Positions 1 through 64,000 of a stretch of DNA of 64,000 bases are shown piece after piece; the first letter of the stretch is position 1, and every line of letters begins with the position of its first letter. The DNA comes from Eledone cirrhosa (lineage: Eukaryota). The DNA is taken from the NCBI GenBank assembly GCA_964016885.1, contig OZ024741.1, forward strand, positions 298,468,001-298,532,000, given 5' to 3'. Under the pieces are notes generated by a model, which was given only the letters and a program-made list of their open reading frames with translations, was not told the DNA's origin and did no database searches. A program made the translations under genes and the position numbers.

Positions 1-24
1 AGAAATCTGGTATTCATCTTTCAG

Positions 25-198
25 ATCCTATTCGGTGAGGAGGAAATATTTGTAACCTTTGTGATATCTGATGTGGCACCAATCGTTGGAGATGTAAAAA
101 ATCGGATCGTGGAAAAGCCCTTCTTTGAAGTTGTCAACCAATTGAAAGACTTACTGAAAAAAAAGAAGTTTATTATAACATTATATTCGATGACATCG
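25..198 (+). CDS. Internal exon of an unidentified host gene (single-pass membrane protein)
   Basis: tttcag acceptor ends at 24 and gtatgt donor starts at 199. The 174 nt are open in phase 0: ILFGEEEIFVTFVISDVAPIVGDVKNRIVEKPFFEVVNQLKDLLKKKKFIITLYSMTS. Confidence 0.7.
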
Positions 199-435
199 GT
201 ATGTGTAATTTTATATATGTAAGAAATACGTATTCCGTATACACTTATGTAAGAAATCAAAATCTTTTAGAGTATTTTTTAAGGTTAAATTTTATGGGGA
301 CAAACAACTATTACATGAATTCTACTTACGAGACACTGAAATTCACACAAACCCCTCCTCCCCCAACCAGATTAATAAACAGAAACCAAAATAGACTTGA
401 AACGAATAACTCACAAAAACAATGAATTAAAGTAA

Positions 436-618
436 TAATTGTTTCTACTATTGGCACAAGGCCAGAAATTACCCAGTACATTACTGGTACTTTATTTTAT
501 CGACCCCGTAAGGATGAAAGGCAAAGTTAACCTCGGCGGGATTTGAACTCAGAATAGCAAGGGCCGTAACTCTATGCATCAAAGCATGGCGTCCGACCCT
601 CTACCGATACTGCCAATA
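436..618 (-). mobile_element. tRNA-derived SINE
   Basis: Minus strand has A-box-like tggcagtatcggtag, B-box-like gagttcaaatccc and the core gcctttcatccttacggggtcgataaaataaagtacc shared by about 10 copies in the window. Confidence 0.85.
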
Positions 619-1439
619 AAGTAATAATGCCGATGTTTCTACATAACATATTACATTAGCCACTACCAGAAACTCACGAATAGGGTTGTATAGCTCTTAA
701 ACATATTTTCACTTGCATACATCTGAGTATGATAACGTAAAAGTATTAATTTACTCATCATATCATTTAGACTGGCGAAATAGATGAAGGCATCATTTGT
801 AGCATTATGGATTGCTTCCGTTCAGGATAATACCTCGAGTCACAAATATTGAACTGTTGCATGTAAAAAACGAACATCGACTTTTACATGAGATACACAG
901 AAAAATCCCGATTTAGGGACAAACTATTGGAGGTTGACTAATATACAGGATCGACATTTACACGGGATCGACTTTTATACGGTATCAACTTTTATACGAG
1001 CATACACAGTACACAAAATTATATAACTATGCATTAATTAATTAATTGATTTTAAATCGCATTGGTGAATAATAGCTTCATTGGTTGTATCTTTTCAACG
1101 ACCAGCCATTGATTCATTACAGATAGAAAACATTGCGGAATAAACATCGCTAGAAGCTACCCTAGCAAAACACCGTTTTTTTTTCCACTCATATTTAAGC
1201 TCTTCGCAGATGTACAGCAGACAGACAGCAGATACACCGAGAGAGAGAAAGAGAGAGAGAGTGTTGCATGTATAATATATATATATATATATATATATGG
1301 TAAATGAACGAAGAATAACGTGGTCGGTTGTACAATAGGGTTCATTTAAACTATTAACAATTGTTTCATTAGTCCGGTGTGTCTAAAAATCGCTGATTGC
1401 CAGAAGCTTCGACTCTCGATTTTAATTATAATCAATACC

Positions 1440-1590
1440 TGACCAAATCACCAGAGTGTTCAAACACGTCATGGTCCTCTTTACCTTTCACCCTTCTGAG
1501 GGTTAATAAAATAAAGTGCCAGTTAAGCAGTGGGCTTGATGTAATCGACCATCCCGTCTCACAAGTTGCTGGTTTGTGCCTAAGTTATAG
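1440..1590 (+). mobile_element. Diverged SINE of a related family
   Basis: cctttcacccttctgagggttaataaaataaagtgccagt resembles the SINE core, with a different tail. Confidence 0.55.
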
Positions 1591-1892
1591 TTTGTTGTTC
1601 ATTTGCTCTCAGCAATTTCAGCTGTAGCCGTTTCACCTTTTATTTAAAAATATAATTTATCTAGGACTACATTATCCAATGTCCCATTTCCTTCCCCAGA
1701 ACAGTTGAGTGTTATAGATAAAATAAGATCTAGTTGCTGTATCTAGCAGACCTAGACTCCCATTCGTTAGGTCATCAGGCACATTCGTTAGTTTGGTATA
1801 CATTTTCGTACCTTACTGCAGCACATGGTCTATCATACGATGTGGGGATTATGATTGTGTTCTATTTATAATTGTTTACATCAGCAGCAATA

Positions 1893-2104
1893 TAATGGTT
1901 TCTGATATAGGAACAAGGCCAACAATTTTGGGGGGAGGGAGAAGTCAATTAAATCTACCCCAGTGTATTACTGGTACTTTATTTTATCGACACCGTAAGG
2001 ATGAAAGGCGAAACTAAACTCGGCGGGATTTTAATTCAGAACGTAAAGGGCCGTCACTCTATGCCACAAAGCATGTTGTCCGACGCTCTACCGACACTGC
2101 CAAT
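1893..2104 (-). mobile_element. tRNA-derived SINE
   Basis: Same head and core as 436-618, with a longer tail variant. Confidence 0.85.
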
Positions 2105-2187
2105 CGAAATGAAATATATTTAACATTATGTTCGTTCATAATAATAAGGAAACTCATCAATACGTTGTTATTTTGTTCCCTTTTTAG

Positions 2188-2272
2188 TCAGATAAAATAG
2201 AAGTGGTGCCTACAGAAATATCATATGATGAAGTATTATACAAGATTACACCAAAAACAACGTACTCTGAAG
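2188..2272 (+). CDS. Next exon of the same host gene
   Basis: Polypyrimidine tract + ag ends at 2187; consensus donor gtgagt at 2273. Reads SDKIEVVPTEISYDEVLYKITPKTTYSE(G), phase 0 in and phase 1 out, compatible with both neighbours. Confidence 0.75.
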
Positions 2273-3257
2273 GTGAGTAGCAATACTATATTTTATATCG
2301 TCACGTCATATTCATGAGGTTTGTCTCCGGCTACGCCCTAGCCACAAGCTGTATAGTATAGCATACTAAAATTGACGGGTAGAAGTGTCAGTTACCCCTT
2401 AGCGTATAGGTAACTCACACAGTATTCAAGAGATACAGGTTATAATTCCTCGTAAGCGCCACTGGCTACTTTTTCACGTCTCTCAGACCAATTTGCCCTA
2501 TTCTCTCAGCTATTATCTATAGTGATCAACTGTTATTACATGTGTTTTCTGCGTTTGGGATTCTCACATTTCCAAATTATTAAATTATTAGACCGTAGCT
2601 ATTCGATAATCTATAACTTTATATATTTTCATACATGGTAGTGGTTACATTTTCAAAGGAACTTAGTTTCATAATCATTGTTGAGTAAAATCCGCAATCT
2701 CAATTTTCAGATTAATATATATATGTAAAAGGTAAACAGAAATAACAACACAATCGGTACAGTATATAGAAGGGATATATTAGGTTAACGCTTGATATAG
2801 CAGGAAGAAGGTCTTAATGTTTCAGATGCTACTCCTTCACCAGAAGAAAGAATGAGAAATAAGATAGATTGAGGGGACGGGCGGGCTGGAATTGGAAAAC
2901 ATGTCTTTAGATAAAAATAACAGGTCCATTCATGTTGACATCTCTTGAAAATGGAAAAAACTCGGCGTAAGGAAGCTGTTAAACCAGCAAAATGTCGTCA
3001 AAACGACGTTGGGTAAAACATTACCTCGGAGGAAAGAAATCAGCGGCTCGAAATGAGTTGACTCGAAGAATTGATTGGAAGGAAGAAATAGAATGTATGA
3101 TCACGAGCTTCGTGGACGATCGTTTGATAAGGTACCTGAAAGTCGACAGATGATTCAGGAAGCGTTCTTTAAACAGGCCCTCCACCATACCTGGCAGGGT
3201 TTGACCTCTTGTTGTTGATTTTGTCGTTTAGAAGTGGCCATACCTTCCTAAATTACA

Positions 3258-3540
3258 GTGGGTGTGTTACATTGTTGTTGTAAGTATAGCCTTACTGACA
3301 AACGATCGTCCACGAAGCTCGCGAGTCACGTATGGTCCCCCAAGGACACAGGCGCAGATTATTCCATTCAATGGAAAGTTATTACTAAGTCTAAGCCATG
3401 CGGAAATGAGAATCCGTCTTGTGGGCTGTGCATTGAAGAAAGAATCAATATCTATCGAAGATGCATAAAAGCGCTTGTCTAAATTCAAGGAATGAGCTTT
3501 TTTCGCGTTGTCCACACGTTTGGAAACACCTATTACGTAA
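3258..3540 (+). pseudogene. Naiad-type PLE GIY-YIG C-terminal remnant
   Basis: STKLASHVWSPKD..YSIQWKVITKSKPC..CGLCIEE aligns by eye with TTLAEKAWTLRD..FTLKWEKLAKTQSF..CKLCNLE of the 773-aa ORF; frameshifted at its end. Confidence 0.8.
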
Positions 3541-3743
3541 TTAAAAAGCTCCAGACTGACTGACATGAACAATCTATAATATTATGGACTGAATAGCATG
3601 AATAATCTATTATTATTCTGAGTTTCCACAATTGTCACCCTCGCACAGATCTAACGTAGGTTACCTCCACTTTGGGAAGTGACTGATTCTGCACATGCGT
3701 ATTCGTACAATTGTTTTTCTTTTTCCGTACAATCTCATTTAAA

Positions 3744-3784
3744 TCGAGCTGATGATCCGAATAAGGTGAAACAATTGTTCTCGG
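3744..3784 (+). ncRNA. Type I hammerhead ribozyme motif
   Basis: tcgag CTGATGA tcc-gaataa-ggt GAAAC aatt GTT ctcgg; palindromic stem III; lies 3' of the GIY-YIG remnant on the same strand. Confidence 0.8.
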
Positions 3785-3988
3785 AAATGGTGAACTAACT
3801 GTTGTGGAATAACTTATATATATATGACTAACAAATAGTTTTATCGCTATACATGGCTGAATACAAGAAATGTGAATCTGAGTTTTTGACTATCAATAAT
3901 GATATTCGGTTCGTTTGCAATCATGCAAACAACCTCTTAAGCCATGTCAGTAGAATGACTCCGTCATTCTTAGAATTACTACAACAGA

Positions 3989-4073
3989 GGTCCGACGAGC
4001 TTTTGATTCCAGAGTCGGGCCAGATCGATACAGATCGAACCTTGAGCTGATCAATTGCGAAACGCGCGCCACC
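3989..4073 (+). ncRNA. Degenerate hammerhead motif with long stem II
   Basis: ggt CCGACGA gc...(~60 nt, ttgatt/gatcaa pairing)...gc GAAAC gcgc GCC acc; the triplet is GCC rather than GUH. Confidence 0.45.
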
Positions 4074-4225
4074 AATCAATAAACGTAATGAAGGCTTAAA
4101 AAAATCGTCCTTGTATTATATTATTATATTACACGCTGTCTAGCTCTACACCTCGCCACTGCTGTGAACATAAACATCGAGTGCTCACCTAGGTGAACCT
4201 ATAGTAACTTCACGTTACACTTCCT

Positions 4226-4290
<65 letters not shown>

Positions 4291-4412
4291 TTGTATGTTT
4301 AAATCCTGTTTAGTTTAACAAATGTTTACCACGAATATTTAGATTTATGAATCACGCCAGGTGACACGATTTTCTCCAAACTAAACTTTTCTTTTTATTT
4401 TTTTTATTTCAG

Positions 4413-4483
4413 GAGCTATGGCTGGTCTTGGTATTGCAATGATGTTTGTTGGACTTCTGATTACTTTTATTTTGGTAATGAAG
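4413..4483 (+). CDS. Exon encoding a transmembrane helix of the same host gene
   Basis: Long T-rich tract + tttcag. The phase-1 join gives YSEGAMAGLGIAMMFVGLLITFILVMK. It either splices at gtaaaa (4484) or reads on as VKIHMYFPYS-stop. Confidence 0.75.
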
Positions 4484-4784
4484 GTAAAAATTCATATGTA
4501 TTTTCCTTATTCTTAATGAAATTTGGACCCATAAATCTTGAAAAATTTACAGTTACTTTCACTACAACCGTAAGCTTTCTGTATTTGTAATGTTGCACAT
4601 CTTTTGAAATCGAAGGATCTTTCACAGAGAGAGAGAGAGACACACACAGAGACACACACACGCAGACACACACACACATTAATATATAATTCTACAAAGT
4701 AAACTGTTTCAAATACAGTGTGATTTGGGCTTAAATTTGATATATATAGTTCAAGGAGACAACAAACATAGGTAGAAAAAGTCT

Positions 4785-4815
<31 letters not shown>

Positions 4816-5606
4816 CGGATTACATTGGATATACCATTATCATTGTACTACATATGTATTCTATTGAATATCTGTGATTCCTTTTAGCAACACACTGAAA
4901 CACGCATAAACACGTACATTCATATAGAGCTTAATCAATGATTTAAAAGTCTACAATTTCGAGCTCAAATCTTCTTTTGTTTAACAATTGTCAGTAACTG
5001 ATGTTGCTTCACGACTATATAATGTGTACATTAGTTTTATTGATGTATTCAGTTTAATTTCTCCCGCATATATATATACCAATGGGTGGAACTGGTGATT
5101 CCGGTTAGTAAACGATGCAATAAATAAAAGCACTCGACGTTATTCGAGTCATCCATCGTAGATGTAGTATCCTTTGGATGGTGCAGGAACGGAGTTAAAT
5201 ATTCACCCCCCCCCCACACACATATATATTCATATATCCATGGGTTATTGACGGTAGTGAGAATGCGTACTCAGTCCTGAAGTAGAGTTTAAATATTCAT
5301 TTATTAGGGCTATGTGGTGAGCCTGGTTATTCTGGAGTTTCACCTGCACACTCACTTGATTATTAGACAAGACAATTAGTCTCGTCTGATGATCCTATGA
5401 ACGAGTATCAATGCCACTCTCTGAACAACAGTGACAGGTATCCAAAAAGAACTGTTCAGTATTATTGACTGGCATCGAGTCCCTGGTTTTACATCAGTTT
5501 TCCTTCTCCTAGGGCTAGTGGCCTCTCTTCTCCAAGGGATAGGGGTATCTCACTCTCGGTGGGCAAACCACTCGTTTGAACACCAAACCCTGTATTCCCA
5601 TATCTC

Positions 5607-5676
<70 letters not shown>

Positions 5677-5744
5677 ATAGAGAGTTATTAACTCATATAG
5701 GTACCCTGCAATTAAAACAAGCTCAAAGTATAAATACCGACCAT

Positions 5745-5854
5745 TATATAGTAATATATATGTATAAATAAACACAGTAAATTTCGTGTCTAAAATTACG
5801 TAATTTTAGACACGAAATTTACTGTGTCTATTTATACATATATATTACTATATA
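5745..5854. repeat. Near-perfect ~110 bp palindrome
   Basis: Centred on ttacgtaa at ~5796-5803. Confidence 0.9.
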
Positions 5855-5986
5855 TATATATGCATTTCGACAATCGTCGATGCATTTCGAATTTAACTAT
5901 ATATAGTTTTTTCGTCTGTGTAAATGAGGTAATTAATCTTAATTGTATATGAAGCTGTATAAGTTGGCTCAACTTAATATAGAATA

Positions 5987-6405
<419 letters not shown>

Positions 6406-6472
6406 AGAAAAGATGAAATCGAAAATGCAACTGGGGTCTTATTTAAAAAAAAAGATATATATATTTATTTGG

Positions 6473-6515
6473 TTCCTTTACCGGTTTCGCAGTTCTTCTG
6501 CTTTTCAAAAGTAGA
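6473..6515 (-). ncRNA. Hammerhead motif, U3-A8 core (inverted copy)
   Basis: Reverse complement of the 8256-8299 motif. Confidence 0.7.
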
Positions 6516-7613
6516 GTTGAGATGGAGGGTCTGTGGTTTTTCTCACATCTGGTTGGTCTTTGAATGTTACTTGTTTTATATGGAAAAAAGTGGCTCGAAA
6601 CGCCAGGTTTTTAGAGAAGTAATTTGATTGGTTGGTGAATAAGTATAATAAATTTCGCGCCAGGTCACGTTACAAAGTTCTTCAAACAAAGGGGGGCGGG
6701 GCTCAGGTTGATTTTTCATATATGAGTGAAGTTTGGTAGGTTGATGCAGTCACGTGAATAAGCACATCAGCTTTCGCACCAGTTTGTTTGAATTTCTTTT
6801 TACTTAAAAAAAAGTGGCTCACGAAGGCTTTTTTTTTTTTATAAATGTAATTTGATTGGTTATAAATGAAATTATGACTGTCACGTGAACAAGTTCATTA
6901 AATTTCGCGCCCGTATTTGGGAATTTATTTTGTAGCCTTTTAGAGAATTTTATGACAAACAAAAGATAATGGTCATGTTAAGGTGTTAGAGTATTAACGT
7001 ATGTTAAGGTTTATTTAGTTCTGGATTTTATTTTCTAAAGTAGAAGGTGTTATGTGTGTGTGTATGTATGTGGCTGTTTGGATGGTTAGCATGTTATGTT
7101 GTTGACATAATGTATATTAAACTATATTTAATGGTGGTCTATATTTTTGAATAAACATATTTTCCTTATTTATTCGTATATGTTCTGTTGTATTGTTTAT
7201 TCAAAATATGTTTATTCAAAAATATAGACCAGCATTAAATATAGTTTAATATACATTATGTCAACACCATAACATGCTAACCATCCAAACAGACACATAC
7301 ATATACACACACATAACACCTACTTTAGAAAATAAAAACCAGAACTAAATAAACCTTAACGTACGTTAATACACCTTAACATGCCACCCCCCACACACAT
7401 AACACCCATACACACATAACACCCATACACACACATAACCCCCCCACACATAACACCCATACACACACAGACAACTCCCCCCATTTCTACTAATAGAATC
7501 ACTTTCCTACACACATACACACAGACACAATATATATATATTCTCTCAATCTTAACATACTCTCTCACACACACACAACTCCCTCCCCCATTTCTACTAA
7601 TAGAATCATATTC

Positions 7614-7683
<70 letters not shown>

Positions 7684-8255
7684 ACACAAATAAACATACA
7701 TATCTCTACTTTCTTTATTTCAATAGAAAGTCTGAATTCTGACACCCCAGGCTACCAGCCGTATTCACTGAACCAGACAATTCTCCCCATCTCATTTCTC
7801 TTAACCATTATCTTTTGTTTGTCATAAAATTCTCTAAAAGGCTACAAAATAAATTCCCAAATACGGGCGCGAAATTTAATGAACTTGTTCACGTGACAGT
7901 CATAATTTCATTTATAACCAATCAAATTACATTTATAAAAAAAAAAAGCCTTCGTGAGCCACTTTTTTTTAAGTAAAAAGAAATTCAAACAAACTGGTGC
8001 GAAAGCTGATGTGCTTATTCACGTGACTGCATCAACCAACCAAACTTCACTCATATATGAAAAAACAACCTGAGCCCCCCCCTTTGTTTGAAGAACTTTG
8101 AAACGCGAACTGGCGCGAAATTTATTATACTTATTCGCCAACCAATCAAATTACTTCTCTAAAAACTGGCGTGTCGAGCCACTTTTTTCCATATAAAACA
8201 AGTAACATTCAAAGACCAACCAGATGTGAGAAAAACCACAGACCCTCCATCCCAA

Positions 8256-8299
8256 TTCTACTTTTGAAAAGCAGAAGAACTGCGAAACCGGTAAAGGAA
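8256..8299 (+). ncRNA. Hammerhead motif, U3-A8 core
   Basis: ttcta-ctt TTGAAAA gcag-aagaa-ctgc GAAAC cg GTA aag-gaa; palindromic ACCGGT stem III. Confidence 0.7.
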
Positions 8300-8493
8300 C
8301 CAAATAAATATATATATTTAAAAAAAAATAAGACTCCAGTTGCATTTTCGATTTCATCTTTTTTTCTTTATACTTTCACTCGTGTAGGACACCTCGGTTA
8401 TTTTTCATTTTGTAAAAAAAACACCTCACTTTCTAATATATATATATATATATGTATATTAGAAAGTGAGGTTTCCTGTATATATATATATAT

Positions 8494-8688
8494 ATAGGAA
8501 AAAGTATGACTCCGACGGCAGAGCTCAAGCCGTTTCGACGGCTGTTTCTAGTTCAGAAATAGCCGTCGAAACGGCTTGAGCTCTGCCGTCGGGGTCATAC
8601 TTTTTCCTATTTCCCACTCTACTACCCTAAGTATTGAGTACTCTGGTGCGTTATGGTCCATCTGATTCCTTACCACAATCCCTTCGTT
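8494..8688 (+). mobile_element. Short 5'-truncated element with an HHR 3' half and a snap-back hairpin
   Basis: IR at 8494-8610; contains GAAAC ggcttgagctctgcc GTC ggggtc; homologs at 42919-43025 (-) and 62370-62578 (+). Confidence 0.7.
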
Positions 8689-9026
8689 ATATATATATAG
8701 ATATATACCTATTTTCGTTTCTTTTTCTAAAGGTATTATAAAGATTCCCGACGGCGGAGGGAGTGACGAGTTCTACATACAATTACTACGACATACCGTT
8801 TCGTGGTATTCTGTTTAACACAAGAGGATGATATCATTTCCATGTATATTTAATTGTTTTTTTTTCTCATAAAAGAAGATGAAAAAAAAAAAGGTTTACG
8901 TTTATTAACTTTATTTCTAAATAAATTATTATGGAAGAAAACTAATGCAAACAGCTCATCATTGAATATGGAAAACTGACATTATCAACCATGTGATAGT
9001 TGTTGCTGCTGCTGTTGTTGTTGTAG

Positions 9027-9069
<43 letters not shown>

Positions 9070-9406
9070 GAGTGTGTGTACGTGTGTGGATTTTGCGTGT
9101 AAATAAATTTCATCAATGAAAGATAACAATAAAATTAAAAGAAAGAGGCTCCTCATTAAGGAGGCTTCGACCGAGGGTTACTTTTTCCGTGAGTGACCCT
9201 TGAACGTCTCCTTCCTATTGAGGAACACCCTTTGTTTAAATGTTATTGTTATCTTACATTTTTAACATTGTTAAAATGTTTACACGCAAAACTCTCATAC
9301 CAACACATACATACACACTCTGTGTTTTCGTCCTGTGCCGTCATTATGTTTTTCTTGATGTAAATCCTTTGTGGTTAATAAAGAAACCATTATTATTATT
9401 ATTATT

Positions 9407-9690
9407 TTGCCTTTCATGCTTACGGGGTCGATGAAATAAAGCACCAGTAATGTACTAGGGTAACTGCTGGCCTTGTGTCAAAAGTAGAAACAATTATTAT
9501 TGTTATGGATTGGCAGTATCGGTAGAGGGTCGGACGACATGCTTTGACGCATAGAGTTACGACCCTTGCCATTCTGAGTTAAAATCACGCCGAGCTTAAC
9601 TTTGCCTTTCATCCTTACGGGGTCGATAAAATAAAGTACCAGTAATGTACTGGGGTAATTACTGTCCTTGTGCCAAAAGTAGAAACAATT
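9407..9690 (+). mobile_element. tRNA-derived SINE, a partial copy followed by a full copy
   Basis: Partial copy 9407-9497 and full copy 9506-9690 with an (ATT)n tail. Confidence 0.85.
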
Positions 9691-9844
9691 ATTATTATTA
9701 TTATTATTATTGTTAATCCAAAGAACTGTCGGCATAATCTTTGGATTAACAACACCACTTTCTGGATCTGGGTATATCAACGAATTAACAAGGTAAATTC
9801 TATTCCACCATTATCTTTCCCTGTTTTTTTCTGTTCAAGTTCAA

Positions 9845-9903
9845 GCTGCCTGATGAGGTCATAACGATTGAATTATGGTTGTCATCGAAATATATATTGC
9901 TGC
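9845..9903 (+). ncRNA. Degenerate hammerhead motif
   Basis: gctgc CTGATGA ggtcataacgat..atggttgtcatc GAAA tatata TT gctgc; core intact, stems I and II carry mismatches. Confidence 0.55.
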
Positions 9904-9952
9904 GAATATGAATAAACAAAGTTAATTTTAACCTGTTGACTTACACTTCTCG

Positions 9953-9992
<40 letters not shown>

Positions 9993-10103
9993 CAACGAAC
10001 AGCAGAGGACACGTATCGCTCCTCTCCGACAGATAACCTCCCCCCCTCCAGAAAACCCCGCAGTTGATGGAGGTGAATCCGAAATATGGGGCCAAGGTAA
10101 CTC

Positions 10104-11168
<1,065 letters not shown>

Positions 11169-11169
11169 T

Positions 11170-11539
11170 TATATATAATATATAATATATATATATAATA
11201 TATAATATATATATATATATATGTAATATATATATATAATATATATATATATAATATGTATATATATAATATATATATATAATATATATATATATATATA
11301 ATATATATATATATATAATATATATATATAAAATATATATATATAAAATATATATATATATAATATATATATATATTATATATATATATATTATATATAT
11401 ATATATATTATATACATATATATATATATTATATATATTATATACATATATATATAATATATATATATATATAATATATATATATATATAGTATATATAT
11501 ATATAGTATATATATATATATATATAGTATATATATATA

Positions 11540-11574
<35 letters not shown>

Positions 11575-11607
11575 CTATATATATATATACTATATATATA
11601 TATATAT

Positions 11608-11639
<32 letters not shown>

Positions 11640-11844
11640 GTATATAATATATATAATATATATATATACATGTATATAATATATATATATATATAATATA
11701 ATATATATATAATATATATATATATTATATATATATATATTTTATATATATATATTTTATATATATATATTATATATATATATATTTTATATATATATAT
11801 TATATATATATATATATAATCTCTATATATATATAGTATATAAT

Positions 11845-11875
<31 letters not shown>

Positions 11876-12291
11876 GTAGTATATATATATAATATATATA
11901 TAGTATATATATATATAATATATATAATATATATATAATATATATTTATATATAATATATATATATATAATATATATAAATATATATATATAATATATAT
12001 ACATATATAATATATATATATATATAATTGTTTCTACTTTAGGCACAAGGCCAGCAATTACCCAGTGCATTACTGGTACTTTATTTTATCGACCCCGTAA
12101 GGATGAAAGGCAAAGTCAACCTCGGCGGAATATATATATATAATATATATATATATATATAATATATATATAATATATATAGATCAATATAGTATATATA
12201 TATATAATATATATATATATATAATATATATATATATATATTATATATATATATATATAATCTCTCTCTATATATATATAAATATATATAT

Positions 12292-12337
<46 letters not shown>

Positions 12338-12376
12338 TAATATATATATATATATAAGTATATATATAGTATATAT

Positions 12377-12408
<32 letters not shown>

Positions 12409-12497
12409 ATATATATATACATATATGATAATATATATATATATATGTATATAATATTTATATATTATATATATAATATATATATATATATATAATA

Positions 12498-12529
<32 letters not shown>

Positions 12530-12550
12530 TATATAATATATATATATAAT

Positions 12551-12647
<97 letters not shown>

Positions 12648-12727
12648 AAATATATATATATATGTATATAATATATATATATGTATATAATATATATATA
12701 TATAATATATATATATATGTATATAAT

Positions 12728-12776
<49 letters not shown>

Positions 12777-13174
12777 TATATATATAATATATATATATAT
12801 ATAATATATATATATATATTATATATATATATATATATAATATATATATAATATATATATAATATATAACATATATATAATATATAACATATATATAATA
12901 TATATATAACATGTATATAATATATATATATATAATATATATATATAAGTATATATATATAATATATATTTATTTATATATATAATATATATATATAATA
13001 TATATTTATATATTTATATATATATAATATATATATATATATAATATATATATATAATATATATATAGTAATAATAATAGATTTGAAGACTAAAATCCAA
13101 AGAGGGCTCGGTAAGGATAAATATATATCAAATAAATAAGAACCTTAGGACAAATTAATCTGTTATTTTAATTA

Positions 13175-13205
<31 letters not shown>

Positions 13206-13373
13206 ATATAATATATAAATATATATATAATATATATCTATATATATAATATATCTATATATATAATATATATATAATATATATATGAATATAATATATA
13301 TTATATATATATATTATATGTATATATTATATATATATATATATATTATATATATATAATATATATATATAAT

Positions 13374-13405
<32 letters not shown>

Positions 13406-13457
13406 ATATAATATATATAATATATATTTTTATATATAATATAATATATATAATATA

Positions 13458-13505
<48 letters not shown>

Positions 13506-13510
13506 TAATA

Positions 13511-13574
<64 letters not shown>

Positions 13575-13614
13575 TATATAATATATTTATATATATATAT
13601 ATACATATATAATA

Positions 13615-13687
<73 letters not shown>

Positions 13688-13704
13688 AATATATATATAT
13701 ATAT

Positions 13705-13785
<81 letters not shown>
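11170..13785. repeat. Degenerate (TA)n/(TAA) microsatellite array with embedded fragments
   Basis: Almost pure A/T; SINE fragment at 12046-12130 and a ~100 bp repeat at 13068-13172. Confidence 0.9.
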
Positions 13786-13786
<1 letters not shown>

Positions 13787-13833
13787 TAGTGAAAAAGAAC
13801 AAAGGAACTATTATGACATTATAACAAGTTTAT

Positions 13834-13880
13834 TGCCGACAGCCGTTTCGTCCGACCCCATGGTGGGACTTATCAAGGCA
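13834..13880 (-). ncRNA. Hammerhead motif, U3-A8 core (inverted copy)
   Basis: Reverse complement of 14419-14465; duplicate at 24662-24708. Confidence 0.8.
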
Positions 13881-14418
13881 TATAACATGTGATTGCAAGA
13901 TCATTATTTGAATGCTCTCTGAATTAACCTCTAATTGATTAGTTTCTTTCAACCTAGTTTTCAATTCAGTTTTCTGAATTTTGTAAACGTGATCTCGGGG
14001 GAAGAAGGTTTTTTTCTTTCGAAAAAAATTTTTTTCTCTAGAAGAAATTTCATAGGAACTCTATATATTTTTTAGGGAAACTTTATATTTTTATTTTCTT
14101 ATTTTATCAGCCTCTTAATTTTCTTCTAGACTAATAGGTGTATTGGAGCCTGTAAGCTTTATGCACTCATTGAGGGATTTTCTGAGGTGCTTCTACGGGA
14201 CCCCAAGTCTCTTGGTTTAATATTGATGCGTGAATTATATATTTTTGTCTAATTTTTAATATATTTTTGTCTAATTTTTAAACTTCAATCCCTGACCCCG
14301 ACAACTAATATAAAAGAGCCCCCCTTAAAGCGGAGTTGCTGATGTATACAACAATTTCAAACTGCTAGCCTTGAATGATACGTTGATGTAAACAATGATC
14401 TTGCAATCACATGTTATA

Positions 14419-14465
14419 TGCCTTGATAAGTCCCACCATGGGGTCGGACGAAACGGCTGTCGGCA
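14419..14465 (+). ncRNA. Hammerhead motif, U3-A8 core
   Basis: tgcc TTGATAA gtcc-caccatggggtc-ggac GAAAC ggct GTC ggca; duplicate at 25246-25292. Confidence 0.8.
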
Positions 14466-14632
14466 ATAAACTTGTTATAATGTCATAATAGTTCCTTTGT
14501 TCTTTTTCACTAATATTTCTGCTCTGCGTATACGCATAGAGCTTAACTAGCTACCGTCACATATTTGGTAAGTCAGACGTGATCATCGCGATTCACATAC
14601 GTCCTACCATACATCTTACTTATATATATATA

Positions 14633-14724
<92 letters not shown>

Positions 14725-14801
14725 AATATATATTATATATATATATATATTATATATATATTATATATATATATTATATTATATATATATATATATTATA
14801 T

Positions 14802-14833
<32 letters not shown>

Positions 14834-14878
14834 ATATATATTATATATATATATATATAAATATATATATATATAAAT

Positions 14879-14912
<34 letters not shown>

Positions 14913-14961
14913 AATATATATATAATATATATATATAATATATATATAATATATATATATA

Positions 14962-15088
<127 letters not shown>

Positions 15089-15102
15089 TATATAATATAT
15101 AT

Positions 15103-15226
<124 letters not shown>

Positions 15227-15310
15227 ATATTTATATATATATATATATATCTATATCTATATATATACATATATAATATATATATATATAAATATATATA
15301 TATATATTAC

Positions 15311-15364
<54 letters not shown>

Positions 15365-15380
15365 AATATATATATACATA

Positions 15381-15439
<59 letters not shown>

Positions 15440-15448
15440 ATATATATA

Positions 15449-15521
<73 letters not shown>

Positions 15522-15571
15522 AATATATATTATATATATATATATATTATATATATATTATATATATATAT

Positions 15572-15608
<37 letters not shown>

Positions 15609-15647
15609 TATATATATATATATTATATATATATATATTATATATAT

Positions 15648-15686
<39 letters not shown>

Positions 15687-15689
15687 AAT

Positions 15690-15721
<32 letters not shown>

Positions 15722-15769
15722 ATATATATATAATATATATATATATAATATATATATAATATATATATA

Positions 15770-15850
<81 letters not shown>

Positions 15851-15999
15851 TATATAATATATATTATATTCATATATCTATAATATATATATATATAATA
15901 TATATTATATTCATATATATATAATATATATATATAATATATATTATATTCATATATATATTATATATATATAATATATATTATATTCATATATATATT

Positions 16000-16044
<45 letters not shown>

Positions 16045-16047
<3 letters not shown>

Positions 16048-16158
16048 TTGAAAAAAATGAAAACGAAATTTCATTTCTCACTCTTAGTATGGCACTTACT
16101 TAAATGTACGTATGCATGTATACGTACATACATATATGTATACAGACGTACAGTAGCA

Positions 16159-16194
<36 letters not shown>

Positions 16195-16622
16195 TGCTAC
16201 TGTACGTCTGTATACATATATGTATGTACGTATACATACATACTTACATTTAAGTAAGTGCCATACTAAGAGTAAGAAATGAAATTTCGTTTTCATTTTT
16301 TTCAACTTATCGTTTTCGGTATGCCTGACCGATTTAACTCACTCATTATGGAAATTAGGCTGCTCAGCCGTTAATTTTCATAAGGAAAGTATATACTTTC
16401 GAACGTCCAACTATCTGGCAGATGGGTAAACGGTGCTGATGATAGCTAACAAGCTTGAAACTAGTACATCGTTCCTGTGTCAGTGTTGAACAAAAAGGTG
16501 ACGTGGTTGCCTTAACACCGTATGGCATAAATTCAGGCTGTTCAGTTTGTTTACAAACGAACAAAGCGGCGTTGTAATAAGCGACCGCTAAACTGATGCG
16601 TGCATATATGTATGTGTACCTG

Positions 16623-16678
<56 letters not shown>

Positions 16679-16724
16679 CTACTGTACGTCTGTATACATA
16701 TATGTATGTACGTATACATACATA

Positions 16725-16730
<6 letters not shown>
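16045..16730 (+). mobile_element. Retrozyme-like HHR repeat, family B (~485 bp unit)
   Basis: Terminal direct repeat 16195-16248 = 16677-16729; TA-centred inverted arm 16045-16308; other copies at 26879-27560, 40009-40310 and fragments at 57250-57545. Confidence 0.65.
16429..16473 (+). ncRNA. Type I hammerhead motif (family B)
   Basis: aacggtg CTGATGA tagc-taacaa-gctt GAAAC ta GTA catcgtt; duplicate at 27261-27305; stem-II-deleted copy at 40074-40104. Confidence 0.85.
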
Positions 16731-16793
<63 letters not shown>

Positions 16794-16824
16794 ATATATA
16801 TATATATTATATATATATATTTAT

Positions 16825-16873
<49 letters not shown>

Positions 16874-17657
16874 TAGTAATAATAATAAAATTGAAGACTA
16901 AAATCCAAAGAGGGCTCGATAAGGAAAATATATATCAAATATATAAGAACCGTAGAGCAAATATTTATTAAAATAACAGATTTAAGCAAAGAATCGCTGC
17001 TTTCACCCTTAACGGGATCTTCTGAAACTAACAAAGTCAATCTGTAAACGCAGAACTGGATATTTCAAAAAACGTTGCAACCGGAGGAAGACAGGAAGAC
17101 GATACTTTGGTTCGTGGTAACGTTCGCTGGCAAAGAACGGGAAAAAACGAATAATACGTCATTAATAGGAGCGGTGAAAAACAATTACGCGCAAAGACAA
17201 AACTACGTTTATGGTATAAAAGAGGTCGTAGACTAATGTTCTCTTAGGTGGTGCATAGAGACGTTCTCTGGCAATGAACGAAAAAACGAAGATAATAAGT
17301 CATATGTGGAGCGTGGAGAACAAAAGCACGCAAAGACAAAACCACGTAAATGGTATAGCAGAAGTCGTAGACTAAAATTCTAACTAGGAGACCAAATGAA
17401 TCTCCGCTACAGAGTTAAGAACAAAGTAAATAAATACAATACAGAAGTAATAGAAATAAATAAATACATACACGCAAACAGATACGTACGTACACAAGCA
17501 TACGCAAAACCTTACCATAGGTATACAAAACCACGCACATATAAATATGTGTGTGTGTGTATGCTTGTGTACAAATAAATAAATAATTATATAAACGTAT
17601 ATAAGTAAATAAATACGTATATAACAAGCGCACACACATACCTACATATAAATACAC

Positions 17658-18443
17658 AACGACCATTCCACTTATTACAATGATGCTCTTGCTCGAAGTG
17701 GATTTGTCGATAAGGTAGCATATACAGAGTATGAAAATAGACCTAGAAGAAATAGATCCCGTCGCATTTGTTGGTTTAACCCACCATATAATATGGAGGT
17801 GGCCACACCATTAGCTAAGATCTTTCTTTCCCTTATTACGAAGCATTTTCCCCCTACACATAAAGATAGTAAAATTTTTAATAGAAATACTATTAAAATT
17901 TCTTACTCTACTACTCCTAACCTTGCACATAACATCACAGCTTCAAATTTAGCTAAACTACCTAGCCGTAGGAACACGTGCAACCCTGTAGTTAGTACTG
18001 ACTGTAATTGTAGGAATCGGGCTGATTGCCCCCTATCCGGGAAATGCCTCTCTAGTAACATTGTCTACAAATGTAAGGTTGTAACACCCACGTCCCGTAG
18101 GGCCTACATAGGGTTAACCGCCAATAGTTTCAAGCAGCGTCTTTACATGCATACCCATTCTTTTCGTTACCATCTAAGAAGGAATATGACGTCACTTTCA
18201 GCTTATATCTGGAGTCTAAAAGACAACCACACCCAATATAAGTTACACTGGGAGATCCTAGCTAGGGCTAGATCGTATAACGGAAATAAAAGACCATGTG
18301 ACCTCTGCGCCGCTGAGGCCCTGGAAATACTCTACGCCACAGACCACATCTTAAACAAAAAATCTGAGGCAATTTCGGCTTGTAAACATAAATTGCACAA
18401 AAATTTCCTGTATTACAGCCCCACGTTATACCCTAACAGATAG
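17658..18443 (+). CDS. PLE linker + CxC/CxxxxC Zn finger + GIY-YIG endonuclease (RT missing)
   Basis: Frame open from NDHSTYYNDALARSG through WFNPPY, CNCRNRADCPLSGKCL, VYKC..YIG, CDLC..E and CKH; first ATG at 17793. Confidence 0.85.
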   Translation, partial: NDHSTYYNDALARSGFVDKVAYTEYENRPRRNRSRRICWFNPPYNMEVATPLAKIFLSLITKHFPPTHKDSKIFNRNTIKISYSTTPNLAHNITASNLAKLPSRRNTCNPVVSTDCNCRNRADCPLSGKCLSSNIVYKCKVVTPTSRRAYIGLTANSFKQRLYMHTHSFRYHLRRNMTSLSAYIWSLKDNHTQYKLHWEILARARSYNGNKRPCDLCAAEALEILYATDHILNKKSEAISACKHKLHKNFLYYSPTLYPNR

Positions 18444-19354
18444 CACGATCTATACGTGGATATTTTACGTCTTGATGTGGGAGCTAAGTATATGTTTGGT
18501 TTATTCCTTTACTTATTTGCATAGGTAAGTATATATTACCCATTTGTTTTGTGAAGGTATGTATACCTTCTCGTACGTATATTTGACTGTTATGGCGTAT
18601 CATTTTTACATATTCTGGTATTTAGGGTTTCGCTATGTGTATACGGGAGTTTTGCGTCCGAGTGAGTATGCAGGTTCGTACGTATGGTGAGTGTGTGTAT
18701 ATGTGTACTTCTTGTTTTAGTTGACTTACGTCTCCGAACATTCGTGTATTTATATGTAGGTATGTGTGTGCGCTTGTTATATACGTATTTATTTACTTAT
18801 ATACGTTTATATAATTATTTATTTATTTGTACACAAGCAACACTCACACACATATTTATATGTGCGTGGTTTTGTATACCTATGGTAAGGTTTTGCGTAT
18901 GCTTGTGTACGTACGTATCTGTTTGCGTGTATGTATTTATTTATTTCTATTACTTCTGTATTGTATTTATTTACTTTGTTCTTAACTCTGTAGCGGAGAT
19001 TCATTTGGTCTCCTAGTTAGATTTTTAGTCTACGACTTCTGCTATACCATTTACGTGGTTTTGTCTTTGCGTGCTTTTGTTCTCCACGCTCCACATATGA
19101 CTTATTATCTTTGTTTTTTCGTTCATTGCCAGAGAACGTCTCTATGCACCACCTAAGAGAACATTAGTCTACGACCTCTTTTATACCATAAACGTAGTTT
19201 TGTCTTTGCGCGTAATTGTTTTTCACCGCTCCTATTAATGACGTATTATTCGTTTTTTCCCGTTCTTTGCCAGCGAACGTTACCACGAACCAAAGTATCG
19301 TCTTCCTGTCTTCCTCCGGTTGCAACGTTTTTTGAAATATCCAGTTCTGCGTTT

Positions 19355-19430
19355 ACAGATTGACTTTGTTAGTTTCAGAAGATCCCGTTAAGGGTGAAAG
19401 CAGCGATTCTTTGCTTAAACTTTAATCTGT
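19355..19430 (+). ncRNA. Hammerhead motif with CAGAAGA (U4A) core near the PLE 3' end
   Basis: acagattga..agttt CAGAAGA tccc-gttaa-gggt GAAA gca-gcgattctt-tgc TT aaact-ttaatctgt; inverted copy at ~16976-17045; duplicate at 30187-30262. Confidence 0.75.
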
Positions 19431-19460
19431 TATTTTAATAAATATAATATATATCTATAT

Positions 19461-19568
<108 letters not shown>

Positions 19569-19606
19569 ATATAATATATATATATATAATATATATATAT
19601 ATAATA

Positions 19607-19653
<47 letters not shown>

Positions 19654-19864
19654 TATATATATATAATATATAGTAATAATAATAATATATAATATATAGT
19701 AATAATAATAATAGAATATATATATATATAATATTTATATAATATGATATAATATATATATATAATATAATATATATATATATATTATATATATATATAT
19801 AATATATATATATATAATATTTATATAATATGATATAATATATATATATAATATAATATATATA

Positions 19865-19906
<42 letters not shown>

Positions 19907-20613
19907 TATATATATTTATATATAATATAATATATACATATAATATATATATATATATAATATATATTTATATATATAATATAATATATATATATATTAT
20001 ATATATATATATAATACATATATATATGCTATATATATCTATATATAATATAATATATACATATAATATATATATATATATATAATATATATTTATATAT
20101 ATAATATATATATATAATATATATATATAATATATATATAGTAATAATAATAGATTTGAAGACTAAAATCCAAAGAGGGCTCGATAAGGATAATATACAT
20201 CAAATATATAAGAACCTTAGAGCAAATTAATCTGTTATTTTAATTAATATATATATATATATAATATATATATATTATATATATATATATAATATATATA
20301 TAATATATATATATTATATATATATATATAATATATATATAATATATATCTATATATATAATATATCTATATATATAATATATATATAATATATATATGA
20401 ATATAATATATATTATATATATATATTATATGTATATATTATATATATATATACATATATAATATATATATATATATCTAATATATATATATAAATATAT
20501 ATATATATTACATATATATATATATATATAATATATATATATATTATATATATATAATATATATATAATATATATCCATATATATAATATATCTATATAT
20601 ATAATATATATAT

Positions 20614-20646
<33 letters not shown>

Positions 20647-20685
20647 TACATATATATATATTTTATATATATATATTTATATATA

Positions 20686-20718
<33 letters not shown>

Positions 20719-20850
20719 ATATGTATATATATATAAATATATATATATATATTATATATATATATATATATATTTTATATACATGTATATTTTATATATA
20801 TATATATATTATTATATATATATATATATTTTATATATATATATTATATA

Positions 20851-20936
<86 letters not shown>

Positions 20937-20941
<5 letters not shown>

Positions 20942-21600
20942 CAAATAACGAAACGAAATTAAATTTCGTTTCGTTTGTAACTTACTTTTGTATGACTGAC
21001 GCTTAAACAATTAAGTTAAAAATGTACATCCATATACGTATACTGAAATACTAGTATGCATATGAATACACACACGTATACATATGTAGATGTACCAAGT
21101 CTTTCACTGGTTACTTTACTGTGGGTATCCAGCTATTCTGTATGTAAACACACAGACAAACCGGTTTTTAGAGTCATACTGGTTTTTGAGGAAACACCTT
21201 TCCTCTATTCTCCAGAAAGCCAGACAAGGAATATTGAACTAGTTTCGTTGTTGTTACAACTCATCAGCAATATTTACCTATCTACCGGCCTTTCTGGAGA
21301 ATCGTAAAAGCACATATTGTTATATGCTTTTTCTATGAAAATTAGTAGTGGGCAGACTAATTTGCATAGAGTGTGAGTACGTACCGGTTCAACGGAGACG
21401 ATAAAAACAAATAACGAAACGAAATTAAATTTCGTTTCGTTTGTAACTCACTTTTGTATGACTGACGCTTAAACAATTAAGTTAAAAATGTACATCCATA
21501 TATGTATACTGAAATACTAGTATGCATATGAATACACACACGTATACATATGTAGATGTACCAAGTCTTTCACTGTTTACTTTACTGTGAGTATCCAGTA
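20937..21600 (-). mobile_element. Retrozyme-like HHR repeat, family A (1.4 units of ~467 bp)
   Basis: 20937-21130 is repeated at 21403-21598; HHR at 21230-21274; duplicate at 31749-32412. Confidence 0.8.
21230..21274 (-). ncRNA. Type I hammerhead motif (family A)
   Basis: Identical to 40933-40977; duplicate at 32042-32086. Confidence 0.9.
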
Positions 21601-21624
21601 TCCAATATATATATATATATTTTA

Positions 21625-21725
<101 letters not shown>

Positions 21726-21775
21726 TATATATATATAGATAAAATATATATATATATATATATACATATATATAA

Positions 21776-21823
<48 letters not shown>

Positions 21824-21874
21824 TATATTATATATATATATTATATTATATATAAAAATATATATTATATATAT

Positions 21875-21920
<46 letters not shown>

Positions 21921-21996
21921 AAAATATATATTATATATATTATATTATATATATATATATTATATATATATATTATATATATATATAATATATATA

Positions 21997-22036
<40 letters not shown>

Positions 22037-22082
22037 TATAATATATATATATAATATATATTATATTCATATATATATTATA

Positions 22083-22146
<64 letters not shown>

Positions 22147-22149
22147 ATA

Positions 22150-22187
<38 letters not shown>

Positions 22188-22194
22188 ATCTATC

Positions 22195-22251
<57 letters not shown>

Positions 22252-22252
22252 T

Positions 22253-22385
<133 letters not shown>

Positions 22386-22625
22386 GATAAATCTACCAAA
22401 AGTTTACGGTAGTGTCCAATCCGTATGAAGAACTCAATGTAATCCGGATATCATGGAAAGAAGAGATGCATTCAAAAATCACTTTCGGTGAAAGATAAAC
22501 GGAATACAGAGTCAAGATAAAATATTAAAAAAATAATGAATAAAACAAAGAAACAGTTCCTTATATTAAACAAAAAAAGTTCATTATTTAACGATCGTTT
22601 TCTAGGACATATATGTGTTAGAATT

Positions 22626-22825
22626 NNNNNNNNNNNNNNNNNNNNNNNNNNNNNNNNNNNNNNNNNNNNNNNNNNNNNNNNNNNNNNNNNNNNNNNNNNN
22701 NNNNNNNNNNNNNNNNNNNNNNNNNNNNNNNNNNNNNNNNNNNNNNNNNNNNNNNNNNNNNNNNNNNNNNNNNNNNNNNNNNNNNNNNNNNNNNNNNNNN
22801 NNNNNNNNNNNNNNNNNNNNNNNNN
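22626..22825. other. Assembly gap (200 N)
   Basis: Run of N. Confidence 1.
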
Positions 22826-33411
<10,586 letters not shown>

Positions 33412-33859
33412 GGCATGCATATTCAAAAGATCTATGCACAAAATTATACAAACTATCAAGGAGAATATACATAACATCACATATATATGCTGTCTTCAGA
33501 ATTAATGAAGTATATTTATTGATAATAACAACAATTCAAAATTACAGGTCTGTTTGGGAACAGATTTTAAATAGACCAATGAAATACATAAAAATTCATC
33601 AAGAAAATACAGTTAGGTGTGTGTATACATGTAAGTAAATTCGTTCACAGATATGCATAAAAATGTATGCTCACATGCATACGCATGTCGAAAAAGTGTA
33701 TGTAAATATAAAAATTTAGGGCTAAAGTCTCTGTATGTTTATAATCTACAGACAAAATATACATACATATACATATATACATACATATATACACACATAT
33801 ACACACATTCATACACACACACGCATATACACACAAACACACACATACCTACGAACACA

Positions 33860-33891
<32 letters not shown>

Positions 33892-34364
33892 TACGTATAT
33901 ATTATTATTATAACTATATGGATATTGAGGCGCACACATAAACACGGCCACACACACTTACATTTAGATGCAGAATTAAAAGGAGGTAAGGGAGTAAGTA
34001 ATTAAAGGAGAGTGTCAGACTCAGCATATTTATAAAAATGTATCTATAAAGTTAGAAACAAAAAAAAATTTTTTATAGAAGGAAAAAACTTAAAAACAGG
34101 GGAACAAAAAATAAGGGGGGGGGGGGGTTACGTAATACACAGACGCGAATGTCTCACAAAAGAAATATAACAAAAACAAAAAAACATAAAAGAGAGACAT
34201 AAAATATACATGCTTATATACATACGCACATTTACACATCCATACGTTCGATACATACATACGTACACACACACACATACACATACTTAACCTCACACAT
34301 ATTAACCTGTTTGTATGCATATACATAAAAACAAGTAAAACATATACTCATACATATAAATACA

Positions 34365-34420
<56 letters not shown>

Positions 34421-34470
34421 CACACAACACACATATATACATATATGTACACACACATACACACATACAT

Positions 34471-34516
<46 letters not shown>

Positions 34517-34517
<1 letters not shown>

Positions 34518-34700
34518 AAAAAGAAGAAAGAGGCCCACAAGATCAGTAATTTGGGCAGAATCGCTTGAACCCATAGTAATATCAAATAGATTACTATATG
34601 TGTTTCTGGTCCAGTATTCATTCTGAAATTCAATAAGTGTTAGTCTAGCATGTGTAATAATATTAATGTCATCCAAAGTTAAGTTAGATCTATTTTTAGC
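34517..34700 (-). pseudogene. Inverted fragment of PLE reverse transcriptase
   Basis: [52 protein letters not shown] matches AKDNSDLTNDEIKIILEARKTIVKFENSYW..FDITMGSNDSAEITDIVGLFIA. Confidence 0.9.
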
Positions 34701-35808
34701 AGATGATAAAAATGCGACCTTCTATAACGAAGCTCTAGATAGAAGTGGCCACAAAAATAGATTGGAATATATACCTTCTACTAGTAACACTATAAACATA
34801 CAACCTAATATTACCAACAAACACCAAATGAAAAGTACACACCTAAATGCCACTCACACTATACCCCAAAATACCAACATAAAACCAAATTTCTCTAACT
34901 CCTCTAATATAAAGTATAGTAACTCTCAAAAAACTACTCATCATACAACTCTAATAAATGTTAATAATAAAACTCCTAATAAACAAGCTAAAACACCTAA
35001 ATCAATAAATCTAACTAAAAATGTGCGTGGTGAGGTCATTAACATTAATCCTCCTAGTAAACATCACGATGCATCCTATAAAAACAATAAACAACATAGA
35101 AACCGTAATAGACGAGTTACTTGGTATAATGCTCCATTTAATTTACAAATTAAGGATAATATAGCTAAACAAATTTTTAATATCCTAGAGAAAAACTTCC
35201 CGCCAAACCACAAATACCATCAAATCTTAAATAGATCAACAGTTAAATTCTCATACCCAACAACCAAAAATATAAAACAAAATATAAGTGCCTATAATGC
35301 ATATAAATGTAAAAAAACCATAAGTATACCACCAATACATCAAACTAACCATAATATCTCCTCAAATACAGAATTAACGAAAGGTTGTAACTGTAGAAAC
35401 AAAGCAAACTGCCCATTAAAAGGAAATTGTCTTGTTAACAACATAGTTTATAAATGTAAAGTTAAAACTAAAGATTCTATTTGCTCATATATAGGAGCTA
35501 CTTCTAACAATTTTAAGGTAAGGTTTAATACCCACAAACATAGTTTTAAAAATGCCGCACTGGCTAATACATCTCTAGCAGAAAAAATTAATAGTTATAG
35601 AAATAAGAATATAGAATATGATATGACCTGGAGTGTGCTCAAAAGAGCCACCCCTTATCAAAATAATAGAAATGAATGTAGATTGTGTTCCCAAGAACTA
35701 TTTGAAATAATGAAATCTAAGGATATCCTATTAATTAAGCGACAGGAATTAATTATATCGTGTAATCATAAACTGAGAAAAACATTTAAATATTATAAAC
35801 CTAATTAA
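34666..35808 (+). CDS. PLE linker + Zn finger + GIY-YIG endonuclease (RT missing; ATG supplied by the inverted fragment)
   Basis: [47 protein letters not shown]. Confidence 0.85.
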
Positions 35809-36760
35809 TAATATATATTTTAGAAATTAATATATAAATTAATTTAAATGTAGTTAACCTATAATTTTAATTTAATTAAAATTCTACTACAGATGAAATT
35901 AAAAAATATCGTATAATCATAAACTGTGAAAAACTTTTAAATATTATTAACATAATTAATATATACTTTGGAAATTAATATATAGATTAATTTTAGTTTA
36001 TTTAACCTTTTATTAAAATTCCTTTACAGATGAAATATAACAAAATATCGTGTAATCAATAACAGAGAAATACTTTTTAATATTATAAACCTAATTAATA
36101 TACAATTTATAAATTAATTTATAAATTAATTTTAATTTAGTTAACCTATAATTTTAATTTAGTTAGCTTAAAATTAAAATTCTAATACAGATGGATTGCA
36201 GAATATCGTGTAATCATAAACTGAGAAAAACTTTTAAATATATACCTAATTAATATATTCTTTACAAATAAATATATAGATTAATTTTAATTTAGTTAAC
36301 CTATAATTATATTCTACTATAGATAAAATACAAAATTTTGCTTTAATTATTATAAACTTAATTAACATATACTATAGAAATTAATATATAATTTTTAATT
36401 TAGTTAACCTATAATTAATATTCTACTACCGATGAAATACTTATTTTGGCTTTCCCTATTACAAAATTAATTTCCTAAAATTGATAACATCATGTTAATA
36501 TTTTTAATTTAGTTATGCTATAATTAATACTCTACTACTGTTTAACTTCAAAATTCCGCTTTAAATATTATAAACCTAAGTAGTATACACCTTAGAAATT
36601 AATATATTAACTATTTTTACTTTAATTAACCTATAATTAATAGTCTACTTATATTAAAATACATAATTTAGCCTTCTTTCTTACAAATACCATTTCCTAA
36701 TACTGACACTACTATGTAAACACATATTATGATTTAAATGCAGATTAATATTCTATGTTC
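35755..36760 (+). repeat. Degenerate tandem repeat (~110-155 bp units) derived from the ORF end
   Basis: atatcgtgtaatcataaactgagaaaaac recurs near 35755, 35905, 36045 and 36202; ttagttaacctataatt persists in later, shorter units. Confidence 0.8.
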
Positions 36761-36942
36761 CTTGAAACCTATATTTACTATTTCCCACTAATAATTTTAA
36801 TCTCCCCCCCCCCCAATAATTATTCGTATTTGTAAGCGTGGATGTATGTATGTGTATGTAAGTATGTATGTATGTATGTTTGTGTGTTTGTATGTGAGCA
36901 TAAAAATACATATGTGTGCATGTAAATATGTGTGTATGAGTG

Positions 36943-36979
<37 letters not shown>

Positions 36980-37081
36980 GTGTATGTATGTATGTGTATG
37001 TATATGTATTTGTAGAGATGTGTGTATGTATGTGTATATATGTGCATAATTGTCTGACTGTGTGTATTTATTTATTTTTTT

Positions 37082-37125
<44 letters not shown>

Positions 37126-37269
37126 TATGTCTGTCTCTATATTTATGTATGTCTGAGTGTGTGTGTGTGTGTGTGGTTGTGTGTATATATACATGGGTAT
37201 GTGTGTGTGTATGTGTATATATATGTATATGTATGTGTGTGTGTATATATGTGTGTATATATATGTGTG

Positions 37270-37300
<31 letters not shown>

Positions 37301-37361
37301 GTATGTGTATGTATGTGTGTATGTGTGTGTACATATATGTATATATGTGTGTTGTGTGTAT

Positions 37362-37440
<79 letters not shown>

Positions 37441-37912
37441 TGTATTTATATGTATGAGTATATGTTTTACTTGTTTTTATGTATATGCATACAAACAGGT
37501 TAATATGTGTGAGGTTAAGTATGTGTATGTGTGTATGTGTACGTATGTATGTATCGAACGTATGGATGTGTAAATGTGCGTATGTATATAAGCATGTATA
37601 TTTTATGTCTCTCTTTTATGTTTTTTTGTTTTTGTTATATTTCTTTTGTGAGACATTCGCGTCTGTGTATGTACGTAACCCCCCCCCCTTATTTTTTGTT
37701 CCCCTGTTTTTAAGTTTTTTCCTTCTATAAAAATTTTTTTTTTATTTCTAACTTTATAGATACATTTTTATAAATATGCTGAGTCTGACACTCTCCTTTT
37801 AATTACTTACTCCCTTACCTCCTTTTAATTCTGCATCTAAATGTAAGTGTGTGTGGCCGTGTTTATGTGTGCGCCTCAATATCCATATAGTTATAATAAT
37901 AATATATACGTA

Positions 37913-37944
<32 letters not shown>

Positions 37945-38506
37945 TATGTTCGTAGGTATGTGTGTGTTTGTGTGTATATACGTGTGTGTGTATGAATGTG
38001 TGTATATGTGTGTATATATGTATGTATATATATATGTATATGTATGTATATTTTGTCTGTAGATTATAAACATACAGAGACTTTAGCCCTAAATTTTTAT
38101 ATTTACATACACTTTTTCGACATGCGTATGCATGTGAACATACATTTTTATGCATATCTGTGAACGAATTTACTTACATATATACACACACCTAACTGTA
38201 TTTTCTTGATTAATTTTTATGTATTTCATTGGTCTATTTAAAATCTGTTCCCAAACAGACCTGTAATTTTGAATTGTTGTTATTATCAATAAATATACTT
38301 CATTATTTCTGAATATATATGTGATGGTAAGTATATTCTCCTTGATAGTTTGTATAATTTTGTGCATAGATCTTTTGAATATGCATGCCAATTCTAACAC
38401 ATATATGTCCTAGAAACGATAGTTAAATAATTAACTTTTTTTGTTTAATATAAGGAACTGTTTCTTTGTTTTATTCATTATTTTTTTAATATTTTATATA
38501 TATATA

Positions 38507-38629
<123 letters not shown>

Positions 38630-38718
38630 AATATATATTATATATTTATATTATATTATATATAAAAATATATATTATATATATATATTATATTATATAT
38701 ATATATATATTATATATG

Positions 38719-38780
<62 letters not shown>

Positions 38781-38825
38781 AATATATATATAATATATAT
38801 ATATAATATATATAAATATATATAT

Positions 38826-38869
<44 letters not shown>

Positions 38870-39054
38870 TATATAATATATATAATATTCATATATCTAT
38901 AATATATATATTTAATATATATTATATTCATATATATATAATATATATTGTATTCATATAGCTATTATATATATATAATATATATTATATTCATATATAT
39001 ATATAATATATATTATATTCATATATCTATTATATATATATAATATATATTATA

Positions 39055-39122
<68 letters not shown>

Positions 39123-39158
39123 TCATATATCTATTATATATATATAATATATATTATA

Positions 39159-39214
<56 letters not shown>

Positions 39215-39605
39215 TATATTCATATATATATTATATATATATAAAATATATAATATATATATATATATATATAATATATATATATCTATATATATATAAT
39301 ATATATCTATATATAATATATAGTAATAATAATAATATATAATATATAGTAATAATAATAATATAATATATATATATATTATATATATAATATGATATAA
39401 TATATATATATAATATAATATATATATATATTATATATATATATAATGCATATATATATACTATATATATATCTATATAATATAATATACATATAATATA
39501 TATATATAATATAATATATATATATAATATATATATATAATATAATATATATATATAATATATATATATAATATATATATATATAATATATATATATAAT
39601 ATATA

Positions 39606-39705
<100 letters not shown>

Positions 39706-39929
39706 TTAAAGAATTAAACAAGATTCAATGAGTACATCAAAGAATGAGTTTTACAGTTGATTGGAAGCACTCTACAGCTAAAATATTTTCCAGAGTTATT
39801 AATATTAAAATACAAATATTAATAAAATAGATGTTCTTTTGATCAATTTAATTTTATTATACATATTTCAGAGGTACAATATATATATATATAATATATA
39901 TATATATAATGTATATATATATATAATAT

Positions 39930-40009
<80 letters not shown>

Positions 40010-40318
40010 GCCGTTAATATGCATAAGGAAAGTATATACTTTCAGACGTTCAATCATCTGGCAGGAAGGTATACGATGCTGATAAGCTTGAAACTAGTAC
40101 ATCGATCCTTTGTCAGTGTTGAACAAAAGGGCAACGATGGTTGCTAAACAATGTAAGGCTTAATTCGGGCTGTTTGTTTACAAACAAACCGAGCATTATA
40201 ATAAATGTTCGGTAAACCCATACGTACATACATATATATGTGCATGTATATATATATATATACATACTACTGTACGTCTGTATACATATATGTATGTACG
40301 TATACATACTTATATATA

Positions 40319-40462
<144 letters not shown>

Positions 40463-40932
40463 CAGTTCAATATTCAATATATATATATATATAAAAACTA
40501 GTTCAATATTCCTTGTCTGGCTTTCTGGAGAATAGAGGGAAGGTGTTCCCCCGAAAACCAGTATGACTCTAAAAACCGGTTTGTCTGTGTGTTTACATAC
40601 AGAATAGCTGGGCTGCTCACAGTAAAGCAACCAGTGAAAGACTTGTTACACCTACATATGTATACGTGTGTGTATTCATATACACACTAGTATTTCAGTA
40701 TGCATATGTAGATGTACATTTTTAACTTAATTGTTTAAGCGTCAGTCATACAAAAGTGAGTTACAAACGAAACGAAATTTAATTTCGTTTCGTTATTTGT
40801 TTTTATCGTCTCCGCTGAACCGGTGCTTACTCACACTCTATGCAAATTAGTCTGCCCACTACTAATTTTCATAGAAAAAGCATATAACGATATGTGCTTT
40901 TACAATTCTCCAGAAGGGCCGGTAGATAGGTA

Positions 40933-40977
40933 AATATTGCTGATGAGTTGTAACAACAACGAAACTAGTTCAATATT
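40933..40977 (+). ncRNA. Type I hammerhead motif (family A)
   Basis: aatattg CTGATGA gttg-taacaa-caac GAAAC ta GTT caatatt; stems I and II perfect, stem III is the palindrome ACTAGT. Confidence 0.92.
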
Positions 40978-41399
40978 CCTTGTCTGGCTTTCTGGAGAAT
41001 AGAGGGAAGGTGTTCCCCCGAAAACCAGTATGACTCTAAAAACCGCTTTGTCTGTGTGTTTACATACAGAATAGCTGGGCTGCTCACAGTAAAGCAACCA
41101 GTGAAAGACTTGTTACACCTACATATGTATACGTGTGTGTATTCATATACACACTAGTATTTCAGTATGCATATGTAGATGTACATTTTTAACTTAATTG
41201 TTTAAGCGTCAGTCATACAAAAGTGAGTTACAAACGAAACGAAATTTAATTTCGTTTCGTTATTTGATTTTATCGTCTCCGCTGAACCGGTGCGTACTCA
41301 CACTCTATGCAAATTAGTCTGCCCACTACTAATTTTCATAGAAAAAGCATATAACGATATGTGCTTTTACAATTCTCCAGAAGGGCCGGTAGATAGGTA

Positions 41400-41444
41400 A
41401 ATATTGCTGATGAGTTGTAACAACAACGAAACTAGTTCAATATT
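41400..41444 (+). ncRNA. Type I hammerhead motif (family A, next unit)
   Basis: Identical motif 467 bp downstream. Confidence 0.92.
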
Positions 41445-41662
41445 CCTTGTCTGGCTTTCTGGAGAATAGAGGGAAGGTGTTCCCCCGAAAACCAGTATGA
41501 CTCTAAAAACCGGTTTGTCTGTGTGTTTACATACAGAATAGCTGGGCTGCTCACAGTAAAGCAACCAGTGAAAGACTTGTTACACCTACATATGTATACG
41601 TGTGTGTATTCATATACACACTAGTATTTCAGTATGCATATGTAGATGTACATTTTTTCAAC

Positions 41663-41720
<58 letters not shown>

Positions 41721-41721
41721 T

Positions 41722-41809
<88 letters not shown>

Positions 41810-41859
41810 TATATATATTATATATATATTGTATGTGTATATGTGTAAATATGTGTATA

Positions 41860-41922
<63 letters not shown>

Positions 41923-42777
41923 ATATATGTATATCTGTGTGTGTATGTATATGTGTATGCGTATGTATGTGTTTATGTATTTGTATATGTATATTTATGT
42001 GTGAGAGTATGTGTATGTATTTATTTCTACGTATGTATGTGTACGTGCGTTTGTGTGTATTGCTTACCACGTGTGTTTGTTCATTTATTTCCTGCTTGTA
42101 TCGCAGTCAACACTATAATAATCGTTATATTCATTTTAATTTTTTTTATTAATATATTATATATTTTTTCTTATATTTATTTGTGTGTGTGAGAATGTAG
42201 GTGTGTGTATATATTTCTATATTTGTGCATGCGTAGGTATACGTGTATATATGTGTGTATGTATGTGTATGTATGTACGTGTGTATGTATGATTGTGTGT
42301 ATGTATGCATGTGTATGTATATATGTATGTATATGTATATGTATGTATATATATGTATGCATGTGTGCGTGTGTATATATATGTATGTGTGTGTGTGTAT
42401 GTATATATATGTTTATGTATATATATATATATATGTATGCATGTATATGTGTGTGCGTGTGTGTGTGTGTATGCACGTTTGTGTATTTGTATGTATGTGT
42501 ATGTATGGATATGTTGATATTTCTGTGTGTATGTATGTATGTGTATATGTATGTGTATGGATATATATACACATATATATATATGTGTGTGTGTGTGTAT
42601 GTATGTGTGTATGTATATATATATGTGTGTATGTATATATTTGTGTGTGTGTATGTGTGTGTGTGTGTTTGCATGTGTGTTTTTATTTTTCCTTCCCTTC
42701 TTCCTTTTCCAGCCTCACTTTCATATAGATTATATTTTTGTTTTTAAAATCCAACGCCAATAAATACACCAGGATTT

Positions 42778-42838
42778 TTTCATTCTGATGATTGAAAGCA
42801 ACTTTTTTTTGCTTTTAAGAAACCACTGGTAAATGAAA
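42778..42838 (+). ncRNA. Type I hammerhead motif
   Basis: tttcatt CTGATGA ttgaaagcaa..ttgcttttaa GAAAC cactg GTA aatgaaa; ~30 nt before a TA tract. Confidence 0.85.
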
Positions 42839-43029
42839 TAATCGCCTTATGTTGTTTATTACATAACTATATATATATATAATATATATATAATATATAT
42901 ATATGTATATATATATATCGAGTACTCAATACTTAGGGTAGTAGATTGGGTGATAGGAAAAAGTATGACCCCGACGGTTGAGCTCAAGCCGTTTAGACGG
43001 CTATTTCTTGACTGAGTCCAGAAATATAT

Positions 43030-44153
<1,124 letters not shown>

Positions 44154-44473
44154 GCTTTAACACCCTACACAAAATATGTTTATTTCAACTGCATTATAAC
44201 TCTTTCCTCATACATGCCTTATTTACTGTATTGACTCCTGCATTGTACACCAATTTTCCTTGCTTATAAATTTTTTGCCTGTATTTTTTTGCTTGTGCTT
44301 TTTACTTATACCTCTTACACTTCCAACCAGTGCTGCCTGTAATTGTGTTCTTTCAAGCTGAACATCTTTTTAACTCCTGACTCTCCACATGATACCTATG
44401 ACACTAATAACAATTATGTGCCCTAAATATTCTAAATGACTAGGATTTTAGTTACACGTTTCGACATTCCTTA

Positions 44474-44520
44474 TGCTCCGATGATTCCAGACTTCACTCT
44501 GGAAGAAACAATTGTCAGCA
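44474..44520 (+). ncRNA. Hammerhead motif with CCGATGA (U4C) core
   Basis: tgct CCGATGA ttccaga-cttcac-tctggaa GAAAC aatt GTC agca. Confidence 0.8.
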
Positions 44521-45337
44521 ACTAAATGTTCTAAACTAAAATGTGATCGTTTTAACACTTTGTATCTCGGCTCTGTAAAACACTTGAAAATTTGCATTGA
44601 GCCTTTTGTCATACCGGTAACCGGCTAGTACTTAGTACTACCCTACATATTTATAGTTATATCAAACATATATAAATATAAATATTCTTATTACTATATA
44701 TGAATGTATGTATGTTTGTGTAAATGTATATGTGTGAATGTATGTATGTTTGTGTGGAAGTATGTGTGAATGTATGTATGTTTGAGTGAAAGTATGTGTG
44801 AATGTATGTAAATTTGTGTGAAAGTATACCCTCCCATCTCCAATTAAACCGAACGCTATGATGACTGTATGTGTGTGTTTGTGTAAATGAATATGTGTGA
44901 AATGCATATGTATGTATGTTTGCGTGAAAGTATGTGTGGGAATGTATGTATATTTGTGTGAAAGTATGTATGTTTGTGTGAATTATGTCCGTGAGAGTGT
45001 ATTTTTATAAGTTTGTGTTTGCGCGATTATAGTTATATATACTCATAATAGTTATATACTCATACATATAGATGTATGTATGTGCACAATCATATGCGTC
45101 AGGTGTAGAAAATCATAATCTCTCTATCTCTCTGATCACACTCTCTCTTTCTATATATATGGTAGTTGAAATAGTGGTGGTGACGATATACCGGAAGTGC
45201 AACTTTGAAAAGAAGTCAATTTAAAATTATTTATTTTTACGAAATTATTTTTGTTGACGAAATTGAGTACATAAATTATGTAATATTCATTCATTATTTA
45301 TTCAAAGTAATGAATGAATATTACATAATTTCTTAGG

Positions 45338-45510
45338 ACGGTGAATTAGCAGTATCGCCATGATTTCTAGCTTAGTTACGTCCCTTTACAGTCTGAGTTC
45401 AAATCCCGCCGAGGTTAACTTTGCCTTTCATCCTTACGGGGTCGATAAAATAAAGTACCAGTAATGTACTGGGTAATTGCTGACCTTGTGTCTAAAGCAG
45501 AAACAATTAT
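45338..45510 (+). mobile_element. tRNA-derived SINE
   Basis: B-box gagttcaaatccc plus the shared core. Confidence 0.85.
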
Positions 45511-46028
45511 TTATTCAAAGTAATCCAACTTATTTTACAAACGGGATAAAAAAAACCAAAACCGTACGCAATCCCGCAGACCTTCCTTTATTATAGTTTA
45601 TATATATATATATTGTTATACATTTGGAGGTTCATGCTGCCAATAAAAACGCACGCACCTGTTGGTTTCCTACAGGATGGTGTAGAACAGAACAAAGGAG
45701 AGACACACATTAACAAATTAATCATTGAGGGGTGGGCGCGGGAGATCACAGAATGAATGTGTGACGAAAGATCTTTGACAATAAATGAATAAACAACCAT
45801 CTAGTTATTAAACTAAGCAACTGGAAGTTTATAGTAAATTGAAGTGAAAGGTATTATGTGCATGTGTTTTTACTGGCAACGTGACCCTCCCAAAGTATTA
45901 CATTATCTGTTCCAGCACTTGTTTTCAGATAAGAAACCTTCCAAAACAATATAAAATATAAAAACGATATATATATATATATATATTGATAGAAAGATTT
46001 GAATGGATACAGTTTAGTTGAAAGGAAT

Positions 46029-46149
46029 TTATTGACACGTGTTTCTATAACAGTTACATAACCTGAAAACAGCTGCTATCTACAAACTTTTAGTTATGCA
46101 GACATTCAATATTTCAATGTTATTATTTACTGTCATTTCATCAGAATAA
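46029..46149 (-). ncRNA. Hammerhead motif with ~92 nt stem II
   Basis: ttatt CTGATGA aatgacagt...actgttata GAAAC acgt GTC aataa; canonical core, palindromic stem III, GUC triplet. Confidence 0.8.
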
Positions 46150-46711
46150 TATTACTGAGGACCTATTTAGTTTTTATAGAGAATATTAGGAGGGAGGGGT
46201 GAAGTTGTTAGAAGAATAGTTGAAGGAGTGGTTTTTCGATAGAAGTGAGAATTCTTGGTGGCAGTGAGTAATTAGATTCCCATCTGTTGTTTTGACATTT
46301 TTTATAGAATATATTATTAGTTATTTTTCTAAATCTATAGAAGGATTAGAGATAGTAAAGATATGCGTGGTTGGTTTTGTGTTTGCACTTAATTAACATT
46401 CAGACTTAAATTTTTCTTTCAAGTGTACGTATCCTTTCACCCACGCATTCACACACAAATATATTTGCACACCTCTACAAAATACATATACTCACAATTC
46501 ACATATTCATACTTACATACATATACACATGCATACACATATATATACACACATGTATTCATGTACATACATACGCGCTCATGTGTATACATTTTCATAC
46601 TCAACTTATCTTTATATACACACGTATAGACACACACATATATACATACATACTCTAGTCCATGTGTACACACATACACATACATACACATCTATATACA
46701 CATATATATAT

Positions 46712-46750
<39 letters not shown>

Positions 46751-47017
46751 CACTTTAATACATGAATACACTTACATCTAACTATACACATCAAACATAT
46801 ATATATATTTACTTATTTATATACATTTTCACATATATATACATACTTATGGACGTTTTTAGACACATTCATTATCGCATATTTGCACCTATTCTCATCA
46901 GCATATCTTTCCATTATTAGTGTGGTAATTTAAGGTTATTAATATATGTTGAGAAGAGATTGTTTTTATATTTTTCTAACTAGATTAAGGTTTATATAGT
47001 TGGGGGATGTCCCTCTT

Positions 47018-49339
47018 TTATGTAATATTCGGCTTGTAGTGGGAAAAAAGGGTTTTAGTTCTGTGACGGCAGAATAATGTTCGTTCAATTCTGTTATTCA
47101 GCAGTTTCTTCTTGTGTGTGATTATGTAATAAATCTCAAGATTACACAATTTGCAGAAATTTTGGCTCCTGGAAAAGCTTTGGGTTTTAGCTAATTTCTC
47201 CCATTTTAGGGTAAACTTTTGATCGCTATCCCTGAGTGTCCAAGCTTTTTCTGCTAAAGTTGTTACATTTCTTTGGCTCTGGTGTTTTATTGAGTAAGAA
47301 TGCCTATACAATCGAGATTTAAACGATGTTGCCGTTGATCCCACGTAATACCACTCGTTGCCTCCGGATTTAATGGTACACTTATAAATAATATTTTTTT
47401 CCAGCCAGTTATTGCCGAGGGGGCAGTTGTCAGGATAGGTGCAGTTACAGTTGTGAACGTTGGGTTTTCTCTGGAGTAGTATTGCGGACGAACTTAGGTG
47501 TGGTTTATTTATGTTCTGTAGTGTATTGTCTACTGTTTTTTTTGTGTTCTTTGTACTTAAGTTCTTAGTGTTTTCGTTTAACCTTCTAGTATTGATCTTT
47601 TTTATGTGTTGTTCAAGGTTTAACGCTGTAGAGTATGACAGTCTTATAGTGGTAGGGTTTAGAATTTTGTGGTATTTGTGTGATGTGGGAAAATGTCTTT
47701 TAATTATTTTAAAGAAGAGTACTGGTAAATTTGTACTAATGGAACTATTGTATTCGGGGTTATACCATAAGTACTCTTTGCATCGCTTTCTATTAGTTTT
47801 GTTTGTTGGTTTACTGGTGTGCATACTATGGTAGTAAGTGTGGTTTGGTGTTGTGTTATTATATCTACCTATGTGGGATTTATTTTGGGTGTTTTGATTG
47901 TTCCCATCTATGTACTCTATTTTGTTGAGGTAGCCTGCTTTACTAAGGGCGTTATCGTAGTACTCGGCGTGTTCCTTAAATACTTGTATGTTAGAAGATA
48001 GACCCGAGATTCTAAGGGAAATATTTTTAGGGATAGATTTAATTATAGAGATGGGGTGGTTAGACCCAACATTTACGTATTTGAGATTTTCATTCAATTT
48101 ATGAAACGGTTTAATCAAACCAGAGTTTAAATTGAGTGTGACATCCAGGAAGTTAACTACTTTAAGGTTGTATTCATATGTTATAGTTAGTCCTATTTCG
48201 AGTAGTAGTTTTCTTATATCTTTGCGTAGTTTTTCTAGTTTTTGGTTATTAAGGTTTTTAGCTAGGAGGAGAACATCGTCGCGGTATATTCCGCCATGGA
48301 GATTGCTGAATTTTTCCTGGAGTCTAAAGGCGATAAATAACCCCACAATATCAGTTATTTCCGCCGAATCGTTAGAGCCCATTGTTATGTCAAAGTTAGA
48401 GGGTATATCTTTACGTACCCAATAACTGTTCTCAAATTTGACTATAGTTTTCCTAGCTTCTAATATAATCTTAATTTCATCGTTTGTAAGGTCAGAGTTA
48501 TCCTTAGCAAACTTAATTGCTCTATTCAAAGTTTCAGGTGATATCGATGAGTAATATTCATCGATATCAAACTGGATAAACTTAGATTTATTCTTATTGC
48601 TAATGCTATTAAACAATCTTATTGCTTCTTGGGTCTTCCCCCAGAGTTTAATGTTAACCTTAGCCTTAATTTGGGGGATGATTCTATCTAAGATATATTT
48701 GCTTATTTTACCTATATCTGATTTAGAGGGGCAGATTAATCTAATTTTAGGGTCATTATCAAAGTTTACCTTGTGGTCCTTAAGATTGAAGGTGGGTACC
48801 GCCGGTAAGAGTGGTCCTGTCCTATCTTCGATTCCGAGATTTTTCACTTTTTCGCATGCCTCATCATTGATGTGCTTAAGGGTTACTTCACTCGTTTTTC
48901 GATATTTTTTATGTAATTCTTTTCGAATGAAGTTGTTGTATGTAGTGCAATCCATAGTGTACAGGTTTGATGTTTTGTCCGCTTTTACTACAATTCCTTT
49001 GGTGTTTTTAAGGTCGTCCAGTAGTTTTTTTATATCTTTCTGTAATTTGCTGTTGGTGTTGCGTCCTTTGAATTTAATTTTAAGGATTAAGTTCATAAGG
49101 TCCTGCTCAAATGCATCTAATAGTGGGTTGGTGGGTGGGTTTTTACAAGTCCTAAAACCGAATTTGTTGTTTACACCACTTTCTAATGTTGAGTTCATAC
49201 GGCTTCTATCATAGTGGAGCGTTTTCCACCTGACACGTCGAATGAATTCATTAGTTTTTTGAATCATACTCAATAAATATTCCTTTCTACCTTGGGTTGG
49301 TATGTTTTTGAGTGACATATCCAGGTAGTGTTTTTCCAT
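47018..49339 (-). CDS. PLE polyprotein: reverse transcriptase + Zn finger + GIY-YIG endonuclease (773 aa)
   Basis: SLKNIP N-terminus, KADKT, LKDHK..RLI.P, QFDI..YY.SI, FDITMGS.D, YRDD, NFLDVTL, SNHP, CNC..CPL, IYKC..YVG, CKLC..E, CRH; no internal stop. Confidence 0.95.
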   Translation of the reverse strand: MEKHYLDMSLKNIPTQGRKEYLLSMIQKTNEFIRRVRWKTLHYDRSRMNSTLESGVNNKFGFRTCKNPPTNPLLDAFEQDLMNLILKIKFKGRNTNSKLQKDIKKLLDDLKNTKGIVVKADKTSNLYTMDCTTYNNFIRKELHKKYRKTSEVTLKHINDEACEKVKNLGIEDRTGPLLPAVPTFNLKDHKVNFDNDPKIRLICPSKSDIGKISKYILDRIIPQIKAKVNIKLWGKTQEAIRLFNSISNKNKSKFIQFDIDEYYSSISPETLNRAIKFAKDNSDLTNDEIKIILEARKTIVKFENSYWVRKDIPSNFDITMGSNDSAEITDIVGLFIAFRLQEKFSNLHGGIYRDDVLLLAKNLNNQKLEKLRKDIRKLLLEIGLTITYEYNLKVVNFLDVTLNLNSGLIKPFHKLNENLKYVNVGSNHPISIIKSIPKNISLRISGLSSNIQVFKEHAEYYDNALSKAGYLNKIEYIDGNNQNTQNKSHIGRYNNTTPNHTYYHSMHTSKPTNKTNRKRCKEYLWYNPEYNSSISTNLPVLFFKIIKRHFPTSHKYHKILNPTTIRLSYSTALNLEQHIKKINTRRLNENTKNLSTKNTKKTVDNTLQNINKPHLSSSAILLQRKPNVHNCNCTYPDNCPLGNNWLEKNIIYKCTIKSGGNEWYYVGSTATSFKSRLYRHSYSIKHQSQRNVTTLAEKAWTLRDSDQKFTLKWEKLAKTQSFSRSQNFCKLCNLEIYYIITHKKKLLNNRIERTLFCRHRTKTLFSHYKPNIT

Positions 49340-49654
49340 TGTTGTGGTTGCGTTTGCTGTGTGGGTTGCTCGACTTTACAGGAGGTAAATATACAGTATT
49401 TTCCGTTGTGTTGTAATATAAATATTACACACAGTAGATTATCAGCTCACGTAGAGTTTGCTCGTCGAGCAAACTCTACGTGAGCTGATAATCTACTGTG
49501 TGTAATATTTATATTACAACACAACGGAAAATACTGTATATATATATTGATATATATTTTTAAGTATATATATATATATATATATATTGATATATATTTT
49601 TAAGTATGTATATATATATATATATTTATATATATGAATATATATATATATTTA

Positions 49655-49730
<76 letters not shown>

Positions 49731-49896
49731 TATATATATATTCATATATATAAATATATATATATATATATACTTAAAAATGTATGTATATATATATATA
49801 TATATATATTGATATATATTTTTAAGTATGTATATATATATATAAATATATATATATATTCATCTATATAAATATATATATATATACTTGAAAATG

Positions 49897-49927
<31 letters not shown>

Positions 49928-50072
49928 TGATATATATTTTTAAGTATGTATATATATATATATTTATATATATGAATATATATATATATTTATATATATA
50001 TATATATATATATATAAATATATATATTTATTCATATATATAAATATATATATATATATATACTTCAAAATG

Positions 50073-50153
<81 letters not shown>

Positions 50154-51896
50154 CTATAGTTCCTCACGTATATGTACATGCACGCGCGTGTATATAACGT
50201 TTTCCTATGCAATAATGGTATTAATGGATTTCCTGGGAAATCTAGTATGTTAAAATCTTCACGAAAATCCGAAATCTAAATTTCCTTAGCATTGTACAAC
50301 CATACAATTGAATACACACCCGCAAGTATACACACTTATACACATGCAATAATATTATGACACATTACTTCAATAGAAGCAGTTCGCATTATCGTATTTG
50401 AGAAACATGTTCTGGACAGAGTTTTAATTCCACTATTCATACAACTAATGGTACATTAATTCTCTGGCGAAATAGGTTGAGATAATGAAGTACAAATTTG
50501 CTGAACTCACTGGAAAAAAAATGAACAAAGGCTTGGTTTGACTTAATGACGTAACCGATGTCCTTCGCATACTTAATATTGTGAATGCAGCATGGCCGAC
50601 TGCTTAACAAGTTCGGTTCTCAGTCATTAGGTCTCGTGTTTTGGAGTTTATTTTAAGGAAATTTTTGAACTCTACAAATCTTTGAAGCTGGTATCATTAC
50701 CTTGATATTCTCCATTACAAATGTTTCTCAGACCCAGTGTTTGACATTCTCCGAATCTGAGAAACATTTATAATGGCTATTTTAATTCTTTTAACTATCA
50801 TTTACTGTGTAAGCGCATGTAGTATCTTATACAAAATGTAAACTTACTGCACAAAATTAGATTTAGAACTACCTATGCAGGGCTCAAATGCATGTTAAAA
50901 TAATTAATGCCGGGTAATTCAAAATAACCACATGGGAAATTTATCATAGCCTCAGATCGACCTATGCTTTGTGAATAGAATGAAGTAACAGAAAATGTTT
51001 GGAAGCCTGTCGGATGAACTGTATCTCTAATTCAAAGAGTCAACATTGTCACACACCGTATTTCGCTGAATCTCTGTGAGAATTACTTTAATGCGACAAG
51101 TGTTTATGGAATGCTCTGTCACTTACTCGTTAATTTCACGAGCAGGTTGTTCCGTTGATAGATCAACTGGAACACTCACCGTCGAAAACGACGGAGGTTC
51201 ATCCCGTGAGGGTTAAGATTTTTCACTCTCAATTTTGTCATCGTATTATATATGGGCAGTAACAAACATAATTAAAAGAACACATAAATAAACGAATAGA
51301 AAATCAACTCTACGATACGGTATTCGTATTTAATGAAATTAGCAAACAAATATTGGTATTGGAGCACCTCTAAATCATGTTTTAGTCAACATTACTGTGT
51401 TAATATTAGATAATTAAATAAAATTAATTGGCACAAATGGTTAATAACAGAACTGATTAATAAAAAGATATAATCTCAAAGTCCGAACATTTTATTCTAT
51501 TATTCTTTCATTCTTTTACGTGTTCCATCCGACAGGCTGAGGCCATGCTGGGGCACCGCCATTTTCTATTCTTTTCCTATTGAAGTTGTTTTTTTAAATT
51601 TAATTTCTTACAGGTATTCTATATATTTTTTTCCGAATCCCAATGATCAACATTAGACCGAAGACATAATTCCGATATACATAGTCTTAAACCCTTGAAT
51701 GACACAGCCACTCCAGGGTACTCCGTCACAGCCACTCCTGTGTACGTTTATCGTATATAGATTTCCCCACGCGAAAAATTGAAGTTGATGTTGTGACACA
51801 GCAGTCTACTCATCAATTCTATAGTGCTGGCGTTGTTTACAACGGTAAATTATGCTTCATTACGATAAGTACATAGATCCACGTGAACATCATATA

Positions 51897-52297
51897 AATA
51901 ATTGTTTCTACTTTTGGCACAAGGCCAGCAATTACCCAGTACATTACTGGTACTTTATTTTATCGACCCCGTAAGGATGAAAGGCAAAGTTAACCTCGGC
52001 GGGATTTGAACTCAGACCGTAAAGGGACGTAACTATGCTGGAAAGCATGGCGTCCGACTCTCTACTGATACTGCCAATATAAATAATGATTTCTTGCATA
52101 GACACAAGGAGGCCAGCAATTTGGGGGAGGGAGAAAGTCGATTAAATCTCCCCAGTGTATTAGTGGTGCTTTATTTTATCGACCCCGTAAGGATGAAAGG
52201 CAAAGCTAACCTCGGCGGGATTTGAACTCAAAACAAAGAGCTGTAACTATATGCCACAAAACATATTGTCCGACGCTCTACCGATACTGCCAATCCA
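51897..52297 (-). mobile_element. Two adjacent tRNA-derived SINE copies
   Basis: 51897-52078 and 52085-52297, with the shared core and boxes. Confidence 0.85.
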
Positions 52298-52751
52298 CCG
52301 GCCTCAGATTCCAAATAAATAATGAGAAAGTTATATTACAAAATTCCACCATACCATTGATTACATTCAAATTGCTTTGAAAATCATAGGCAGTGTATCT
52401 AAAGAGAAATTAGGCAATGAAACGGTTAAAAAGTTTGCTCCAAGCATTGTAGTATTGTACTTTCCATGATGTCATTTAATTTATATAAATCACGATATAG
52501 ATTTGTCAGTTGTTATTGAAATATGTTTTACGTTAAAAACCTTAATCATTACATGACTATTAATTATATTTCTATATTGTTTCTTTTACTGTGCAGTTCA
52601 TTACAACTTTATTCCAGTTCATGAGCATCATGGTTCTCTTTCGGAAAGAGGATTATGTCGTGAGAAGTGCATAAATAACTCCCCTTCTCCGTTCATGTTC
52701 ATTCTCTTTTCATGCCCCAAGCTCACACTAAGAGTATATAAATATAACCTC

Positions 52752-53247
<496 letters not shown>

Positions 53248-53467
53248 TATAGTATTTACGTATCGAGAAAGAGAGAAAAAACGAGGGATAGGTGATACAT
53301 ATAGTTATTTGCCAAGTAGCGTATGCCAAAGGTGCTCGATACTAGTGCCGGCAGTATTAAATATTCGAAGTGTTAATATTTAGTGGGCTAGAGAGTTAGC
53401 AGAGCGTAAGCACGTGGGAAAGTGAAAAATCGGAGAATAGACCGTTAAAACATGTTTATTGAAAATA

Positions 53468-53509
53468 TCACCTACGTACGTTTCGCCCAGTTGGGCTTCT
53501 CAAGGGCAT
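53468..53509 (-). ncRNA. Hammerhead motif, U3-A8 core
   Basis: cc TTGAGAA gccc-aact-gggc GAAAC gtac GTA gg; weak stem I; 3' of a GIY-YIG remnant on the same strand. Confidence 0.7.
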
Positions 53510-53758
53510 AAACAGTCACAAGTGTTCCTTATATAGTTTGGAAAGAGTTTTGGGGGTTAAATCGACATCAAGATTCATTGTTCGCAAAAATATCCTGTTT
53601 TGATTTTGCAGCAGGTCAAGGGAGGTAACTTTGGCCGGTGTTAGGGCAGTCTTTCCCGGATAATTTTTGGTATGCAAGGATCGTTTTCTGGGTGTTATTT
53701 TGCTGCGCCTTCCCGCCGGGGTGTTAAGACTTGTTGCAGGGAGATCCAGTGTGTTATT

Positions 53759-54244
53759 TCACTCTCCATTCTTAACCCATCTAAAGAAGGATATTTTTAA
53801 GCGATGTGTACAACTTATCGCTGTTTCAGCTCTGCTGTTGATGAGCTCGTGGGGTGCAGTTATGATGTGGTAGAGCTCCATGAGGCAAAGATCGCATTTC
53901 CTCTTGAAGTTGTACGGTGCAGTCCTGTCGACAATCTCCCAGTGTGTGGAGAAGCTAATGTTTAAGTCCTTTAGTGATGTGATGTAGTCCGCGAGCGAGG
54001 TGGAGTGCCTTAGTTTTCTATTTGTGAAAGAGTGGAGATGTGTTCGAAACCTAATTTTGAACGGGCCGGAGGTGGCCCCTATATAATGTTTAACGCTATT
54101 GTGGCTAGTAATAGTGCATCTATATATAACCCTATCGGTCAAGCAGTATCCTCTAAGGGGGCACCGTCCTCTGTCGCGGCAGTTGCAATTTCTGTCGCTG
54201 TTCCGTCTATTTCCCACGATAAGGCTATCATTGTTGCTGGACAA
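53759..54244 (-). pseudogene. Naiad-type Zn finger + GIY-YIG remnant
   Basis: CNCRDRGRCPLRGYCL, IYRC..YIG, CDLCLME, CTH; open for 161 aa. Confidence 0.88.
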
Positions 54245-55503
54245 ATTTATTCAGTTGCTGCAGACATAGATTGAACTCAACTTTTAAATATAAATATAAA
54301 TTTAAAATGTAGTATATTTACTTATGATTTGTAATTATCTATGAAACTCGCCGATAAATCTTTCGATTTCTTTTTTTTAAACATTCTTCATGAATAATTA
54401 AACTACCCTAAAAGCTGATGCTCCAAATATATCGAATAAATTTTACACTAGATAAACTTCTATAATAAATATAAGACCATCTGTAGATCAAATGGGTATC
54501 CTAAACTTTTGGAATGATTTCTGCTAGACAGGATTTGGTAAATAATTTTGGTTTTGTTTGCTTTTGATTCTGATGCTTATAATGAACTTGGCAATATATT
54601 GTCAATTAATTTTGAAGGGTTGATTTCTGTGGTTGATTTGCGGGGCATACTGTGTTTTATTTTTAATATTTTTTAATTTTTTAATATTTTTATTGATATA
54701 TTGATATCTGTTGTCTATTTATGCTTGAACGATAATCATGTAGAGTAAAGACAAGAATAGTATTGTTAAAATTAATGTAGATTCTATATATATTTGTGTG
54801 TATGTACACATATATGTATACTAGAATTTTTATAGCACAATGAGAATGTTTTCATGTGAAATAGGAATTTGCAGAGTTGATCACGTAAATTCACATGGAA
54901 GTCTATAGTATCGAATCTGGGATAACCTTCTATTTTCTTTTTCTTTTTTCATGAAAGTGCATATATACTTATGTATTTCAATTTTTTTTGAAGTTTTTTA
55001 TCTCAGTTTTTTTATCTGTTTTTTTATCTCGGTTTTTTAACTCAGTTCTGATTATAAACCTAGGAATTTTAAACTAGACATATGATCATTATTTTTCACA
55101 CATTATTGATACGTGTCTCATTCATGAATACTGATATTTACATTATAATACCTAATTCATACGAATTGATATTTTTAGATTGATGAAACATAATGTTTTA
55201 AATCTGCCTCGTTTATATATATTATACTCTTGATTTGGCCAGAGATGAATATTTCCAGATACCTTTTAAGTGTAACTTTCCGTATTTATTATTTCCATGA
55301 AATATTGATTGTTATTCTGGTATCATATCTCTGTTTTTAGCCTAAGAAAATACCTATATGCGTGTATAAATAATACATGCATATATTTATTTTTTAAAAA
55401 TCTAATTGAGTTCTTCACACGCAAGGTTAAAATTATTGAAAAAATTAATTGACCCGCGTGCATATTATTTTCTTTTCTTATGTTTTGCGATGACCTCCCC
55501 TTT

Positions 55504-55689
<186 letters not shown>

Positions 55690-55857
55690 TATATACATAT
55701 ATATATATACATACATATGTATATATTTATGCATATATATATGTATGCATATATATATGAATATATATATATGCATATATATATATATATATGTTTATAT
55801 ATATATGCATATATATATGCATATATATATACATATATATATATATATTATATATAT

Positions 55858-56655
55858 ATTAGGAAACTTAATTCCTTTAGCGTAAGTAGTAGATCTTTAA
55901 CTAATACTGGAACACCTAATAATGCTAGTGGCAGCAATATCTTGTTTGACAATAATACTATTAATGAATGTATTTCTACTCTTAATATCGCAAATGAAAC
56001 ACTCACTAATTTTGATAATAATTAAAGTCTCAGTGGTAGTGAAACTGGTACTTGGAATAATGATAGTATTGTTATTAATAATGTAAACACCCAAATCAAT
56101 AGTAGGGCGTCTAGAATAGATACTGAATTTAAGGAATTTGGTAAAAATAGGTATACTCGTACCACTAACATTTTTGCTGGTGGTGATCATAATAAGAGTA
56201 TAATCTATAATATTAGTTGACCTTTAGGGATTAAGTGTAATTGTAGAATTCCTAATAATTGCTCATTTGGGAGAAAATGTCTTAAAACTAATGTTATTCA
56301 TATATGTGAGGTTTCAACTAGTGATAATTGCTTTAATTATATATGTGCTACTGCCAATAAATTCAAAATTGGATTCTATCATCATACTCATTCTTTGAAA
56401 AAACAAGAAGCCGAAAAATACAACTTCTCTGGCAAAATTAAGCTGGTCCCTTAAGGAAGATTATAATATTAAATCGTCTCTAATTAATACTGCAAGGCCA
56501 TGTGGGGGAAATAGATCTACGTGTAATCTCTGTTTAACCAAGGCGTTTGAAATATTAATCTCCAATTTAAAGTTATTAAATACTTAAAATGAGATAATTC
56601 CTTTATGTCAACATAAAACACATTACTCCTTTTATAAAATTAAGGAACCTGACTA
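55858..56655 (+). pseudogene. Degraded Naiad-type GIY-YIG remnant
   Basis: From ~56234 reads KCNCRIPNNCSFGRKCLKTNVIHICEV..YICATANKFK..HTHS, then after a frameshift TTSLAKLSWSLK..CNLCLTK. Confidence 0.8.
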
Positions 56656-56697
56656 GAATTGTGCTTTATTTAGGGTTCACCTCCTTTTTTATGTATG

Positions 56698-56787
<90 letters not shown>

Positions 56788-56867
56788 TATATATACACAC
56801 ATATATATATATATATACATAAAAAAGGGAGTGAACCCTAAATAAAGCACAATTCTAGTCAGGTTCC

Positions 56868-56943
<76 letters not shown>

Positions 56944-57541
56944 TGTTGTCTCTCGCTCATGAAATCCACACAGCTCAAGCTGATCGGATTCCCATGTGCT
57001 TGTTTTTTCCTATCTTTGCGTTGCTATCCTTCTATGTTTGTTTACTTGTCTCGCTCGCTTTACGCGATTTACTTGTCCCAATAGCTTTATTTAGCTATTG
57101 CTTGCACCAACTGGAGGTATATGATTTTTAAAGCGATGAAATACCAATGAAGGTTGGAAAATCACTGATGAAGGACTATTTTTATCACATGTAACCCATG
57201 TGCAACCACGCAGTATTCACTCTTCTCATGTTTATATATATATATATATAAGTATGTACACGTACATACATATATGTATACAGACGTACAGTAGTATGTA
57301 TATATATATATATACATACATGCACACATATATATATGTACGTATGGATTCACCGAACATTTATTATAATGTTCAGTGAATCCATACGTACATATATATA
57401 TGTGATATGTGTGCATGTATGTATATATATATATACATACTACTGTACGTCTGTATACATATATGTATGTACGTGTACATAATTATATTTAAGTAACAGC
57501 CGTACTAAGAGTGGGAAATGAAATTTCGTTTCATTTTTTCC

Positions 57542-57590
<49 letters not shown>

Positions 57591-58586
57591 AAAGTTTTAT
57601 TTAAAATTGTTGGGTTACAACAAGTAAATATTTTATAACTGATATAAAGCACTCGACAAGTTTTTCACAATATGTATAATGAAATAAATATGGTTTTATA
57701 AATATAGTTTCCATTTGTCTAATATCGTATATATATATATATATATATTCTTCTATGAGGGCGTTATTTTTGAATGCATGTACATACATTTTTCTATTCT
57801 TTATATTTATTTATATTTTATTTTTATTTTTTCTATAGATTTTGTATACTCAGGTATATTTCTGATTTGATTTTAAGAGGAAATAGATTTTTTTTTATAT
57901 GTATCTATGTATGTGTATATATATATATGGGCATTGGTGTGTGGGTGTGAATATATATGTATTTTTACATGTGTGTATATATGAATGTGCATACCCATAT
58001 ATATTTGAGTGTTAGGTATACATTTATGTCTTTATTGTTTATGTATGTGTATATATATATGTAGGTATATGTGTATATTTATGTATGTTTGTATATGTAT
58101 ATATATATTTATATATATGTATATATTTTTACATATGAGTGGGAGTATGTATGTATACATGTATATTCATATATGTGTGTGCATATCTATGTATATATGT
58201 ATGTATATATATATACATGTGTATGTGTATATATGTGTATATGCGTGTATGTATTTGTATGTGATTATGTATGTTATATATGTACGTGTATGTGGATTTA
58301 TAACTATATTTGTATATGTGTGTCTTTATTTTTCCTTCTTATCTTTTATAATATTTTTTTTTATCAAAGTTTATATTTCTTTTCCTATTTATCATCTATT
58401 AATTTTAAAAATAAGTTTTTATAGTAATCTGTTAGAGTGGTTTGACGTTATATTTCTGTAGTTCGACAGCATACATTTTCTATACATTATGGCATAATTT
58501 CGGATTTTTAAATGTAAACAATTTCTTTGGCTGCAGGCTGTCGAGTGTTTTGGTGAGGTTATAATGAGGTTTTTAATCTTAAATAA

Positions 58587-58633
58587 CTGATTTTGACGAG
58601 TCCCAGGAAGGGGACGAAACGTTGGTAAATCAG
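58587..58633 (+). ncRNA. Hammerhead motif with TTGACGA (C3U) core
   Basis: ctgatt TTGACGA gtccc-aggaag-gggac GAAAC gttg GTA aatcag. Confidence 0.75.
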
Positions 58634-58845
58634 CATTTAACGTAAAAACGTATTTGGTGTCTATTTTAATGAATAATTTGTTTCATGTGTAATTATTATG
58701 TTTAGCACAATATTATTTTGTATACATGCCTCTTTGGAAAATTATTTCAAAGAAGTATGAAACAGCCTTTTTTTTACTGTTTATTATAATAAATTACTGT
58801 ATTTCGAGCGGGTTTTTAGATTGTTTTTGTAAAAAACGATATCTA

Positions 58846-59005
<160 letters not shown>

Positions 59006-59042
59006 ATATATATATACATTAATATATATACAGTACATACAT

Positions 59043-59088
<46 letters not shown>

Positions 59089-59161
59089 GCACTTACATAC
59101 GATTATTGGATGTATTCTTATGGATACGTTCATCAGAGATTCACAGCATGATGACTATCAC

Positions 59162-59195
<34 letters not shown>

Positions 59196-60142
59196 GTTAC
59201 CAAAAGTATACATGTATAAACACCACCACCACACACCCATACATACATATATAAACTTCCTTCCTCTCTCTCCCTAATACACATATGCATATATATCTGA
59301 CTTGCATGCAGACATGCCGTACACGTTGTTTGGCAGCATTTCAACATGGCGTGAAATGACAATTAATAAAGTCGTGAGGCGCTGAAGCAGAAATTTTGAG
59401 AATATTGTAATGTAATCCATTACTAATACTTAGTCTTGATGTTCAACGTATGTTTACCTGCTGAATGATTATATATTTATTTTTTATTGCAGCCACGCAA
59501 TCTGTATGTATGTATGTATGTATGTATGTATGTATGTATGTATGTATGTATGTATGTATGTATGTATGTATGTATGTATGTATGTCGGGAGAGATGACCC
59601 CTTAGCTTTTGTCAAGGCAGAATTCTAGGAGAAGGAAAACTCTGATATAACACCTGCAACCCTGATGGTATCCAATGATGTTGACTTGTTCTTCTTTTTG
59701 GTAAATATCATCTTGGTTAAGAGAGTGGGACTGGCTTTGTGCAGTGCCTTTGCTCACTATAAAAGCTTCATGGCACAGGCATTGCTTTATATCTGGAGAT
59801 CTCTTTGCACTTGTCATCACATGGTACCATGGGCCCAGCACTATGTGTCAATAATTGTCACAAGTGTAGTGTCTGTACCAGAGTTTTCAAGTCGCTGGCT
59901 GGACTAAAAAGTCACACTCGTTCAGAGCATCGGTAGGGTTCTCCTACACGGATATAAAGTAGTGGCCGTACTCGAAAACGAGTTGGCAGCCACCATGTAT
60001 GTATGTTATGTATGTATGTATGTATGTATGTATGTATGTATGTATGTATGTATGTATGTATGTATGTATGCATGCAATATGTGTGTATGAATGTGTGTAC
60101 GTATGAATATCTTCATGCACAGGCATTGCACGATAGAATTAA

Positions 60143-60251
60143 TTAATTCTTTCTACTTTTTGGCACAAGGCCAGCAATTACCCAGTACATTACTGGTACT
60201 TTATTTTATCGACCCCGTAAGGATGAAAGGCAAAGTTAACCTCGGCGGGAT
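60143..60251 (-). mobile_element. SINE 3' half
   Basis: Shared core, truncated at the B box. Confidence 0.8.
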
Positions 60252-60395
60252 TAATTATTAATAATGGTATATCATGCAATGGCCATACTCGATAACGAGG
60301 GGGCAGCCATCATGTATGTATGTATGCATGAATGTATGTATGTACGTATGCATGTAATTCGTATGTATGCAATATGTATGTATGAATGTGTGTAC

Positions 60396-60448
<53 letters not shown>

Positions 60449-60579
60449 CATATATACACATATACACATATTCATAAGATGTCTGGACGTGAGCTCAAAC
60501 ATATGTTTATACATAATCATATCTATGGATGTAAATATATAGAAATTTCTATTTCGCCATTCTTATTCTTATATGTATG

Positions 60580-60678
<99 letters not shown>

Positions 60679-60846
60679 GTAATTAGCATGTAGGATTCGC
60701 CCTACATAATGTGACACTTGACAGGCCATTAGGGATGAGAATGAAGCTAGATAATGGCCCGCAAACAGTCTACTTCATGTATTGCACATTCCATCAACGA
60801 ACACTGTGAGCAGTTACATATGCGTGAAACTCTTATTTCTGCATAT

Positions 60847-60964
<118 letters not shown>

Positions 60965-62297
60965 TTGGCGCTCTGAAATAGCTATATATATATATATGAA
61001 TGAATATATAGTGTATTTTGCAATACACTGTATGCTTAATTAAAAGCATTTCGAAGACCTTATGCTATTATTTTAGAGTAGTGACAGTCTCACTTACTTT
61101 CAATTTTTCAGCAAACAGGGGCAGATAAAGCTGACAGAGCTATGTTTCGTACTGATTCGTACTTATCAAAGCCAAGTACCATTAATGTTTCTTCTTTCTT
61201 TATAATGTATTATATAGCTCTGATAGTGAGTCAATCTAATCCATTCAGATTATTTTGTCCCTATTTATCATAGAGCAACAACGGTTAAGGTTGGCACCAC
61301 ACAAATTCAGGGATATATGTGTGTATATGCATGTATATATATGTATTCGCATGTATCTGTGTATTTCCTTTTATTGTCTATAACTCCCTACGGTAGAGTA
61401 ACCACTGAAGTATAGTGACTGCTGTCAAGCTTACACTATTTACACTTCTAGCTCTCCTTAGCCACCTCGTCTGTAGCCTAGATATTAATGCCACCTCCGC
61501 CATTTGTGGTACTTTTCTCTTGGTTGTAAGAGGCTTAACCCTGTTTCTTGACCGATGTATCACGTGATCAGTTCCCCCTACGCCTCTCCGGGATTCTCCC
61601 TCACGCCTTGCGGACGTGTTTTGAAACTTTAAATGAGGTATTCTCTCGATAAGTTGGCAAACCTCACAAAAATACTGCATACATGTCTGTTTTCGTTTTT
61701 CTTTTTTGTTCAGTTATACTATATAAATAAATAAATAAATAAATATATATATATATATTACACGGCTCAGAAATACTCTTTCTTTCTTCGAGCTATTTCA
61801 TTGTAAATGATTGCCTGAGATTTGAACTCATTATTATTGATTTTTCACTGCTCCTTCGTTGAGCTGATTTTAGCCCCATACAAACGGCTGTTATTTCTAG
61901 CAGCACGAGTATGAGGCTAGCTAGACACTGGATAACCGCATGAGGTTACCTCGTGCGCTAAACAGTCTTCCTAAATATTTTGAAGTGGAACATACCAATT
62001 TTTATAGTGCTTGCTGAGGAGATCAAAATGCGTTATTTTCTTCCACTTTTTCATTATTCGAAACATATTTGGATTTTAAGGTTTAAACCTGTCTACGGAA
62101 CAGGTTTGATTTTGTCCAAGCACTACGGCCATTGCCAGTACAATTTGTTTTTGTTGATTTATGATGTATTATCTTAAGTCATGATAGGCAAACTGTAATA
62201 TTATTATTAGTATATTTCTATCTAGCTAACTTGGTCATTTACAATACAAACATAAATATGAGGATATTTGTGTTTATCAAATATATTGATTTGTGTT

Positions 62298-62723
<426 letters not shown>

Positions 62724-62724
62724 G

Positions 62725-62755
<31 letters not shown>

Positions 62756-62768
62756 TTATATATATATG

Positions 62769-62815
<47 letters not shown>

Positions 62816-62816
62816 G

Positions 62817-62884
<68 letters not shown>

Positions 62885-63155
62885 CATATATATGTCTCAT
62901 TTGAAATAATACAGCCAATTTTCCACGCAATACTTTTAGTTAGCACCCCGAACATATAATTGGGAATATAATCACTTATTTCCTAATGTTTGTTGAGTGA
63001 GTTGGAATTTGGCCGGAGTATCGCTAAAAATCTTTCTCCGATATTGTATTTATTTATATATATATATATATTTATTAAAATAACAGATTAAAGTTTAAGC
63101 AAAGAATCGCTGCTTTCACCCTTAACGGGTGAAAAATTTATTATATATAAATATA

Positions 63156-63912
63156 TAATGAGACTATTTTGAGTTAGAAACTCAAAATAGTCTCATTACA
63201 GTAAAATTAGCTCTAGGAAAAGGTTTTTCCGAGCCGTATAGTATAACTGAACAAAAAAGAAAAACGAACACAGACATACATGTATGCGTTCAAATCGTAA
63301 TGGACCAGAAACGCTAAGGTGAAAAAAATACTAACTACAGATAATAGATTTTGCTAGACTCAATTTAAGAATAAATCAAGAAAAATAAATACAAACCAGT
63401 ATTGTGGTGACTACCCATCAACTGGACGGTTTTTGATGGAACCGTTTCGCAATATTATTTGTGAAGAGGTATATCAAATTCTTAGCTCATCGGCGGATGA
63501 AGAATTAGAATCCTGATCACTTCTAAATAAAATAAAGAACTGGATAGTGTGTGTATATGGTTTCCGAACTTAACGCGTCACGCAGACTCACGTCACTAAA
63601 CATGACAGCCGTGTCTACACGACAATTGAATTAGCTCTACGAATTAACGGAGCCAAATATATGAAAAGCATGTGTTGAGTTAGAAACTCAAAATAGTCTC
63701 ATTACAGTAAAATTAGCTCTAGGAAATAGATTTTTCCGAGCCGTATAGTATAACTGAACAAAAAAGAAAAACGAACACAGACATATACATGTATGCATTC
63801 AAATCGTAATGGATCAGAAACGCTAAGGTGAAAAAATACTAACTACAGACACTAGGGTTTCCTAGACTCAATTTAAGAATAAATCAAGAAAAATAAATAC
63901 AAACCAGTATTG
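63156..63912 (-). mobile_element. ~506 bp tandem unit (1.5 copies) containing a degenerate HHR
   Basis: 63171-63403 is repeated at 63677-63912; tcatccg CCGATGA gc..gc GAAAC ggtt..aacc GTC cagttga at 63418-63500 (-); fragments at 61680-61735 and 63925-63980. Confidence 0.65.
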
Positions 63913-64000
63913 ATTTGAACGCAAACATGTATAAGTCTGTTTTCTTTTTTCTTTTTTGTTCAGTTATACTATATGAATAAATACACACACACACACACAC

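Follow-up and report, generated by a model that had tools for sequence, protein, structure and literature searches.

The 467-bp array and related copies in the window

The window, i.e. the whole stretch of 64,000 nucleotides analysed here, contains a tandem array at 40495–41668. Tandem Repeats Finder, run on the window, assigns it a period of 467 bp with 2.5 copies and 99% matches. The units differ at three sites and have a GC content of 37% (below 50%). The longest ATG-initiated open reading frame on either strand of the unit is 20 residues long and the unit is thus non-coding. Unit positions are denoted u1 to u467, with u1 at 40495, 40962 and 41429. The array and its parts are:

40495–41668, plus strand: single-arm retrozyme insertion of 2.5 units, ending at the short 3' end (u238), followed by (TA)n
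40442–40511, plus strand: 5' edge, a 35-bp tandem duplication within (TA)n
40922–40993, plus strand: first complete type I hammerhead, with core at 40940–40946, stem II at 40947–40960, GAAA at 40961–40964 and predicted cut after 40970
41389–41460, plus strand: second complete type I hammerhead, with core at 41407–41413 and predicted cut after 41437
40971–41437, plus strand: predicted cut-to-cut monomer of 467 nt, self-paired
41296–41353, plus strand: hairpin region u335–392, directly 3' of the long end

Stem I of the hammerhead is formed by u439–445 and u10–16. The core CUGAUGA (u446–452; starting at 40940 and 41407) is followed by stem II (u453–466) and then by GAAA. Stem III is a 2-bp palindrome with a UA loop. 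Cleavage is predicted after u9, which places the two cuts 467 nt apart. Rfam Hammerhead_HH9 aligns with both complete hammerheads (E-value 3.9e-8, 38.6 bits) without reaching the gathering score of 52; at the gathering threshold, Rfam gives no match in the window. A preliminary description of this DNA proposed near-identical, non-coding 467-bp units with one hammerhead each. The units are as described, but only two of the hammerheads are complete, since the first unit contains only the 3' half.

The 467-nt monomer folds far better than shuffled sequences (z = −8.8 in linear form and, against 40 shuffles, z = −7.4 in circular form). Opening of the catalytic core in the predicted circle costs 1.5 kcal/mol, i.e. 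the ribozyme is predicted to be accessible. The hairpin u335–392 is a candidate protein-binding site. The 5' edge of the array lies no more than 9 nt before a cut site (40503). The 35-bp duplication at this edge may mark where a very short inverted arm was joined.

Further copies of this family and a sister hammerhead family, referred to as family B, are present in the window:

20935–21591, minus strand: second insertion of 1.4 units (u122–u467, then u1–u312), with a long 3' end bordering (TA)n
31747–32412, minus strand: identical twin of the second insertion, inside a duplicated segment; possible assembly duplicate
16045–16730, plus strand: two-arm insertion of family B in (TA)n, with core at 16436

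The second locus is 94–96% identical to the array units, and both loci are flanked by (TA)n, as initially reported. The 1.4 units on the minus strand were also recognized correctly, although the locus has an identical twin. At least 6.6 kb are duplicated at 98.7% identity (16001–22600 and 26834–33387) across an N gap at 22626–22825, which is possibly an assembly duplicate. As the twin sits in this segment, it and the second locus are counted once.

Family B has a GUA triplet and a U-U at the base of stem II and is also found at two other loci (L060 and L098). In the window it has a twin copy at 27268 and a core-deleted copy near 40080 (40040–40310). The part most clearly common to both families is the hairpin u335–392 (76% identity over 59 nt). 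Additional CUGAUGA motifs with a downstream GAAA are present at 3749 and 9850 and are possibly minimal hammerheads of other PLE ends. At 1778 (minus strand) only the CUGAUGA core is found. A third family of hammerhead-like motifs occurs near the ends of other Hydra-type ORFs (L184:990–1075; L047).

Genome-wide copies and their ends

The genome searched comprises 3.0 Gb in 1,796 contigs. Exact matches to the 38-nt ribozyme core number 4,948, whereas the reversed control has none. Exact long ends in (TA)n were found 2,193 times, which corresponds to at least 2,193 insertions on many contigs. Exact short ends in (TA)n number 1,248, and the long end is read through 7,297 times. A looser hammerhead pattern is found at 5,330 sites; the first 100 of these 5,330 listed all belong to the 467-bp family. 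Sampled copies are ~81% to 100% identical to the window unit and subfamilies differ by 5–19%. The arrays reach up to ~30 units per arm. The sampled insertions consist of unit sequence only, and no layout of LTR, PBS and PPT was seen in them. Four sequencing runs of unrecorded kind contain the family with a depth that is not readable as expression; in one of them (TA)n follows position 40806 (the long end). These data support a young, dispersed, multi-copy family of non-coding tandem repeats with type I hammerheads, in agreement with the youth proposed initially. Some retrozyme insertions adjoin or nest in one another, and an older subfamily (87%) abuts a young one near a 29-nt palindrome of the unit (L041:510–1733; L060).

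Ends were read in 63 insertions, 37 of them taken from the top-scoring matches and 26 from the first core matches along one contig (C1). Thirteen of the loci L001–L030 were dropped because they repeated an insertion, and L206 was dropped as a duplicate of L205. Such a survey of copy termini had been proposed in the preliminary description. The 111 arms of these insertions comprise 54 with a short 3' end (u233–245), 52 with a long 3' end (u308–313) and five with other ends. Hence, 106 of the 111 arms terminate at ~u243 or ~u312. Of the 43 insertions with two arms, 40 combine a long end with a short one on arms inverted to each other; 18 insertions have a single arm. According to reading by hand, 102 of the 111 arm ends run into a TA-rich flank. 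The smallest insertion (L184:305–366, ~60 bp) consists of the two end stubs only. At first sight this locus suggested fusion of a unit tail to a complete PLE; this was rejected, since (TA)n lies between the ORF and the ~60-bp tail-only insertion.

The two window loci end at u238 (array) and u312 (second locus), i.e. at the two fixed 3' ends of the family. Their different start and end points had been interpreted as a circular permutation, which does not hold in the sense of freely permuted ends. The stretch between both ends is:

41199–41273, plus strand: PLE-type 'tail' of ~69 nt, between u238–244 and u311–312, with a 29-nt palindrome at 41233–41261

The 5' ends, on the other hand, are scattered. 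None of the 111 lies at u8–12 and their distribution is uniform by a KS test (p = 0.51). In the set of 111 plus 63 hand-read ends (long-end-anchored sample), one of 174 lies at u9–11, with 1.1 expected. The position of the array's 5' edge about 9 nt before the cut was thus described correctly for this copy, but it is not a feature of the family. A post hoc excess is found at u1–36 (23 ends compared to 13.4 expected, p = 0.008), which is the site of the helix closing the monomer.

For PLE insertions, a 5'-truncated arm in inverted orientation has been described, together with a tail at one of the ends (PMC8557442). The PLE of the anole nicks and extends both target strands; its reverse transcription begins at two internal positions of the RNA, by which the tail is defined, and depends on RNA located 3' of these positions (PMC11167929). 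By analogy to these elements, twin fixed 3' ends on inverted arms together with variable 5' truncation are the two-start signature of a PLE, and the two tail ends may represent start sites of reverse transcription. The fixed 3' ends do not refute a circular template because a PLE reverse transcriptase initiates internally on its RNA (PMC11167929). Since the insertions carry this signature, the questions of enzyme class and priming mode of the retrozyme are answered at the level of the element class; at this level the PLE link is supported by insertion anatomy, read by comparison with the known elements. The earlier assignment as a metazoan non-LTR retrozyme inserted into (TA)n by a PLE agrees with the combination of hammerhead tandem repeats and two-start ends.

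The candidate mobiliser and known systems

Several PLEs are present in the window, one of which has an open frame:

47018–49375, minus strand: Hydra-type PLE ORF, open frame of 785 residues with RWK, DKT, CxCX5C and a C-terminal endonuclease; candidate mobiliser class

The ORF is part of a full-length Hydra-type PLE (45985–49540, minus strand). The 3' region of this element spans ~1 kb. A minimal hammerhead-like motif lies at 46144, the short end is located near 45988, and a tail stub in inverted orientation is found near 49460–49540. The four features of the ORF constitute the Hydra diagnosis (PMC8557442). Its Atlas look-alikes have GIY-YIG/RVT families; Pfam gives no match in the PLE ORFs of the window. 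Naiads are described with an N-terminal endonuclease and a DKA motif and without canonical hammerheads, and cephalopods as holding only remnants of them (PMC8557442). The proposal of a Naiad reverse transcriptase as mobiliser is therefore unsupported, as the full ORF of the window has DKT and a C-terminal endonuclease, the class being assigned by motifs.

Dozens of 121 scored copies of the window Hydra family have the full 785-residue frame, which suggests current activity, judged from the sequences. Intact candidate enzymes are present in the same genome as the 467-bp family. Ten loci of this Hydra family were fetched. All seven simple two-arm loci combine a long end with a short one in (TA)n; the remaining three read through into tandem copies. 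Three further Hydra-like families with CxCX5C are located at 17652–18443, 34627–35808 and 53759–54250. Two of them also have long and short ends in (TA)n, with tails of ~90 and ~160 nt. Tail lengths of the window Hydra families are thus ~110, ~90 and ~160 nt, compared to ~69 nt in the 467-bp unit. One of the further families has a hammerhead-like motif in which U3/A8 apparently replace C3/G8. Another one contains 139-bp repeats in its 3' region resembling tandem minimal hammerheads. No parent PLE was found among the four window families and 30 GIY-YIG loci from other types of PLE, which yield only short or low-complexity matches to the unit; many more PLE families exist in this genome. Hydra is the likely mobiliser class with regard to activity, target and geometry; other PLEs targeting (TA)n are also candidates.

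Hydra-clade PLEs share with the 467-bp family the (TA)n target, hammerheads, the inverted 5'-truncated arm, the tail and partial tandems, and non-autonomous Chlamys elements form multicopy head-to-tail insertions (PMC8557442). The 467-bp family differs from the Hydra clade as described there in having no ORF, a tail of ~69 nt instead of the 30–40 nt quoted, a canonical hammerhead including stem III and up to ~30 units per arm (PMC8557442). The Poseidon PLE of the green anole is similar in its two adjacent internal starts, the nicking and extension of both strands, the AT-rich target and the need for RNA 3' of the starts (PMC11167929). It is an autonomous element studied in vitro with linear RNA, whereas the 467-bp family is non-autonomous and known from genome sequence (PMC11167929).

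Metazoan non-LTR retrozymes were defined by Cervera & de la Pena 2020, with circles in coral, mussel and axolotl, and PLE-driven copying of these circles was proposed (PMC7229834). As described, they resemble the 467-bp family in their tandem non-coding units with one type I hammerhead each, a GC content below 50%, a monomer that is strongly self-paired and leaves the ribozyme accessible, copy numbers in the thousands and PLEs in the same genome. The unit of 467 bp exceeds the 150–450 bp quoted for them and is inside the range of 51–972 bp (10.64898/2026.07.22.740005). Circles were demonstrated for the metazoan retrozymes, whereas the family reported here is known from genomic sequence alone. 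On the other hand, it combines fixed twin ends, inverted arms and a (TA)n target, three features that do not appear in the accounts of metazoan retrozymes as available. The available text on animal retrozymes gives no motif that would name the mobiliser (PMC7761336), and the main text of the Octopus repeat annotation does not mention ribozymes (PMC13282606).

Vertebrate retrozymes are linked to PLE pseudo-LTRs, and cleavage was reported in one of nine dimers (Li, Clavereau & Pollet 2026, 10.64898/2026.07.22.740005). They are likewise non-autonomous and tied to PLEs, and the array contains the two consecutive complete hammerhead units used there to define a retrozyme (10.64898/2026.07.22.740005). 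For vertebrate retrozymes the PLE link consists of kinship to pseudo-LTRs and co-occurrence, whereas here it is given by insertion anatomy; local amplification is proposed for the former, whereas in the 467-bp family the arms flanking the junction on either side contain several units (10.64898/2026.07.22.740005). In the mostly open-access literature no description of the 467-bp family or of a twin-end retrozyme anatomy was found (Repbase and Dfam lie outside this scope). The class is already known, and the family itself is therefore no surprise; of interest is its insertion anatomy, which ties a retrozyme to the two-site priming of PLEs.

Template and proposed mechanism

The 467-bp hammerhead family is probably a non-LTR retrozyme that is inserted by a Penelope-type reverse transcriptase (probably of the Hydra clade) and copied, at least in part, from a predicted 467-nt circle. 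An insertion with at least two hammerheads would be transcribed. Self-cleavage, probably as a dimeric hammerhead because stem III has only 2 bp, would release the monomer, which would be closed by a host ligase; incomplete cleavage would also leave multimers. The PLE protein may then bind near the tail hairpins and nick both strands of the (TA)n target. Each nick would prime cDNA synthesis at one of the internal sites (u243 or u312), and the enzyme would pass the cut site and complete a varying number of laps. The two cDNAs would be joined head to head. Local duplication may later enlarge some of the arrays. It is conceivable, as a tentative extension, that the insertions document rolling-circle, target-primed reverse transcription directly in the genome. 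In this case, a dimer of a Hydra-clade PLE protein would nick the two strands of (TA)n and start two reverse transcriptases at two internal positions of a single 467-nt circle made by the ribozyme, with up to a dozen laps each. If so, the life cycle long proposed for retrozymes could be rebuilt in vitro from natural parts such as the 785-residue Hydra copies.

A third question, beside enzyme class and priming mode, is whether tandem units arise by rolling around a circle or by local amplification. Young two-arm insertions make it testable by haplotype. Two loci are each composed of identical monomers over both arms, 18 in L062 and nine in L032. In six of 51 two-arm insertions, both arms are fixed for a private allele over at least two laps. 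Variants specific for individual laps are present in register on both arms in five of 51 (L034, L038, L040, L210 and the ambiguous L033), so that both patterns are about equally frequent. Three indel-prone stretches of the unit were left out of both tests. Fixed arrays of one haplotype favour a circular monomer as template, and lap-specific variants in register point to multimeric templates or to conversion between the arms. Common variants recur periodically in L229 (period 6), L034 (period 4), L033 (period 2) and L074_75 (period 3, one arm only), which shows local duplication or copying of multimers. For this reason, array length does not equal the number of laps. The three alleles of L062 are private among 47 loci, though not among 94. 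One haplotype is common to L031 and L032, and array homogeneity can therefore simply reflect youth. The best reading is a mixture of monomer circles and multimers, in which the circle is likely.

The RNA fold appears to be under selection. Variants found in at least three loci retain a base pair in 13 of 26 cases, compared to 15 of 85 private variants (p = 0.002). Stem II shows a compensatory change among subfamilies, and the triplet varies between GUU, GUC and GUA. Among 14 related monomers, five compensatory pairs were counted, a value reached in seven of 500 shuffles with relatedness not controlled. Conservation is also seen in the helix by which the two ends of the monomer are brought together, and no variant common to several loci falls in the hammerhead core.

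A rather unlikely alternative is a non-autonomous PLE derivative that is copied from uncleaved linear multimers with the same two starts and no circle. The hammerhead would then trim 5' ends or be slow, and tandem length would result from the source array and local duplication. The lap-specific variants in register (four to five of 51 two-arm insertions) and the periodic duplications fit this explanation, and autonomous Hydra copies likewise read through into tandem copies. Unprocessed RNA is the main substrate of the anole PLE, and hammerhead cleavage is dispensable for its insertion in vitro (PMC11167929). Eight of nine Xenopus retrozyme dimers remained uncleaved in vitro, with local amplification being proposed (10.64898/2026.07.22.740005); the weak 2-bp stem III could slow cleavage here as well. 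However, 5' truncation would shorten the arrays in each generation, yet both arms often comprise many laps of one haplotype. There are 207 singleton variants compared to 11 in-register calls. Furthermore, 4,948 copies retain an unaltered core, no multi-locus variant falls into the core, and the end-closing helix of the monomer is conserved.

A second alternative is that the genome contains an ORF-bearing PLE whose pseudo-LTR is the 467-bp unit; the arrays would then be its truncated ends. Fixed 3' ends, a tail and inverted arms are indeed the look of truncated PLE copies (PMC8557442), Xenopus retrozymes resemble PLE pseudo-LTRs (10.64898/2026.07.22.740005), and the inspected insertions are ~100 of more than 2,200. 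The preliminary description had named this combination, with fixed 3' ends and no monomer RNA, as what would refute its reading. The 3' ends are fixed, yet no unit fused to an ORF was found in 63 plus 40 loci (~100 insertions). PLE ORFs near ten of these loci represent separate insertions: they are either encoded on the other strand or kept apart from the unit by intervening sequence such as (TA)n. Beyond the long end the unit's own start follows again (7,297 read-throughs compared to 2,193 termini), and the 467-mer is repeated up to ~30 times per arm. This alternative is improbable, while the 467-bp unit is likely descended from a PLE pseudo-LTR.

Least probable is a cleaved linear monomer as template, on which the reverse transcriptase would jump from the 5' end to the 3' end and thereby produce tandems: such a monomer includes the two start sites as well as the hairpin downstream, and the mild excess of 5' ends at u1–36 fits it, but 5' ends do not pile up at the cut (one of 174) and arrays show no mixed subfamily haplotypes in spite of the divergence between subfamilies (5–19%). 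A cleaved linear monomer would also cap the long arms at 303 nt. In the long-end-anchored sample, read by hand, 29 of the 39 long arms extend beyond the cut site. Among 158 full units, 156 have an unaltered 12-mer around the cut. This read-through and the exact junction exclude the cleaved linear monomer as the usual template.
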